Under the pieces are notes generated by a model. The model was given only the letters and a program-made list of their open reading frames with translations. It had not been told where the DNA came from and ran no database searches. The translations under genes and the position numbers were made by a program. This document shows, one piece after another, positions 1 to 64,000 of a DNA stretch of 64,000 nucleotides. Source of the DNA: a virus. Location: the IMG/VR virus record IMGVR_UViG_3300032224_001591, positions 64,001 to 128,000 of that record; one strand, given 5' to 3'. Each line of letters begins with the position of its first letter. Positions within the stretch are counted from its first letter, which is position 1.

Positions 1-2
1 AT

Positions 3-3000
3 GGCTCTTCAGGTTTATCAGGTAATAGTGGGTTAAGTGGAACTTCAGGTTCAACGGGTTCATCAGGTTCAAATGGTAACGATGGAGCTAATGGTTTATC
101 AGCATTAAGTGGTACTTCAGGTACTTCAGGATCAAATGGTTCAAGTGGTAATGCTGGTTCATCAGGTTTAAGTGCATCATCAGGTTCATCAGGTTCAAAT
201 GGTTCTTCAGGAAATACAGGTTCAAATGGTTTAAGTGCATTAAGTGGTACTTCCGGATCTACTGGTACTAATGGTTCTAGCGGAAATGCAGGTTCAAACG
301 GTCTATCTGCTTTATCAGGTACTTCAGGTTCAACTGGTTCAAATGGTTCTTCAGGAGCAGCAGGTCAAAGTGGTTTAAGCGCAACTTCAGGAACTTCAGG
401 TTCTTCAGGTTCAACAGGAGTAGCAGGATCAAGTGGTTTAAGTGCAACCTCAGGTACAACTGGATCAAATGGTTCAAGTGGTGTAGCTGGTTCAAATGGT
501 TTATCTGCTTTATCAGGTACAGCAGGTTCATCAGGTACAACCGGATCAAGCGGTGTTGCTGGTGCATCAGGGACTAGTTCAACGTCGGGAACTTCAGGTT
601 CGACTGGTACCACAGGTTCAAATGGAAACGCAGGAGCTAGTGGTTTAAGCGCAACTTCAGGTTCATCAGGTTCAACAGGTTCAAATGGTACAAGCGGTAA
701 TGCTGGTTCAGCAGGTGCAAGTGCTTTATCTAATACAAGTGGTAGTTCAGGTTCTTCAGGAACATCAGGTTCTACAGGTGCCGCCGGTGCTAGTGGAGCA
801 AGTGCAACTTCAGGAACATCAGGATCTACAGGATCTAATGGTTCAAATGGAGTAGCAGCTTTAAGTGGTACAGCAGGATCTTCGGGTTCTAATGGTAGTT
901 CAGGAGAAGCAGGTACATCAGGTACATCTTCAGGCTCTGTTTCAGGTACTTCAGGTTCAGGTGGTTCAAGTGGTACTTCAGGTAATGCTGGTTCTACAGG
1001 TGCTTCTGCTTTATCAGCAACTTCAGGTTCATCTGGCTCTAGTGGTACAACTGGTTCTTCAGGTATAGCTGGAGGTAGCGGAGCAAGCGCAACTTCAGGT
1101 ACATCAGGAACTACAGGTTCAAATGGTACCTCAGGAAATGCAGGTTCTTCAGGATTATCTGCTTTATCAGGTACATCCGGTTCAACAGGATCAAATGGTT
1201 CAAGTGGTGCAGCAGGCGCAAACGGATCTTCAAATATAAGTGGAACTTCAGGATCTTCAGGTTCTGCCGGTTCAAATGGTAATGCAGGTAATAATGGAGC
1301 TAGTGCAGTAAGCGGAACTTCAGGTTCAACTGGATCTAATGGTTCTAGTGGTATAGCAGGTTCAAATGGTTTATCAGCATTTGCTGGAACTTCAGGTTCA
1401 ACAGGTTCAAACGGATCTACAGGTGTAGCTGGAACTTCAGGAAATAGTAATACAGCCGGAACTTCAGGTTCATCAGGTTCAAATGGTACAAGCGGTAATG
1501 CTGGTTCAGCAGGTGCAAGTGCTTTATCTAATACAAGTGGTAGTTCAGGTTCTTCAGGAACATCAGGTTCTACAGGGGCTGCTGGAGCAAGTGCTGCTTC
1601 TGCTTCTTCAGGAACTTCAGGTTCAAGTGGAACAAGTGGAAATGTAGGTTCAAATGGTTTATCAGCTTTAAGTGGAACTTCAGGCTCAACTGGATCTAAT
1701 GGTTCTAGTGGTGCTGCTGGAGCTTCAGGTTTAAGTGCAACTTCAGGAAGCTCAGGAACTTCAGGTTCAAGTGGTACCACAGGTTCTACCGGAGCTTCAG
1801 GTTCAGGAGCAGCTAGTGGTACATCAGGTACTTCTGGTTCTACTGGTTCTAGTGGTACAGGAGCAAGTGGTACTTCAGGATTAGCAGGTACTTCAGGTAC
1901 ATCAGGCTCAACTGGTTCTTCAGGTGTAGCAGGAGCAAGTGGTTTAAGTCGTTCATCAGGTACTTCAGGATCAACAGGTTCTGCAGGTTCAAATGGTGTT
2001 GATGGAGCTATAGGTTTAAGTGGATTAAGCGGTTCAGCAGGTTCATCAGGTTCTAGTGGTACAACAGGTAACGCTGGTTCTGTAGGAGCAAGTGCAGCAA
2101 GTGCAACTTCAGGTTCTTCAGGTTCTTCAGGATCAACTGGTACTTCAGGTTCAAATGGTAATGCTGGAGCTAGTGGAAATAGTAATACATCAGGAACTTC
2201 AGGTTCTACAGGTACTGTAGGTTCTTCAGGTGCTGCTGGTACTTCAGGCAACGCAGGTTCTTCAGGAGCAAGCTCAACTTCAGGTTCAACTGGTACTTCA
2301 GGTTCTAATGGTGCAAGCGGTAATGCTGCTACAAGTGGTTTAAGTTCAACTTCAGGAAGCTCAGGTACTTCAGGTTCAACTGGTACAACGGGTTCTGCGG
2401 GTGCAGCAGGCGCTTCAGGTGCTAGTGCACTTTCAGGAACTTCAGGTTCATCAGGTTCAAATGGTACAAGTGGTAATGGTGGTTCAAATGGTAATGCTGG
2501 TACTTCAGGTATTTCAAATACTTCAGGATCTTCAGGAACTTCAGGTTCTAGTGGTCTTAATGGTGGAGCAGGAGCTTCAGGTTTAAGTGCAACTTCAGGG
2601 ACATCCGGTTCTTCAGGTTCATCAGGTTCGAATGGTAATGCAGGTGCAAGCGGAACTTCAAATATAAGTGGTACTTCAGGTTCTACAGGTTCAAATGGTA
2701 CATCAGGTAATGCCGGTGCAAATGGAGCTTCTGCAGTTAGTGGAACTTCAGGATCTACAGGTTCTACAGGTTCAAATGGTGCAGCAGGTGGAAATGGAGC
2801 TTCTGCAGTAAGCGGAACTTCAGGTTCAAGTGGTACAACAGGTTCTTCAGGAGCTAATGGCGGTGCTGGTACAAGTGGAATAAGTAATACTGCTGGTACT
2901 TCAGGATCAACTGGTACAAACGGCTCTTCAGGAGCAGCAGGTGCTAGTGGTGTAAGTGGTTTAAGCGGTACTTCAGGTACAACTGGTACTACAGGTTCAA

Positions 3001-4440
3001 ATGGTGCGGCTGGTGGAAATGGTATTTCAAATGTAAGCGGAACTTCTGGTTCTTCAGGTTCTACAGGTTCATCAGGTAATGCTGGGGGAAATGGAGCTTC
3101 AGCAGTAAGCGGAACTTCAGGTACATCCGGTTCTAACGGTACCTCAGGTAACGCTGGAGCTAATGGTGTTTCAAACGTATCCGGTACTTCAGGATCTTCA
3201 GGTTCAGCAGGTTCAAATGGCGCTGCTGGTGGAAACGGAGTTTCAAATGTAAGTGGTACTTCAGGTACAACAGGTTCAAACGGTACAAATGGTAATGCAG
3301 GTGCAAATGGAACTTCAAACATATCTGGAACTTCAGGTTCATCAGGTTCTACAGGTTCATCAGGAGCAGCAGGAGGTAATGGAGCTTCAAATATAAGTGG
3401 TACTTCAGGTACAACAGGTTCAACAGGTTCATCTGGTAATGCTGGAGGAAGCGGTACTTCAAATGTATCAGGAACTTCTGGTTCTACGGGTTCAACAGGT
3501 TCCTCAGGTAATGCTGGTGGAAATGGAGCTTCAGCCGTGAGCGGAACTTCAGGTACAACAGGATCTTCAGGATCTTCAGGTGTAAGTGGTGCTAATGGGG
3601 GAAGCGGAACTTCAGGTGTAAGCGGAACTAATGGTTCTAGCGGATCAGCAGGTATAAGCGGTGCAAATGGAGGAAATGGAACTTCAGGTGTAAGTGGTAC
3701 AAACGGAACAAATGGTTCTAATGGTACAAGCGGTGTAAACGGAGTTTCAGGCGCTAGTGGTTCTTCAGGAACTTCAGGTGGAAGTGGTACTTCAGGTACA
3801 ACTGGTTCAAACGGATCTTCAGGTGGAAATGGTGTAGCCGGAGCAAGTGGTGCCAGCGCAACTTCAGGTTCAACTGGTACAAACGGTTCATCAGGTGGAA
3901 ATGGTGTTGCTGGAGGAAGTGGTGTAAGTGCAACTTCAGGTACAACTGGTTCAAACGGATCTTCAGGAAATAATGGTGCTAATGGTGCTAGTGGAGTTTC
4001 AGGTGTAAGTGGAACTAACGGTACAACAGGTTCAAATGGAGCTAATGGTGGTAACGGCGTAAACGGAGCTTCAGGTACTTCAGGTGTAAATGGTACAACA
4101 GGTTCAAACGGAGCTGCAGGTGGTAACGGTGTAAATGGTGCCAATGGTACAAGTGGTGTTAATGGTACAACAGGTTCTAATGGTGCTGCAGGTGGAAATG
4201 GAGCTAATGGTGCTGGAGGTACTTCAGGTGTAAACGGATCTACAGGTTCTAATGGAGCGGCAGGTGCTAGTGGTGTTAATGGTGCTGGAGGTACTTCAGG
4301 TGTAAATGGTACAACAGGTTCAAGTGGTGCTGCTGGTGGTAATGGAGCTAATGGTGCTAATGGTACAAGTGGAGTTAATGGTACAAATGGTACTTCAGGT
4401 GCGGCTGGTACAAGTGGACAATCAATTAATGGTACTTCAG
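3..4440 (+). repeat. 9-nt-period Gly-X-X coding repeat (GGT TCA TCA / GGT ACT TCA etc.) with higher-order units
   Basis: Continuous GGN codon every third codon, interrupted periodically by Ala/Asn (GLSALSGTS, GTSNISGTS). Confidence 0.95.
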
Positions 4441-4913
4441 GTATTAGTGGTGGTTCATTTACAAATCAACCAGATTATTTAGTTAGAACAACAAGTGCAA
4501 CACAAGTACAAAGTGTAAGTTTCTTAAAAGCGGATACAACAAACACTAGATTAGGTATTAATAATGCTTCACCGTCATATACATTAGATGTTGGAGGTGA
4601 TATATATGCATCTAATAATGTTATAGCTTATTCTGATGAAAGAGTTAAAGAAAATATTGTAACAATTAGCAATGCTTTAGATAAAGTTAAAAATCTTAGA
4701 GGTGTTAATTATACAAGAAAAGATATTAAAGACAAATCATTACAAATGGGTGTTATTGCACAAGAAGTTCAAAAAGTAATCCCAGAAGTAATATCTGTTA
4801 GAGAATCGGATGGTCATTTAGCTGTAGCCTATGCAAATATAGTTGGTTTATTAATTGAAGCAATAAAAGAACAACAAAAACAAATTGACGAGTTAAAAGT
4901 AAAATTAAAATAA
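3..4913 (+). CDS. Giant Gly-X-X (Ser/Thr/Asn/Ala-rich) repeat tail fibre with C-terminal peptidase S74 intramolecular chaperone domain; 5' end lies before the window
   Basis: The frame of ORF 3537..4913 is open from position 3 (GSSGLSGNSGLSGTSG...). I read 3-365 directly. The antisense ORF 365..4144 has no Tyr/His/Gln, which excludes sense-frame stops there. C-terminal YSDERVKENI...GVIAQEV...YANIVGLLIEAIKEQQKQIDEL is the typical S74 chaperone signature. Confidence 0.85.
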   Translation, partial: GSSGLSGNSGLSGTSGSTGSSGSNGNDGANGLSALSGTSGTSGSNGSSGNAGSSGLSASSGSSGSNGSSGNTGSNGLSALSGTSGSTGTNGSSGNAGSNGLSALSGTSGSTGSNGSSGAAGQSGLSATSGTSGSSGSTGVAGSSGLSATSGTTGSNGSSGVAGSNGLSALSGTAGSSGTTGSSGVAGASGTSSTSGTSGSTGTTGSNGNAGASGLSATSGSSGSTGSNGTSGNAGSAGASALSNTSGSSGSSGTSGSTGAAGASGASATSGTSGSTGSNGSNGVAALSGTAGSSGSNGSSGEAGTSGTSSGSVSGTSGSGGSSGTSGNAGSTGASALSATSGSSGSSGTTGSSGIAGGSGASATSGTSGTTGSNGTSGNAGSSGLSALSGTSGSTGSNGSSGAAGANGSSNISGTSGSSGSAGSNGNAGNNGASAVSGTSGSTGSNGSSGIAGSNGLSAFAGTSGSTGSNGSTGVAGTSGNSNTAGTSGSSGSNGTSGNAGSAGASALSNTSGSSGSSGTSGSTGAAGASAASASSGTSGSSGTSGNVGSNGLSALSGTSGSTGSNGSSGAAGASGLSATSGSSGTSGSSGTTGSTGASGSGAASGTSGTSGSTGSSGTGASGTSGLAGTSGTSGSTGSSGVAGASGLSRSSGTSGSTGSAGSNGVDGAIGLSGLSGSAGSSGSSGTTGNAGSVGASAASATSGSSGSSGSTGTSGSNGNAGASGNSNTSGTSGSTGTVGSSGAAGTSGNAGSSGASSTSGSTGTSGSNGASGNAATSGLSSTSGSSGTSGSTGTTGSAGAAGASGASALSGTSGSSGSNGTSGNGGSNGNAGTSGISNTSGSSGTSGSSGLNGGAGASGLSATSGTSGSSGSSGSNGNAGASGTSNISGTSGSTGSNGTSGNAGANGASAVSGTSGSTGSTGSNGAAGGNGASAVSGTSGSSGTTGSSGANGGAGTSGISNTAGTSGSTGTNGSSGAAGASGVSGLSGTSGTTGTTGSNGAAGGNGISNVSGTSGSSGSTGSSGNAGGNGASAVSGTSGTSGSNGTSGNAGANGVSNVSGTSGSSGSAGSNGAAGGNGVSNVSGTSGTTGSNGTNGNAGANGTSNISGTSGSSGSTGSSGAAGGNGASNISGTSGTTGSTGSSGNAGGSGTSNVSGTSGSTGSTGSSGNAGGNGASAVSGTSGTTGSSGSSGVSGANGGSGTSGVSGTNGSSGSAGISGANGGNGTSGVSGTNGTNGSNGTSGVNGVSGASGSSGTSGGSGTSGTTGSNGSSGGNGVAGASGASATSGSTGTNGSSGGNGVAGGSGVSATSGTTGSNGSSGNNGANGASGVSGVSGTNGTTGSNGANGGNGVNGASGTSGVNGTTGSNGAAGGNGVNGANGTSGVNGTTGSNGAAGGNGANGAGGTSGVNGSTGSNGAAGASGVNGAGGTSGVNGTTGSSGAAGGNGANGANGTSGVNGTNGTSGAAGTSGQSINGTSGISGGSFTNQPDYLVRTTSATQVQSVSFLKADTTNTRLGINNASPSYTLDVGGDIYASNNVIAYSDERVKENIVTISNALDKVKNLRGVNYTRKDIKDKSLQMGVIAQEVQKVIPEVISVRESDGHLAVAYANIVGLLIEAIKEQQKQIDELKVKLK
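676..1576 (+). repeat. 103-bp direct repeat pair (676-778 and 1474-1576) inside the fibre gene
   Basis: Both copies read caggttcaaatggtacaagcggtaatgctgg...ggaacatcaggttctacagg. Confidence 0.85.
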
Positions 4914-5542
4914 TGGCTGGTTTTAGTATATTAAATACAGGAAGAATAGCAGCATATACTGGTAGTGTATCTCACTCTATTAGTAATGCTTTCTTTCAAG
5001 ATACTAATGTACGTACTCAAAGTTTAGCTATATATAATGCTTATTATGGAAATTGGATATACAATAATGCAACTAATTTTTATATAAATAGAAATGATCC
5101 TAGTGGAAGAAATATGTATACTAATAATGTTATGACACAATATGGAGGATTTAGAACATATTCATATCAACATTGGGCGGATACAGTATACTATGAATTA
5201 AATATAAGTAATAATACTCCTGACGATATACAATTTACATGTAATGTAAAAGATGATCTTACTTCATATACAAATGTTTTTGATTATACACAATATGGAC
5301 CCGGTAATTACAATAGTGGATTAACATATAATGGTTTTACACCCGGAGCAGCTAATACAAAATTTACTTATCAACTTTTTGTAAGTAATTTAACTAATCC
5401 TAATACGTTTAATGTTGTATCAAACGTTTATGATTATGATTTTAATACTAACTATTATAATAATAATGATCCTTTAGATTTTAATGTTCAAATTTTAGCA
5501 GATTATTATGTTCCTCTTAGCTGGAATTTTGATATAAGTTAA
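4913..5542 (+). CDS. Putative tail-fibre-associated protein (Asn/Tyr-rich, beta-rich)
   Basis: 209-aa ORF translationally coupled (TAATG) to the fibre gene. Confidence 0.5.
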   Translation: MAGFSILNTGRIAAYTGSVSHSISNAFFQDTNVRTQSLAIYNAYYGNWIYNNATNFYINRNDPSGRNMYTNNVMTQYGGFRTYSYQHWADTVYYELNISNNTPDDIQFTCNVKDDLTSYTNVFDYTQYGPGNYNSGLTYNGFTPGAANTKFTYQLFVSNLTNPNTFNVVSNVYDYDFNTNYYNNNDPLDFNVQILADYYVPLSWNFDIS

Positions 5543-5543
5543 A

Positions 5544-5573
5544 TTTGGATTTTCAAAATAAATTTCATATATT
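5544..5573 (+). promoter_or_regulatory. Putative phage promoter TTTGG-N19-TATATT
   Basis: Exact spacing shared with 8-9 other sites; lies just upstream of the 5595 ORF. Confidence 0.7.
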
Positions 5574-5594
5574 TATTGGAAATACAATATTGTT

Positions 5595-8261
5595 ATGCAA
5601 AAACTGTTATACATTGCTCCGCACCTATCCACAGGCGGTTTACCGCAATACTTAACTAAAAAAATAGAATTACTTAAAGACGAATTTGATATTTACCTAG
5701 TTGAATGGGTAGATTGTACCGGGGGTAAGTTAGTTGTACAACGCAACAAAATTAAAAACTTACTTCCGGAGTCAAAATTCTATACATTATATGAAGATAA
5801 AACCGAATTATTTTCTATAATTAATAAAATACAACCTGACATCATACATTTAGAGGAAATCCCTGAAATGTTTATGGATACTAAGGTTGCTGAATTCATT
5901 TATGATCCAAGACGTAAATATAAAATTGTAGAAACGTCTCACGATTCGTCTTACGATACAACCCAAAAAACATTCTACCCTGACAAATTTATGTTTGTAT
6001 CTGATTGGCAAATAAACCAATATAAAGATATAAACATTCCTTCTGTCTTGGTTGAATATCCCATTGAATATATTAATCGTCCTGATAGAACAGAGGCGTT
6101 AAATAAATTAGGATTAGATCCTGAATATAAACATGTTTTACACATTGGTTTATTTACACCACGAAAGAATCAAAAAGAATTCTTTGAATATGCTCGTGCT
6201 TTAAAAGATGAAAAAATCATATTTCACTGTGTAGGTAATCAAGCAGATAACTTTAAATGGTATTGGGAACCACTAATGCAAGACAAACCAGAAAATGTTG
6301 TTTGGTGGAACGAAAGAACAGATGTTGAAAATTTCTATCAAGCAATGGATTTATTTTTGTTTACATCTCGTGGTACAGATCGAGATAAGGAAACAATGCC
6401 TTTAGTTATACGTGAAGCTATCTCAAATCAAATCCCTATTTTAATTTACAACTTACCAGTTTATTTAAATTACTTTAATAAATTTGATAAAATAAACTAT
6501 CTTAATTTTGATAATTTTAAATCTAACTGTAATAAAATATTATCAATGTTAGGTATAGGTAAAACTATTACAAATAAAGAAGAAGAAGTATTTGTTATTT
6601 CAACGTATCCAAAATCAGTAACTGTAATTAACTCAACTAAACAATGTATTGAAGCGGTTAAAAAAACAGGACGTAAAGTAATATTAACTTCTCACATTCC
6701 TATTCCTAAAGAATTAAGCGATATAGCAGATTATGTTATTTCGGACAATAATAATATCTTAACTAAACATTCATACTATTGTAATTATTGGTCTGATTAC
6801 CCTGAAGTTAAAATATACGTTAATTTAAGAGGTAATGACAATGATGTTTATCATGGTCCTACAGTTTATTCAAATTATAGTAACGGAGCAGCATTAGCGT
6901 TTGGTTTAGGATTTAAAAAAGCATTTTTCTTAAATTACGATTATATCCTTAAAAACGAGGAATTTGTAAATGAAGTATCTAAAGAATTAGAAACATCAGA
7001 TTTATATTTCGGAAAATATCAAGCACATGAAGGACCATGTTTATATACATTCTTCTATGCTGCAACTCCCGGACCATTTATAAGTGTAATTCCAAACATT
7101 TACAATGCTGATGATTACAATAAGTTACAATCAAGTTGGGGTAGTGAAAGTAATGGTTTAGAAAATATGTTCTACCATGCTTTTAAAAATACAGAAGACA
7201 TTTATTATGAAGATGGAGATGAATTTAATCGTAAGATAGAAAAAACATTTTATCATACCGATTTTTCACGAGTAGAATATTTTACAATACTACCAACAAA
7301 TATCCCAGATACCTTTGCTCCATTTATTAGAATATCTAATAGTAAAGAAGATAAAGAAATAAGATTATCAATATACAATAAAGAAGGTAAAGAAATTAAT
7401 TACGAATGGATTAGTGTAAATGGTAAAGTAGATTTTTATAAAATTTATCCATACGAAGAAGGACTAACAGTAGTATTTACTGTTTATGACAACGGAGATT
7501 TATCTGAGAAAAAAACATTTAAAGTAGAAAATTTACAAAATAATGGTTTATTAGAAATTAAAAACCTAAAACCAAAAATTAAGTTAATGCATTTAACTAC
7601 TGAACCGGAAACTAATCCAAAAGAAATCCGTTCTGTAGAAAATATAAAAGCGTTTTGTAATGAAATGGGTATTGGTTACGATTTAAGAATCAATAAAATA
7701 TGGACAGAAATGCCTCCAAAAGATACATGTAATCGCCCAGATGTAGTTCAAGAAAAACCAGGATATTATAAGTTAGCTGCCGGACATTATGGTTGTTACT
7801 TAGCACATAAAAACGCAATATGCGATGAAGACAACATTAACTATGATTACGTATTAATAGTAGAGGGCGACGTTGTTATCGATAGTGATTGGAATGAACT
7901 ATACGAATCTTTAAAACGATTTGCAATCATTTCAGCTGAAAAAGATATGGATGTTATGGGATTTGGAAATCCGTGGCAAGATAGAAATTTAAATGGTGGT
8001 AAATATAAAGATGTATTTTTAGATGTTACCCCATTTATACCGGCTCAATCATATTTAATTACAAAAGATAAAGTAGCAAAAATAAAACAACTATTAGAAA
8101 CAACACCTTGGGATGCTATTGACTTATGGATGTGCAACGTAGCAAGATTACGAATTGGTACAGCTGATAAAATATACACTAAACATCTTCCAGGTTTTAG
8201 TATAATAGAACAAACAATAAAAGACGCAAACACAGATAATCCATTAATATTTTTACAATAA
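5595..8261 (+). CDS. Multidomain glycosyltransferase: N-terminal GT-B/GT4-like, central GT-like, C-terminal GT25-like domain
   Basis: PHLSTGGLPQY, IGLFTPRKNQ and ETMPLVIREA (GT4-type). GHYGCYLAHK...LIVEGD...AQSYLI...DAID (GT25-type). Confidence 0.75.
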   Translation: MQKLLYIAPHLSTGGLPQYLTKKIELLKDEFDIYLVEWVDCTGGKLVVQRNKIKNLLPESKFYTLYEDKTELFSIINKIQPDIIHLEEIPEMFMDTKVAEFIYDPRRKYKIVETSHDSSYDTTQKTFYPDKFMFVSDWQINQYKDINIPSVLVEYPIEYINRPDRTEALNKLGLDPEYKHVLHIGLFTPRKNQKEFFEYARALKDEKIIFHCVGNQADNFKWYWEPLMQDKPENVVWWNERTDVENFYQAMDLFLFTSRGTDRDKETMPLVIREAISNQIPILIYNLPVYLNYFNKFDKINYLNFDNFKSNCNKILSMLGIGKTITNKEEEVFVISTYPKSVTVINSTKQCIEAVKKTGRKVILTSHIPIPKELSDIADYVISDNNNILTKHSYYCNYWSDYPEVKIYVNLRGNDNDVYHGPTVYSNYSNGAALAFGLGFKKAFFLNYDYILKNEEFVNEVSKELETSDLYFGKYQAHEGPCLYTFFYAATPGPFISVIPNIYNADDYNKLQSSWGSESNGLENMFYHAFKNTEDIYYEDGDEFNRKIEKTFYHTDFSRVEYFTILPTNIPDTFAPFIRISNSKEDKEIRLSIYNKEGKEINYEWISVNGKVDFYKIYPYEEGLTVVFTVYDNGDLSEKKTFKVENLQNNGLLEIKNLKPKIKLMHLTTEPETNPKEIRSVENIKAFCNEMGIGYDLRINKIWTEMPPKDTCNRPDVVQEKPGYYKLAAGHYGCYLAHKNAICDEDNINYDYVLIVEGDVVIDSDWNELYESLKRFAIISAEKDMDVMGFGNPWQDRNLNGGKYKDVFLDVTPFIPAQSYLITKDKVAKIKQLLETTPWDAIDLWMCNVARLRIGTADKIYTKHLPGFSIIEQTIKDANTDNPLIFLQ

Positions 8262-9209
8262 ATGAAAATTTGCCAAGTACATCCAGGATGTGGTATTCCT
8301 GTCCCCCCAACAACGTGGGGCGCTATAGAAAAAATAGTATGGGAGTTTACTCAAAACTTAATTAAATTAGGACATGAAGTAGATATAAAATTTGTAAACG
8401 AAATTAATCCAGGTGATTATGATATAATACATTGTCACGTTGCTAATTTAGCAATCCAATTAGCTGAAAAAGGTATTCCTTATGTTTACCAATTACACGA
8501 TCATCATGCTTATCATTATGGTAAAGAATCTTATGTTTATAAAGAAAATTTAAAAGCAATAGATGGTTCAATTGTTGCTTTGATGCCTGCTAGATTTTTA
8601 GTAGATTATTTTGGACATTCAAAATGCGAATATTTTTCTCATGGTGTGAATACAGATGAATTTTATCCATTAGATTATAATATGATAAATCATAAATTAC
8701 TTTGCATTGCAAATAATGGTATGGCTGGACATTCAGGTAGAGATAGAAAAGGATTTTCTTATGCTATTGCGGCCGCTATACAAATGGATTTACCTATTAC
8801 AATAGCAGGACCAAGTAATAATAAATATTTCTTTAATGAAAATTTATGGACATTAGCTTATCCAAAATTAGAAATATTATTTGATGTTCAACAAAAAGAT
8901 TTAAATAAATTATATCAAGAACATACTATATTTTTACACCCAAGCGAATTAGAAGCAGGTCATCCAAATTTAACTATACTTGAAGCTGCAGCGTGTGGTT
9001 TACCGATTAATGGTTGGATTGAACATGCTACTGATTTTTATGGAATGTGGAGAGCACCTAGAGATGTTTTTGAAATAGTTCGTGGTCTTAAAGATATTAT
9101 TAATAATTATAAAACATACAAACAAAATGCACTTAACCATGCTCGATCATTATCATGGTTTAATCGTTCACAAGATTTAATAAAAGTATATGAAAGAAGT
9201 TTTAATTAA
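8262..9209 (+). CDS. GT4 family glycosyltransferase
   Basis: PPTTWGAIEKIV, HGVNTDEF, RKG, PSELEAGHPNLTILEAAACGLP. Confidence 0.85.
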   Translation: MKICQVHPGCGIPVPPTTWGAIEKIVWEFTQNLIKLGHEVDIKFVNEINPGDYDIIHCHVANLAIQLAEKGIPYVYQLHDHHAYHYGKESYVYKENLKAIDGSIVALMPARFLVDYFGHSKCEYFSHGVNTDEFYPLDYNMINHKLLCIANNGMAGHSGRDRKGFSYAIAAAIQMDLPITIAGPSNNKYFFNENLWTLAYPKLEILFDVQQKDLNKLYQEHTIFLHPSELEAGHPNLTILEAAACGLPINGWIEHATDFYGMWRAPRDVFEIVRGLKDIINNYKTYKQNALNHARSLSWFNRSQDLIKVYERSFN

Positions 9210-10395
9210 AGAATACAACAATACTCAACAGTTAAATATTCCTTCTAAAGAAGGATTAAACGGTGTTAGTTTTCATTTTATAGATGGAGCTTTTGTTGAA
9301 ATTATGGGACCTGAACATAAAATCTATGATATTACTTTTATTAATAGAAAAACAAATGAAGTAATTCATAAAACCACAATTAACAACAATATGTGGACTA
9401 AAACAAGTATAAAATATTTTGTCAATTGGCGTGTTGAAGTACGTGATGGTGATGATTTAGTATTTTTACATGAATACAATGCTAAAGGTAGAAAAGTTTA
9501 CATTCATTTAGATTCAAGTGCTATTGGTGATACTTTAGCTTGGTTTCCTTATCTTGAAGAATTTAAAAAAAAACATGATTGTCAATTAGTATGTTCTACA
9601 TTCCATAATGAATGGTTTGAATCACAATACCCCGAAATTGAATTTGTAAAACCAGGAACTGAAGTAGATGGTTTATATGCAATGTATACTATTGGGTGGT
9701 TTTATAATGAAGATCATACTGTAGATAAATTTAAAATTCCAATTGATTTTAAACAATATCCTTTAGGACAAACGTCTACAGAAATATTAGGATTAAATTA
9801 TACTGAGATTAAACCTAAATTATTAATACCTAATAAATCAAAACAAATTGATGGTAAATATGTTGTTATAGCTCCTCATGCTTCGGCACACGCTAAGTAT
9901 TGGAATCATCCTGGAGGATGGCAAGCTGTGATTAATTATCTGAATGATAAAGGTTATAAAGTAGTAATGATAACTTCTGAAAAATTATATAATCCGTGGC
10001 ATGATTCAAAATTAGGAGGAACATTAAAAAAAGTTATAGATAAAACAGGTAACTACCCACTTGAAGATAGAATGGTAGATTTAAAATACGCTGATTTATA
10101 TATTGGTTTAGGTAGTGGTTTAAGCTGGTTAAGTTGGAGTATAGGTACACCAACAATACTAATTTCAGGATTTAGTCAACCTTATAGCGAATTTTTAGAT
10201 TGTGAACGTATTTTTAATTATGATACTAATGTTTGTACGGGTTGTTTTAATACACATCGATTAGATGCGGGTGATTGGGAATGGTGTCCTGAACATAAAG
10301 ATACCGATAGAATGTTTGAATGTACTAAAACTATTACACCTTTTAAAGTAATAGGTGCAATTGATAAGCTTTTAAATATTTATGACAAAAATTAA
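9190..10395 (+). CDS. Aah/TibC-like (autotransporter heptosyltransferase family, GT9-related) protein O-glycosyltransferase
   Basis: SSAIGDTLAW, IGLGSGLSWLSW, LISGFS..YSEF, and the Cys motif CTGCFN...WEWCPEHKDTDRMFECTKTIT typical of the family's iron finger. Confidence 0.75.
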   Translation: MKEVLIKEYNNTQQLNIPSKEGLNGVSFHFIDGAFVEIMGPEHKIYDITFINRKTNEVIHKTTINNNMWTKTSIKYFVNWRVEVRDGDDLVFLHEYNAKGRKVYIHLDSSAIGDTLAWFPYLEEFKKKHDCQLVCSTFHNEWFESQYPEIEFVKPGTEVDGLYAMYTIGWFYNEDHTVDKFKIPIDFKQYPLGQTSTEILGLNYTEIKPKLLIPNKSKQIDGKYVVIAPHASAHAKYWNHPGGWQAVINYLNDKGYKVVMITSEKLYNPWHDSKLGGTLKKVIDKTGNYPLEDRMVDLKYADLYIGLGSGLSWLSWSIGTPTILISGFSQPYSEFLDCERIFNYDTNVCTGCFNTHRLDAGDWEWCPEHKDTDRMFECTKTITPFKVIGAIDKLLNIYDKN

Positions 10396-11033
10396 TGGTA
10401 TATCCTTTATTAAGTAAAACCAATATTGTTAATTCAAACACTATTCAAGCCGCTGATGTTTCACAAAGTATTGATGCTTTTACCGGTACTACTGAATATC
10501 GAATTATAGTATCGGGTTCATTAAACATTAATGGAAGTGTTACATGTCTAGGACCTAATAGCAATGCTCAAGGTGGATTTACAGGCTCTCTTTATGGAAC
10601 TGCTTCCTATGCTGATGCTACAAGTTATGGATATGCTTATACTGGTTCTAACATTACTTCAGCTTCCTTTTCTTATAATTCGTCCTATACATCAGGAAGT
10701 TTACATGGATTTCTTGTTAGATCAGGTAGTGATAACCCTACAGCCTCTTTATATTCTATAGGAATACTTTCAGGTGTATCTTATATTCGTTCAGGAAATA
10801 TTTTACAAACTGTAAATTTTACTTCAACTCCCTTTCCTGCAGGAGCAATATTAGGAACAAATGTTTGGATTACTGTAGGTCAATTTAATACTCGACAAGT
10901 TTCTACAAATTGGAATAGTTATGTTTCCGTTCGTAGTATTACTACAAGTAGTATAACTTTTCAAACACGTACAAATAACGCAGCACCTTCAGATTTACCT
11001 TTTAATTTTATATGTGTTTATCAAACTTCTTAA
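10395..11033 (+). CDS. Virion fibre/decoration protein, paralog 1
   Basis: Shares the N-terminus LSKT.IV...QA..VSQSIDAFTG and the motif GSLYGTASYA with the next two ORFs. Confidence 0.55.
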   Translation: MVYPLLSKTNIVNSNTIQAADVSQSIDAFTGTTEYRIIVSGSLNINGSVTCLGPNSNAQGGFTGSLYGTASYADATSYGYAYTGSNITSASFSYNSSYTSGSLHGFLVRSGSDNPTASLYSIGILSGVSYIRSGNILQTVNFTSTPFPAGAILGTNVWITVGQFNTRQVSTNWNSYVSVRSITTSSITFQTRTNNAAPSDLPFNFICVYQTS

Positions 11034-11039
11034 TAAATA

Positions 11040-11648
11040 ATGGCTAATATATTATCAAAAACAGGTATAGTCCCAGGAGGTATAGTTCAAGCATCTTATG
11101 TTTCACAAAGTATTGATGCTTTTACAGGTATAGTTCCTTATAATCTTTCATTAAATGGGAATTTTTACATTAATGGAATTACAAGTACAGTAAGTACAGT
11201 AGGAGGAAAGGGTAGTCTTACAGGTTCATTATATGGAACTGCTTCTTATGCCTTTACATCTTCTCATACTAATACTATAACAAATCCTATTAGTTGGTCA
11301 TTATATGCTTTATCCGCATCTTACTCTGAAGGAGTACTAAGTAGTAATGTTCCTACATCTTCGGTACCTGCTTATAAACCAAGTGTTATAATTGCTGGTA
11401 GAGGAACTATTTTAAACGGTAATACTACTTTTGAAGTATATAATTCATTTTTTGGTGGAAAAACATTAAATAATAATGTTTGGGTAACTTTATTACAAGT
11501 ACCTCCGTATCCACTTGCTAATCCTGATTTTGGAAGTACATGCGTTGTTCCTACAATTATAACAGGAAATACATTAATATTTTCGGTATCATCTGGAAAT
11601 GCTAGTGCAGATTTAATTTTTGATTTTATAATAACAGTACAACAATAA
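11040..11648 (+). CDS. Virion fibre/decoration protein, paralog 2
   Basis: MANILSKTGIV...VSQSIDAFTG...GSLYGTASYA. Confidence 0.55.
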   Translation: MANILSKTGIVPGGIVQASYVSQSIDAFTGIVPYNLSLNGNFYINGITSTVSTVGGKGSLTGSLYGTASYAFTSSHTNTITNPISWSLYALSASYSEGVLSSNVPTSSVPAYKPSVIIAGRGTILNGNTTFEVYNSFFGGKTLNNNVWVTLLQVPPYPLANPDFGSTCVVPTIITGNTLIFSVSSGNASADLIFDFIITVQQ

Positions 11649-11651
11649 ACA

Positions 11652-12263
11652 ATGGCAAACATATTAAGTAAATCAGGCATAGTTAATGGTCAACAAATTA
11701 CAGTTAAAGAAATAACTCAAATTATAGACGTTTTTACAGCTACTAGTGCTAGTGATGTTACACTTAATGGAGAATTATTTACAACAGGTAGTACAACTAG
11801 TATAATAGCTTCTAATGGTTTTACAGGAGACAAATTAATTGGAACTGCCTCATTTGCTATTTCTTCCTCTAACTCATTAAACGGCCCTTTAATTTATAAT
11901 TCAGCATCATATGCTGTGACTTCATCTATCTTTACACCTTTAAAAACAAATATTTTAGTTGGAACCTCTTCATTATATCCAACTGGATTAATTTCAGGAT
12001 ATGGTGTGATATCACCAGGTTATAGTTCATCAACTATTACCGGTTTAACTCAATTAATAGGAAAAGAAATGGATATTACGGGACGCAGTGGTTCAGTTTT
12101 TGTATCAATGTTTACTTATCCGGCAGCGGGACAAGATTTTAATTCTAATAATTTTGTTATACCTTATTCTTTATCAAGTTCAAATTTAACATTTCAAACA
12201 TTAAGTGGTAATGCGGTTTCGGATCCTGTATCATTTAATTATATTATTACATACTACGCTTAA
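11652..12263 (+). CDS. Virion fibre/decoration protein, paralog 3
   Basis: MANILSKSGIV...ITQIIDVFTA...LIGTASFA. Confidence 0.55.
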   Translation: MANILSKSGIVNGQQITVKEITQIIDVFTATSASDVTLNGELFTTGSTTSIIASNGFTGDKLIGTASFAISSSNSLNGPLIYNSASYAVTSSIFTPLKTNILVGTSSLYPTGLISGYGVISPGYSSSTITGLTQLIGKEMDITGRSGSVFVSMFTYPAAGQDFNSNNFVIPYSLSSSNLTFQTLSGNAVSDPVSFNYIITYYA

Positions 12264-12284
12264 TATTTATAACAAAACAAATTT

Positions 12285-12536
12285 ATGACAACACACGTTT
12301 TAACACAAGAAGAGTTACAAGAAATTAAAGATTTTCAAAGAAAACAACAAATATTATTACAACAATTTGGTTCTATTGAAATTGATATTCAAAATTTAAA
12401 ATTACAAAAACAACAACTAATCGTTGAATTAAGTAATTTAAAACAATTAGAAACTCAAGTAGGTTCCAAACTACAAGACAAATATGGTGAGGGAACTATT
12501 AATGTAGAAAAGGGAGAATTCACAAGTAATTCCTAG
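12285..12536 (+). CDS. Small coiled-coil phage protein
   Basis: 83-aa Gln/Leu-rich ORF preceded by ATATTTATA. Confidence 0.6.
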   Translation: MTTHVLTQEELQEIKDFQRKQQILLQQFGSIEIDIQNLKLQKQQLIVELSNLKQLETQVGSKLQDKYGEGTINVEKGEFTSNS

Positions 12537-12555
12537 TTTTTTGAATAGTTCTGCA

Positions 12556-12564
12556 ATATTTATA
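12556..12564 (+). promoter_or_regulatory. Putative late promoter ATATTTATA (representative copy, upstream of tail sheath)
   Basis: TATTTATA recurs shortly upstream of starts at 12264, 12557, 14757, 15337, 15856, 16912, 19300, 25787, 29934, 44377, 47926 and 59303. Confidence 0.6.
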
Positions 12565-12595
12565 ACAAAACTACAAAACTAAATTCATTTAAAAC

Positions 12596-14725
12596 ATGGC
12601 AGAAACATTAATTTCCCCTGGTGTACTAGCAAGAGAAAATGACCAGTCATTTATCACCCAGAATCCGGTAACCGTTGGTGCCGCTCTTATAGGTCCTACA
12701 GTGAAAGGACAACCAGAAATACCAACACTCGTTACTTCATATAGTGATTACCTACAAAAGTTTGGTTCTACATTCACTAGTGCAAGTTTAGTCTACACTT
12801 ATTTTACGTCAATTGCAGCATTTAACTACTTTAACAACGGTGGTAATACTTTATTAGTATCAAGAGTTGTAAGTGGTACTTTTAATCCTGCAACCACTAC
12901 AGACGTTCCTGCTTCAGCAAGTACAGCAACAGTTGCTAATTTAGCAATTATTAGTAGTGTAGTAAATACTACAGCATCTGCTACTTTGAACATGACCAAT
13001 TTGTATAACTCAGTAGTATCAGTAGGCTCAGCATCATTTAATTTAAATGGTATTAATATTACTTTAACAGGTAGTGCACCTCCATATACAAATACTACTT
13101 CTACAATTTTCATTTCAGGATCTAATTCAGCTGCTTCTGCATCTTTATCAGCTTCAATTGCTATTAATGCAAGTAGTTCAGCAACAAGTTATAGTTCTTC
13201 TTTACAATATATTACAGCAAGTTCTACAACTTCAACTTTAAATTTAAATTCTACAACTGGAACTACAGGTGTAATAGGTAATTCTTATTATTACATTTCT
13301 GGAAGTACAACAGTTAATTTTACTGGTGGTACTAATAAAATTCCATTTGTTTTAGAAACTTTATCTGAAGGTACTATTATGAATAGTAGCTCAAGTTTAG
13401 ATTCAGCTGGAGCTTTAGCTAGTGGTTCATCAAATAATATTAGATGGCAGATTGTAAACCAAAATACAGGTTCAGGTACCTTTGATTTATTAGTTCGTCG
13501 TGGTAACGATAATACTTTAAATCCAAATGTATTAGAAACATGGACTAACTTATCATTAGACCCATATGCTCCAAATTATGTAGCAAAAGTATTAGGTGAT
13601 TATACTCAAAACTATAATCCAAGCACAAACCAAGTTGAAATATCTGGTTCTTATCCAAATAGAAGTGCTTATGTAAGAGTTAAATCTGTATTATTACCAA
13701 CTCCAAATTACTTTAGCAATGCCGGAGTTGCTCAAACATTCTATACTGCTTCTTTACCTCTTCCTTATAGTGGTTCATTTGGTTATGCAACTGGAGATTT
13801 ATTTACAAATGGCCAAACAGCATTTTACAATCAAATCACTTCAGCAACACCTGCAAACAATGTTCAAGGTATTCCAAGTGCAAGCTATAATAACATGATT
13901 GCTTTAATGTCTAACCAAGACGATTATAAATTCAATGTATTATTAGCACCAGGTTTATTTAATAACTTACAAACATCTCAATGTACTACAATTATCAATA
14001 ATACTCAAAACAGAGGAGATAATATATTTGTATTGGATTTAGTAGCATATGATGGTTTAATAGCAGACGCAGTATCACAAGCACAATCAAGAAATACTTC
14101 ATACGCTACATCATATTGGCCTTGGGTTCAAACAAAAGATCCAGATTCAGGACAAAATGTTTGGGTACCAGCTTCAACAATGATTGGTGGTGTTTACGCT
14201 TATAATGATACAGTTGCAGAACCTTGGTTCGCACCAGCAGGTATTAATAGAGGTGGTTTAAGCACAGTAATTAGAGCAGCACAAAAATTATCACAATCAA
14301 ATAGAGATACATTATACACAGGTAAAGTTAACCCAATCGCTACTTTCCCAGGAACTGGAGTTGTAGTATACGGTCAGAAAACATTACAAACAGCAGCTTC
14401 TGCTTTAGATCGTGTTAATGTTCGTCGTTTGTTAATTGCTCTTAAATCTTATATTTCTCAAGTTGCTCAAAACTTGGTATTTGAACAAAATTCAATCGCT
14501 ACAAGAAATCAATTCTTAAGCCAAGTAAACCCATACTTAGAAAGTGTTCAACAACGTCAAGGTTTATACGCATTTAGAGTAATTATGGATGATTCAAATA
14601 ATACTCCTGATGTAATTGATAGAAACGAGTTAATTGGTCAAATTTATATTCAACCAACTAAAACTGCAGAATTCATTTACTTAGATTTTAACATTTTACC
14701 AACTGGCGCTACTTTCCCTGGATAA
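12596..14725 (+). CDS. Contractile tail sheath protein (T4 gp18-like) with Ser/Thr-rich insertion
   Basis: ISPGVLARENDQS, GPTVKG, YWPWV, PWFAPAGINRG, RVNVRRLL, FEQN, IYIQPTKTAEFI. Confidence 0.95.
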   Translation: MAETLISPGVLARENDQSFITQNPVTVGAALIGPTVKGQPEIPTLVTSYSDYLQKFGSTFTSASLVYTYFTSIAAFNYFNNGGNTLLVSRVVSGTFNPATTTDVPASASTATVANLAIISSVVNTTASATLNMTNLYNSVVSVGSASFNLNGINITLTGSAPPYTNTTSTIFISGSNSAASASLSASIAINASSSATSYSSSLQYITASSTTSTLNLNSTTGTTGVIGNSYYYISGSTTVNFTGGTNKIPFVLETLSEGTIMNSSSSLDSAGALASGSSNNIRWQIVNQNTGSGTFDLLVRRGNDNTLNPNVLETWTNLSLDPYAPNYVAKVLGDYTQNYNPSTNQVEISGSYPNRSAYVRVKSVLLPTPNYFSNAGVAQTFYTASLPLPYSGSFGYATGDLFTNGQTAFYNQITSATPANNVQGIPSASYNNMIALMSNQDDYKFNVLLAPGLFNNLQTSQCTTIINNTQNRGDNIFVLDLVAYDGLIADAVSQAQSRNTSYATSYWPWVQTKDPDSGQNVWVPASTMIGGVYAYNDTVAEPWFAPAGINRGGLSTVIRAAQKLSQSNRDTLYTGKVNPIATFPGTGVVVYGQKTLQTAASALDRVNVRRLLIALKSYISQVAQNLVFEQNSIATRNQFLSQVNPYLESVQQRQGLYAFRVIMDDSNNTPDVIDRNELIGQIYIQPTKTAEFIYLDFNILPTGATFPG

Positions 14726-14787
14726 GGGAAGGTAGTTACCTTTTATAACTTACTAATATTTATAACAAGAAATAAATAAAACAAAAC

Positions 14788-15276
14788 ATGGCAGTATTAG
14801 ATCCAAACGAAATATTTTTCACCGCCTTTGAACCGAAGCAACAGAATAGATTTATTATGTATGTGGATGGTATTCCAGCATACCTTATCAAAGGGGTGTC
14901 AGCTGTAACCTTAACTCAAGAAGAAGTAGTATTAAATCATATCAACGTATTACGTAAAGTTAAAGGTAAATCAAAATGGAGTAACATCACAATGACTCTA
15001 TTTGACCCGGTAACACCATCAGGCGCTCAAGCTGTAATGGAATGGGTACGTTTACACCATGAATCAGTAACTGGTCGCGATGGTTATTCTGACTTTTATA
15101 AAAAAGATTTAACAATCGATGTATTGGGTCCTGTAGGTGATATTGTATCAGAATGGATTATCAAAGGTGCACTTATTGTAAATGCAAACTTTGGTGAATA
15201 CAACTGGGATACAGATGCAGCAGCACAAAACATTACTCTTGAAGTAGCAATGGATTATTGTATCTTGAACTTCTAA
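14788..15276 (+). CDS. Tail tube protein (T4 gp19-like)
   Basis: Follows the sheath gene; FEPKQQNRF, W.NITMTLFD, YKKDLTI..LGPVGD.VSEW. Confidence 0.85.
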   Translation: MAVLDPNEIFFTAFEPKQQNRFIMYVDGIPAYLIKGVSAVTLTQEEVVLNHINVLRKVKGKSKWSNITMTLFDPVTPSGAQAVMEWVRLHHESVTGRDGYSDFYKKDLTIDVLGPVGDIVSEWIIKGALIVNANFGEYNWDTDAAAQNITLEVAMDYCILNF

Positions 15277-15300
15277 GAATTAAGTTTAAATTATATTTTA

Positions 15301-15328
15301 AAGAGCTCGCTTTACGCGAGCTTTTTTT
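15301..15328 (+). terminator. Rho-independent terminator
   Basis: AGCTCGC-TTTAC-GCGAGCT followed by a T run. Confidence 0.8.
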
Positions 15329-15356
15329 ATTTTAAATATTTATAATAAACATTAAT

Positions 15357-15845
15357 ATGGCTAAAGGTTTAAAAAATTCATTTGATAAAACTAATTTAGA
15401 TCTACAAGATCCTTCACCATTAGGTGGACCGGTTAGTGCTCCTGTACCATCTTATGTTTCACCTAATGCAACTGGTACTCCTACTAGAACTGCAAATCCG
15501 GGTCCATTTAAGGGCTTTTATCAACCTTATACTCCGCAAAATCCATATTTAAATAGCGTAAGCAACAAGGCAGTTAAAACAAGCATGTTATCCGCTGAAA
15601 CAGATAATCCTGCGGTTTTATCGATCACTAATTTAGATAATAGCCAACCAGGAGTTAACGGTGGTGTACCTTATAAAACGGCTAATGATCCAACATTATA
15701 TCCTGAATCAACTAAAGCATCTACACCAATACGTGGTTATTTTTCTGAACCCGGGGTTGCTGCTCAAAAATATGGTTCAAATACACGAGTATATTCATCT
15801 ACAAATACTTATATGGAATTTATTGAACCTTATACGAGGAAATAA
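15357..15845 (+). CDS. Pro-rich hypothetical virion protein
   Basis: 162-aa ORF in the tail module; two TNLD...GG...P.Y units. Confidence 0.55.
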   Translation: MAKGLKNSFDKTNLDLQDPSPLGGPVSAPVPSYVSPNATGTPTRTANPGPFKGFYQPYTPQNPYLNSVSNKAVKTSMLSAETDNPAVLSITNLDNSQPGVNGGVPYKTANDPTLYPESTKASTPIRGYFSEPGVAAQKYGSNTRVYSSTNTYMEFIEPYTRK

Positions 15846-15895
15846 TATTTTCATATATTTATATACGACAACAAATTGTTATTAAAAATTAATTT

Positions 15896-16633
15896 ATGAG
15901 CGAAAACAAATTTAATTTCCCCACAGAAATTGTAGAATTACCATCAAAAGGATTAGTATATCCTGAAGATCACATTTTAAGAAGCGGTAAAGTCGAAATG
16001 AAGTACATGACCGCTAAAGAAGAAGACATCCTAACTAACCAAAATTACATTCAAAAAGGTGTTGTACTAGATAAACTAGTAGAAGCATTAGTAATGAATA
16101 AATTTAAAGTTGGTGAATTAATATCTGGTGATAAAAATGCATTACTTATTGCATCCCGTATTTTAGGTTATGGTAAAGATTATACATTTGACTATAAAAA
16201 TGAAGAATTTACAATTGACCTATCAACAATATCAGAAAAACCGTTTGATACAACATTAATTACTTCAAGAGGTACATTTAAATTTACTTTACCTATATCC
16301 GGTATAGAAGTAGAATTTAAATTATTAAATGATAAAGATAATGAATTAGTTAGTCAAGAACTTGAAGGACTTAAAAAAATAAATAAAGATTCATCTCCCG
16401 AAATTACAACACGTTTAAGACATCAAATTGTAGCAGTTAATGGAAATATTGATAAAAATGCAATACGTGAATTTGTTGAATATAATTTATTAGCTGCGGA
16501 TTCAAGAGCACTACGTAAATATATAAAAGATATTGCTCCTGATGTAAATTTAACAACTAAAATAGTTATTAACGGTGTTGAGGAGGACATCGATATTCCA
16601 ATTAATTTAAACTTTTTTTGGCCTGACCTCTAG
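15896..16633 (+). CDS. Baseplate hub / tail assembly protein (T4 gp26-like)
   Basis: PTEIVELPSKG, MTAKEEDIL, ends NFFWPDL; lies upstream of the tape measure gene. Confidence 0.7.
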   Translation: MSENKFNFPTEIVELPSKGLVYPEDHILRSGKVEMKYMTAKEEDILTNQNYIQKGVVLDKLVEALVMNKFKVGELISGDKNALLIASRILGYGKDYTFDYKNEEFTIDLSTISEKPFDTTLITSRGTFKFTLPISGIEVEFKLLNDKDNELVSQELEGLKKINKDSSPEITTRLRHQIVAVNGNIDKNAIREFVEYNLLAADSRALRKYIKDIAPDVNLTTKIVINGVEEDIDIPINLNFFWPDL

Positions 16634-16652
16634 TAATGCTCCGGAGTATAGA

Positions 16653-16901
16653 ATGATTTTATTTTCCACAATACATGAAATAGTATTTCACGGTAAAGGT
16701 GGTTATAGTTATGATGATATATACAATATGCCTATTTGGCTTCGAAAATTTACATTTAATAAAATAAAAGAATTTTATGAAAGTCAAAAACCAACAAAAA
16801 ATGAAGATAGTTGGGTAAATAATAGCGAAGCTAAACAAGAAGCATCAAAAAATAAAAATATTAAAGTACCTACATATGTTACTAAGGCATCAAAAAAATG
16901 A
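16653..16901 (+). CDS. T4 gp51-like hub assembly chaperone; possibly expressed as a frameshift fusion with the upstream ORF
   Basis: GGYSYDDIYNMPIWLRKF motif; the frame is open back to the T7 run at 16613. Confidence 0.6.
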   Translation: MILFSTIHEIVFHGKGGYSYDDIYNMPIWLRKFTFNKIKEFYESQKPTKNEDSWVNNSEAKQEASKNKNIKVPTYVTKASKK

Positions 16902-16909
16902 TGCCTTTT
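16884..16909 (+). terminator. Hairpin/terminator overlapping the stop codon
   Basis: AAGGCATCA-AAAAAA-TGATGCCTT followed by TT. Confidence 0.55.
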
Positions 16910-16935
16910 AATATTTATAATAAATCTTATAGTTA

Positions 16936-19293
16936 ATGGCTAAAAAAAACGATGCTAAACAAGACATTAAAGATCTTAATAAAGAATTAGGTTATATTGA
17001 AGATCAAATTATTAACATAGCGGATAGTTTATCTAGAACCGTTAAAGATGCTATATCTGATATTAAGGATGAAGCAGCCAGTGTTGGTGATATTTTTGAA
17101 AAAAAATTAAGTAAAAGCATTAAATCTTTAGCTAGTGATTCAGAAACAATATTAGCTAATACTTTAAAGTTGTATGAAGGATCCGTTAAATTATCAAATA
17201 TTCAAAAATCTCAAGAGCGTTTAAAACTTAAAGAATTAAGTCTTACTCGTAATTTAGATATTTTACAAAATAATAATTTATTAACCGCTAAACAAAGAAA
17301 ACAAAAAGAAGCTGAGATTAAGGATGCTATAAATAGACAAAATGTTTTATTAAAAGGCCAAGCAGAATTAGCTAAACAAATTCAATCTAAAATGGGAGTT
17401 ACTGGAAAGGTTATTACATCCTTTACTAAGATACCCCTTTTAGGAAATCTTATAGACTCAGAAAGAGTATTAGCTAAAGTTCAAGCAGAAGCAGCTAGCA
17501 AAGATGCTACAAAAACATCAGTATTTAAAGCCGGACTTAAAGAAACCGGTAAAGTTATGAAAGAAAATTTACTTGATCCTGCAGTATTGCTAGGAGGAGC
17601 CTTTGGTATTCTTGTTAAATTAGCTAAATTTTTCTTTGATGCTTTATTAGGAGCATCTGTACAAACTGCTAAATTTAGACGAGATTTTGGTTTAACTAAT
17701 AAAGAAGCAGAGCAACTCAGACAACGTACATTTGATATTGCTTTTTATTCTAAACAATATGCGGATACTCAAGGTAGAATATTAATTACACAACCTCAAA
17801 TTGTAAAATCTTTAGAAGAAATTAATAAGGCTTTAGGAACACAAATAGATTTTACTAAAGACTTAGGTACTTTTGGAAAACAATTATTAGTTCAAGATGC
17901 TATATTAAGAGATAATCTTCAATTAGATGAAGAAACTAGAGCAGCTATAAATAAAGAATCAATAAGAACAGGTAAATTAACTGAGCAAATTACTAAAAAT
18001 GCTTTAGGTAATGTAGCCGCTGTAGGTCTTCAAAGAAAAATATTATTAGATAATAATAAAATATTAACAGCTGCTAGTAAAATAACAGGTGAATTAAGAT
18101 CATCATTTAAAGGTAATGTAGAAGAGATAGCTAAAGGTATAGCTAAACTTGAATTAATGGGTTTAACTTTAGAACAATCTAAAAAAATAGCAGGAGGTTT
18201 ACTTAATTTTGAACAATCCATATCAGCAGAAATAGAAGCTGAATTGCTTACAGGTAAAGATTTAAACTTAGAAAAAGCAAGACTTTTAGCAATAAATAGA
18301 AAATATGTTGAATTAGGTCAAGAAATAGTTAACCAAGGATTAACTACAAATGAACTTAATAACATGAATCAATTACAATTGGATGCTCAAGCTGCAGCTT
18401 ATAATCTAACTAGTGATGAATTAACTGATATAGTACAAAAAACAGAGGAATATAATGCTTTAACTGCTAGAGCAGCTAAAGAAGGTAAAAAAGTTCTTAT
18501 TGGTGAAAAAACAAGTTTAAAAGATATATATGAACAACTTCAAAAACAAGGAGTAGGTGAAAAAGAAATAGTTAAAATATTAGGAGATAAATTATATGCT
18601 GAAAAACAAGCAGAAGATGCTCAAATGAAATTTAATAAAGCTTTAGATCAAGCAAAAGGATCTTTTGAAAGATTAGTAAGTAGTGGAGCTTTAGACAAAT
18701 TAGTAGATGCAATAACCAAATTTGCAAATCTTATAAGTGGAGGCCAGGCTGCGGCTGATCAAGCCTATGATTTAAAACAACAAAGAAAAGAAGCACAACA
18801 ATCCGGAAATACAACACGTGTAAAAGAATTAAATAAATTAATAACAGAACAAAAACAAATAGCTGAATCATCTGCAAAAACCAAAGGAGCTGTAGAAGGA
18901 GCAGGAACGGGTCTTGCAGTTGCTATAGGAGGTTTAGTATTAGGAACAATTTTAGATGCTATTCCCTTTGGAGCAGCGGCTGGTATTCCTATACAAGCAG
19001 CTTCTTTAAGTACGATAGCAGCAGCTTTAGGAACATCAGCAACTTTAGGAGCAGCTTACGGATATGCAACTTCATCTGCTCCTAAACCAACACCAACAAG
19101 TATGAAAACCGATGATTTTACTATCCGAACAAATCCAGCAGATACAATAGTAGCAGCCGGGGGTACAAATTTAGGCAGAACAGATGAAATGGTTAGTTTA
19201 TTAAGTCAAATTTTACATAAAGAAGGATATGTATCTATTAATTCTACTAAATTTGGTACTGGATATGCTTTAGGCAATTTTAAAGTTCAATAA
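16936..19293 (+). CDS. Tail tape measure protein
   Basis: 785-aa helical Ala/Leu/Lys/Gln-rich protein with hydrophobic Gly/Ala segments (LLNFEQSISAEIEAELLTGKDLNLEKAR); position in the tail module. Confidence 0.8.
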   Translation: MAKKNDAKQDIKDLNKELGYIEDQIINIADSLSRTVKDAISDIKDEAASVGDIFEKKLSKSIKSLASDSETILANTLKLYEGSVKLSNIQKSQERLKLKELSLTRNLDILQNNNLLTAKQRKQKEAEIKDAINRQNVLLKGQAELAKQIQSKMGVTGKVITSFTKIPLLGNLIDSERVLAKVQAEAASKDATKTSVFKAGLKETGKVMKENLLDPAVLLGGAFGILVKLAKFFFDALLGASVQTAKFRRDFGLTNKEAEQLRQRTFDIAFYSKQYADTQGRILITQPQIVKSLEEINKALGTQIDFTKDLGTFGKQLLVQDAILRDNLQLDEETRAAINKESIRTGKLTEQITKNALGNVAAVGLQRKILLDNNKILTAASKITGELRSSFKGNVEEIAKGIAKLELMGLTLEQSKKIAGGLLNFEQSISAEIEAELLTGKDLNLEKARLLAINRKYVELGQEIVNQGLTTNELNNMNQLQLDAQAAAYNLTSDELTDIVQKTEEYNALTARAAKEGKKVLIGEKTSLKDIYEQLQKQGVGEKEIVKILGDKLYAEKQAEDAQMKFNKALDQAKGSFERLVSSGALDKLVDAITKFANLISGGQAAADQAYDLKQQRKEAQQSGNTTRVKELNKLITEQKQIAESSAKTKGAVEGAGTGLAVAIGGLVLGTILDAIPFGAAAGIPIQAASLSTIAAALGTSATLGAAYGYATSSAPKPTPTSMKTDDFTIRTNPADTIVAAGGTNLGRTDEMVSLLSQILHKEGYVSINSTKFGTGYALGNFKVQ

Positions 19294-19320
19294 ATAAAAT
19301 ATTTATAATAAAATAATACT

Positions 19321-19788
19321 ATGGGATTACTAAGTAAATTACAACAAGGATCAAATTTAACATCATATGATGGTAATACTCCAACATCTTATAATGGAGT
19401 ATCGCAATATCCGTTAGATTTAAAGGTATCACAATTAGATTTAAACGGACAAACACCACCATCATATAATGGTGTATCTCAATATCAATTAGATTTAAAA
19501 ACATCACAATTAGACTTAGGCGGTTTACAACCACCGGTTTATAATCAACAAAGCCAATACCAAAAAGATTTAGCAGTATCACAATTAGATCTAGATGGTA
19601 AACAACCACTTGTTTATGATCGTAAAACTAAATATCCTGATGATTTAAAAGTATCGCAATTAGATTTAGATGGTAAAACACCTCAATCTTATAATCAAGT
19701 AAGTCAATATCCTACTGATTTAAAAATATCAAGATTAGATTTAGACGGTAATACTCCGGATCAATATTTAAACAATTTACCTCAATAA
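19321..19788 (+). CDS. Tandem 25-aa repeat protein (SQLDLDGKTP.SY...SQYP.DLKV, about 5.5 copies)
   Basis: Repeat visible in the protein and as a 75-nt DNA period. Confidence 0.8.
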   Translation: MGLLSKLQQGSNLTSYDGNTPTSYNGVSQYPLDLKVSQLDLNGQTPPSYNGVSQYQLDLKTSQLDLGGLQPPVYNQQSQYQKDLAVSQLDLDGKQPLVYDRKTKYPDDLKVSQLDLDGKTPQSYNQVSQYPTDLKISRLDLDGNTPDQYLNNLPQ

Positions 19789-19789
19789 C

Positions 19790-21640
19790 ATGCCTTTAGT
19801 TACCTTAAAGACAAATTTAAAGTCCCTTACATATGGGCATGATCGAATTTACGGGGCTAGTAGTAAACAACCTTATATTGTTGATGCTATTCCTGAAAAG
19901 GAGACTAATCCTGACTTTACGGCCTATAATAATGATTATATTTTAAGAGGAGGAACATTTGCGGCTCGAAATTCAGCTATAGATGTTTTACGTTTAGGTA
20001 AAATGTTTAAAGATGCAACTTCTCCAAGTGGTATATTTTTTACATCAAAACAACAGTTATTATCTCGTACATCCGTTCGTACTCAAACAAGCGGATTATT
20101 AAATCAAGGAAATTATACTCCATTAAATACTTTAGCCGAAGCAGGATTAGTTGCTTTTGGAGGACATGTTTTGAAAAATGGTTTAGGAAATAGTTTAAAT
20201 CCATTTGGGGGAACAGGCGCTTATTCTACTAATGAAAACTTATACGGGGTTAGGATTACAAACCAAAGAATTAATGAAACTGATTCTGAATTAAACAGAC
20301 TTTTATTAATATATAATGGTTTAATGCTCCAACAATCTATAACATCGCCTATACCTGATGGTTTTACATATAATAAAGGCATAAACCTTTTATCATACTC
20401 TGGAGGCCCCGGATCTATATTAGGAATAGGTAAAACTAATATTAGATATGGTAGCAATACAACCTTTAGCCCCTCAGTAGGTGTAGCTGAAAAACCAAAT
20501 ATTAGAAAATTTTTAAACGATACTTTAGTAAATAGTGCTTTAGATAATATTGATGATTCTAATATTAATAATGGTAGAAGTACATATGTTTATACTCCTA
20601 AATCTTTTGATTTTAGAGCTAAATTAAGAAAAGGATTAACTAAATCCACAGTTATGTCTGATGCTCCCTCATATATTTTAGGTGAAGGAAAAACAATTGA
20701 AAATAGAGTTAATTTAGGAAATCCAGGAAATAGAACAAATAAAAATTTAATATCTTATACTAATGGTTCAGGAACAGGTCCTGTAGATAAAATTACAGCT
20801 TTACCTATTTATAGAAGTGAGAATGCTTCAGATAAACATATAGTAAATGATTTAGTTAAATTTAGAATTGCTGCTATTGATAATAATGACCCAACTCAAA
20901 AAACATTTATACATTTTAGAGCATTTTTAGATAATATGTCTGATGCTTATAATGCTACTTGGAGTCCATTTACATATCTAGGACGTGGAGAAAATTTTTA
21001 TACATATAGTAATTTTACAAGAACTATTAATTTAGGATGGACTGTAGCGGCTCAATCTAAAGAAGAACTTATCCCAATGTATAAAAAATTAAATTATTTA
21101 GCATCTCTTGTAACTCCCGACTATACTCCTAAAGGATACATGGCTGGTAATTTAGTTCAATTAACAGTAGGAGGATACTTATACGAACAGGTTGGCTTTA
21201 TAACTTCTCTTACGTATGATGTACCCGCGGAATCACCTTGGGAAATTGGTATAACTGATAAAGCTGAAAAAAATACAGATGGTACTGTTAAAGAATTACC
21301 TCATATTATTAAAGTAACAGGATTTCAATTTACACCAATTCACGATTTTATTCCTAAAAAACAAACTATTAGTGATTTTAATGAAGCTAATCAACTTGAA
21401 ACACTTGGAAGAGATGATAATAATGTGTATGGCCCTCAAAGATATATAGCTTTATCTAATGGAACAGGTAATACAGATAGTAATTATGATTATTGGGATA
21501 CAGCAAATAATATAAAAAAGCCACCTAAAAATACTCCTCCTTCACCTAATAATACTCCTCCTCCCCCACCTAATAATACTCCTCTTAAGGGACGATCGAA
21601 TACATATGGTGCTGAATCTTTATTAAATAGTAGAGCTTAA
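19790..21640 (+). CDS. Baseplate/tail-tube initiator-like structural protein
   Basis: FRAFLD...W....YLGRGENFYTY..FTR.I...LTVGGYL; position after the tape measure gene; Pro-rich C-terminus. Confidence 0.6.
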   Translation: MPLVTLKTNLKSLTYGHDRIYGASSKQPYIVDAIPEKETNPDFTAYNNDYILRGGTFAARNSAIDVLRLGKMFKDATSPSGIFFTSKQQLLSRTSVRTQTSGLLNQGNYTPLNTLAEAGLVAFGGHVLKNGLGNSLNPFGGTGAYSTNENLYGVRITNQRINETDSELNRLLLIYNGLMLQQSITSPIPDGFTYNKGINLLSYSGGPGSILGIGKTNIRYGSNTTFSPSVGVAEKPNIRKFLNDTLVNSALDNIDDSNINNGRSTYVYTPKSFDFRAKLRKGLTKSTVMSDAPSYILGEGKTIENRVNLGNPGNRTNKNLISYTNGSGTGPVDKITALPIYRSENASDKHIVNDLVKFRIAAIDNNDPTQKTFIHFRAFLDNMSDAYNATWSPFTYLGRGENFYTYSNFTRTINLGWTVAAQSKEELIPMYKKLNYLASLVTPDYTPKGYMAGNLVQLTVGGYLYEQVGFITSLTYDVPAESPWEIGITDKAEKNTDGTVKELPHIIKVTGFQFTPIHDFIPKKQTISDFNEANQLETLGRDDNNVYGPQRYIALSNGTGNTDSNYDYWDTANNIKKPPKNTPPSPNNTPPPPPNNTPLKGRSNTYGAESLLNSRA

Positions 21641-21663
21641 ATAAGTAATAAAATATAAAATAA

Positions 21664-21987
21664 ATGAATAGATATCAACAAATACCTCAAACAAAAATAA
21701 ACGGACGATTAGTCTACAGAACATCTCGTTACCCACAAGTACCGTTAACTGCAGACGATATTTATGTTTATACTGTTCAAGGAGATAGATTTGATACACT
21801 AGCAAATCAATATTATAGAGATAGTTCATTATGGTGGATTATTTCAATTGCTAATACAGCAACCGCAGGTACTTCTAGCCCTTCAGATTTACCACAAAAT
21901 TCATTATTAATACCTGAAGGATTACAAATTAGAATACCAGCAAACCCACAATCAATAATAAGTGCTTTTAAATTAATAAACCAATAA
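21664..21987 (+). CDS. LysM-like baseplate wedge protein (gp53/tail X-like)
   Basis: YTVQGDRFDTLANQYYRDSSLWWIISIAN...GLQIRIP. Confidence 0.8.
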   Translation: MNRYQQIPQTKINGRLVYRTSRYPQVPLTADDIYVYTVQGDRFDTLANQYYRDSSLWWIISIANTATAGTSSPSDLPQNSLLIPEGLQIRIPANPQSIISAFKLINQ

Positions 21988-21991
21988 AGTT

Positions 21992-24900
21992 ATGAATATA
22001 GTAGGAGAAGGATTTGCCAAAGAAATTATTGATCAAATAGACACTCGCCAAAAATTAAAAGGTAAACGTGATCGAAATCTTGGAGGAAATCCAGAATGGT
22101 TAGTTTGGCAAAATGGAAATACAGGATGGGTTAAAATGATATCATCAATAGATGTTGATCCTGAAAAAAAATATTTTAATACTGGATCCGTTGTAACAAA
22201 CCCCGGTGTAGCACCTGGACCCGATAACTATATTAAACTTGAAAATAGTAATACCCCTATTTATTACTCAGGCAGAGGATCAGCATCTACTAATCCTAAT
22301 CAAAATCTTACTAGAGGAGATGCTAATAATTTATTAGCTAGATCAAACATATTAATGGGGGGAATTTATACTCCATATAATTTAATCCGATCAGAGGAAA
22401 ATAATAATCTTCAAGCAGGTATATCTCGTAATGGTTCTTTTCAAAATCCAAACGCTTATGGGTTTGGTGGTTTAGAATTTGGTTTACAACCAATTCCAGG
22501 TATTACTTCATTTAATATTAGAAGTGAAAATAGAGGTTCAATAAGAACGGCAACTATTGGTATTCGTGCTTATAATAAAGTACAATTTGATATTATTAAT
22601 ACACTGTATATGAGTTTAGGTTACACTATGCTTATTGAATGGGGAAATACTATGTATTATGATAATAATAAACAATTTCAATCTAATAATCAATACAGTT
22701 TACAAGATGAATTTTTATTAGGACAACCAAAATGGACTGGGCTTTTAAAATTAATGAAAGAAAAAAGAGCAGCATCAAATGGAAATTATGATGCTGCTTT
22801 AGGTAGAGTAGTAAATTTTAATTGGAAATTAAATAAAGATATGAGTTATGATATTACTGTAACTTTATTAACAGTAGGTGATATAATTGAATCTTTAAAA
22901 ATAAATACTTTATCTAATAATTTCTCATTAAATATTAAAAATCCAACAGCACCCCAACCAAATACACCTATAACTCAATCCGTAGATAAATTCGCAGGGT
23001 TAGGATTAACAGAGCAACAAAAAGAAATATTTAATTCTATTAATGCTTCTATAAATAAAAATGTTCCTTTAGGTCAAGTAGCAGATATTTCAAATTATGC
23101 TAATTCTCACGATATTGGAGCTTTATTATATCAACATAAACAAAATTTAGATGCTAACGGAATAGAATCAACTATTAATAAAACAACAAGATTTTTAAAA
23201 GATAAAGATATTGTTACTGATATATCTCAAACTTTTAATAATATTTCTAATCCAAAAGATATTCAAAGTCAAACAGTTTATTACATGCATTTAGGATATT
23301 TTTTGTTTTTATTAGAAAAATATATTATACCTAATATTAATGGTGATGATACATTAAAATCAATTAAAATAGATTATGCTATAAATTCTAATATTATTTC
23401 TATAGATCCTCTTTTAGTAAGTGCTGATCCTACAGTTTGTTTACTTAGTCGAAATATAACTTTAAAACCAAGTAATACAACTATATCTTTTATACCTGAA
23501 GGAAATAAATTTCCATTTCAATTAAAAAATAAAGATGGTAGTAAAAGTAAAGAATTTTATGGATATTTAATGAATATTTATATTAATTATAATTGGATAC
23601 TTAATAATTTAAATACTTTAGTTGACAATGAGGGAAATGTTGTTTTAATTGATTTTTTACAAAGATTATGTATTGATATTTGTCGTGCTACGGGTAATTA
23701 TAATAAAATTCAACCTGTAGTAAATAATGAAGATTTAACTATACGTTTTATAGATGAAGTAGCTCTTCCTAATAGAGATTATTTTTTAAAAAAATTCGAC
23801 CTTCCAACTAATCCCGCACATTTTAGAATGTACGGATATTATCCTACAGATACCACTTCAGATAGTGTATTAGAAGCAGGAATAGTTAGAGATTTAAATT
23901 TAGTAACTACTGTATCTCCTAGATTAGCTAATATGCTTACTATATCTGCTCAAGCTCATTCATATGTGGTAGGTGAAGATGCAACGGCATTATCAACGTT
24001 AACTAGAGGATTAACTGATCGGATAAAAGAAAAAGTTTATTATCCGGGACAAAAAACAGATATAGCAACTGAAAAAAATTTATATGAACAATATACTAAA
24101 GTTATTGAAAACTTTAATAATTTTTTGAAAAAAATAGGATCGGAACCTGGTACTCCACCTTCTTGGAATCTTAATGAAATTGAAATATATTTAAATACTA
24201 ATAAAGCTTTTATTGAGTATAACCAAGCAAAAGCCACATTAGAAAAACAAAAAACAGATCCTAGTGCTGGGTCAGCTAAAACAGGATTTTTACCTTTTAA
24301 TTTAAATTTTACAATAGATGGAATTTCAGGTATAAACATATATCAACGATTTATAGTTGATACAGAATATTTACCCCCTAATTATCCGGCAAATATAGAA
24401 TTTTTAGTAATGGGGGTAACACATGAAATAAAAGAAAATCAATGGCTTACTCATATAGACTCTGTAGGTATTCCTAAAAATCCTCTTAATGGTAATTTTG
24501 AAGATACAACAACAGAAGATAGACAACCTACTATGGAAAAAATTCCTGGTAAACAACCTACTCCTGTTAAATCATCTACTAATCCAGTACCAACACTTAA
24601 ACAAGCTGTTAAAGATCAAGCAGAATATTATTTCGGAAAATATGGAGAGGGTCTTAAATGTGCTCGTTGGACTTATAATATAGCTTATAAGTTAAAAGAA
24701 TACATAGATACTAATAGTACAAAAGCTATTCCTTTTAATTTACAATTCTCCGATAATGCTGACTCAAACGCATGGAGAGATTATGTAAATAAATTAGGTT
24801 TTTATGATAAAGTTTTTGTAGGTGACATGAATCTTGATCAATTAAAAGCATGGATAAATAACAGTACATTTAATTATGGAGATATTTTAAATTATTATGC

Positions 24901-25126
24901 CCCAGGACACACTGCTAGAACTAACATGCATACCCAAATATATACAGGAAATATTTTCTCTACTGGAGGCTCAGCTGGTAAAAATAAAAATATAATACCT
25001 AACTCCGCAGGAAACTCAGGGTGGTCAACATCTACAAAAACAAACTATGGAACAAAAGTAGTTTATAATAATAATTATACTTATAAAGTGTACTATTTTA
25101 AAGTTAAATCACAATATATAAAATAA
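21992..25126 (+). CDS. Large baseplate hub protein with putative C-terminal Cys/His (NlpC/P60/CHAP-like) hydrolase domain
   Basis: PGITSFNI...GSIRTATI and LPFNLNFTIDGISGI...VTHEI..NQWLT (hub-like). After a Pro/Thr linker: KCARWT...GDIL...MHTQIY. Confidence 0.55.
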   Translation: MNIVGEGFAKEIIDQIDTRQKLKGKRDRNLGGNPEWLVWQNGNTGWVKMISSIDVDPEKKYFNTGSVVTNPGVAPGPDNYIKLENSNTPIYYSGRGSASTNPNQNLTRGDANNLLARSNILMGGIYTPYNLIRSEENNNLQAGISRNGSFQNPNAYGFGGLEFGLQPIPGITSFNIRSENRGSIRTATIGIRAYNKVQFDIINTLYMSLGYTMLIEWGNTMYYDNNKQFQSNNQYSLQDEFLLGQPKWTGLLKLMKEKRAASNGNYDAALGRVVNFNWKLNKDMSYDITVTLLTVGDIIESLKINTLSNNFSLNIKNPTAPQPNTPITQSVDKFAGLGLTEQQKEIFNSINASINKNVPLGQVADISNYANSHDIGALLYQHKQNLDANGIESTINKTTRFLKDKDIVTDISQTFNNISNPKDIQSQTVYYMHLGYFLFLLEKYIIPNINGDDTLKSIKIDYAINSNIISIDPLLVSADPTVCLLSRNITLKPSNTTISFIPEGNKFPFQLKNKDGSKSKEFYGYLMNIYINYNWILNNLNTLVDNEGNVVLIDFLQRLCIDICRATGNYNKIQPVVNNEDLTIRFIDEVALPNRDYFLKKFDLPTNPAHFRMYGYYPTDTTSDSVLEAGIVRDLNLVTTVSPRLANMLTISAQAHSYVVGEDATALSTLTRGLTDRIKEKVYYPGQKTDIATEKNLYEQYTKVIENFNNFLKKIGSEPGTPPSWNLNEIEIYLNTNKAFIEYNQAKATLEKQKTDPSAGSAKTGFLPFNLNFTIDGISGINIYQRFIVDTEYLPPNYPANIEFLVMGVTHEIKENQWLTHIDSVGIPKNPLNGNFEDTTTEDRQPTMEKIPGKQPTPVKSSTNPVPTLKQAVKDQAEYYFGKYGEGLKCARWTYNIAYKLKEYIDTNSTKAIPFNLQFSDNADSNAWRDYVNKLGFYDKVFVGDMNLDQLKAWINNSTFNYGDILNYYAPGHTARTNMHTQIYTGNIFSTGGSAGKNKNIIPNSAGNSGWSTSTKTNYGTKVVYNNNYTYKVYYFKVKSQYIK

Positions 25127-25127
25127 T

Positions 25128-25760
25128 ATGCCTTACTATCCACTGTCACAAATAACATCTAATTTACATACTAATGGACTTGAATACGCTGTTAATTTAA
25201 AAAACCCAAGTAATTCATACTCCGGTTATTACTGGAAAACATCTGATGGAAAATACTTTACAGGTAAAACTCCACAAGATACTCCTTGTGTTGAATTATT
25301 TGTTATTCCTAATTTAGAAGGAGGCGAAAACGGTGATTCTACATTTAGTCAAGTTACTATTAATAATGTAACCGTATTTGAAGGTGATCCTTTAATAGAT
25401 AACTATTTACGTCTTAAAAATATATCACCAACAACAGTTACATCTATACCTCCATATTATTCACCCCAACCAACTCAATCAGATTATCAAACAGGTGAAT
25501 TTAGACGTTATTTTTGTAAAAAAACAAACGAAATACAATATACGGAAATTAGTGAAGCAACATATGCTTTATTATTAAATAAAGACCCACAAATATTATG
25601 GCAGTTATATTTTCCATTTTATATTCCGTGGAGTTTAACGGGGACTAAGGAACAGGTCGCAAATACTAATAGAAATATTGTAGCTTTAAATATAAAAAAT
25701 TTAAAATTACCGCGTTTTAATGATTATCTCAAAAACGATTACACAAAATATTATAAATAG
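25128..25760 (+). CDS. Conserved phage structural protein
   Basis: YYPLSQI, YSGYY...GKYFTGKTP, PTQSDYQTGEFRRYFCKK. Confidence 0.55.
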   Translation: MPYYPLSQITSNLHTNGLEYAVNLKNPSNSYSGYYWKTSDGKYFTGKTPQDTPCVELFVIPNLEGGENGDSTFSQVTINNVTVFEGDPLIDNYLRLKNISPTTVTSIPPYYSPQPTQSDYQTGEFRRYFCKKTNEIQYTEISEATYALLLNKDPQILWQLYFPFYIPWSLTGTKEQVANTNRNIVALNIKNLKLPRFNDYLKNDYTKYYK

Positions 25761-25794
25761 TTTGGAGATTTAAAAAACAGGTCGTATATTTATA
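25761..25794 (+). promoter_or_regulatory. Composite promoter TTTGG-N19-TATATT overlapping TATTTATA
   Basis: tttggagatttaaaaaacaggtcgtatatttata. Confidence 0.7.
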
Positions 25795-25812
25795 ACAATA
25801 AAAACATAAAAC

Positions 25813-26478
25813 ATGAAAAAACAAATTAACGAAATTAAAAGAATGCAGCATATTGCTGGATTAATCACTGAAAGCGAATACCGTCAATCATTAAATGAAG
25901 AAACTAATGAAGAAACACTTGATGATGTTACTTTTACTTTAGATATGGCATTAAATAATATGTTTCCAATGTATGGATTTAAAGCAGGAGACACAGTTAC
26001 AGGTATTTTACCAGCTGAAGAATTTGCTGATGAAACTAAACGCAATAGTGCTGAGGATTTTCAAGCAGCACAAGCTTACATTAAGAATAAGGGAGGAGAA
26101 ATAAAAATTAATTCAAGTGATCCTTATCTTATGTTTAGAAATATAAACATAACATATAAATTGAAAGATAATGGAGATATTGAATACGCAGTAGAAGTTC
26201 CAGCTAAAAAAATGGACGAAGCTGAAATAAAAGAAGAAGAAAAAGGTCTTCCTTTTTTACTAGCTAAAACATGGTTAAACGAATATAATGGTAATATTCA
26301 ATTTGCGGTCCGTACAGAAGAGATTATAGGTTTTTTATACAATTTAAGAGATAAAGAATTTAAACAATATAAAGGAGAAATTGAACGTATGTACTTACCA
26401 TATAAAAAAGCTAAAGACGCTTTTGAAAAGTTATGGGATGAAGCATCTGTTTTTTCAGATAAAGATCTTAAAGACTAA
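25813..26478 (+). CDS. Leader-family protein 1 (putative internal head protein)
   Basis: N-terminus MKKQINEIKRMQHIAGLITESEY; acidic body. Confidence 0.7.
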   Translation: MKKQINEIKRMQHIAGLITESEYRQSLNEETNEETLDDVTFTLDMALNNMFPMYGFKAGDTVTGILPAEEFADETKRNSAEDFQAAQAYIKNKGGEIKINSSDPYLMFRNINITYKLKDNGDIEYAVEVPAKKMDEAEIKEEEKGLPFLLAKTWLNEYNGNIQFAVRTEEIIGFLYNLRDKEFKQYKGEIERMYLPYKKAKDAFEKLWDEASVFSDKDLKD

Positions 26479-26479
26479 A

Positions 26480-27111
26480 TAAATAATAAAAACATAAAAC
26501 ATGGCAAACGATTTTAAAAGAATGCAAAAATTAGCAGGTTTAATTACCGAAGCAAAGGCTGAAGTATATTCTTATGAGGCAACTCCGGAAAAACAAGCTT
26601 TATACGATAAAATTGCTACAGAATTAGAAAAACTTATTAAGGATATAGCTTCAAAACTAAAAATTAAACCATCTAACATTAGAATATCATGTGATGGGTT
26701 ATGGGATGATGGAGGTTATAAAAACAGAGGATTAGTAGTTCAAATTAAAGCTAATGATAATACATGGGAAAAACCATGGAAAGGAAATAATAGAATTATC
26801 CAAACCCCAAATAGTGAAGGTATATTAATACACCCCGGAATATCAGGTAATGGAATAGTTGGTCTAAAGTTAGATATGGATAACACGTATAATAAAGAAT
26901 TAGAAACTATTTACAAAAAAGCACGAGAACAAAATTTAGGTAAGTATGTATCCGATTTTAATGTTCAATTAGCAAACTCTCTTACACCACAAGAAATAAA
27001 ATTAATAGCACCAAACACTCCAATAATAGTAACCGGTAAATAATAAAAACATAAAACATGGCAAACGATTTTAAAAGAATGCAAAAATTGGCAGGTTTAA
27101 TTACCGAAGCA
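26480..27111 (+). repeat. 75-bp direct repeat pair (26480-26554 and 27037-27111, one mismatch) covering the translation-initiation region and leader codons
   Basis: taaataataaaaacataaaacATGgcaaacgattttaaaagaatgcaaaaatt(a/g)gcaggtttaattaccgaagca. Confidence 0.9.
26501..27043 (+). CDS. Leader-family protein 2
   Basis: MANDFKRMQKLAGLITEA followed by a unique body. Confidence 0.7.
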   Translation: MANDFKRMQKLAGLITEAKAEVYSYEATPEKQALYDKIATELEKLIKDIASKLKIKPSNIRISCDGLWDDGGYKNRGLVVQIKANDNTWEKPWKGNNRIIQTPNSEGILIHPGISGNGIVGLKLDMDNTYNKELETIYKKAREQNLGKYVSDFNVQLANSLTPQEIKLIAPNTPIIVTGK

Positions 27112-27567
27112 CAATCACAAAAATCAAAATATATCCTTACAGATGAAGAGGGTGATGTTTATTTAAACGACGATGCTATCAAATCATATCTTAAATCAGT
27201 AATCAATTCAGAAGAAATTGAATCTGTAAACGATTTTATGAACGATGAAGAAGGATTTGGAGAATCAGCAATGCATTTCTTTAAAGATGGTAGTGAAGAT
27301 ATATCGGATAAAGATGTTGAAGATTGGGCTAAACAAGAAATGAGCTACTATTTATATTCTGAACCTGATGAATTTCCAGGCAAAGAATTAAATGAAAATA
27401 TATCTGATGAAGCTATTGACCGTATGGAAGGTTTAGCTAACACACATCATTTATCAACTTTAAAATTCAGTTTAGAAAACCTAGTTCCAGAATGGATACA
27501 AGATGGAGGATTTGATGAAGATGATGTAATTGATTATTTAACACATTTAGTAAGAAACTCATACTAG
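27058..27567 (+). CDS. Leader-family protein 3
   Basis: MANDFKRMQKLAGLITEA; internal ELNE separating two acidic modules. Confidence 0.7.
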   Translation: MANDFKRMQKLAGLITEAQSQKSKYILTDEEGDVYLNDDAIKSYLKSVINSEEIESVNDFMNDEEGFGESAMHFFKDGSEDISDKDVEDWAKQEMSYYLYSEPDEFPGKELNENISDEAIDRMEGLANTHHLSTLKFSLENLVPEWIQDGGFDEDDVIDYLTHLVRNSY

Positions 27568-27611
27568 TAAAAAAAATCATATATTTATTATAAACATATA
27601 ACTGATAAAAC

Positions 27612-28121
27612 ATGAAAAAACAAATTAACGAAATCAAAAGAATGCAACTTATCGCTGGTTTAATTACTGAAAGTGAATATCAAGAGTCAATGACTAAAAT
27701 AGACGAATCTAAAGATATTAACCAAACCCTAACATCAGGAGGTTTTGATCCTATCGATGATGAAAAATTATTGATGAAAGCATCAAAAATTCTATCTTTA
27801 ATAGGTGGTAATCCAAGTGCAGAAGCAGTTAATGCTCTTGTTATGGTTATTGAAGATGCTGAAGGTGGAAATATATCTTGGAATGAATCAATGAACGAAG
27901 CTGAAGATACTTTATCATCATTTAAATCATTAGATCAAATGAATGATTATCTTGAAAAAGGTGGTTGGGATCCATATGAAGTAGCAGATGAAAAAGCAGA
28001 AAAAAAAGGTTTAATGTTAATCAACAAATATATTAAATCTAATATTTTAGATAAAGGAAAAACTTTATCCCCAAATAAATTAAATGCTTTGTTAATAAAA
28101 ATCGAAGATTTACTTCCTTAA
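27612..28121 (+). CDS. Leader-family protein 4 (two related internal modules)
   Basis: MKKQINEIKRMQLIAGLITESEY; GG(F/W)DP...DEK...NAL...IED occurs twice. Confidence 0.7.
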   Translation: MKKQINEIKRMQLIAGLITESEYQESMTKIDESKDINQTLTSGGFDPIDDEKLLMKASKILSLIGGNPSAEAVNALVMVIEDAEGGNISWNESMNEAEDTLSSFKSLDQMNDYLEKGGWDPYEVADEKAEKKGLMLINKYIKSNILDKGKTLSPNKLNALLIKIEDLLP

Positions 28122-28151
28122 TAAAACATAATTAAAATAAAAATTTAAATT

Positions 28152-28176
28152 AAGCTTGGGAAACCAAGCTTTTTTT
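28152..28176 (+). terminator. Rho-independent terminator closing the leader-gene array; overlaps a degenerate CTTGG-N19-TATCGT promoter
   Basis: AAGCTTGG-GAAA-CCAAGCTT followed by a T run. Confidence 0.8.
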
Positions 28177-28204
28177 ATTATCGTTATCGGAGACAATAGA
28201 GGTT

Positions 28205-29485
28205 ATGGCATTTTACTTAATAGAAAATACGGAACAATTATCAACGTTTTATTACCAAGAGTTCAAACGAGCTTTTGTAGAAGTAATTCCGTTTAATGAT
28301 TTAGTACACCCAACCTTAAATAAAGTATCATTAGTGTATATTAAACCCTTAACGGATGATAACGAAAAAGGTTACATGATATGCATTGACCATAGTGAAG
28401 CATTAAACGTGCAAATAAAACACGTAAATCAAGTACTTAAAAGCTTTGACGAAATATATGTTAGAGACAAGAAAACGTTTTTATACTACTTTCAACTTAA
28501 AAGCAGCTTAGACATTACCCACACCACTCCTACGTATATACACCCCACAACGCAAGTCCACACACATTTTTATAATACGTATTCTTCGCGACTTGATATA
28601 AACCGCATTATACCGCTAGTTAAACACTACCAACGTTGTGAAGCCATATTTGAACAAGTAAAAGATCATTGTGTAACCTTAACTAGTAAAACAAATGATG
28701 TCTTAGCATATTCATTTCTATTTATTGAAAAAAACGGCATCAAAATAGATGAAACATTATTTAAACAATACTTTAAACCTACAAATGAGTCATTTAGCAT
28801 TAAAGACGGTAAGATTTATACACAATATAACTTACATACTACAACCGGACGCCCCTCAAATAGTTTTAACGGCGTTAATTTCGCGGCTCTAAACAAAGAC
28901 AACGGCTGCCGACAAGCATTCATACCGGAACATGATCGATTTATGGAAATCGATATTTCCGCCTATCACCCAAATATAGTAGCGCAACTTGTTGATTATC
29001 GGTTTGATAAACCGATTTACGAGGCATTTGCCGAATATGCTGGTGTTGAAATAAAGCAAGCGAAGGAATTGATGTTTAAACAACTATACGGAGGAATATA
29101 TACGGAATATAAACAATGGGAGTTTTTCATTAAAGTACAGGAATATATAGATAAAATCTGGGAACATTTTGAAACGCTTAATTGGGTTATGGTTCCGAAT
29201 TCGGGTAAGTATTTTTATAAGGATAGATTGGGTGAAATGAATCCGCAAAAGTTGTTTAATTATTTTTTACAAAATTTGGAGACCGTAAATAACAGTCGTA
29301 TCATTCAGGATATAATTAAGGTTTTAAGAGGTAAAAATACAAAGTTGGTTCTTTATACTTACGATGCGTTCCTGTTTGACTTAGATGATACGGAAAAAGA
29401 TATTATTGACGAATTAAAAGAGATATTCAGTTCCAGGGAACTGCAAATAAAATATAAATATGGAACAGATTACGACTTTGAATAA
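28205..29485 (+). CDS. Family A DNA polymerase-like protein (short, 426 aa)
   Basis: TTTGRPSN, motif A IDISAYHPNI, motif B KELMFKQLYGG, motif C YTYDAFLFD. Confidence 0.8.
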   Translation: MAFYLIENTEQLSTFYYQEFKRAFVEVIPFNDLVHPTLNKVSLVYIKPLTDDNEKGYMICIDHSEALNVQIKHVNQVLKSFDEIYVRDKKTFLYYFQLKSSLDITHTTPTYIHPTTQVHTHFYNTYSSRLDINRIIPLVKHYQRCEAIFEQVKDHCVTLTSKTNDVLAYSFLFIEKNGIKIDETLFKQYFKPTNESFSIKDGKIYTQYNLHTTTGRPSNSFNGVNFAALNKDNGCRQAFIPEHDRFMEIDISAYHPNIVAQLVDYRFDKPIYEAFAEYAGVEIKQAKELMFKQLYGGIYTEYKQWEFFIKVQEYIDKIWEHFETLNWVMVPNSGKYFYKDRLGEMNPQKLFNYFLQNLETVNNSRIIQDIIKVLRGKNTKLVLYTYDAFLFDLDDTEKDIIDELKEIFSSRELQIKYKYGTDYDFE

Positions 29486-29933
29486 GCAGCGTAATATTTA
29501 TTGGGAGAATCTAAACGAAAGTTTTAACCTATTAAATATTACAGAATTGAATAATAGATTATTTTGTAGCTTTACTACCTTAGATGGCATCGATCCATTA
29601 GTAGAGAGTATAACAAATTCATATACGATAATGTACAACAAAATGTTTGTACTTTATATTAAGAGTACTGATGAGTACGTAGTTACATATAACGTTGAGC
29701 AAGGCAATGTTAGTGATATTCCTGACAATACTATATTGGTTCACAGGAAAAAGGAAAGCAATACATTATATACAATCAATGCGTTAAACGAGTTGATTAA
29801 AAAATTAAATGGTGGTGTTGTTAATCCTAAATTTATTATTGATTGGCAACATTATAGAAATTGTGTGTTGTTAACCAATCATAACGAGTTGAAACAATTG
29901 AATACTAAGATTTACAAGATAGTAGAGCTATAA
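29460..29933 (+). CDS. Conserved phage hypothetical protein
   Basis: TILVHRKKESNTLYTINALN motif; 157 aa. Confidence 0.6.
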   Translation: MEQITTLNKQRNIYWENLNESFNLLNITELNNRLFCSFTTLDGIDPLVESITNSYTIMYNKMFVLYIKSTDEYVVTYNVEQGNVSDIPDNTILVHRKKESNTLYTINALNELIKKLNGGVVNPKFIIDWQHYRNCVLLTNHNELKQLNTKIYKIVEL

Positions 29934-29959
29934 TATTTATACCGTACAAATAGAACACG

Positions 29960-30526
29960 ATGAACGAGTTTAAAAAAATGCAAAAATTGGCTGGTATTAT
30001 TACCGAGTCTCAATTAAACGAAGCTGAATTAGAAAATTATATGTTCTTTTCAAATTTAAAACAAATGAAAAGACAAATTGAAATGATGATGGAGATGGAT
30101 CCTGTTATGATTGATAGTATTCTTCAAAATGGCCATGATTGGGCTGACGATCATATTTCTGAAGCAAAAACTAATATGGATCAAGTATTTGATTTTTTAA
30201 AAAATGAAATGGATAAAAGTTATCCATTAAACGAAGAAGTATATGGTGGTCAATCCGTAGATAGAGGTGAAACTGGATCTTCAATTGAATTTGAAGTAAA
30301 AGAAAACACACCAGAATATTATACAATTGATTATACTATTACTCCTAATTCAAAATATTCATCTAGATCTGCTGCTAGAAATTATGTACGTACTAAAAAA
30401 AGCGGAACAGCACGAATTAAAAAAAATTACGATTCATCTCAAAAAGAATGGATAACAGTAGAAGGCGATAGTTTTCTCGTAGGTAAACAGTTCGCAAAAG
30501 AAATATTCGGCGATAAAATGGATTAA
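29960..30526 (+). CDS. Leader-family protein 5
   Basis: MNEFKKMQKLAGIITESQLNE; internal PLNEE; has its own ATATTTATA upstream. Confidence 0.7.
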   Translation: MNEFKKMQKLAGIITESQLNEAELENYMFFSNLKQMKRQIEMMMEMDPVMIDSILQNGHDWADDHISEAKTNMDQVFDFLKNEMDKSYPLNEEVYGGQSVDRGETGSSIEFEVKENTPEYYTIDYTITPNSKYSSRSAARNYVRTKKSGTARIKKNYDSSQKEWITVEGDSFLVGKQFAKEIFGDKMD

Positions 30527-30532
30527 AATAAA

Positions 30533-30552
30533 GAGCTTTCGAAAGAAAGCTC
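30533..30552 (+). terminator. GAAA-loop hairpin after leader-family gene 5
   Basis: GAGCTTTC-GAAA-GAAAGCTC; lacks a clear U tract. Confidence 0.5.
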
Positions 30553-30559
30553 AAATAAA

Positions 30560-30589
30560 CTTGGCTTAGCCAAAATAGGTTATTATATT
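30560..30589 (+). promoter_or_regulatory. Putative promoter CTTGG-N19-TATATT
   Basis: cttggcttagccaaaataggttattatatt upstream of the SSB gene. Confidence 0.7.
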
Positions 30590-30614
30590 AATGTTATAAA
30601 AAAATAGATTAGTT

Positions 30615-31445
30615 ATGGATTTATCAGAAATCAAATCGAGACTGAACGCAATGCAGTCAAACTCCAAAGGAAACGGAGGCGGTGAAAGGAAACAAGTATT
30701 CTTTAAACCAAGTGTCGGTAAACAAGCCGTACGCGTTGTACCAAACAAGTACAATAAGAAAAACCCATTTACCGAAGTATTAATTCACTATACTATCGGA
30801 AACAAAGCAATGATCTCTCCATTGAACTGGGGTGAAAAAGATCCAATTGTAGAATTTGCAAAAGAACTTCGTAAAACAAGTGACAAAGACAACTGGCGTT
30901 TGGCTAAGAAATTAGAACCAAAAATGCGTGTATTTGCTCCTGTAGTAGTACGTGGCCAAGAAAGTGACGGTGTCAAATTATGGCAGTTCGGTAAAGAATT
31001 ATATATGGATTTCTTGAACCTTGCAGACAATGAAGATGTAGGTGATTTTACTGACATCGCTGAAGGTAGAGACATTACTTTAACCACAGTAGGACCTGAA
31101 GTAACTGGTACTGCGTATAATAAAACAACTATTATGCCACGTACAAAACAAACACAGTTATCAGATGACAAAACATTGGTTAAATCATTGTTAGAAAATC
31201 AACCTAACCCAATGGAAATCTTCAAGAAATATTCTTATGATGAGATGAAACAAGCTCTACAAGAATGGTTAAATCCTGAAGATGAAGCACCAGAAGAAGG
31301 TTCAATTATCGATGATGAAAAAGAACCAGAAAGTGACTTACCTTGGGAAGATCCAGCTCCTAAAAAAGCAAATTATAGCTTAAACACAGCTAAAAAACCA
31401 GTGAGCAAAGCAGACAAATTTGATGCTATGTTCGACGACGAATAA
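30615..31445 (+). CDS. Single-stranded DNA-binding protein (T4 gp32-like)
   Basis: FFKP, DPIVEF, GVKLWQFGK, GRDITL; acidic C-terminal tail DAMFDDE. Confidence 0.8.
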   Translation: MDLSEIKSRLNAMQSNSKGNGGGERKQVFFKPSVGKQAVRVVPNKYNKKNPFTEVLIHYTIGNKAMISPLNWGEKDPIVEFAKELRKTSDKDNWRLAKKLEPKMRVFAPVVVRGQESDGVKLWQFGKELYMDFLNLADNEDVGDFTDIAEGRDITLTTVGPEVTGTAYNKTTIMPRTKQTQLSDDKTLVKSLLENQPNPMEIFKKYSYDEMKQALQEWLNPEDEAPEEGSIIDDEKEPESDLPWEDPAPKKANYSLNTAKKPVSKADKFDAMFDDE

Positions 31446-31469
31446 TCACAAAATAAAAATTAGTTATAT

Positions 31470-32552
31470 ATGGCAAAAGGTAAAAATTCAGCATCGCTGA
31501 CAGCGGCAGTGTCTTCTGAACTTAGAAGTAAGTTCGACTTGAATAAATTCAAGGAAAAAAAGATGTTGTCTGCGAACACAAAGTTCAAAGAACAAAAGTG
31601 GATTCCCCTTAGCCCTGCATTTCAAGAAATAACCTCTGTGCCCGGTATTCCTGCCGGTCACATTGTGTTACTTCGAGGTCACAGTGATACAGGTAAAACA
31701 ACCGCAATGATTGAAGCAGCAGTTTCTGCTCAAAAAATGGGTACATTACCTGTATTTATTGTTACTGAGATGAAGTGGAATTGGGAACACGCAGTACAAA
31801 TGGGATTAGAAATTACTCCTGTACCGGATCCAACAACCGGCGAAATTACTAGTTATGAAGGTAATTTCATTTATGTTGACCGTGAATCATTACATACAAT
31901 TGAAGATGTAGCAGCATTTATTTTAGATTTAGTAGACGAACAGAAAAAAGGTAACTTACCATTTGATTTATTATTCTTATGGGATAGTATTGGTTCAGTA
32001 CCTTGCGAATTATCAGTTCGTTCAAATAAAAATAATAATGAGTGGAACGCAGGCGCAATGTCAACTCAATTTGGTAATGGTGTAAATCAAAGAATAGTAT
32101 TATCACGTAAAGAAAGTTCACCATATACAAATACTCTGGTTTGTGTTAATAAGGTATGGACAGCAAAAGCTGAAGTTCCAATGGGACAACCAAAACTTAT
32201 GAATAAAGGTGGTTTTGCAATGTGGTTTGACGCAACATTTGTTATTACCTTTGGTAACGTATCAAATGCTGGAACTAGCAAAATTAAAGCTATTAAAGAT
32301 AGTAAACAAGTTGAATTTGCTAAACGTACAAACATTCAGATTGATAAAAACCACATCAATGGTATTACCACAAGAGGTAAAATCATTATGACACCACATG
32401 GTTTCATTAACGATACTGAGAAGGATCTTAAAGCTTATAAAGAAGCTCATGCTAAAGAATGGGTTAAAGTATTAGGCGGAATGGATTTTAACATCTATGA
32501 AGAAGAAGAGACATCAGAATCAATGAACACATTTGACCAAGAACCAGATTAA
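31470..32552 (+). CDS. uvsX: RecA/UvsX-like recombinase
   Basis: Walker A GHSDTGKT, FLWDSIGS, GGFAMWF; replication-module context. Confidence 0.8.
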   Translation: MAKGKNSASLTAAVSSELRSKFDLNKFKEKKMLSANTKFKEQKWIPLSPAFQEITSVPGIPAGHIVLLRGHSDTGKTTAMIEAAVSAQKMGTLPVFIVTEMKWNWEHAVQMGLEITPVPDPTTGEITSYEGNFIYVDRESLHTIEDVAAFILDLVDEQKKGNLPFDLLFLWDSIGSVPCELSVRSNKNNNEWNAGAMSTQFGNGVNQRIVLSRKESSPYTNTLVCVNKVWTAKAEVPMGQPKLMNKGGFAMWFDATFVITFGNVSNAGTSKIKAIKDSKQVEFAKRTNIQIDKNHINGITTRGKIIMTPHGFINDTEKDLKAYKEAHAKEWVKVLGGMDFNIYEEEETSESMNTFDQEPD

Positions 32553-32553
32553 T

Positions 32554-33594
32554 ATGAGCAACAAAAAAGACTTACTTAAACTTCTCGACAACATGTCTGA
32601 GGATAACGCCAATGACGACAAAGTTCATGACCGAGTTATTTTAATAGATGGATTAAATCTATTCTTAAGAAACTTTGCAATGATAAACTTTGTAAACTCT
32701 TCAGGATCGCACATTGGCGGTTTAGGTGGTTTTCTAAGATCGTTGGGTGCTCTGATTAATCAGATACAACCTACCTCTGCCTATATGATATTCGACGGAA
32801 TAGGTTCTTCTACTAACAGGAAGAACTTACTCCCCGAATACAAATCAGGACGTAATATTACTCGTATTACTAACTGGGATGTATTCGAAGATTTAGGAGA
32901 TGAAAACGATGCTAAAGTAGATCAAATTCGCAGATTAATACATTATCTGGATTGCCTACCAGTTAAAACCATCTCAATCGATAAGGCCGAAGCCGACGAT
33001 ATTATCGCTTATTATAGCGATATATTACCCAAAAAATATGGCTCTAAAGTATACATTGTTTCAAGTGATAAGGATTTCTTACAGTTAATAAACGAAAACG
33101 TTATTGTATATCGTCCAACTGAAAAAGAATTCTATAACCGTGAAATGATTAAAAATAAATTTGGAGTATTAGCTGAGAATTTTATATTATATAAAACACT
33201 TTTAGGTGATAATTCCGATAAAATACCAGGTGTAAAAGGTTTAGGTGAAAAAGGAATATTTAAAAAATTCCCTGAATTACAAACCACACCTATGACATTA
33301 GAAGATTTATTTGAATTAAGCGCTTCTAAATATAAAGAACACGTAGTTTATTCTCGAATCGTAATGGAACGAGATCGTTTAGAAAATACTTATAAAATAA
33401 TGAATTTAAAAAGTCCGTTGTTAAGTGATGTAGAAAAAGAGTTTTTAGAAGAAGTTGCAGAAGAGCCAACTCCTACTTTGAATATTGAAAAATTTTTACG
33501 ATATTACGGAGAAGATGGCTTAGGTCATTTAATTAAAAACACAGAGTATTGGTTAAACAACACATTTAAAGTATTAAACAGTTTTAATAAATAA
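32554..33594 (+). CDS. 5'-3' exonuclease / flap endonuclease (T4 RNase H-like)
   Basis: LIDGLNLFLR, YKSGR, EADDIIA, SSDKDFLQL, GDNSDKIPGVKGLG. The ATG at 32554 is preferred over the TTG at 32533. Confidence 0.9.
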   Translation: MSNKKDLLKLLDNMSEDNANDDKVHDRVILIDGLNLFLRNFAMINFVNSSGSHIGGLGGFLRSLGALINQIQPTSAYMIFDGIGSSTNRKNLLPEYKSGRNITRITNWDVFEDLGDENDAKVDQIRRLIHYLDCLPVKTISIDKAEADDIIAYYSDILPKKYGSKVYIVSSDKDFLQLINENVIVYRPTEKEFYNREMIKNKFGVLAENFILYKTLLGDNSDKIPGVKGLGEKGIFKKFPELQTTPMTLEDLFELSASKYKEHVVYSRIVMERDRLENTYKIMNLKSPLLSDVEKEFLEEVAEEPTPTLNIEKFLRYYGEDGLGHLIKNTEYWLNNTFKVLNSFNK

Positions 33595-33597
33595 GTT

Positions 33598-34968
33598 ATG
33601 ACATTAATAAATTTATCACAATATGGACCTGGTTTCCAGATCAAAGTATTGTCTTCATTATTAACACACAAAGGATTCTTATTGAATATCCATGATGTAC
33701 TAAGTGAAGATTACTTTGATAACTCAGCCCATAAATGGGTGGTGAGAGAAATTCTTAAGTATTATCAAAAATACCACACTACTCCTACAATGGAAGTGTT
33801 AAAGGTAGAATTGAAAAAAATTGACAACGAAGTTATGCAGTTGTCAATTAAAGAACAACTTAAGGAAGCATATAAAGCATCAGATGAAGATTTAAAATAC
33901 ATCGAAGAAGAATTTAGCAATTTTTGTAAAAACCAACAATTAAAAAAAGCACTATTATCTAGTGTTGATTTATTAAACGCAGGTGATTATGATTCTATTA
34001 GACATTTAGTTGACAACGCTTTAAAAGCAGGTCAAGATAAAAACATAGGTCATGAATATGAAAAAGATACTGAATCACGTTATCGTGAAGAACATAGAAT
34101 AGCAATCGCTACTCCATGGGATAAATTTAATGATTTATTACAAGGCGGACTTGGTGGAGGTGACTTTGGTTTGATATTCGGTAATCCTGGTGGTGGTAAA
34201 TCTTGGTCATTAATCGCATTAGGCGGACACGCTGTTAAAATGGGATATAATGTTATCCATTACACACTAGAATTAGGTGCGGATTATGTTGGAAGACGTT
34301 ATGACGCTTTCTTTACAGGATGTGATGTTGGTAAAATTACTAAACATAAAGCACGAGTGGAAGAAATTATCGCAGAATTACCTGGTAGATTAATTATTAA
34401 AGAATATTCACCAGGCAAAGCAACAATATCAACATTAGAATCACATATTAAAAAATGTATCGATTTAGAATTCAAACCTGATTTAATCATTATCGACTAT
34501 GTTGATCTATTGAGATCAAAACGTAATAATCGTGAACGTAAAGAGGAAATTGACGATATTTATCTTAGTACTAAAGGATTAGCTCGAGAATTAAACATAC
34601 CAATTTGGTCAGTTTCTCAAGTAAATCGCGCGGGTGCAAAAGACGATATTATTGAAGGCGATAAAGCAGCAGGATCTTATGATAAAATCATGGTCACTGA
34701 CGTAGCAATATCCCTTTCACGTAAACGTCAAGATAAAGTAAACGGTACTGGTAGATTTCATATTATGAAAAACAGGTATGGTATGGATGGTTTAACTTAC
34801 TCGGTTAGAGTTAATACAGCAAATGGTCATTTCGAAGTGAATGATACTATAGAAGACGATGACGAACCATCCCAACCAACTCAGAATAATAATAGTTTCA
34901 ACCAAATCGATACTTTCGACAAAAAGCATCTTGCACAAAAGTTTTTTGAATTAACTCCAAACATATAA
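33598..34968 (+). CDS. DnaB-like replicative helicase (T4 gp41-like)
   Basis: GNPGGGKS, YTLEL, IIIDYVDLL, SQVNR, MKNRYG. Confidence 0.9.
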   Translation: MTLINLSQYGPGFQIKVLSSLLTHKGFLLNIHDVLSEDYFDNSAHKWVVREILKYYQKYHTTPTMEVLKVELKKIDNEVMQLSIKEQLKEAYKASDEDLKYIEEEFSNFCKNQQLKKALLSSVDLLNAGDYDSIRHLVDNALKAGQDKNIGHEYEKDTESRYREEHRIAIATPWDKFNDLLQGGLGGGDFGLIFGNPGGGKSWSLIALGGHAVKMGYNVIHYTLELGADYVGRRYDAFFTGCDVGKITKHKARVEEIIAELPGRLIIKEYSPGKATISTLESHIKKCIDLEFKPDLIIIDYVDLLRSKRNNRERKEEIDDIYLSTKGLARELNIPIWSVSQVNRAGAKDDIIEGDKAAGSYDKIMVTDVAISLSRKRQDKVNGTGRFHIMKNRYGMDGLTYSVRVNTANGHFEVNDTIEDDDEPSQPTQNNNSFNQIDTFDKKHLAQKFFELTPNI

Positions 34969-34974
34969 AAATAA

Positions 34975-35964
34975 ATGAATAAAAATATTTTAACACCACG
35001 CATAATTTATAAACCCTTTGAATACCCCGAAGCATATGACTACTGGTTAAAACAACAACAAGCACATTGGTTACATACAGAAGTTCCCATGATGTCAGAT
35101 TTAAATGACTGGAATCAAAATTTAACCGCAACTGAAAAAAATGTAATAGGTTCTATTTTAAAAGGTTTTGCCCAAACCGAAACAATTGTGAATGATTATT
35201 GGAGTGGATTAGTTACAAAATGGTTTCGTAAACCTGAAATTATAATGATGGCTGTTACATTTGCTAATATGGAAACAGTACATGCTGAAGCATATGCATT
35301 ATTAAATGAAACTTTAGGTTTAGATAATTTTAGCGAATTCCTTGAAGATGAAGCTACAATGGCGAAAATCCAAACACTAATGGACGTTAGAGATCACCAC
35401 ACATCAGAAGAAAATTTACCTGAAATTGCTAAATCATTAGCTATATTCTCAGCGTTTACTGAAGGTGTAAATTTATTTAGTTCGTTTGCTGTATTATTAT
35501 CATTCAAACTAGAAAATAAACTTAAAGGTGTAGGTCAAATAGTTGAATGGAGTATTAGAGATGAATCAATGCACTCAGAAGCCGGTTGTTGGTTGTTTAG
35601 AACATTAATGGAAGAAAAACCAGAATTAAAAACTGACGAATTAATTAAAAGTATTAAAGAAGCAGCATTATTATCGTTAAAATTAGAATTAGATTTTATT
35701 AATAAAGTTTTTGAATTAGGTGATTTAACAACTATATCAAAATATGATTTAATTAATTTTATCAAACATAGAGTAAATACCAAAATGAATGATTTAGGTT
35801 TACGTGCTGTGGTTCCTACAAAGGATATAGATAAAGAAGCAGTTAAAAGAATGAAATGGTTTGACTCATTAAGTGCTGGAAAACAACATACAGATTTCTT
35901 TGCATCACGAGTAACCAATTATAGTAAAGGAACAATGACTTGGGACGAATCAGCAATTTTTTAA
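34975..35964 (+). CDS. nrdB: Ribonucleotide reductase class I beta subunit
   Basis: HWLHTEV, ETVHAEAY, EGVNLFSSF, RDESMH, TDFF. Confidence 0.92.
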   Translation: MNKNILTPRIIYKPFEYPEAYDYWLKQQQAHWLHTEVPMMSDLNDWNQNLTATEKNVIGSILKGFAQTETIVNDYWSGLVTKWFRKPEIIMMAVTFANMETVHAEAYALLNETLGLDNFSEFLEDEATMAKIQTLMDVRDHHTSEENLPEIAKSLAIFSAFTEGVNLFSSFAVLLSFKLENKLKGVGQIVEWSIRDESMHSEAGCWLFRTLMEEKPELKTDELIKSIKEAALLSLKLELDFINKVFELGDLTTISKYDLINFIKHRVNTKMNDLGLRAVVPTKDIDKEAVKRMKWFDSLSAGKQHTDFFASRVTNYSKGTMTWDESAIF

Positions 35965-35976
35965 TAAAACAAATTT

Positions 35977-37689
35977 ATGGACAATAACTTAATATCAGAT
36001 TATACACAGTGGGAAGCAGGTAAAGATTATCCCGAATTTTTCGACGAAATCTCTCTTGCTACAATATCAAAAGGTTATCTTTTACCTGGTGAAACGCCTA
36101 AAAAAGCATATAAAAGAGTTGCGGCGGCTGTAGCACAACGTATTAACCGCCCTGACTTAGAAAGTAAATTTTTTAAATACATTTGGAATGGATGGATTGG
36201 ACTTGCAAGCCCTGTTCTCTCAAACACGGGAACTGACAGGGGATTGCCAATCAGCTGCTTTGGGATCGATACTCCGGATTCAATCAGAGGCATTGGCCTT
36301 ACAAACGCTGAACTTATGCGACTCACAAGCCTTGGAGGCGGTGTCGGGATCTCATTGTCAAGAATTAGACCTAGAGGAAAAGAAATTACCGGAAACGGAA
36401 AATCAGAAGGAGTAGTACCTTGGGCTAAAATTTATGATTCTTCAATTATTGCTACAAATCAAGGTAGTGTAAGAAGAGGAGCAGCATCAGTAAACTTAAA
36501 TATCGAACACCCTGATATTAAGGAATTTTTAAATATTCGTAGACCTAAAGGTGACCCAAATCGCCAATGTTTAAACTTACATCAGTGTGTTGTGATAAAT
36601 GATAGTTTTATGCGTAGAATTGAAAACCGCGACCCTGAAGCAATTTCATTGTGGTTAGAGGTATTAAAAACACGTATGGAAACTGGTGAACCTTACGTTA
36701 TGTGGGAAGATAATGTTAATAAAGATAATCCTATTGCTTATGCAATGAATAATCTTAAAGTATCAATGACAAACATTTGTACTGAAATTACATTATTCAC
36801 AGATGAAGAACATAGCTTTATTTGTTGTTTATCTTCACTTAACTTAGCAAAATATAATGAATGGAAAGATACGGATTGTGTTGAAACAGCAATTTACTTC
36901 TTAGATGGTGTAATGGAAGAATTTATCCAAAAAACCAATGGTAAAGAAAGTATGCGTCGTACACATAATCACGCTAGAAAAGGTAGAGCATTAGGTTTAG
37001 GTGTAATGGGATGGCATACATTCTTACAAGCACAAAACTTACCATTCAATTCAGTTGCATCAACAGCTTGGACACATAAAATATTTAGTGATATTAAGAC
37101 TAAAGCAGAAGCGGCGTCAATGAAATTAGCACAAGAATATGGTGAACCGCAATGGTGTAAAGGTACTGGTATGAGAAATACTCACTTGTTAGCTATCGCA
37201 CCTACCGTGTCAAATTCGGTTATAACGGGCGGAATAAGCGCAGGCATCGAACCTTTACCCGCTAACATATACACGTTTAATGGAGCGAAGGGTACGTTCA
37301 TTAGAAAAAATAAATCATTAGAAGCTTTATTGGAATCTAAAGGACATAACACTGAAGATGTTTGGGATAGAATATTAGGAGATGGTGGTTCAGTACAAAA
37401 TCTATCAGATGATATTTTAACACCAACTGAAAAAGAAATATACTTAACATTCAGCGAAGTTAACCAATTAGAATTAGTTCGTCAAGCAGCAATTCGCCAA
37501 AAATATATTGACCAAACACAGTCATTAAATTTAAGCTTTGACCCTACAGATTCACCAAAATGGATTAATCAAGTACATATGGAAGCGTATAAATTAGGTA
37601 TTAAAACGCTTTATTATTTACGTACCGATTCAGTCATAAAAGGTGATTTAGGTTCTCGCACAGCTGATTGTATCGCCTGTGAGGGGTAA
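35977..37689 (+). CDS. nrdA: Ribonucleotide reductase class I alpha subunit (compact, no ATP cone)
   Basis: ASPVLSN, PISCF, RRGA, TNICTEI, CCLSSLNL, AIAPT, KTLYY, C-terminal CIACEG. Confidence 0.92.
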   Translation: MDNNLISDYTQWEAGKDYPEFFDEISLATISKGYLLPGETPKKAYKRVAAAVAQRINRPDLESKFFKYIWNGWIGLASPVLSNTGTDRGLPISCFGIDTPDSIRGIGLTNAELMRLTSLGGGVGISLSRIRPRGKEITGNGKSEGVVPWAKIYDSSIIATNQGSVRRGAASVNLNIEHPDIKEFLNIRRPKGDPNRQCLNLHQCVVINDSFMRRIENRDPEAISLWLEVLKTRMETGEPYVMWEDNVNKDNPIAYAMNNLKVSMTNICTEITLFTDEEHSFICCLSSLNLAKYNEWKDTDCVETAIYFLDGVMEEFIQKTNGKESMRRTHNHARKGRALGLGVMGWHTFLQAQNLPFNSVASTAWTHKIFSDIKTKAEAASMKLAQEYGEPQWCKGTGMRNTHLLAIAPTVSNSVITGGISAGIEPLPANIYTFNGAKGTFIRKNKSLEALLESKGHNTEDVWDRILGDGGSVQNLSDDILTPTEKEIYLTFSEVNQLELVRQAAIRQKYIDQTQSLNLSFDPTDSPKWINQVHMEAYKLGIKTLYYLRTDSVIKGDLGSRTADCIACEG

Positions 37690-37710
37690 TGGACTTTTAT
37701 ATAATTTGAT

Positions 37711-37732
37711 AGGGGGTCTTTTGACCCCCTTT
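37711..37732 (+). terminator. Rho-independent terminator
   Basis: AGGGGGTC-TTTT-GACCCCCT followed by TT. Confidence 0.75.
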
Positions 37733-37794
37733 CATATTTATGTATAACAAGTTGTCTTAAATAGTTCTATAAACCCTTAAATTATTTAAACAAC

Positions 37795-38901
37795 ATGAAA
37801 AAACTTCTTTTAGCACTATTGTGCTTGATCCCTGCGGTAACATTCGCGCAAACGGGTCCCGCTGCTCCCGGAGCAGGTAATTACCTATTAATTGACACCA
37901 CTTACACCGTAGGTACGTCAGTAGCAAACCAAACCAAAGCAAAAATCACGTACAAAAACTCAACAGGTACGAAAGTAACCGGGGTTCAGTTCCGTGTATT
38001 CTATGATAAGGTTGCGTTTAAAACACCATCAGTAGCATTAGTTACAGCAAATTCAGATTTGAACTTGCAATATGTAAATGATACTACAAATGGTAATATC
38101 ACTATTACATTAGTGTACATTGGTAGTTCTTCTACTTATACACTACCAAATGCTGAAACGTTTGAAATTACGTTCAACCACGCTCCAGCAGCAACATTCC
38201 AGTATTTAACAGCAATTGATTCGATGAAGTTTACAGGTGCTTTATCTTATAGTCAATTAGCATCTAAACAATCAGGTATGGATACTACCTTAAGCTTATA
38301 TAGCTATGGTGGTTATTTTTACAGACCTAGATTTACTTACACAGCTACATTTACAAACGTAACTGGTACTCCATCTAAAAACATCACTGTATCATTAGAG
38401 AAAAAACCTAAAACAAGTGGTGCTTGGACTATCGTTACAACTAAATCAACTGGATTAACGGGTACTGTATCTTATGATGAATTCATTGATACTACTTATT
38501 GGGCAGTTAGATTAGAAGTTAAAGGCGATACAATATCAACGGGTAATATAGTTTCAGTAGCAGATGCTCAAAAAGTAAACCAATTCGTATTAGGCACAGC
38601 AACACCAGCAGGATTTGATTTTTATTCATCTGATGTAAATGGTGATAATCAAATCTCAATCTCAGATGCTTATGTAATATTTGGTAGAATTGCAGGTAGA
38701 TTTAATACTTGGGTTAACAACGTTAAAGATATTAAATTCTTTACAGCAACCGAATACAATACAATTAACACATCAACAACTAACTTAACAGCAACTACAC
38801 CAGGAGTAACCAATTTCACATACAATATCGTAGCAGGCCAACCAAACTCAGTAACATATTACGTGTTAGGTATGGGTGATGCTAATGGAACGGGTATATG
38901 A
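37795..38901 (+). CDS. Secreted protein, N-terminal part: signal peptide, cohesin-like domain, dockerin/EF-hand-like domain
   Basis: MKKLLLALLCLIPAVTFA|Q; GVQFRVFYD; DVNGDNQISISDA. Ends at an in-frame TGA directly before the next ATG. Confidence 0.7.
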   Translation: MKKLLLALLCLIPAVTFAQTGPAAPGAGNYLLIDTTYTVGTSVANQTKAKITYKNSTGTKVTGVQFRVFYDKVAFKTPSVALVTANSDLNLQYVNDTTNGNITITLVYIGSSSTYTLPNAETFEITFNHAPAATFQYLTAIDSMKFTGALSYSQLASKQSGMDTTLSLYSYGGYFYRPRFTYTATFTNVTGTPSKNITVSLEKKPKTSGAWTIVTTKSTGLTGTVSYDEFIDTTYWAVRLEVKGDTISTGNIVSVADAQKVNQFVLGTATPAGFDFYSSDVNGDNQISISDAYVIFGRIAGRFNTWVNNVKDIKFFTATEYNTINTSTTNLTATTPGVTNFTYNIVAGQPNSVTYYVLGMGDANGTGI

Positions 38902-39687
38902 ATGGCAAGACTGACGCCTATAAAAATTACTAACCCAAACAATAGTGACTATATTATAGACGAAACAGTCGAATACTTGGCTAACTTGAATACGATTGAA
39001 GTTAGATTGCCATCTTTATCAGTTGATGAAGGTAATTTAGTAAACATACCTATAAAGGTTTTTACTAATGGTGAAAGATTAGGAGCATTACAGCTTGCGA
39101 TGAAATTTGATACAACATTATTAGCATTTAAAGGTGTAATAGCTGAAGAAAAAGTTGGTAATTGGATGTCATTTGTGAATCCAAATAGCGGAGTGATTGA
39201 GTGGGGTGGATATGATGTTACTAATAACGAACACTTATTAAATAATGAAGAACAAGTTTTAACGCTTCAATTTCAAGCATTAAAACCTAAAGCAAATTGG
39301 AATACATCACCGTTGTATGTTACTCGCAAATTTGCGGGTAACAGTACAGCGACTGACTTAAACATAACCCCAACTGATGGTAGAGTTGAGATTAAAAGAA
39401 TTAAAAATCCAAACGCGATTCAAGACGATGCTGTAGCAACTATACAAGTAAGTCCAAATCCAACAACAGGAGAAATAACAGTTCAATTCTCAGTACCTAA
39501 AGACGGACAAACAATGGTTGCACTATATGACCAAAATGGAAGAAAAATATATACAGTTGTCGAGGGAAACATGCCTAAGGGTATTTATACGTATAAAGCA
39601 AACATTAGTGATTTTAAAGCAGGTATGTACGTAGCTAATTTAAGTACTAGTGAATATAAAACATATAGTAAATTAATATTAAATTAA
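38902..39687 (+). CDS. Cohesin-like domain plus type IX secretion (Por) C-terminal sorting domain; probable C-terminal part of the previous gene
   Basis: GALQLAMKFDTTLL; VSPNPTTGEITV...LYDQNGRKI...AGMYV...SKLILN. No signal peptide. Confidence 0.75.
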   Translation: MARLTPIKITNPNNSDYIIDETVEYLANLNTIEVRLPSLSVDEGNLVNIPIKVFTNGERLGALQLAMKFDTTLLAFKGVIAEEKVGNWMSFVNPNSGVIEWGGYDVTNNEHLLNNEEQVLTLQFQALKPKANWNTSPLYVTRKFAGNSTATDLNITPTDGRVEIKRIKNPNAIQDDAVATIQVSPNPTTGEITVQFSVPKDGQTMVALYDQNGRKIYTVVEGNMPKGIYTYKANISDFKAGMYVANLSTSEYKTYSKLILN

Positions 39688-39688
39688 A

Positions 39689-39817
39689 ATGAAAAAATTA
39701 TTAATATTTATAGTTATAACAATGTTAAGTTCTTGCGTTGTTATGGTAAAACCAAAATACGGATGTAAAGGTAATTATTTCCACCATCCAATCCATAAAA
39801 TAAAACACCATTTTTAA
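39689..39817 (+). CDS. Small predicted lipoprotein (42 aa, His-rich tail); not in the ORF track
   Basis: MKKLLIFIVITMLSSC|VVMVKPKYGCKGNYFHHPIHKIKHHF; lipobox LSSC; fills the gap between flanking ORFs. Confidence 0.6.
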   Translation: MKKLLIFIVITMLSSCVVMVKPKYGCKGNYFHHPIHKIKHHF

Positions 39818-40168
39818 ATGAAAAATCCATTTAATAAATTACTAGGACAACCAGATCCAGTACAAGTAGAAGATAAAAATCGCTTCTATTACATGTTGCA
39901 ACAAATGCAAGTTAATCGTTGGAAAATTACAGGTATTGTATTATTCCTATTTTTCTTTATCATATTCGGTATTAATATGGCCGTTATGTTTAAATTAGAA
40001 ATAGCTGAAAATTGGAAAGAAATGTTACTTATATTATTAGGTGCATTCGTAGGTAACTTAAATAAAGTAGTAGACTACTGGTTTAACTCTGAAGACAGAG
40101 ATAAAATGCTAATTCAGAAAGTAGACGAAGAAGACGGAGTATCATTATCAAACACTTTAAATCCATAA
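39818..40168 (+). CDS. Two-TM membrane protein
   Basis: Two hydrophobic segments; VVDYWFNS. Confidence 0.65.
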   Translation: MKNPFNKLLGQPDPVQVEDKNRFYYMLQQMQVNRWKITGIVLFLFFFIIFGINMAVMFKLEIAENWKEMLLILLGAFVGNLNKVVDYWFNSEDRDKMLIQKVDEEDGVSLSNTLNP

Positions 40169-40172
40169 TAAA

Positions 40173-40505
40173 ATGTCAGAAGAACAAAATGTAGAGACTA
40201 ACGACGGAACTTGGTCAGGTCTTAAAAAAACAATCGTTGGTGCAATTTCAACAGCAGTATTAGCAGGTGGTACTTGGGTTACTACAACATTATTTGGTGG
40301 TGGTCACGATAAAGAAGAGACTAAAACTGAACAACCCGCAGCCGCTCCTGTTATTAATGTTAATTTAGAAAATAACAATACTAACCAACAAAAACAATCA
40401 GGTGGAACTACTACAATTATTAAAGAAAAAACTGTAGAAAAAGCAGCTCCAGCTAAAGAAGAAAAACCAGCTAAAAAATCTGAAACAGAAGACGCTCCAT
40501 GGTAA
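40173..40505 (+). CDS. Single-TM protein with low-complexity tail
   Basis: KKTIVGAISTAVLAGGTWVTT; PVINVNLENNN. Confidence 0.6.
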   Translation: MSEEQNVETNDGTWSGLKKTIVGAISTAVLAGGTWVTTTLFGGGHDKEETKTEQPAAAPVINVNLENNNTNQQKQSGGTTTIIKEKTVEKAAPAKEEKPAKKSETEDAPW

Positions 40506-41206
40506 GATTATTAATCATATTATTGTTTTTACCTTTGTTTTCTTGTGCTCAAATTGGTAGCATAAAAACAGAAAAATTTAAAGCTAAATTTGAAACCGGG
40601 ATCTCTATAGACTCGGTTTCAAACTATACTGATACTATCAAAGTACCAATTCAATTATTAAAAATTGGATTTACTGAAGAATTATATGAAATGTATCCTG
40701 AATTAAAGGATAAACGTGTTGGTTTAGGTGTAACAAATATTGTTATTGAATACCTTGAAATGACTAATCGTTTTGAATTTACAGAAGATAAATTGGAAAT
40801 TAAAGAAAGAATGATTAACCAATTTAAAGCATCTGCTAAAGGATTTACTGAAAACAAATTAGATGGTAAAGGTAAAATTAAACTAGCTAAATATTTCGTT
40901 TATATTGAAGTATATGACTTCAGTGTTTCCGAAGACGAAGTTGTAAAAGTAAAAGGTAAAGCAACAGCAACACAAACTACTCGTTTAGGTTTACAAGTTA
41001 AATTTGTAGATGCTGAATCAGGAACTATTATTACAGGTAGTGATATGGGTGAAGCATCAACTGTAAAAACATCTTCAATCTTAAGCGATGTAGATGAAAT
41101 TAAATTTAACCAATCTACAATTGGTATTACAACTAAAAAAGCACTTGAATCAGCTAGTGCTAATGTTATTGTAAAATTAATTAAAAAAGGAGTATTTAAG
41201 TCATAA
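40499..41206 (+). CDS. CsgG/HfaB-like outer-membrane secretion protein
   Basis: Signal peptide; LGVTNIVIEYL...NRFEFTE; AKYFVYIEVYDF; LQVKFVDAESGTIITGS. Confidence 0.6.
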   Translation: MVRLLIILLFLPLFSCAQIGSIKTEKFKAKFETGISIDSVSNYTDTIKVPIQLLKIGFTEELYEMYPELKDKRVGLGVTNIVIEYLEMTNRFEFTEDKLEIKERMINQFKASAKGFTENKLDGKGKIKLAKYFVYIEVYDFSVSEDEVVKVKGKATATQTTRLGLQVKFVDAESGTIITGSDMGEASTVKTSSILSDVDEIKFNQSTIGITTKKALESASANVIVKLIKKGVFKS

Positions 41207-41526
41207 TGAAAACAAAATTATTTGTACTAGCACTTATTTTAATAGTTGTAACAAACGCTTATTTTAAATATACTGAGCGTAAGGAAATAATTAAACAAAA
41301 TGAAGAATTAGTTCAAACCATAAATGCTGTAGAAAAAACAGTTAAAGATTATAAAAAAATAGTTACTGAAGTAGAAAATGATCCTTGCTTAACAGAAGGA
41401 GCAGCTGCCGCTATTATAGATAGTGCAATTACTGGAAGTGATAGTTATACTGAAACAGGTTACCAAGATCCCTCAATGGTTGTAATAGATTCAGTATTGG
41501 CTATAACTTCAAAAGTAAACAAATAA
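41206..41526 (+). CDS. Membrane-anchored coiled-coil protein
   Basis: N-terminal TM/signal segment followed by a short coiled coil. Confidence 0.55.
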   Translation: MKTKLFVLALILIVVTNAYFKYTERKEIIKQNEELVQTINAVEKTVKDYKKIVTEVENDPCLTEGAAAAIIDSAITGSDSYTETGYQDPSMVVIDSVLAITSKVNK

Positions 41527-42767
41527 TGAAATATTTACTAACCATATTGTTAGTAATAGTTGGATTGGTTAGCTACGGCCAATCCTTCAACTATGCTTAC
41601 TTCGATCCGTGTGACGGTAATTTAAAAACAGTAGCTGTTCCTTTAGGACAAAATCAAATAGCAGTTACTTACTTTAATCAAGTAAAATCATTTGACTTAA
41701 TAGATTTAACAAATGGTGTATTTGATACTTGGGTAAAAAATACTTATAACACTTATAGAACAACTTCACCTTGTGCTGGTGTAGGTATTACAAATGTAAT
41801 AACACAATCTCAAGGTACAACTGTTACTTTAACAGGTATAATAAATACAGTTGCTAATCTATCATTTCCTAGCCCTAACGCTCCTGATCCTAACGAACCA
41901 CCAGCAACACCTGATATAGATGTAAGTAGTGATGTTGGAGGTGGAGAAGGAACTGGAGGTGATATAGGTGGAGGTGGAGACGCAGCAGGCGGAGGATCAG
42001 ATGTAATGAGTGGAACAAGCAATAGTATTAAATCATCAGACGGAGGAGGAGATAGCGGAGGAGGAAGTGGAGGTTCATCTGGTGGTGGGAGTAAAAGTGG
42101 AGGTGGTAGTAATAAATCATCTTCAAACCAAAAACAAAATGTTTTAAAACCAACAGTAATTGGCTCAAGTGATTTAGTGGCTTATAGTTCAGCTGATAAA
42201 ACTAGAGGTGGTAAAATATCAGGTGGTTATACTTCAACTAGATGGGATGGATTAAGAACAAGTGGTTGTTTATTTGATTATTCAACTCAAATACAAGGAC
42301 CTAACATTACTGGTTTTTATGGTTGGATAGGTAAGAAACGAACTACATTATTATCAAACACAGTATCAATTGGATTTGAAGGTAAAGGTTCACTTTACAA
42401 TTCAGTTGCGTTTGGTCAAGTAGTTAACTGGGCTGGTATTAAATTAGTTTATATGGCTTCGGCTTCATATGGACATATTTATAAACAGCAACTAATTGGT
42501 ACTTCAGCGATTGTAGGTGCAATGTATGATTTTAAAATAGCAAAAGTTATAGGTGTTAAGTTAACTAGTTTATTAGTTTATTCTCCTTACATGCAATACT
42601 ATAACGATTTACTTTTAAAATCACCATTAGTAGTATTACCATCAATAGGTACTAATGTTAGTTTAACTAAAAACTTTAAAATTAATTTGAATTTAGGAGG
42701 TGCTTATCAAGTAGGTACTGGTGCTCTAAATTATTCATTTATTATAGGTTCTAGAATAGCATTATAA
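41526..42767 (+). CDS. Secreted protein with Gly/Ser linker and probable C-terminal outer-membrane beta-barrel
   Basis: Signal peptide ...SYG|Q; GGGSGGSSGGG linker; amphipathic strands ending YSFIIGSRIAL. Confidence 0.55.
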   Translation: MKYLLTILLVIVGLVSYGQSFNYAYFDPCDGNLKTVAVPLGQNQIAVTYFNQVKSFDLIDLTNGVFDTWVKNTYNTYRTTSPCAGVGITNVITQSQGTTVTLTGIINTVANLSFPSPNAPDPNEPPATPDIDVSSDVGGGEGTGGDIGGGGDAAGGGSDVMSGTSNSIKSSDGGGDSGGGSGGSSGGGSKSGGGSNKSSSNQKQNVLKPTVIGSSDLVAYSSADKTRGGKISGGYTSTRWDGLRTSGCLFDYSTQIQGPNITGFYGWIGKKRTTLLSNTVSIGFEGKGSLYNSVAFGQVVNWAGIKLVYMASASYGHIYKQQLIGTSAIVGAMYDFKIAKVIGVKLTSLLVYSPYMQYYNDLLLKSPLVVLPSIGTNVSLTKNFKINLNLGGAYQVGTGALNYSFIIGSRIAL

Positions 42768-43924
42768 TGAAACATTTATTAACTATATTATTCGTTTTAT
42801 TATCATTTGTAGGTTACAGTCAATTTACTTACAGTGGTTATATTTATAATTCAGATGGATCAGGAGCAAATAATGTGCCTGTTAAAGTATATAAACGTAC
42901 AACCACAACTACATCTACAGGTACTACATCAGTAAGAATATTTAGAACACACGCTGGTAATGGTAGTACAAATCAATATGCTCAGTGGCCACTGAGTAGA
43001 GTAGAAATGGATAAATGTTTTAATACCGCTTATACAAATACTACTTTATGGTGGAGTGGCAGTTTAGCAGCTACAGCATCTTTAAATTTTAACGCTTATA
43101 CAACATTAACATCAGCTGGAGCATCAGTACCAGGTGGTGGGGATTATTATGCTACTGAAGTTACATTTGTAATTTATCCTAAAGAAACAGGAACATATAC
43201 TTTTGGATTAACATCAGACGATGGTGGTGATTTATGGTTAGTTGGATATGGAAATGTAATTGAATGGTATGGAGGTAAAGGTACAGGTCAATATGTTTAT
43301 GGTAGTGTTAGTTTAACAGCAGGAACCGCTTATACATTTATAGCTAGAATGCAAGAATATGCTGGGGGTGATGGTTTATTAGTTTATTGGAAACGTCCTT
43401 CACAAGTGAGTTATTCATTACAAACAGACGAAATAGGACAATCATCAACTTCAACTACAGCTTGGGCTTTAGATGCTACTGCTTATACAAATTCGTCAGG
43501 ATTATATTCAATATCAAGACCAACAGGTACAGGTGTTGAATGGTATTTACAATATGATGCTCCAACACCCGTTACAGCGCTCACAAATACTGATATAACA
43601 GCAGTAAGTAATATAGTTAATACTAAAACAGCATTTAATGGTATTTACTATTACATGTATGATGTAAATGGAGATAACAAAGTAACAATATCAGACGCCT
43701 ATTATATTAGTGGTAGAAAATGGAATATATTTACTGATTGGATTAGTTCATTTAAATCAAGATACTTTACTCCAGCGCAATATAATGCTATTAAAGCAAC
43801 AACATCAAATCTAAAAACAACATATCCAGGTGTAAGTTCAATTACAACAAATAGCCCTACATCAGGCGGCACAGCAAACTATTATTTAATCGCACCTGGT
43901 TATTCAGGAGCAGTAAGTTACTAA
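42767..43924 (+). CDS. Secreted PA14-domain protein with dockerin-like C-terminal domain
   Basis: Signal ...GYS|Q; PKETGTYTFGLTSDDGGDL...EYAGGDGL.VYWKRP (PA14); DVNGDNKVTISDA. Confidence 0.75.
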   Translation: MKHLLTILFVLLSFVGYSQFTYSGYIYNSDGSGANNVPVKVYKRTTTTTSTGTTSVRIFRTHAGNGSTNQYAQWPLSRVEMDKCFNTAYTNTTLWWSGSLAATASLNFNAYTTLTSAGASVPGGGDYYATEVTFVIYPKETGTYTFGLTSDDGGDLWLVGYGNVIEWYGGKGTGQYVYGSVSLTAGTAYTFIARMQEYAGGDGLLVYWKRPSQVSYSLQTDEIGQSSTSTTAWALDATAYTNSSGLYSISRPTGTGVEWYLQYDAPTPVTALTNTDITAVSNIVNTKTAFNGIYYYMYDVNGDNKVTISDAYYISGRKWNIFTDWISSFKSRYFTPAQYNAIKATTSNLKTTYPGVSSITTNSPTSGGTANYYLIAPGYSGAVSY

Positions 43925-43926
43925 TT

Positions 43927-44376
43927 ATGAAAAAACTATTATTTTTATTGTTATTATTACCTACAATGTCTTTTGCACAAAACTGTATTAAAATTGATTC
44001 GGTATGGTGTAATAAAAAAGTTAAACAAATAAGCACAAGAAACGTATTATTTGGTATAAAACAAGTAGCCGAAGAAATATTATCTGAAAAATACAATTTA
44101 TGCGACTCTAATGCTACTTCAGTTAAAATTGAAGTAACTCGTATAGGAATGCCATCAAGTACATTTAAAATAGGTGGTGTAGGAGAAGCAACACAAATTA
44201 CACAAGTCTATATTAAACTTTATTTTGGAGACAAAATCATAGATGGTATGGGTGAGTCCGAGACCCGCGCAGGATTCGTCCTTATTGAACTAACAGACGG
44301 CAAAGTACCATTTAATAATACAACTATAGGAACGGCTATAAAAAAGGCGATATTAAACGCTTCTGAAAAACTTTAA
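43927..44376 (+). CDS. Secreted protein, possibly a CsgG/TolB-N-like fold
   Basis: Signal ...SFA|Q; the C-terminal G.GES...FNNTTIGTAIKKAI echoes GSDMGEAS...FNQSTIGITTKKAL of ORF 40499. Confidence 0.5.
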   Translation: MKKLLFLLLLLPTMSFAQNCIKIDSVWCNKKVKQISTRNVLFGIKQVAEEILSEKYNLCDSNATSVKIEVTRIGMPSSTFKIGGVGEATQITQVYIKLYFGDKIIDGMGESETRAGFVLIELTDGKVPFNNTTIGTAIKKAILNASEKL

Positions 44377-44405
44377 TATTTATAATTAACCAAAAACTAA
44401 CGAAC

Positions 44406-44654
44406 ATGAATTTTAAACAATGGATCATTGATCTTTTTAAAGATGAAAGAGGATCAACATCAGTAAAACCAGTAGTAGCCATGATGGGTACTTTATTTTT
44501 ATGTGTTACAATGACTTTAAACAGTTATTCACATGCAGATTTCGCTCCATCTCCAGATTTAGTACAAGCAGTATTAGTAATTACAGCAATTGGAATGGGG
44601 GCGGACTCTATTGACAAATTTACACATAAAAAAGAAAATAAAACAGAAGAATAA
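44406..44654 (+). CDS. Putative holin
   Basis: 82 aa, two TM segments, charged C-terminus, coupled to the endolysin gene. Confidence 0.6.
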   Translation: MNFKQWIIDLFKDERGSTSVKPVVAMMGTLFLCVTMTLNSYSHADFAPSPDLVQAVLVITAIGMGADSIDKFTHKKENKTEE

Positions 44655-45253
44655 TGGACTTACAAAAATTAAAAGGACACGTTCCGGATGCAGTTATTGA
44701 AATGTTACCGGACACAATGGCAAAATTTGAATTAAACACTCCATTACGTTTAGCACATTTTCTAGCTCAAGCTGGTCACGAAAGTGGTGGTTTTAAAGCT
44801 GTAAATGAAAATTTAAACTATGGTGCTAAAGGTTTACGTGGTATTTTTGGAAAATATTTCCCAACAGATGCTAAAGCATTAGAATATGAGCGCAAACCTG
44901 AAAAAATTGCTAACCTAGTTTATGGTAGCCGTATGGGTAATGGTGCAGAAGCAACAGGTGAAGGATACAAATTCAGAGGCCGTGGTTATATTCAATTAAC
45001 TGGTAAAGATAATTACGTTGCTTTCGGTAAAGCTATTAACGAAGACTTAACAGCAAATCCTGATTTAGTAGCAACTAAATATCCATTAGCATCAGCTGCA
45101 TGGTTTTTTCACAAAAATGGTTTACATAAAATAGCTGACGAAGGTGCTAACGAAGCAACAGTTACTAAAGTTACGAAACGCGTTAATGGTGGAACAATCG
45201 GTTTAGCTGATCGTTTAAAACACTTTAACGAATATTATAAATTATTAGCATAA
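44654..45253 (+). CDS. GH19 (chitinase-like) endolysin
   Basis: AHFLAQAGHESGGF, ENLNY, FRGRGYIQLTG..NY, VTKRVNGGTIGLADR. Confidence 0.92.
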   Translation: MDLQKLKGHVPDAVIEMLPDTMAKFELNTPLRLAHFLAQAGHESGGFKAVNENLNYGAKGLRGIFGKYFPTDAKALEYERKPEKIANLVYGSRMGNGAEATGEGYKFRGRGYIQLTGKDNYVAFGKAINEDLTANPDLVATKYPLASAAWFFHKNGLHKIADEGANEATVTKVTKRVNGGTIGLADRLKHFNEYYKLLA

Positions 45254-45256
45254 AAC

Positions 45257-46204
45257 ATGAATGAAATAAGGAAACGAATATTTCCGTTGTTGATAGCACT
45301 CTCGGCTTTGTCCGTGAGTGCTTCTGCAGCGTTTTATAGCGTAACAGGTCTTACTAAACTATTTGCTGGAGCTGCTTTTGCAGTTGGTATAATGGCTGGT
45401 TCTTTAGAATTTGCTAAATTAATAATAGCATCTTTACTTTACCAATATTGGGATAATATAAATAAGGTTTTAAGAACATACCTAACCATTGCTGCAGGAG
45501 TTTTAATATTAATCACTTCAGCTGGTATCTATGGTTTCTTATCTTCAGCCTATCAAGATACAGCAAATAAAGAAGCAATTGTTGAACAACAAGTAGCTGC
45601 TTTAGAAACTAAAAAACAATTATTTGAGCAAAATCGTGATAACTATCTTACAGAGAAAAAATCACTAACTCAGAATACAGCTCAACTTCGTTCTGCTTTG
45701 ACAAGTGAAAAACTTAAAGGTAAAAAATCATTTGAAAGACAAATTACAAGTGCTTCTAAATCAGATGAAAAAGTAACTGCTAAACTAGACATAGTGAATG
45801 ATTCTATTTTTGCTTTAGAAAATAGAATATTAGAAATCAAAACAGCAAGCACTACTACTTCAGAACTAGGTCCTTTAAAATATATAAGCAATCTTACAGG
45901 ACAGCCTATGGATAAAATTATAAATTGGTTTTTACTAATCATAATTTTTGTTTTTGATCCGTTAGCTATAGCTTTAGTAATAGCTGCTAACTATGCTTTT
46001 GCACAAATTAAAAAAGACGATAAAGTTATTGGTGAAGAACCTGAAAAAGGTATTCCTTTAATGGTAGATCCTGAAACTAATGAATTATTTTATGATGATG
46101 GAAATGACGATTCTCAAATAGATTATGAAAATGCGCCGTCTTTTGAAGAAAGCGGATTAGAACCCAAAGAATATGCGCGAATTTACCGAAAACGCCCATA
46201 TTAA
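45257..46204 (+). CDS. Multi-TM membrane protein with periplasmic coiled coil
   Basis: Three N-terminal TM segments, TSAGIYGFLS, coiled coil, IIFVFDPLAI. Confidence 0.65.
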   Translation: MNEIRKRIFPLLIALSALSVSASAAFYSVTGLTKLFAGAAFAVGIMAGSLEFAKLIIASLLYQYWDNINKVLRTYLTIAAGVLILITSAGIYGFLSSAYQDTANKEAIVEQQVAALETKKQLFEQNRDNYLTEKKSLTQNTAQLRSALTSEKLKGKKSFERQITSASKSDEKVTAKLDIVNDSIFALENRILEIKTASTTTSELGPLKYISNLTGQPMDKIINWFLLIIIFVFDPLAIALVIAANYAFAQIKKDDKVIGEEPEKGIPLMVDPETNELFYDDGNDDSQIDYENAPSFEESGLEPKEYARIYRKRPY

Positions 46205-46267
46205 TATCATATATAACGCGTTAATTACTAACGCTCTATAAAAATTTTTAAGAAAAACGCAAAAAAA

Positions 46268-46297
46268 CGTGGCTACCGCAAGGTAGCTTCGTATATT
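46268..46297 (+). promoter_or_regulatory. Putative promoter CGTGG-N19-TATATT with GCAA hairpin in the spacer
   Basis: cgtggctaccgcaaggtagcttcgtatatt. Confidence 0.6.
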
Positions 46298-46323
46298 TAC
46301 GTATAATAAAAAATGAAAAAAAT

Positions 46324-46521
46324 ATGGAAAATCAAGTAAAATTATCAATGGTTATCAAATCGCACCTTTCAGATGCTGAATATGAAGTAGAAATATTTCC
46401 AGTATTAGCTGCAAAACGTATTAATTTTGTTAAAATGTTATTACACAAATACCCGGATACTGATGTAAGAATTAATGAAGATGAGTTAAACAAATTGTGG
46501 GAAACATTTGGAAAAGCGTAA
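46324..46521 (+). CDS. Hypothetical protein
   Basis: 65-aa ORF downstream of a promoter motif. Confidence 0.55.
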   Translation: MENQVKLSMVIKSHLSDAEYEVEIFPVLAAKRINFVKMLLHKYPDTDVRINEDELNKLWETFGKA

Positions 46522-46536
46522 AAAAAGTCGTATATT
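46507..46536 (+). promoter_or_regulatory. Putative promoter TTTGG-N19-TATATT
   Basis: tttggaaaagcgtaaaaaaagtcgtatatt. Confidence 0.7.
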
Positions 46537-46568
46537 TAGGTATAATAAAAAATAAAAATAAAGGTTTT

Positions 46569-47408
46569 ATGATTAACATCGAAATGAAAAAAAGAGGTCG
46601 TCCTTCAAAAGCTATGAACACAAACGAAACTAAACGTAGAGGACGTCCGTCCACAAAATTATTTGTTAGTACTTTTAATCCTGACGAAGTAAAGTTATTT
46701 CGTGGTAGTGATTTAAGATTTAGTGATTCATTGTTTCAACCAATGAAAACTAATCGTGAAATAGATACTATCTTATCTACAGATGGTGGTTTAATGCCAG
46801 GTACAAATATGGTACTAGTTGGTGGTCCAGGATCTGGTAAATCTACAGTAGCATTAGATATGTTAGCTGATTTTACAAATCAAGGATATAAATGTTTATT
46901 CGTTTCAGCTGAAATGGATGAAATCGCTCACTACAAATATTGTAAGCGTATGCCTAAATTTCAAAATGTACAAACGTTATTTTTGAAAAATTATGCTGAT
47001 AATATTAAAGATGCTATTGAATATGTTTTTGATCAAGGATATGATGTTATAGCAATCGACTCAATTGCTGAAGTTATTGAAATGTACAAAGATACTTATC
47101 GTACAACTGAATCTGCTGCTGAATTTTGGTTTTTAAATTTACAAGATAAACATAAAAAAGGCGGTAATGGTCCTGGTTTTTATACAACATTTATTAATAT
47201 TCAACAAGTTACTAAAGCTGGTGATTTTGCTGGTAGTAACAGATTAAAACACATGACTGACGCCATGTGCCATGTTGAACGTGATAAAGATGGTTTACAA
47301 CGTAGTTTACATTTTAGTAAAAATCGTGATTGCGATAAAGATTATAAAGTATACTTCAATATATTTCAAGATTTTGTTCATTATTCATACGAAACAGTTA
47401 GCGAATAG
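46569..47408 (+). CDS. RadA/Sms- or KaiC-like RecA-fold ATPase with N-terminal AT-hook-like motifs
   Basis: GGPGSGKST, FVSAEM, IAIDSI, QVTKAGDFAGSNRLKHMTDA, KNR; KRGRPS and RRGRPS. Start moved downstream of the promoter motif. Confidence 0.75.
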   Translation: MINIEMKKRGRPSKAMNTNETKRRGRPSTKLFVSTFNPDEVKLFRGSDLRFSDSLFQPMKTNREIDTILSTDGGLMPGTNMVLVGGPGSGKSTVALDMLADFTNQGYKCLFVSAEMDEIAHYKYCKRMPKFQNVQTLFLKNYADNIKDAIEYVFDQGYDVIAIDSIAEVIEMYKDTYRTTESAAEFWFLNLQDKHKKGGNGPGFYTTFINIQQVTKAGDFAGSNRLKHMTDAMCHVERDKDGLQRSLHFSKNRDCDKDYKVYFNIFQDFVHYSYETVSE

Positions 47409-47410
47409 TT

Positions 47411-47917
47411 ATGGCTTATTCTCACGTATTAGACGGCTTTAAAACGTCACCAAAGGAAATTGTTGATTATGAAATTAGCAAATTACAAAGGTTAAATTAC
47501 AATCGTTTCTTTTGGTGGCGTAATTTTGCCATTAAACAAAAACCACTACACAAATATTCTCCATTAATAGATAAAATAAAAAATGGTGATTATGATCCTT
47601 CACCATATCGTTGGATGGCTCAACACGCTGTTTTAGAAGCATATCCTAAAATTGATGTTGAAAAAGATGACCCTGTAAAACAATCAGAAATATTAGTATT
47701 AGATGTAGCTCGTTATCGCCGTTTAATGGCTGATTTTGAAAAAGATGAAGCAGAACGAATGAGTAATTTGTACAAAGAGTTTAAAATTAACTTCAAATTA
47801 GATGAAGAAACAGTGCAAAACGAAATGCTTAATTTTGATGGTACCTTAGAAGAATTTTATCACTATATCAGAAAAAAATATAGGGAAAATAATAGAGTTT
47901 TTGGAGATTTCAGTTAG
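47411..47917 (+). CDS. Hypothetical protein
   Basis: 168-aa ORF; YNRFFWWR, KIKNGDYD. Confidence 0.6.
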   Translation: MAYSHVLDGFKTSPKEIVDYEISKLQRLNYNRFFWWRNFAIKQKPLHKYSPLIDKIKNGDYDPSPYRWMAQHAVLEAYPKIDVEKDDPVKQSEILVLDVARYRRLMADFEKDEAERMSNLYKEFKINFKLDEETVQNEMLNFDGTLEEFYHYIRKKYRENNRVFGDFS

Positions 47918-47933
47918 ATTAATTATATTTATA
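47900..47933 (+). promoter_or_regulatory. Putative promoter TTTGG-N19-TATATT(TATA)
   Basis: tttggagatttcagttagattaattatatttata. Confidence 0.7.
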
Positions 47934-47948
47934 GATACAACATAGGTT

Positions 47949-48749
47949 ATGAATAAAAAAATAAAAGTTTTTCATGAAGTTCCTTTTGAACTATTAGAAT
48001 TAAGTAGAGAATTTACAGATGGAGACTATTGTCTTCCTCATTTAATGGATCAATATGAAATCTATCGTGATTATTTTTACGATTCAAAACAACAAGGACG
48101 TTATATCATTATGGATAACTCCTTACATGAGCTAGGTACAGCTTATGATACTGAACGTTTATTATATTGGATAAACGAACTTAAACCAAATGAATTTATA
48201 GTACCGGATGTTTGGGAAAATACAACTCAATCAATTGTTAATGCTAGAAAATGGTCTCAAATTAAATTACCGGACGAAGTAACTAAAGTAGCAGTTGTTC
48301 AAGCAACAAGTATTGGAGATGCTATTACTTGTTATCAAACATACAAGGATTTAGGTTATAAGAAAATAGCATTTTCATATGGTGCTTCTCATTATAATAA
48401 TATAAGCGATCATCCCCATAAAGACTTAGGTAAAGCATTAGGCCGAATTAAATTGATAAGTCAAATGTATAGAACCAAAGTAATATCAGCAACTGATAGA
48501 GTGCATCTTTTAGGATGTGCTGTGCCTCAAGAATTTGGTTGGTATGTTGATATGCCTTTTATTGAAAGTATTGATACATCAAATCCGATTATGGCAGCTT
48601 TAGAAGGTACAGCTTATGGTTTTAATGGATTAAATGAAAAACCAAAATTAAATATGAATCAAGCTCAAACTTGCCCTTATGATGAAATTAATATTGATTT
48701 AGTACGTCATAATGTAGAGTTATTTCGATCAATAAACAATTTAAACTAA
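47949..48749 (+). CDS. TGT-fold protein, DpdA-like DNA 7-deazaguanine transglycosylase candidate
   Basis: IMDNS, IVPDV, VAVVQ, VHLLGC, SIDTSNP; sits at the head of the queC/D/E cluster. Confidence 0.6.
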   Translation: MNKKIKVFHEVPFELLELSREFTDGDYCLPHLMDQYEIYRDYFYDSKQQGRYIIMDNSLHELGTAYDTERLLYWINELKPNEFIVPDVWENTTQSIVNARKWSQIKLPDEVTKVAVVQATSIGDAITCYQTYKDLGYKKIAFSYGASHYNNISDHPHKDLGKALGRIKLISQMYRTKVISATDRVHLLGCAVPQEFGWYVDMPFIESIDTSNPIMAALEGTAYGFNGLNEKPKLNMNQAQTCPYDEINIDLVRHNVELFRSINNLN

Positions 48750-48755
48750 TATATC

Positions 48756-49004
48756 ATGTCAAATCAAACAGAATTAATTTCACTTTACGATTATTTAGGT
48801 AAAGCAGCAGGTAAAGAATTAGGAGGTAAAGTATATCAATTTGCCGTAATTATGGGAGCTAGAACAGGTACTAAAACTGTATCTCATTCTCCATCCCCTC
48901 AGGGCCGTATTATGACATATGAAAAACACTTTTTAGATCAATTTTTTTACGTACAATCATTATTTACAAATACAACTATTAAACAATTAGAATTACCATT
49001 TTAA
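48756..49004 (+). CDS. Hypothetical protein
   Basis: SLYDYLGKAAGKELG; 82 aa. Confidence 0.6.
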   Translation: MSNQTELISLYDYLGKAAGKELGGKVYQFAVIMGARTGTKTVSHSPSPQGRIMTYEKHFLDQFFYVQSLFTNTTIKQLELPF

Positions 49005-49005
49005 T

Positions 49006-49905
49006 ATGAAAAATAAAAAATACGCAGTACTAAGTCTATCAGGTGGGATGGATAGCAGTACATTATTGCTCCATTTATTGGCAACAGGACATCAGGTGTG
49101 TGCTCTCTCATTTGATTATGGACAAAAACATAAAATAGAACTAGAACGAGCAGCATCATTAGTAGAATATATCAATTCAGATCCATCACAAGGATGGTTA
49201 TCTAAAGATTATCCTAAAGTAAGACATCAAATTATCAAATTAGATGGTTTATCTCAGTTATTAAATTCATCATTAGTTGAAGGCGGAAGTGATGTTCCTG
49301 AAGGACACTATGCTGAAGAAAATATGAAAGCAACTGTAGTACCTAATCGTAATAAAATATTTGCATCTATTATTCAAGCAGTAGCATTATCAATTACTGA
49401 ACAAAATAATGCTGAATGTACTATTGCGATGGGGATTCATGCTGGAGACCACCAAATTTATATGGACTGTAGACAAGAATTTAGAGATGCTGATTTTGAA
49501 GCATTCAAACTAGGTAATTGGGGTTCTGAAAAAGTAACAATATCAACTCCATTTTTAGAAGTAGATAAATTTGATATTTTAAAACATGGTTTAGAATGTT
49601 GTACTGAATTAGGTTTAGATTTTGATGAAGTATATAAACGTACTAACACATCTTATAAACCAATTTATATCCCACACATAGCTGTATTAAATACAACAAC
49701 TGGGAAATATGACGATGTTTTAGATAAAGGTAATTGGTACTCAGATTATAAATCAGCAGCATCAGTAGAACGTATTGAAGCATTTATTAAACTAGGTCGT
49801 CCTGATTCAGTAGCATATGCGGATGAAACTGGTCCTGTAAGTTGGGAAGTAGCTAGGGCACATGCAGAACAAGTTCTTGCAAATCATTTGGAAAACCAAA
49901 AATAA
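49006..49905 (+). CDS. queC: 7-cyano-7-deazaguanine synthase
   Basis: SLSGGMDSST, FDYGQKH, TVVPNRN, GIHAGDH.IY.DCR.EF. Confidence 0.9.
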   Translation: MKNKKYAVLSLSGGMDSSTLLLHLLATGHQVCALSFDYGQKHKIELERAASLVEYINSDPSQGWLSKDYPKVRHQIIKLDGLSQLLNSSLVEGGSDVPEGHYAEENMKATVVPNRNKIFASIIQAVALSITEQNNAECTIAMGIHAGDHQIYMDCRQEFRDADFEAFKLGNWGSEKVTISTPFLEVDKFDILKHGLECCTELGLDFDEVYKRTNTSYKPIYIPHIAVLNTTTGKYDDVLDKGNWYSDYKSAASVERIEAFIKLGRPDSVAYADETGPVSWEVARAHAEQVLANHLENQK

Positions 49906-49916
49906 GGTTGTATATT
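49887..49916 (+). promoter_or_regulatory. Putative promoter TTTGG-N19-TATATT
   Basis: tttggaaaaccaaaaataaggttgtatatt. Confidence 0.7.
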
Positions 49917-49922
49917 ACGGAC

Positions 49923-50129
49923 ATGAAAAGAAAAAAAGATGAAGTACCACAACCATTTTATGTCGTTATGAATCAAGATGGACAAGTATATGTTGGGTTA
50001 AAAGGCGGTAAACCTAAATATTCAGATAAATGGAGTGAGTATAAACCACTACATGAATGTAACACAACATTACTTCGTTTTTTAGATTCTAAAATTGAAT
50101 TAATTAAAGAAGAAGAATTTATAAATTAA
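49923..50129 (+). CDS. Hypothetical protein
   Basis: ATG at 49923 preferred because the TTG at 49908 lies inside the promoter motif. Confidence 0.55.
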   Translation: MKRKKDEVPQPFYVVMNQDGQVYVGLKGGKPKYSDKWSEYKPLHECNTTLLRFLDSKIELIKEEEFIN

Positions 50130-50134
50130 AAAAC

Positions 50135-50380
50135 ATGAAACAATTATTTTATTTTAGTGCTGGTTGGTGCCAGCCATGTAAAGCCTTAGGTCCTACAATG
50201 GATCAAGTTGCTAAAACAATTCCCGTTAGAAAATTTAACGTTGATTATGAACCCGAAGTAAGTATACGTTTTGGTATTACTAGTATTCCTACGGTTATAC
50301 TTGTGGAAAACGAACAAGAAGTTCGTAGATTTAGTGGAGTAAAAACTTATAACGAAATTATTAATTGGGTAAATCAGTAA
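50135..50380 (+). CDS. Thioredoxin
   Basis: FSAGWCQPCK, FGITSIPTV. Confidence 0.9.
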   Translation: MKQLFYFSAGWCQPCKALGPTMDQVAKTIPVRKFNVDYEPEVSIRFGITSIPTVILVENEQEVRRFSGVKTYNEIINWVNQ

Positions 50381-50382
50381 AA

Positions 50383-50862
50383 ATGGCTAGATACATTTCA
50401 ACAAAAACATTTGACAACTATTCAGTTGCAATTAGACAATGGAGAGCACAACATTCACACTGTCAACTATTACACGGTTACGGAATGTATTTTAAAGTAT
50501 GGTTTGCAAGTAATGAACCCGATATCGAAAATCAATTAGACGATATGAATTGGATAGTTGACTTTGGTGGTTTTAAAGAAGCACCTAGAGGTAATGGACT
50601 TAAAGCTTGGATGGATCATATGTTTGATCATACTCTACTTATTGAAAAAGATGATCCATATTTAGATTTTTTTAGAGCAGCAGAAATGGAAGGATTATGT
50701 CATTTAAGAGTTATGGACAAGATGGGATGTGAAAACTTAGCCAAACTTGTTTATGATAAATTCAATGATGTGTTATCTAAAAATGATGCTGGTCGTTGTA
50801 AAGTAATTAAAGTAGAATGTTTCGAACACGAAAAAAATTCTGCAATATTTCAAGAAGACTAA
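50383..50862 (+). CDS. queD: 6-carboxy-5,6,7,8-tetrahydropterin synthase
   Basis: SHCQLLHGY, WIVDFG, FDHT, CENLA, VECFEHEKNSA. Confidence 0.85.
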   Translation: MARYISTKTFDNYSVAIRQWRAQHSHCQLLHGYGMYFKVWFASNEPDIENQLDDMNWIVDFGGFKEAPRGNGLKAWMDHMFDHTLLIEKDDPYLDFFRAAEMEGLCHLRVMDKMGCENLAKLVYDKFNDVLSKNDAGRCKVIKVECFEHEKNSAIFQED

Positions 50863-50872
50863 ACTAACAATT

Positions 50873-51049
50873 ATGGAAATCAAAGAAATTATCATATGCG
50901 AGCGTTGTAAAGGAAATGGTACCGAATACAAACCCATTCTAGCACAACCCGTTAAATATGTTACATGTGAAGCCTGTAACGGTTCAGGTAGATTAGTTAA
51001 AGAAACAACCGTTAAATATTATCCATTTAAAAACAATAACGATGAGTAA
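50873..51049 (+). CDS. Small DnaJ-type zinc-finger protein (58 aa); not in the ORF track
   Basis: CERCKGNG and CEACNGSG (two CxxCxGxG motifs). Confidence 0.75.
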   Translation: MEIKEIIICERCKGNGTEYKPILAQPVKYVTCEACNGSGRLVKETTVKYYPFKNNNDE

Positions 51050-51872
51050 AATAGACCCACACAAACTACTTATTAGTAGTGACTTCTACTCAGTACAAGG
51101 AGAAGGTATTAGTACAGGTGTTCCATCTTACTTTATTAGACTAGGTTTATGTAATTTAACCTGTGGTATGTCTAACCGTTTTTTAAAAGCGCTAATTAAT
51201 GAGAAAGAATTAGCTGACGGTGAGATATTCAAAGGTGACTTAGAACTAGAAGGTAAAGCAACTTGGACTTGTGATAGTACATCTCAATGGGCTTGGAGAG
51301 GTGAAGATAAAGATTTTCAATATCTAATTGATAGATGGAAAGAACAAGACATTTATGATGATATTAAAAACGGAACAATTCATTTAATTTGGACTGGTGG
51401 TGAACCTACAATTAAAGGACATCAAGAGGCAATTACTAATTTCTTAACTTACTGGTACGAACAGGATGCTTCAATTGAACCATATAATGAAATTGAAACA
51501 AACGGTACTGTAGAAATTGGAGATAATTTATTCGAACAACTACACCAAATCAATAGCTCACCTAAGTTATCAAACTCAGGTATGACTGAGAAACAACGTA
51601 TTAAACCAGAAGCGATTAAACGCATTATGGAACATTCTAATTACCAATTTAAATTTGTTATATCTAATGAAGAAGACGTACAAGAAATATTCCGTGACTT
51701 TATCGTACCATTTAGCATACCTCTTGCCAATGTGGTTTGTATGCCAGGACTAGATAGCCAAACTGATTTTCATGAGCGTACTCAATTTGTATTAGAGATG
51801 AGTAAAAAATATCGCTTCAGAGGCCTTACACGCCTGCATATATCAGCCTGGGATAAAACGTTGAATGTTTAG
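51042..51872 (+). CDS. queE: 7-carboxy-7-deazaguanine synthase (radical SAM)
   Basis: FYSVQGEG, FIRLGLCNLTC...CDS, TGGEP, IETNGT, SPKL, KFVI, RLH. Confidence 0.88.
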   Translation: MSKIDPHKLLISSDFYSVQGEGISTGVPSYFIRLGLCNLTCGMSNRFLKALINEKELADGEIFKGDLELEGKATWTCDSTSQWAWRGEDKDFQYLIDRWKEQDIYDDIKNGTIHLIWTGGEPTIKGHQEAITNFLTYWYEQDASIEPYNEIETNGTVEIGDNLFEQLHQINSSPKLSNSGMTEKQRIKPEAIKRIMEHSNYQFKFVISNEEDVQEIFRDFIVPFSIPLANVVCMPGLDSQTDFHERTQFVLEMSKKYRFRGLTRLHISAWDKTLNV

Positions 51873-51910
51873 TAGAAAACGAAATAAATAAAACATTAAA
51901 CAAATAATAT

Positions 51911-52477
51911 ATGAAATCAGTATTAGCAGAAAAATTAATGAGCATATGCTCACCAGACAAAGATCTATCAAATGATCACAACCCGGATAATACATTCGGC
52001 ATTGACAATTTAACAGACAAGCAACGCACTCAGATAGAAGAGGAGTTGATCAAACATTTTGGATTTGAAAGGATAATATGGATGGATCTACCATCAGGCC
52101 TAACAGAAGATGGTAATCCTATAGTAGCCAAAACAATTAAAATAAACGATACGGACAATCCAGACTATGCAGGTAAAGTAGGATACCTATATAAAGTATT
52201 ATTTACTCCGCTAGTATACGATCCAAATAGCCTCCACCAGCCAATAAAAGACGGATGCGTAATAACACCTTTGATTTACAATCCAATATCATTTCTACCA
52301 AAAAGAAGTATTACGATTGAATGGTCGCCTGAGTTTCCTCAAGATATAGATAATCCTATAACTTGGGAAGATCAAAAGAAAATGCTACACGATAAATTAG
52401 AAACTATATTAGAAAATCCAGACTTATTCTTACCAGAAGGATATAGAGGATGTTTAGTAAGATTTGCAGCAGTATAA
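51911..52477 (+). CDS. Hypothetical protein with duplicated TPL(V/I)Y(D/N)P motif
   Basis: 188-aa ORF. Confidence 0.6.
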   Translation: MKSVLAEKLMSICSPDKDLSNDHNPDNTFGIDNLTDKQRTQIEEELIKHFGFERIIWMDLPSGLTEDGNPIVAKTIKINDTDNPDYAGKVGYLYKVLFTPLVYDPNSLHQPIKDGCVITPLIYNPISFLPKRSITIEWSPEFPQDIDNPITWEDQKKMLHDKLETILENPDLFLPEGYRGCLVRFAAV

Positions 52478-52495
52478 AACATTAAATGTATAATT

Positions 52496-52675
52496 ATGGA
52501 TAATTCTATTGAGCAGCACTTAAAAGATATCTTAGTAGAAAAAGGAATTGAACTATCACTAATAAGCGATTATATAGAAGATATATTCGCTTTTAGTGGG
52601 TTCGAATCTTACGAAGGGATATCAGATAAAGAAGTATACGAAGACTTTAAACAATGGCAACTACATGCAGGATAA
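52496..52675 (+). CDS. Small acidic hypothetical protein (59 aa); not in the ORF track
   Basis: MDNSIEQHLKDILVEKG...FKQWQLHAG*; fills the gap between neighbours. Confidence 0.55.
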   Translation: MDNSIEQHLKDILVEKGIELSLISDYIEDIFAFSGFESYEGISDKEVYEDFKQWQLHAG

Positions 52676-53327
52676 CAAATATAGTATTATCATAGAATAT
52701 CAAAATGGACTTAGAATTACATGTTACGATTTACATGATGATACAACTGAATTTTGGGTTAAAATTTATATTAAACAACAAAAACAAAACCGAAAATTAG
52801 TTTGGGAATATAACAATGTTGGTGGTCAAATTGTTGATGAAGTTATAATTAATAATGAGATTTTTAAAATACCATTTGCTGAAAGTGCAATTAAACATGC
52901 TTATTTTGTAGATTATTTCTATAAAGGATTAGTCCCTTATCATATCGAAATTTATAAACGTTATACAGATGAACTTATACATTCCGAATCATTTGATTGT
53001 CGTCATAAATTAGTTAATTTTACTTTACACAGTGATGATCCTAAAGAATTACATACTTGGGCTTGTGCTATTAAAAAGTTTAAGGAAGAAAATAATTGTG
53101 AAATATCAGTTATAAATGATGTATTATGGGAAACTAAAGAATATGACTTTGTAGATGCTTATTATCGTGTTGAAGATAATTTTTCACAATATTATGCTGG
53201 ATTTACTGTTGGAGAATTTGGTGATGAAAATGCTCCGGATTTATTTCGTAATCCTGATGGTATAAAAAATAAAACATCATTAGATATTATTGAAGACATT
53301 TTATATCATTATACTAAGAATCTATGA
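52665..53327 (+). CDS. Degenerate homologue of the N-terminal half of the Aah/TibC-like glycosyltransferase
   Basis: KLVNFTLHSDDPKELHTWACAIKKFKEENNCEI aligns by eye with RKVYIHLDSSAIGDTLAWFPYLEEFKKKHDCQL of ORF 9190. The ATG at 52665 is preferred. Confidence 0.5.
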   Translation: MQDNKYSIIIEYQNGLRITCYDLHDDTTEFWVKIYIKQQKQNRKLVWEYNNVGGQIVDEVIINNEIFKIPFAESAIKHAYFVDYFYKGLVPYHIEIYKRYTDELIHSESFDCRHKLVNFTLHSDDPKELHTWACAIKKFKEENNCEISVINDVLWETKEYDFVDAYYRVEDNFSQYYAGFTVGEFGDENAPDLFRNPDGIKNKTSLDIIEDILYHYTKNL

Positions 53328-53998
53328 GAAACGTTTTAATAATAATGAATGCTCGAAACATGGCTCCTTTTAAAGAGTGTGTTGATAAACTAAATATAGA
53401 TAAAGTTTGGTTTAAGGGCTATACTGAGTTTGAACTAAATACCCACATTAATAAATTCATCCAGGAAACAGATTATGACAATTATTTTTTAGCACCTGAT
53501 GATTTATTAATTAAAAAACATCATTTTGAATTATTAGAACGAAAGCTTCAACATCATGATATTGTTACGGGATGGGGTGTTTGGAGACAAAACTATACAT
53601 GGACTACTATCTATAAACAAAATAGATTATACACTTATGGTCAAGGACCGGCATTACCATTATTTAAAAAACATTATAATCTAGTCAAAACATATGAGGT
53701 AGACTCATTACCAGACGAAATAGAAACCGCTTTTACCGGCTGGTTTTTTACAGGAGCTAAACGACAAGTATGGTTAGAATATCCTTACCAAACATTAGCT
53801 ATACATGATTATCAACCCGGAGCTTCTACGGATTTACATTGGTCTAAAAGAATATTATCCGATAAAAAATATAAGCAAATATGTATTAAAGACGCTAAAG
53901 TAATACACATATCATATATTGGTAAAGATTACTTAGATTTAAAATTTGATACTAAAGAAATTAAATATGAACAAGCAACTATTAAAAGAGTCAATTAA
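53324..53998 (+). CDS. GT-A (GT2-like) glycosyltransferase
   Basis: YDNYFLAPDDLL (DxD-like), DIVTG, FTGWFFT, TDLHWS, VIH. Confidence 0.55.
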   Translation: MRNVLIIMNARNMAPFKECVDKLNIDKVWFKGYTEFELNTHINKFIQETDYDNYFLAPDDLLIKKHHFELLERKLQHHDIVTGWGVWRQNYTWTTIYKQNRLYTYGQGPALPLFKKHYNLVKTYEVDSLPDEIETAFTGWFFTGAKRQVWLEYPYQTLAIHDYQPGASTDLHWSKRILSDKKYKQICIKDAKVIHISYIGKDYLDLKFDTKEIKYEQATIKRVN

Positions 53999-54251
53999 TC
54001 GCAAAGAAAAATCAATTTTATTCTTTAACGCTACATGGTGTGGCGCTTGTAGGGATAGTTATGAAATAGTAGACCAAATCAAAGAATCAAAACCCGATTA
54101 TAAATTTCATGACATTGATGTTGATGATAAAGATTCGAATGAAATTGGTGAATTATTCGAAGTTGACTTTTTACCTACCATAGTTATAATATCTGAAACA
54201 GGATATAAAACATACAGTGGTAAAAGCCAAATAAAGAAATTATTAAAATAA
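53967..54251 (+). CDS. Thioredoxin-like protein
   Basis: FNATWCGAC, IDVD, LPTIV. Confidence 0.8.
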   Translation: MNKQLLKESINRKEKSILFFNATWCGACRDSYEIVDQIKESKPDYKFHDIDVDDKDSNEIGELFEVDFLPTIVIISETGYKTYSGKSQIKKLLK

Positions 54252-54281
54252 TTTGGTTTCTTAAAAATTAGTTATTATATT
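54252..54281 (+). promoter_or_regulatory. Putative promoter TTTGG-N19-TATATT
   Basis: tttggtttcttaaaaattagttattatatt upstream of folE. Confidence 0.7.
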
Positions 54282-54302
54282 ATAGAAATAAAATTTATAC
54301 AA

Positions 54303-54938
54303 ATGGAGTTATTAAAAAAATCAAATGGTAGTTTACCACGTACACAAGACGAAGTTAATCAAATGATTGACCAAGCTGAAAAAGCGTATGGTGAATTTCT
54401 CACAGCAGTAGGTTTTGACTATAAAGCAGATCGTCAAACTGAAGATACACCTCGTCGTGTAGCTAAAGCATGGTTAAAAGATTTAATCGTGGGTTCAATT
54501 ACAGATGAACCAAATATTACAGTATTCCCTAATGACGATGGTTATGATGGATTAGTAATCCAATCAGGTATTCCTATTGTTAGTATGTGTGCACATCACA
54601 ACTTAGCATTTACTGGATTTGCTACAGTAGCATACGTACCAGGTGAAAATGTAATTGGATTATCTAAATTAAATCGTATTGTAGAATGGTTTAGTCGTCG
54701 TCCACAAATGCAAGAGTCATTAACACAACAAATTCATGATTACTTAGCTACTAAAATGGATTGTCCCTCTGTAGCAGTAAGTATTGCTTGTAAACATACA
54801 TGCTGTAGTTCAAGAGGAATAAAGCATAATTCAACAATGACAACTAACAAATTTTCTGGGGTATTTATGGATCCTAGTAACTTAATTCGTGAAGAATTTT
54901 TACACGCAATTGAAGTTAATGGAACTAAAATGAAATAA
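54303..54938 (+). CDS. folE: GTP cyclohydrolase I
   Basis: TPRRVAK, SMCAHH, IGLSKLNRIV...RRPQMQE.LT, H.C..SRG. Confidence 0.93.
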   Translation: MELLKKSNGSLPRTQDEVNQMIDQAEKAYGEFLTAVGFDYKADRQTEDTPRRVAKAWLKDLIVGSITDEPNITVFPNDDGYDGLVIQSGIPIVSMCAHHNLAFTGFATVAYVPGENVIGLSKLNRIVEWFSRRPQMQESLTQQIHDYLATKMDCPSVAVSIACKHTCCSSRGIKHNSTMTTNKFSGVFMDPSNLIREEFLHAIEVNGTKMK

Positions 54939-54939
54939 T

Positions 54940-55101
54940 ATGCAACCAAAAGAATCAAAATCAAGTAGACACTTTAAAATTAGCTTAATTAAATCAGCAT
55001 TTAGAATAATAGCGGGTGCTGCTCTAGCAATGGGAAATTTATATATAGCAGGAGCAACGCTTGTAGTAGCTGAATTATTAGGTATTGTAGAAGAATTATA
55101 A
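54940..55101 (+). CDS. Small membrane protein (53 aa); not in the ORF track
   Basis: MQPKESKSSRHFKISLIKSAFRIIAGAALAMG...AELLGIVEEL*. Confidence 0.6.
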   Translation: MQPKESKSSRHFKISLIKSAFRIIAGAALAMGNLYIAGATLVVAELLGIVEEL

Positions 55102-55112
55102 AAATATAAGTT

Positions 55113-55595
55113 ATGGAAAAAACAAATTATGTTCCATTTGTAAGTGAAGTAGAAATATTTAACGCTACAATGGGAAAACCAAACAATTACTCCCCTGTAA
55201 TTCCAGAAGAAAAAGAATGGATGTTTGTGTATAATTTTATTCTTGAAGAATTAGAAGAATACAAACACGCTTGTGAAACTGGAAATATTGTTGAAGTATT
55301 AGATGCACTTTGCGATATCGCTTATGTATCAATAGGTAATGGAGTAATGTTACACGGTTTAAAAGATCAAATATTACCAGCATATGCTGAAGTGCAAGCA
55401 TCAAATATGTCTAAAGCTTGTAAAACTGAAGAAGAAGCAATTGAAACCGTAAAAGTAAGAAGCGTTGAACAAAATGCTGATTGCTATTATGAAAAACAAG
55501 GTGAATTTTGGGTTGTGTATCGTACGTATGATCGTAAAGTAATGAAAAGTATAAATTACTTTAAACCAAATCTTAAACAATTTTTAAATAAATAA
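55113..55595 (+). CDS. MazG-like / PRA-PH family nucleotide pyrophosphohydrolase
   Basis: EELEEY, EVLDALCDIAYV, VQASNMSK. Confidence 0.8.
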   Translation: MEKTNYVPFVSEVEIFNATMGKPNNYSPVIPEEKEWMFVYNFILEELEEYKHACETGNIVEVLDALCDIAYVSIGNGVMLHGLKDQILPAYAEVQASNMSKACKTEEEAIETVKVRSVEQNADCYYEKQGEFWVVYRTYDRKVMKSINYFKPNLKQFLNK

Positions 55596-55597
55596 AC

Positions 55598-55903
55598 ATG
55601 ACACAAGAAACAAGAAATGCAATTAATGCTTTAAAAGAAGTTATTTTTTCATCTAACCCAAATCCAAGATATGGAGCTATGATTGAAGCTTTAAACGCTT
55701 TAGAAGCAACATTACCTGTAGAAGAAGTAGTTGTAGCTAAATTAGAAGAAGTTAAAGCAGAAATTATCCATGAGATGCAAGAATTAGGTGCTACTGAAGA
55801 ACAAATAGAAAATGTTGTAGAAGAAGTACAAGAAGCAATTGAGGAAGTAGTTACTCCTAAAAAGAAAACTACTAAAAAAACAACTGACACTCCAACAGTA
55901 TAA
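55598..55903 (+). CDS. Acidic hypothetical protein with basic tail
   Basis: 101 aa, Glu/Val-rich, ends PKKKTTKK. Confidence 0.55.
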   Translation: MTQETRNAINALKEVIFSSNPNPRYGAMIEALNALEATLPVEEVVVAKLEEVKAEIIHEMQELGATEEQIENVVEEVQEAIEEVVTPKKKTTKKTTDTPTV

Positions 55904-55930
55904 TTTAATTTAAAAACGGTTTTGTAAATA

Positions 55931-58525
55931 ATGTATCAAAGTATATATTACGATAGAGAAGAAAAACAATATTATCTTAGAGATGATAAACGAGGATGGA
56001 AACAATTTCAATATTGGCCTACTTACTATTTCCCTCATGAAGATGGAGAGTTTGAAACTCTAGATGGTAATAGAGTAATGCCTACTAAAAAAATAGCTGA
56101 CTGGAATGATGTTAGTTATTATGAAAAAGATGTAGACAAATGTACTCGATTGCTTGTAGATTATTATTACGAATCTGACGATACGCCTAATTATCACAAT
56201 ATCGTTTACCTGGATATTGAGTGTGAAATAGCAGGAGCATTGACTGAAGAAAGCATCAAAAATGCTCCTACTAAAATCACATCGGTAGCTCTATATGATA
56301 ACAATAGTAAAAAATACTACTGTTTAATTCTAGATGAAACCAAATCAATGAAATCAGTAAGCGATGAAAGTAAAGAAGTAATTCCGTATCACACTGAAAA
56401 AGAATTATTACGTGGATTTTTAGATTTTTGGATTGAACTAGATCCAACAATCATTTCAGGTTGGAACAGTGGTTTCTTTGATATCCCTTATTTGTATTAT
56501 CGTATTAGTAAGGTATTAGGAGAAGCAGTTGCTAATACTTTATCCCCACTAGGTAAAATTACATTTACACCTCAATTCCCAGAACAACCTGTAAACATAG
56601 CAGGTGTTAGTCACTTAGACTATTTATTATTATTTAAGAAATTTATAACAAAACAAGAACCGAGTTATCGTTTAGGTGACATAGGTACAAAATATGTTAA
56701 GTTAGGCAAAATTGATTATCATGGTTCGTTAGACAAATTATTTAAAGAAGATGTAAATAAGTTTATTGAGTATAATATTCGTGACGTTGAGATTATTGTT
56801 GAATTAGAAAAGAGTCAAAAATTTATTGATTTAACAGTTGCAATTGCTCACTTATGCCATACTGAATATGAACAAATATTCTTCTCAACGGTGTTAAATG
56901 AAGGTGCTATTTTAACTTACTTAAAACGTAAAGGTATTGTTTCACCTAATAAACCAACTACATACAATCCAGCTTTAAGAGAGTTAAAGGAAGAATATGC
57001 TGGTGGTTACCTAAAAGATCCGGTTCCGGGTTTATATGAGTGGGTTATTGACTTGGACTTTACATCACTATATCCTTCAATCATTCGTTCTCTTAATATG
57101 GGAATTGAAACATTAGTAGGACGTGTTGTAAATAGAGGTAAATTTGATAATCAATGGTCACTTAAAGAATTAAAGGAAATGGATCCTGAATTCGTTGTAA
57201 CTATTGAAAAAGTAAAAAAAGATAAACGATTATCTCAAGCACAAATCACTGTAGGTAAATTAATCGAATTAATCGAAGGAAATGATTTATTAATTTCAGC
57301 ACCCGGTGTTATGTTCCGTAAAGACAAAACAAGTGTAGTGTGTGAAATTCTATCTGACTGGTTTGCTAAACGTCAAGAATATAAAAAGTTGATGAAGAAA
57401 GCATACAAAGAAGATAAAGATCCGGTTATGGGCGAATTTTATAATCGCCGTCAACACGCATATAAAATTAAATTAAACGACGTTTATGGTGTATTCGCTA
57501 TCAATAGTTGGAGATACACAGACGGAAATAAATTCATTTCTAAAGCAATTACTTTAACCGGTCAACGTTTAATCCAAGAATCTATCAAATTCACAAATGA
57601 TTGGATAAATGAACAATTAGGTACCAAAAATAAAGATTACATTGTAACTTCAGATACCGATTCATTGTTTATTCAAGTTAAGGATTTAATATTAAAACGT
57701 AATCCAAGTCTAAAAAATGCACCACGTAACGAAATCACAGCTGAAGTATTAAAAGTAGCTACTGAAATACAAAAATTAGCAAATAATAATCTTCACATAA
57801 TGGTTAAGGAATTATTTAATGTTGATTATCCTAACGAACCTCATTACTTTGAATTAAAACAAGAGGTTATACTTGAAAGGGGCTATTTCTCAGGTAAAAG
57901 AAGATATGCTCAATTTATTGTAAATAAGGAAGGTGTACCCGTAGAAGAACTAGACATGAAGGGCTTAGATCTAATGAAATCTAATTTTCCACCATTGTTT
58001 AGAGATTTTGGAGAACATATCCTTAAAGAACTTATGTTTGGTAAAACTAAATCTTCTATTGATAAACAAATTTTAGACTTTAGAACATCACTACGAACAG
58101 TAGAATGGGAAAAAATACTTAAACCAACTGGTTTAAAGAAATTAGAAGAATATATTGCACGGGGACCAAGTGCAGGTGAAATATTTTCTAAATTAGCACT
58201 AAAATGTCCTATTAATACTAAAGCAGCAATTTATTATAACGATATGCTTCGTTTTAAAAAATTAGATAAAAAATTTCCATGCTTTCAAATTGGTGATAAA
58301 ATGTTTATTGCTTATTTAAAAGAAAATCCATATCAAATAGAGGTTATAGGATTCAACGGATACAATGATCCTCCAGAAATAATGGAATTTATTGAAAAAT
58401 ATATTGACCGTGATGGTATCTTTGAATCAGTTATGAAAAATAAATTAGAATCGGTTTATAGTGATTTAGGATGGGGTGCGCCGGTATTTAATAACAACGT
58501 AAGCAAGTTTTTCTCATTTGGCTAA
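55931..58525 (+). CDS. Family B DNA polymerase (T4 gp43-like)
   Basis: Exonuclease motifs LDIE, GWNS.FFDIPY, YNIRDV; polymerase motifs DLDFTSLYPS, KIKLNDVYG, SDTDS, KRRYA. Confidence 0.95.
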   Translation: MYQSIYYDREEKQYYLRDDKRGWKQFQYWPTYYFPHEDGEFETLDGNRVMPTKKIADWNDVSYYEKDVDKCTRLLVDYYYESDDTPNYHNIVYLDIECEIAGALTEESIKNAPTKITSVALYDNNSKKYYCLILDETKSMKSVSDESKEVIPYHTEKELLRGFLDFWIELDPTIISGWNSGFFDIPYLYYRISKVLGEAVANTLSPLGKITFTPQFPEQPVNIAGVSHLDYLLLFKKFITKQEPSYRLGDIGTKYVKLGKIDYHGSLDKLFKEDVNKFIEYNIRDVEIIVELEKSQKFIDLTVAIAHLCHTEYEQIFFSTVLNEGAILTYLKRKGIVSPNKPTTYNPALRELKEEYAGGYLKDPVPGLYEWVIDLDFTSLYPSIIRSLNMGIETLVGRVVNRGKFDNQWSLKELKEMDPEFVVTIEKVKKDKRLSQAQITVGKLIELIEGNDLLISAPGVMFRKDKTSVVCEILSDWFAKRQEYKKLMKKAYKEDKDPVMGEFYNRRQHAYKIKLNDVYGVFAINSWRYTDGNKFISKAITLTGQRLIQESIKFTNDWINEQLGTKNKDYIVTSDTDSLFIQVKDLILKRNPSLKNAPRNEITAEVLKVATEIQKLANNNLHIMVKELFNVDYPNEPHYFELKQEVILERGYFSGKRRYAQFIVNKEGVPVEELDMKGLDLMKSNFPPLFRDFGEHILKELMFGKTKSSIDKQILDFRTSLRTVEWEKILKPTGLKKLEEYIARGPSAGEIFSKLALKCPINTKAAIYYNDMLRFKKLDKKFPCFQIGDKMFIAYLKENPYQIEVIGFNGYNDPPEIMEFIEKYIDRDGIFESVMKNKLESVYSDLGWGAPVFNNNVSKFFSFG

Positions 58526-58546
58526 GCCAAAAAAATTTATTATATT
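58517..58546 (+). promoter_or_regulatory. Putative promoter TTTGG-N19-TATATT
   Basis: tttggctaagccaaaaaaatttattatatt. Confidence 0.7.
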
Positions 58547-58554
58547 AATAGTAT

Positions 58555-59295
58555 ATGATTAGCAAATTAGATTTAGTATCCGTTATTTCAAAGTATTATT
58601 TGAACGGAATGAATGAAGCAGTTAGATGGGAAATTAAAGACGAAACAGTAAACATTAAATTTACTTCCCCTGCAAAAGAAATGATTGGTAGTGTTGTTTT
58701 CAAAGGAATGCCTCTTGAAGATTCAACTATTGCTATTAGTAATACTACTCAATTGATTAAATTGTTATCTATTACAAGTGGTTATTTAAAATTAGATTAT
58801 GTTAAACAACATAAACTGATTGAAAAACTTATGGTAGCTGATAATCAATTTACACTTAATTATGCTTTAGCAGATTTGATGATTATTCCTAAAACAGGTG
58901 AATTGAATGGAGAAATTGCATTTAATATGGAAGCTGATTTAGACAATGAAAGTATCAATGCTATTGTAAAAGCAAAATCAGCATTAGCTGAAAGTGAAAC
59001 TGTAGTAATTAAACCAACTTCAAACGATGATGGTGAATTTCAATTAGAATTGGAATTTGGTGGTAATGTAGAATATGCTAATAAAGTATCATTTTATATT
59101 CCTAATGTAGAAACTACAAACATACCAGATGAATTTAAAGTACATTACAATTCAAACATGATTAAAGAAATTATGTATTGTAATAAAGATATGGCATCAG
59201 GTCGTATTGCTATAAATTTAGATGGTTTAATGAAATTAGAGTTCGAGAACGATACTCTTAAAAGTACTTATTACCTTGTTGCAAATGAAATATAA
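58555..59295 (+). CDS. DNA polymerase sliding clamp (gp45/PCNA-like)
   Basis: 246 aa, located between PolB and the clamp loader; C-terminal GLMKLEF....STYYLV. Confidence 0.7.
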   Translation: MISKLDLVSVISKYYLNGMNEAVRWEIKDETVNIKFTSPAKEMIGSVVFKGMPLEDSTIAISNTTQLIKLLSITSGYLKLDYVKQHKLIEKLMVADNQFTLNYALADLMIIPKTGELNGEIAFNMEADLDNESINAIVKAKSALAESETVVIKPTSNDDGEFQLELEFGGNVEYANKVSFYIPNVETTNIPDEFKVHYNSNMIKEIMYCNKDMASGRIAINLDGLMKLEFENDTLKSTYYLVANEI

Positions 59296-59340
59296 GGCAA
59301 CATATTTATAATATATAAACAAAGTTTTAAAAAATAGTCT

Positions 59341-59631
59341 ATGAAATTACAAGCAGTTTACAATGCAATTATTGTAAAGCCCTTCGATGAAGAGGAAACA
59401 ATGTACGGAAACATTATCGTTCCAGATTTAGGAAAAGAAAGAAATTTAAGCGGCACTATTGTGTCTGTAGGACCTGGTCAACATTCCATCTCAGGTGAAC
59501 TTTTACCTACATTATTAAAAGTAGGTCAAAAAGTTATTTTACCCCAAATGGGACCTGTAAAAGTAGAACATGATGGTATTGAATATTATGTGTGCCCAGA
59601 AAACCAAGTATTGGCAATTATAAACGATTAA
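59341..59631 (+). CDS. groES: Co-chaperonin GroES
   Basis: GNIIVPD..KE...GTIVSVGPG, LKVGQKV, ENQVLAII. Confidence 0.9.
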   Translation: MKLQAVYNAIIVKPFDEEETMYGNIIVPDLGKERNLSGTIVSVGPGQHSISGELLPTLLKVGQKVILPQMGPVKVEHDGIEYYVCPENQVLAIIND

Positions 59632-59641
59632 AATAAGTTAT

Positions 59642-61258
59642 ATGAGTAAAATTATAGAATTCGGCCCAGAAGCCCGTAGAAAGTTATCTAGTGGTGTTGA
59701 CAAATTGTCAAACGCAGTAACCGCAACTTTAGGTCCTAATGGACGTAACGTTGTTATTTCAAAACCAGGTGAATACCCTCAATCAACTAAAGATGGTGTT
59801 ACAGTAGCTAAAGCTATTACCTTAGAAGATCCAATTGAAGAATTAGGTGTTCAAATGGTTAAACAAGCAGCTATCAAAACTGCAGAAACAGCAGGTGATG
59901 GTACTACAACATCTACTTTATTAGCACAAGAAATGGTTAAACAAGGTTTAACTTATTTAAACAATGGAGCTAACGCTGTAGAAATTAAACGTAGTATTGA
60001 TGTTGCTGTTAGAGATGTTTTAAAACATATTCGTGAAGAAATTAAAGAAAATATTTCATCTGAAGATCAATTAAAACAAGTAGCATCCATTTCAGCTAAC
60101 AATGATCCAGCAATTGGAGAATTGATTGCAACGGCAATGCAAAAAGTAGGACGTGAAGGTGTTGTTCACATTGAAGAATCAAAATCAGGTGAAACGTATC
60201 TTGAAACAGTAGAAGGTATGCAATTTGATCGTGGTTATAAATCACCTTACTTTGTTACTGATAACAATACAATGTCTAGTACTTTAAATGATATTTTAGT
60301 TCTTATCTTAGATAAAAAAATTACTCAAGTAAAAGAATTATTACCTATTTTAGAAACAGTATCTGCTCAAAATAAATCATTATTGATTGTAGCTGAAGAT
60401 ATTGATGGTGAAGCATTAGCAACGTTGATCGTAAATAAAGCAAGAGGTATTTTAAAAGTATGTGCTGTTAAAGCTCCTGATTTTGGTGATCGTCGTAAAT
60501 TAATTCTTGAAGATTTAGCTATTTTAACAGGTGGTCAAGTAGTTAGTTCTGAAAAAGGAATGAAATTAGATCGTTTTAATACTGATTGGTTTGGTAAAGC
60601 TAGAGTAGCTACCATTGATAAAGACAATACAACTATTGTTGATGGTAAAGGTGAAGAAACAGCAATTAATCAACGAATTGAAGAATTACAAATCCAAATT
60701 GAAAATGCAAAATCACCATTTGAACAAGAAAAATTACAAGAACGTTTAGCTAAATTCATTGGCGGTGTAGCAATTATTCACGTTGGTGGAAACACTGAAA
60801 CTGAAATGAAAGAAACTAAAGATCGTGTTGACGATGCTTTACACGCTACAAAAGCAGCAATTGAAGAAGGTATTGTACCCGGTGGTGGAGTTACATTATT
60901 ACACGCACGTAACGGTATTAATAACCGCGATACTATTGGTTCTAAAATCGTTTGGAATGCTTGTGCTGCTCCATTTAAGAAAATACTTGAAAACGCAGGT
61001 TACGAACCTGAAAATGTTTACAATGCTATCAATGCCGTTACAGGTGGTGATTATTGGTTCGGATGGGATTTAAAAGCAGAAACATTTACTGATATGAAAG
61101 AAGCAGGAATTATTGATCCAGCCAAAGTAACACGTTGCGCTTTAGAAAATGCAGCATCCGTAGCAGGAACAATTTTATTAACAGAATGTACTGTTGTTGA
61201 CAAACCTGAAGAAAAGAAAGACCAACAAGGATTTGGAGACATGGGAGGAATGTATTAG
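59642..61258 (+). CDS. groEL: Chaperonin GroEL
   Basis: TLGPNGRNV, TKDGVTVAK, AGDGTTT, EGMQFDRGY.SPYF, GIIDPAKVTR.AL.NA.S, C-terminal MGGM. Confidence 0.97.
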   Translation: MSKIIEFGPEARRKLSSGVDKLSNAVTATLGPNGRNVVISKPGEYPQSTKDGVTVAKAITLEDPIEELGVQMVKQAAIKTAETAGDGTTTSTLLAQEMVKQGLTYLNNGANAVEIKRSIDVAVRDVLKHIREEIKENISSEDQLKQVASISANNDPAIGELIATAMQKVGREGVVHIEESKSGETYLETVEGMQFDRGYKSPYFVTDNNTMSSTLNDILVLILDKKITQVKELLPILETVSAQNKSLLIVAEDIDGEALATLIVNKARGILKVCAVKAPDFGDRRKLILEDLAILTGGQVVSSEKGMKLDRFNTDWFGKARVATIDKDNTTIVDGKGEETAINQRIEELQIQIENAKSPFEQEKLQERLAKFIGGVAIIHVGGNTETEMKETKDRVDDALHATKAAIEEGIVPGGGVTLLHARNGINNRDTIGSKIVWNACAAPFKKILENAGYEPENVYNAINAVTGGDYWFGWDLKAETFTDMKEAGIIDPAKVTRCALENAASVAGTILLTECTVVDKPEEKKDQQGFGDMGGMY

Positions 61259-61267
61259 ATTCAACCA

Positions 61268-61531
61268 ATGGCAAAGCAAGTAAAAGAAGTAAACATATTA
61301 ATCGCTACAAGAGTTCCACCTTCTGATAGGTGGAAACTTGTAAGTGATGGTCCTGAGGGAACAATTTACAAGTCGCTTACTGAAACATTAGAAGCATATT
61401 TTCAAAAAACAAAAGAACCTTGTGAATTTAGATTAGCTCCTTTAAAAGGAGAGTTGTATATGATTACAACAAAAGAAGAAACAATAAAGCAAGATCCTCC
61501 TAAGAAATACAACATTTACGGAGATCATTAA
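61268..61531 (+). CDS. Hypothetical protein
   Basis: IATRVPPSDRW; 87 aa. Confidence 0.6.
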   Translation: MAKQVKEVNILIATRVPPSDRWKLVSDGPEGTIYKSLTETLEAYFQKTKEPCEFRLAPLKGELYMITTKEETIKQDPPKKYNIYGDH

Positions 61532-61547
61532 GTTATAAAAATTAGTT

Positions 61548-62477
61548 ATGAAACAACACACAATTTGGAACGAATTGTATAGGCCAACGACCTTAGAAGG
61601 TTATGTTTGTACCGAAGAGAACAGAGACAAATTTCAGGAATTTATTGATAAACAAGATATTCCACACTTATTATTTGCTGGTAAACCTGGCTCAGGTAAA
61701 ACCACATTAGCAAAAATATTAGTTAATAACATTGATTGTGATTTTCTTTATATTAATGCTGCTGATGAAAGAAGTATGGATGTTATGAGAGAAAAAGTAG
61801 GTTCATTTGCTGCTGCTAGTAGCTTTAAACCACTTAAAATTGTAATACTAGACGAGGCAACTCATATATTGCAAGCATCTCAGGTAGTATTATTAAACAT
61901 GATGGAAACGTATAGTTTAAAAACCCGTTTTATATTAACAGGTAACTATCCAGAACGTTTAATAGATCCGCTTCGTAGTCGTTGTCAGGAATTTGATTTA
62001 CAACCACCATCAAAAAAGGTAATTGCTCAACATATTGACAATATCTTAAATAGTCAAAACATAGAACACACATTAGAAGATATTGCTGTTATAATTAAAA
62101 AATTCTACCCTGACTACAGACGAATTATTAACAGTTGTCAAAAATATACTGTAAATAATGTATTAAAATTAGATAACACAATCAATGTATCTAATGACTA
62201 TAAACAGCAAATACTGGCCGAATTAAAAGCACCAAATGCTAAATCGTTTAATACACTTAGACAAATATTGGCCGACGCTGATTTAAATGATTATGAGGAT
62301 TTATATCGATTTTTATATGATTCGTTAGGTGAATATTCTAAGAACAATGATGGTATTTTAATCATTTATATTGAAGAATACAAATTTCATTCATTATCAA
62401 GAGTAGACCAAGAAATATGTTTCATGGCTCTATTATCAAAAATATTACAAACAATTTCAAATAAAAAAGTACTATGA
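61548..62477 (+). CDS. Clamp loader large subunit (RFC / T4 gp44-like)
   Basis: W.ELYRP, HLLFAGKPGSGKTT, ILDEA, LRSRC. Confidence 0.92.
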   Translation: MKQHTIWNELYRPTTLEGYVCTEENRDKFQEFIDKQDIPHLLFAGKPGSGKTTLAKILVNNIDCDFLYINAADERSMDVMREKVGSFAAASSFKPLKIVILDEATHILQASQVVLLNMMETYSLKTRFILTGNYPERLIDPLRSRCQEFDLQPPSKKVIAQHIDNILNSQNIEHTLEDIAVIIKKFYPDYRRIINSCQKYTVNNVLKLDNTINVSNDYKQQILAELKAPNAKSFNTLRQILADADLNDYEDLYRFLYDSLGEYSKNNDGILIIYIEEYKFHSLSRVDQEICFMALLSKILQTISNKKVL

Positions 62478-62710
62478 ACCAACCAAAATTAAACATTGAC
62501 ATTAAGTCAACAACATCAATCACGTCTCCTGAAGGAAACAAATTATTTGCTGAAGGAGTTATTTTACGTAAAGTATCTAAATTTGTAGCTGGCACTCCAG
62601 AAGATGCAGTTATACCAGTACCAGTTTTTTATGATATAAAAACAGGAAATATATTAGTTGAAATGTTACCTAAAGAATTAAGAGAAGAATTTAGCAATGA
62701 CAATATTTGA
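62474..62710 (+). CDS. Conserved phage hypothetical protein
   Basis: GVILRKVSKF..GT..DAVIPVPVF. Confidence 0.6.
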   Translation: MNQPKLNIDIKSTTSITSPEGNKLFAEGVILRKVSKFVAGTPEDAVIPVPVFYDIKTGNILVEMLPKELREEFSNDNI

Positions 62711-63119
62711 TTGGCTTAAACAAATAACAGGAGAGAAACGTAGATGGGAATTATTTACAGAAGTTGAAAAGGAGTCATTTAACCCTTATATGACTCATCG
62801 TTTCATCAGTATGTATGAAGGATATATTAATATAGCAAATTACATTCAAACCATACCATACACCGAAAAAGAAAAAATCTATAAAATCTATTGCGACATG
62901 ATTCCGAAAAAAAATGTTTTTTTAAAGTACATTAAGTCATCTAAAAAACGTACCCCCGACACTCTTTTACAGTACATTGCTAAAGAATATACCGTTTCGC
63001 TTGGAGAAGCCGAAGAATATTCGTATATTCTAGGTAAAGCTGGCATTATTCATATTCTACATAAACATGGTGTAGATGAAAAAGAACAGAAAAAATTATT
63101 AAAAGACTTAATTCTATGA
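62697..63119 (+). CDS. Clamp loader small subunit (T4 gp62-like)
   Basis: FDWLKQI, FNPYMTHRFIS, FLKYIK, S..EAEEY. Confidence 0.65.
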   Translation: MTIFDWLKQITGEKRRWELFTEVEKESFNPYMTHRFISMYEGYINIANYIQTIPYTEKEKIYKIYCDMIPKKNVFLKYIKSSKKRTPDTLLQYIAKEYTVSLGEAEEYSYILGKAGIIHILHKHGVDEKEQKKLLKDLIL

Positions 63120-63493
63120 CAAAAAACAATGAGTTATATCCTTACTCATATGAGAATCAAAATGCAATAAAAGCATTTGAAGAAACATATCCTACATTAG
63201 CTGAAGAATTTAAAAAAATTCAAACCGAACAATACGCTTTGTTTGCTAAAAAAATGATGGATTACGGAATTGGAAATATTGCTTTAGGATCAGATTTATC
63301 AGATGCTGAAGATGTAAAATTCTCAATTATGGGAATTTGGTTGCGTTGCAGTGATAAAATTAACCGCCTAAAAAACTTACTTAAAAATGGTAAGAATTAT
63401 GTTGGTGGAGAAGGAATGATTGATAGTTTTATAGACATTGCTAATTATGGAATTATAGCAATGATGGTTTTACGAAATAAATGGAAAAAATAA
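63116..63493 (+). CDS. DUF1599 / nucleotide-modification-associated domain protein
   Basis: KK..DYG, R..DKINRL.NL, DSFIDIANYGIIA. Confidence 0.7.
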   Translation: MTKNNELYPYSYENQNAIKAFEETYPTLAEEFKKIQTEQYALFAKKMMDYGIGNIALGSDLSDAEDVKFSIMGIWLRCSDKINRLKNLLKNGKNYVGGEGMIDSFIDIANYGIIAMMVLRNKWKK

Positions 63494-63494
63494 A

Positions 63495-64000
63495 ATGCCC
63501 TCAAGTTTACACGATTTAAAAGAAGCTATATTTGAACACATCAGAACGATGGTGTTAGAACATTTACCTCAACGATATAAAATATTAGATGTAGGTCCAG
63601 GAATAGGTATTTATGGAAGTAATTTAACAGATTTAAATATAGATGCTGTTGAAATTCATGAACCCTATATTGAAAAATATAATATTAAAAGATATTATAA
63701 AAATGTATTTGTAGGAGATATTACTGAATTTGATATAGACGATTATGATTATATCATTATGGGAGATGTTTTAGAACATATTCCGGTTTGGAAAGCTCAA
63801 AGATTAATCCAATCAATTACTGAAAAAAATATTAAGTGTTTAGTTGCTGTTCCTTATTTATGTCCCCAAGACGCAGTTGATGGAGTAGAATCAGAAATAC
63901 ATTATCAATGGGATTTAACTCCTAGAGTTATGAAATCAAGGTATCCTGAATTAGAATTATTTTTAAGTACTAACCATGTAAACGGATACGCTTACTATAC
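63495..64000 (+). CDS. Class I SAM-dependent methyltransferase (runs off the window end)
   Basis: ILDVGPGIGIYG, DAVEIHEPY, GDVLEH. Confidence 0.75.
   Translation, partial: MPSSLHDLKEAIFEHIRTMVLEHLPQRYKILDVGPGIGIYGSNLTDLNIDAVEIHEPYIEKYNIKRYYKNVFVGDITEFDIDDYDYIIMGDVLEHIPVWKAQRLIQSITEKNIKCLVAVPYLCPQDAVDGVESEIHYQWDLTPRVMKSRYPELELFLSTNHVNGYAYY

Follow-up and report, generated by a model that had tools for sequence, protein, structure and literature searches.

The N-terminal leader peptide carried by five genes of the window (the whole 64,000-nucleotide stretch analysed here, part of the 147-kb IMG/VR genome of an uncultured phage distantly related to T4) most likely acts, judging from sequence, as a removable tag by which exchangeable passenger proteins are brought into the phage head. 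Its motif recurs at the very C-terminal end of the scaffold protein of this phage, and the leader is probably a prohead-targeting peptide, that is, a capsid-targeting sequence (CTS) in the T4 sense, that imitates this scaffold tail.

Organization of the leader-bearing genes

The leader comprises 16–20 residues with the motif xF(K/R)RMQxLAG(L/I)ITE and, as the preliminary description had proposed, opens all five open reading frames (ORFs). Residues K, M, Q, A, G, I, T and E do not vary among these five copies and the alignable similarity stops a few residues past ITE. All the window features described below lie on the + strand. Four of the genes form an array that, as also proposed, runs from a promoter-like box (GTCGTATATTTATAACAA, placed 29 nt upstream of 25813) with an A-rich initiation region (25774–25812) to a terminator-like hairpin with a T-run (28152–28171). 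Cassette 1 (25813–26478, 221 aa) carries its leader at residues 1–20 (25813–25872, MKKQINEIKRMQHIAGLITE), followed by an acidic body of two modules; in its homologues the N-module is recombined with the C-modules of the families of cassettes 3 and 4 (27058 and 27612). Cassette 2 (26501–27043, 180 aa; leader at residues 1–17, 26501–26551, MANDFKRMQKLAGLITE) shows a compact folded alpha/beta domain that is basic (pI 8.8) and holds zero (L/I)-x-E sites. The body of cassette 3 (27058–27567, 169 aa; leader at residues 1–17, 27058–27108) is strongly acidic (pI 4.05). A second promoter-like box, TCATATATTTATTATAA, with its initiation region (27569–27611) precedes cassette 4 (27612–28121, 169 aa; leader at residues 1–20, 27612–27671), whose body has two modules. 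Cassette 5 (29960–30526, 188 aa; leader at residues 1–16, 29960–30007, MNEFKKMQKLAGIITE) occupies another conserved slot, flanked by ORF157 and the gene for a gp32-like SSB; the cassette follows the promoter-like box TAATATTTATACC (29933–29959) and is built in the order leader, SQLNE, domain X, domain Y.

The duplications reported earlier at the DNA level were recovered. A 75-nt junction repeat (26480–26554 and 27037–27111, 99% identical) contains the stop codon of the upstream gene, a short spacer with the initiation region and 17 leader codons, and a more diverged pair of 113 nt (25787–25899 and 27586–27698) is 78% identical. The ATATTTATA promoter-like box is found 27–32 nt upstream of 25813, 27612 and 29960. 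Boxes of this type are enriched in intergenic DNA, 13–54 nt (mostly 20–40) upstream of gene starts, and also precede non-structural genes. Both this and the location of the five genes among baseplate and replication genes speak against taking their late co-expression with the head genes for granted.

Copies and spread of the leader

Seven N-terminal leaders are present genome-wide, the five of the window and two outside it (genome positions 28192 and 30861), together with a single C-terminal copy of the motif, on the scaffold protein. The leader ends in ITE in six of the seven and in LNE in the other, so that by sequence all conform to the (L/I)-x-E consensus, and many copies show a second site, LNE, about 9 residues after ITE. 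A leader profile, as suggested in the preliminary description, gave 4–6 matches in each near-complete genome of the clade. Searching IMG/VR and prokaryote genomes with a degenerate DNA pattern for MQxLAGxITE revealed at least 148 copies on at least 120 IMG/VR contigs, nearly all of them 6–20 residues past the start Met. In 596 Gb of prokaryote genomes the pattern matched only 13 times, 9 of these being internal chance matches, and no host-genome copies beyond chance were seen; in IMG/VR, a much smaller collection, the leader is thus far above chance. All 27 leader-bearing contigs of at least 40 kb were estimated to be pieces of ~160-kb genomes, and gp23 and/or the S77 protease is present on 15 of them, including all 3 complete ones. 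Among 50,697 isolate phage records the leader was found only in Flavobacterium phage immuto, a cultured member that grows on Flavobacterium sp. LMO8 and encodes two leader proteins, and a literature search returned no virion proteome for this clade.

M, Q, A and G never change in the peptide over 154 leader copies, whereas the third codon positions vary (GCT/GCA/GCG/GCC for Ala, GGT/GGA/GGC/GGG for Gly and all six Leu codons), and leaders with only 61% nucleotide identity still encode a near-identical peptide. This synonymous variety at invariant residues therefore indicates selection on the peptide. About 15 of 18 leader variants picked without an ITE constraint retain [IL]-x-E within 6 residues. 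The genome additionally encodes four T4-like 10-mer leaders, M[IV]KLxxxLxE (class A), so that two tag classes coexist.

The scaffold tail carries the same motif

The genome encodes a prohead protease of the gp21 family (Peptidase_S77, PF03420, E 4.8e-29) and a gp23-type capsid protein (Gp23, PF07068, E 9.6e-74), each over its cut-off. Between these two genes lies one for an acidic protein of 376–380 aa (genome 49795–50925), assigned as a gp22-like scaffold from its position, its composition and a weak local similarity to T4 gp22 near LTESQK; protease, scaffold core and shell of the T4 type are thus all encoded. A leader-bearing ORF is placed directly between protease and scaffold genes in 11 of the 15 loci with a protease gene.

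The scaffold protein ends in FERMQKLAGIKK, and its last residues (RMQKLAGIKK) match the leader motif. This tail is kept in Flavobacterium phage immuto, Microcystis phage Mel-JY01 and 10 IMG/VR relatives, i.e. in every relative with a readable scaffold end, and in 5 further genomes a leader-profile match lies just upstream of the capsid gene. All scaffold tails show I-(I/V/S)-E or L-N-E 7–8 residues upstream of R[MWF][QRK]xLAG. In the N-terminal leaders (I/L)-x-E follows the motif immediately, on the opposite side, and where other proteins carry the motif internally or at the C-terminus, (L/M)-x-E is just upstream. The protease-type site is therefore always at the junction of motif and protein body, after the motif in passengers and before it in the scaffold. 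The identity between leader and scaffold tail is a far more direct link of the leader to prohead assembly than the T4 analogy provides. The leader is better conserved than the tail, which in some relatives reads RMRELAFGNNK or RFKKLAGIN, so that the two need not have one common partner.

The scaffold is enriched in [LI]xE sites (15 observed against 8.3 ± 2.5 expected), whereas passenger bodies are not (283 observed, 292 expected), and four bodies of this genome, three of them in the window, have 0–1 such sites, a pattern consistent with a scaffold that is degraded and passengers that survive. Passenger–scaffold similarity is limited to the motif, 12–17 residues long, and does not extend to the conserved N-helix and C-domain of the scaffold. 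The possibility that passengers are scaffold paralogues was rejected, as tblastn with the scaffold matched only scaffold genes in the loci of relatives and never a leader ORF.

Passenger bodies and their turnover

The preliminary description held that the leader is fused to unrelated bodies. No pairwise similarity was detected among the five window bodies by BLASTP (E<1e-3), and the two further leader proteins likewise have unrelated mature parts; clade-wide, however, the picture is one of at least 79 clusters that are unrelated or mosaic, and the bodies appear as mosaics assembled from a common pool of modules. They are mostly acidic: their median pI is 4.5, and a pI under 5.5 is seen in 81% of passengers compared with 44% of the proteome. 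Next to packed DNA, acidic proteins are a less obvious fit. The leader protein at genome 30861 is long (491 aa), acidic and repeat-rich, with 9 [LI]xE sites. No Pfam, PHROG or fold match was obtained among the clade bodies, and the anti-defence role that had been envisaged found no sign in its favour.

Close relatives differ in their cargo, as predicted earlier for swapping at the leader repeat. The first slot holds 4 cassettes in this genome, 2 in L051, 1 in L088 and 0 in L069, and the breakpoints of identity between close relatives coincide with the leader repeats, the conserved leader being the recombination junction of these hypervariable passenger loci. An orthologue of cassette 3 occupies the same slot of L051 (body identity 84%), but the body of cassette 4 is there swapped for an unrelated one while leader and 3' flank are still homologous. 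In the slot of cassette 5, six relatives (L069, L085, L097, L114, L124 and L132) have a leader gene with a different body. Homologues of the cassette 2 body carry three leader subtypes, or none, and the leaderless ones begin exactly after ITE-A. The leader thus behaves as a separable module. That the bodies can evidently work without packaging counts against the packaging reading.

A proposed scaffold-mimicking tag and its alternatives

In the proposed mechanism, the amphipathic helix F-x-R-M-Q-x-L-A-G-(I/L) would dock passengers at the site used by the scaffold tail in the assembling prohead. This site would most likely be on the gp23-type capsid protein, at its inner face or in its N-terminal region; otherwise it would be the scaffold core. 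The activated Peptidase_S77 protease would then cut at (I/L)-x-E between motif and body, at ITE and often a second LNE on passengers and at I-(I/V)-E upstream of the motif on the scaffold, freeing the passengers within the head and releasing the scaffold. Passengers would be retained in the virion and ejected into the host. Leader DNA, upstream stop codon and spacer would together make a portable junction at which homologous recombination inserts, deletes and swaps cassettes, leaving each phage with a different passenger set. The packaging tag put forward in the preliminary description is favoured by the gp21-family protease, whose (L/I)-x-E specificity fits ITE, by the separable leader and by the differing cargo of close relatives; the mostly acidic passengers, unlike those of T4, speak against it.

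The strongest competing explanation, itself unlikely, is an accessory role for the tagged proteins in the scaffold or core (as for T4 gp67, gp68 or IPIII): having entered the prohead by way of the scaffold-like tail, they would help to build or size the head and then be degraded or expelled instead of staying in it for delivery to the host. Their acidity, which the scaffold shares, the leader gene so often found between protease and scaffold genes, and the 491-aa protein with its 9 sites would agree with such a role, and several proteins of this sort are present in T4 cores (PMC9026906, PMC9546572). However, the extreme turnover of cassettes, with 0–4 in the first slot and unrelated bodies in one slot of 6 relatives, is unexpected for assembly factors; moreover, cleavage sites are not over-represented in the bodies, several of which have none, leaderless homologues exist, and the body encoded at 26501 is compact, basic and folded.

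It is still less probable that the motif is a docking peptide for another common partner (the prohead protease, the portal, a phage or host chaperone, or a host protein) and not a capsid-loading signal. The stronger conservation of the leader with respect to the scaffold tails and the location of some leader genes among early or replication genes are in line with this, but the motif is confined to one T4-like clade, stands on the scaffold, has a protease-type site that switches side with orientation and shows no host-genome copies above chance, and recruitment to the protease would still happen inside the prohead. Selection of the repeat as nucleic acid (a translation-initiation or regulatory RNA element, or a recombination hotspot) with a functionless peptide was already disfavoured and is very improbable, as the stop codon and spacer within the repeat and its near-identity in two cassettes are outweighed by the peptide kept through third-position variation, by the diverged leader DNAs that give nearly one peptide, and by the motif at the C-termini of the scaffold and other proteins.

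Comparison with known systems

In T4 the CTS directs proteins to the core and is removed at (L/I)-x-E (PMC9026906, PMC3012670), the specificity of the gp21 protease (PMC9026906), and passenger content differs between relatives (PMC3012670, PMC9026906). Like the CTS of IPI, IPII, IPIII and Alt, the leader is, as far as its sequence tells, a short N-terminal propeptide on different proteins with an (L/I)-x-E end, in a phage with gp21-family protease, gp22-like scaffold and gp23-type capsid genes. T4 ipII and ipIII have an identical 30-nt leader start (MKTYQEFIAE), and here too leader DNA is duplicated near-identically between genes and passengers vary among relatives. On the other hand, the leader is longer (16–20 residues) and reads RMQKLAG(L/I)ITE; no relation to the T4 10-mer was found, which only the class-A leaders resemble. 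It matches the C-terminal tail of the scaffold, its motif can apparently also tag a C-terminus, the cleavage site then being on the opposite side, the second LNE site is present in many copies, and the passengers are mostly acidic, whereas T4 IPI–III are basic proteins.

Coat-binding C-terminal scaffold tails are known in P22 gp8, in 80alpha gp46 with its mimic SaPI1 CpmB, and in herpesvirus pre-VP22a (protease M-site). The herpesvirus maturation protease cuts just upstream of this tail, releasing the scaffold, and CpmB is a foreign protein that copies a scaffold tail to enter the procapsid. A general statement on such tails is found in PMC9546572. The scaffold described here likewise ends in a short, conserved amphipathic peptide, with I-x-E 7–8 residues upstream. 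Unlike in those systems, the copy of the tail is N-terminal on many unrelated small proteins, with a putative cleavage site downstream, and would be a general loading tag and not, as CpmB, a size-redirecting scaffold. Encapsulin cargo-loading peptides, short and N- or C-terminal, also send diverse cargo inside an HK97-fold shell; no sequence relation is claimed, and encapsulins differ in lacking a scaffold, release by a protease and DNA. In the giant phages SPN3US, phiKZ and 201phi2-1 head proteins are processed at x-x-E by a gp21-related protease, and the paralogues gp53 and gp54 have identical N-terminal residues thought to target the prohead (PMC5694885). Those propeptides, however, span 80–130 residues, are unrelated to a scaffold tail and do not form a portable short tag shared by dozens of different bodies, and no gp22 counterpart is known in these phages.

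A bolder and rather doubtful extension is that both ends of the scaffold are templates for the two tag classes, the passengers taking scaffold docking sites and forming an arsenal that recombines across the clade and is delivered together with the DNA. The C-terminal tail would be the template of the leader studied here. The scaffold N-terminus (MANRDILKE-A) resembles the 10-mer class (MIKLLKILKE-A in this genome, MKTYQEFIAE-A in T4), and T4 gp22 itself begins MLKEQLIAE-A. To our knowledge the partner of the T4 CTS has not been identified since 1996; under the two-template extension it would be whatever binds the scaffold termini, and (L/I)-x-E at module boundaries would let the protease release several modules from one tagged mosaic. 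EGKLLKE linkers and the second LNE site are examples of such boundary sites.

Significance

The tag is, in our best reading, of the T4 CTS kind, but in a variant that mimics the scaffold tail. If this is true, the binding target of a CTS would be the site of the scaffold's own terminal peptide, a concrete and testable answer, and the rule would be that a protease site always separates tag from body, at either end. Cargo loading of the T4 type would then not be peculiar to T-even phages. Proteins could be loaded into the heads of Bacteroidota phages by means of this short natural tag, and the leader alone could be used for mining metagenomes for virion-delivered proteins. With no fewer than 148 tagged genes and 79 body clusters, all of them 'dark matter', cargo loading would be a major and rapidly evolving trait of a clade of ~160-kb aquatic phages that is abundant and has hardly been cultured.

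Leader copies and flanking signals

The five open reading frames reported to begin with a common leader, x(F/I)K(R/K)MQx(L/I)AG(L/I)ITE, were recovered at 25813 (221 aa), 26501 (180 aa), 27058 (169 aa), 27612 (169 aa) and 29960 (188 aa), all on the plus strand. Their bodies were described as unrelated, and the parts behind the leader indeed cannot be aligned and show no similarity to one another by BLASTP. A six-frame scan of the whole genome together with a leader profile, a count that had been proposed, gave eight copies of the motif, seven N-terminal and one C-terminal. The extra N-terminal copies belong to a 248-aa protein at genome 28192, whose leader runs ...RMQQLAGIKLNE, and to a 491-aa acidic protein at genome 30861, and the C-terminal copy is the very end of the scaffold (...PIIEVNAAFERMQKLAGIKK-stop).

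The two copies of the 75-nt repeat, at 26480 and 27037, share 99% identity and cover the stop codon of the upstream gene, a 19-nt spacer and 17 leader codons. The more diverged pair noted in the preliminary description extends over 113 nt, starting at 25787 and 27586, with 78% identity. Third codon positions vary freely at the invariant leader residues, and nucleotide identity between leaders can fall to about 61% with almost no change in the peptide; judged from these comparisons, selection acts on the leader peptide and not on the DNA.

A terminator-like hairpin (28152–28171) closes the four-gene array, as had been claimed. At its start, where a promoter had been placed, a promoter-like ATATTTATA box stands before 25813, and the box is also found ahead of 27612 and 29960. 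Its assignment to the late-promoter class was rejected because PhoH and further non-structural genes have the box as well, and the scaffold and capsid genes lack it immediately upstream. A generic sigma-70 scan found 34 sites against 34 expected. Genome-wide, 35 of 44 hits to the (A/T)ATATTTATA motif are intergenic, mostly 20–40 nt upstream of starts (in the window for example at 5568, 12263, 12556, 14756, 15336, 16911, 19299, 25784, 27580 and 29933), and a subtype, GTCGTATATTTA(C/A), is found before other genes. The two may represent two promoter classes of the phage.

Head genes and the scaffold tail

The genome, a single IMG/VR contig of which the window takes up bases 64001–128000, comprises 147,248 bp with 31.7% G+C and nearly all genes on the same strand (CheckV completeness 93%). 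Three adjoining head genes lie about 13 kb upstream of the window: a prohead protease of the T4 gp21 family (Peptidase_S77, E 4.8e-29), a very acidic coiled-coil protein of 376–380 aa and a Gp23-type major capsid protein (E 9.6e-74). The acidic protein was taken as the putative scaffold because this order is that of T4 genes 21-22-23 and because T4 gp22 gives a weak local match to it around LTESQK. Among named phages the closest capsid proteins are those of Flavobacterium phage vB_FspM_immuto (55% identity), Microcystis phage Mel-JY01 (49%) and Rhodothermus phage RM378 (34%), which makes a member of the Bacteroidota the probable host. Megablast of the region against isolate phages gave no match. 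A very long ORF with an open 5' end occupies window positions 1–4913, with 45–47% G+C against about 31% for the genome.

The scaffold tail is conserved as VSRWQKLAGIIK in immuto and VERMKKLAGIVK in Mel-JY01, and in ten IMG/VR relatives as variations on R(M/W/F)(Q/R/K)xLAG(I/L)xK. The leader profile also scores just upstream of the capsid gene in five further genomes; a repeat tblastn search with the scaffold, at a lax E-value, brought nothing more. Since Mel-JY01 has the tail and no N-terminal leaders, and immuto has the tail and two leader genes (record positions about 25,061 and 111,675), the tail is the older and wider feature, from which the N-terminal leaders appear to be derived. The immuto protein immuto26A_204 (3001–4242 of the retrieved locus), which aligns with the scaffold and is flanked by the protease and the major capsid protein, is labeled 'DNA polymerase phi-like protein' in GenBank, a name that almost certainly stems from its acidic low-complexity middle and is an artefact. 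In the genome studied here, protease and scaffold are 190 nt apart, and no leader-gene remnant was found in this gap.

Position of the putative cleavage site

The prohead protease gp21 of T4 cuts after the Glu of (L/I)-x-E (PMC9026906). In the N-terminal leaders ITE follows the motif directly, and a second site, L-N-E, lies about nine residues further on in the logo of 142 copies (consensus M-N-K-E-F-L-R-M-Q-K-L-A-G-I-I-T-E-S-Q-Y-K-x-K-L-N-E). As ITE was built into the search pattern, 18 leaders of the same loci that the pattern had left unselected were inspected, and about 15 of them carry [IL]-x-E no more than six residues from AG (IKLNE, VINE, LINE, ILKE, IQLNE, LKE and others). Leader homologues reached through their bodies have IISE and IIAE at the site. 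In the scaffold tails, with their C-terminal motif, the site is without exception I-(I/V/S)-E or L-N-E, placed 7–8 residues before R[MWF][QRK]xLAG, and other proteins with an internal or C-terminal motif have (L/M)-x-E just upstream (e.g. ...QLNE-SKNIKNRFQKLAGLN-stop). One homologue of the 27612 module, P0186, bears its tag at the C-terminus in this form (...QLNE-SKNIKNRFQKLAGLN).

Because the site follows the motif when this is N-terminal and precedes it when it is C-terminal or internal, the putative protease site always lies between motif and body, as a releasable docking peptide would need. The herpesvirus scaffold follows the same logic, with the M-site between its docking tail and its body. 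A complex prediction from the capsid-protein and leader alignments gave no answer (score 0.00) and counts neither way.

Comparison with T4 and a second class of tag

In T4, ipII and ipIII start with an identical 30 nt coding for MKTYQEFIAE, followed by Ala; gp22 starts MLKEQLIAE-A and gp24 MAKINELLRE-S. An E-to-D change at the cleavage site of T4 leaders prevents the cut and leaves loading intact. The scaffold described here starts MANRDILKE-A, and outside the window four genes (genome 24481, 37931, 38450 and 38764; 4481, 17931, 18450 and 18764 of the extracted locus) carry a second, T4-like leader of ten residues, M(I/V)KLxxxLxE-(A/N), e.g. MIKLLKILKE-A. The protein at genome 24481 is a Zeta_toxin-like P-loop kinase (PF06414, E 3e-16). 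In immuto, MIKLIDLLTES is found on the neighbor of one of its leader genes. [quoted passage not shown] From the comparison of all these starts, 10-mer tags of the T4 kind resemble the scaffold N-terminus, and the leader of the cassettes equals the scaffold C-terminus.

The T4 CTS has affinity for the core, and the internal proteins co-purify with gp22; a docking site for the CTS is not identified in the T4 literature (PMC9026906). The cassettes share the architecture of the T4 CTS and internal-protein system, but not sequence homology to the T4 CTS.

Distribution among phages

A degenerate DNA pattern for MQxLAGxITE occurs at no fewer than 148 places on at least 120 IMG/VR contigs, nearly always 6–20 residues after a Met. 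Among the matches listed, 27 contigs reach 40 kb or more, and the CheckV completeness of all of them implies genomes of about 160 kb. Three of these are complete, each with gp23 and S77 genes, and 15 of the 27 have at least one of the two. Near-complete genomes give four to six profile hits. Prokaryote genomes totalling 596 Gb contain the pattern 13 times (nine internal chance matches in large proteins and four leader-like ORFs on MAG contigs), and among 50,697 isolate phage records the leader is present only in immuto. Set against the IMG/VR matches, these counts mark the leader as a trait of one abundant, almost uncultured T4-like phage clade. A literature search for the motif strings found no paper.

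Genomic slots and exchange of cassettes

A leader-bearing ORF stands directly between protease and scaffold, within the head-assembly module, in 11 of the 15 fetched loci that hold the protease gene, a proportion biased by the choice of these loci for carrying the motif; the exact adjacency is still telling. The window cassettes sit in two other conserved slots. Slot 1 runs from the gene after the 1044-aa baseplate-like protein to a family-A-polymerase-like gene and holds four cassettes here, two in the relative L051, one in L088 and none in L069. Slot 2, between ORF157 and a gp32-like SSB gene, is occupied here by one leader gene, and likewise in six relatives, where each body falls outside the cluster of 29960.

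The preliminary description proposed a test of whether cargo differs between close relatives, and it does. L051 is 97% identical in DNA over the comparable 425 nt of the 3' flank, and its polymerase-like protein shows no difference in the first 112 residues. Their alignment breaks exactly at the leader repeats: the 27058 cassette is kept, with 90.6% DNA identity over 27039–27717 and 84% protein identity in the body; the last cassette has a different body between leader and terminator region; and the 25813 and 26501 cassettes are absent from L051.

Two neighboring genes deserve separate mention. Between both slots, a 426-aa ORF (28205–29485) gives a weak partial match to PF00476 (family-A DNA polymerase), whose E-value of 3e-4 falls short of the cut-off. 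It may encode a polymerase that has been split or has diverged strongly; immuto is mentioned in papers on polymerase swapping. The large baseplate-like protein (21992–25126; 7866–10718 in L051) differs in its C-terminal domains between the two relatives, that of L051 being VanY/peptidase-M15-like (...SNHGFGLAVDF...) and that encoded here a Cys/His-containing stretch with the look of a CHAP or NlpC-type lysin. No Pfam family matched this protein at E<0.001; its C-terminus may be a swapped virion-associated lysin.

Mosaic structure of the bodies

Among the matches listed, 137 leader ORFs are complete, and these form at least 79 single-linkage clusters, with 59 singletons. What links the clusters is modules held in common, and not homology along the whole protein. 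The N-module of 25813 is elsewhere fused to C-modules of the 27058 or 27612 families, and a metagenomic protein joins the 26501 body to the 27058 C-module. The protein at 29960 consists of the leader, a domain X (residues about 25–90, ENYMFFSNLKQMKRQIEMMMEMDP...) and a domain Y. Its homologues in domain X number 3,239, with 80–90% identity across thousands of metagenomic proteins. Most are 155 aa long, begin with MKTVKLTESDITRLVKRVLSE and have a Cys-containing tail, YPSAYANGYAVQVC; these 155-aa proteins are encoded about 3 kb from a gp23 gene in another T4-like lineage. Such conservation is unusually strong for a phage ORFan.

The first module of 27612 is also found behind another leader-like N-terminus, MDNFDLKKYLAEGKLLKE-E, and EGKLLKE recurs at module borders, which suggests protease-cut linkers in mosaic proteins. 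In other phages (P0176, P0180, P0182, P0188 and P0192) the leader-like N-terminus before this module is M(D/N)NFDLKKYLAEGKLLKE-E. Homologues of the 26501 body carry three leader subtypes; four others are leaderless, starting M-K-QAE..., and begin exactly where the mature protein would after ITE-A.

Nature of the passengers

No credible family was found by Pfam for the five window proteins and 108 leader proteins, nor by PHROGs for the leader proteins, and an ESM Atlas feature search with the 26501 body gave no usable hit. The AlphaFold model of 26501 (pLDDT 78.8) has a confident alpha/beta domain behind a low-confidence leader helix. The Foldseek search proposed for the cargo was run with this model and found no meaningful neighbor (best E 0.18 in the PDB and 0.07 in BFVD), nor did VIA-align wide (best Z 4.9); the 29960 model (pLDDT 57) was too poor for a fold search.

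As a group the bodies are strongly acidic, with a median pI of 4.5; 81% fall below 5.5 (44% in the phage proteome) and only 3% are basic (26% in the proteome). In this they differ from the basic internal proteins of T4. The bodies contain 283 [LI]xE sites against 292 expected, which is no enrichment, and four own-genome bodies, three of them in the window, have none or one. The scaffold is enriched, with 15 against 8.3 ± 2.5 expected. These counts, a modest signal, would fit a scaffold that the protease degrades and passengers that come through intact.

The sequence facts are solid. The best explanation for them, and in our judgment a probable one, is a prohead-targeting tag that mimics the scaffold tail, is released by the protease and is carried by a recombining set of passengers. 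That the passengers serve as accessory core proteins seems improbable. A better candidate role, still at somewhat under even chances, is that of proteins delivered for host takeover or counter-defence.
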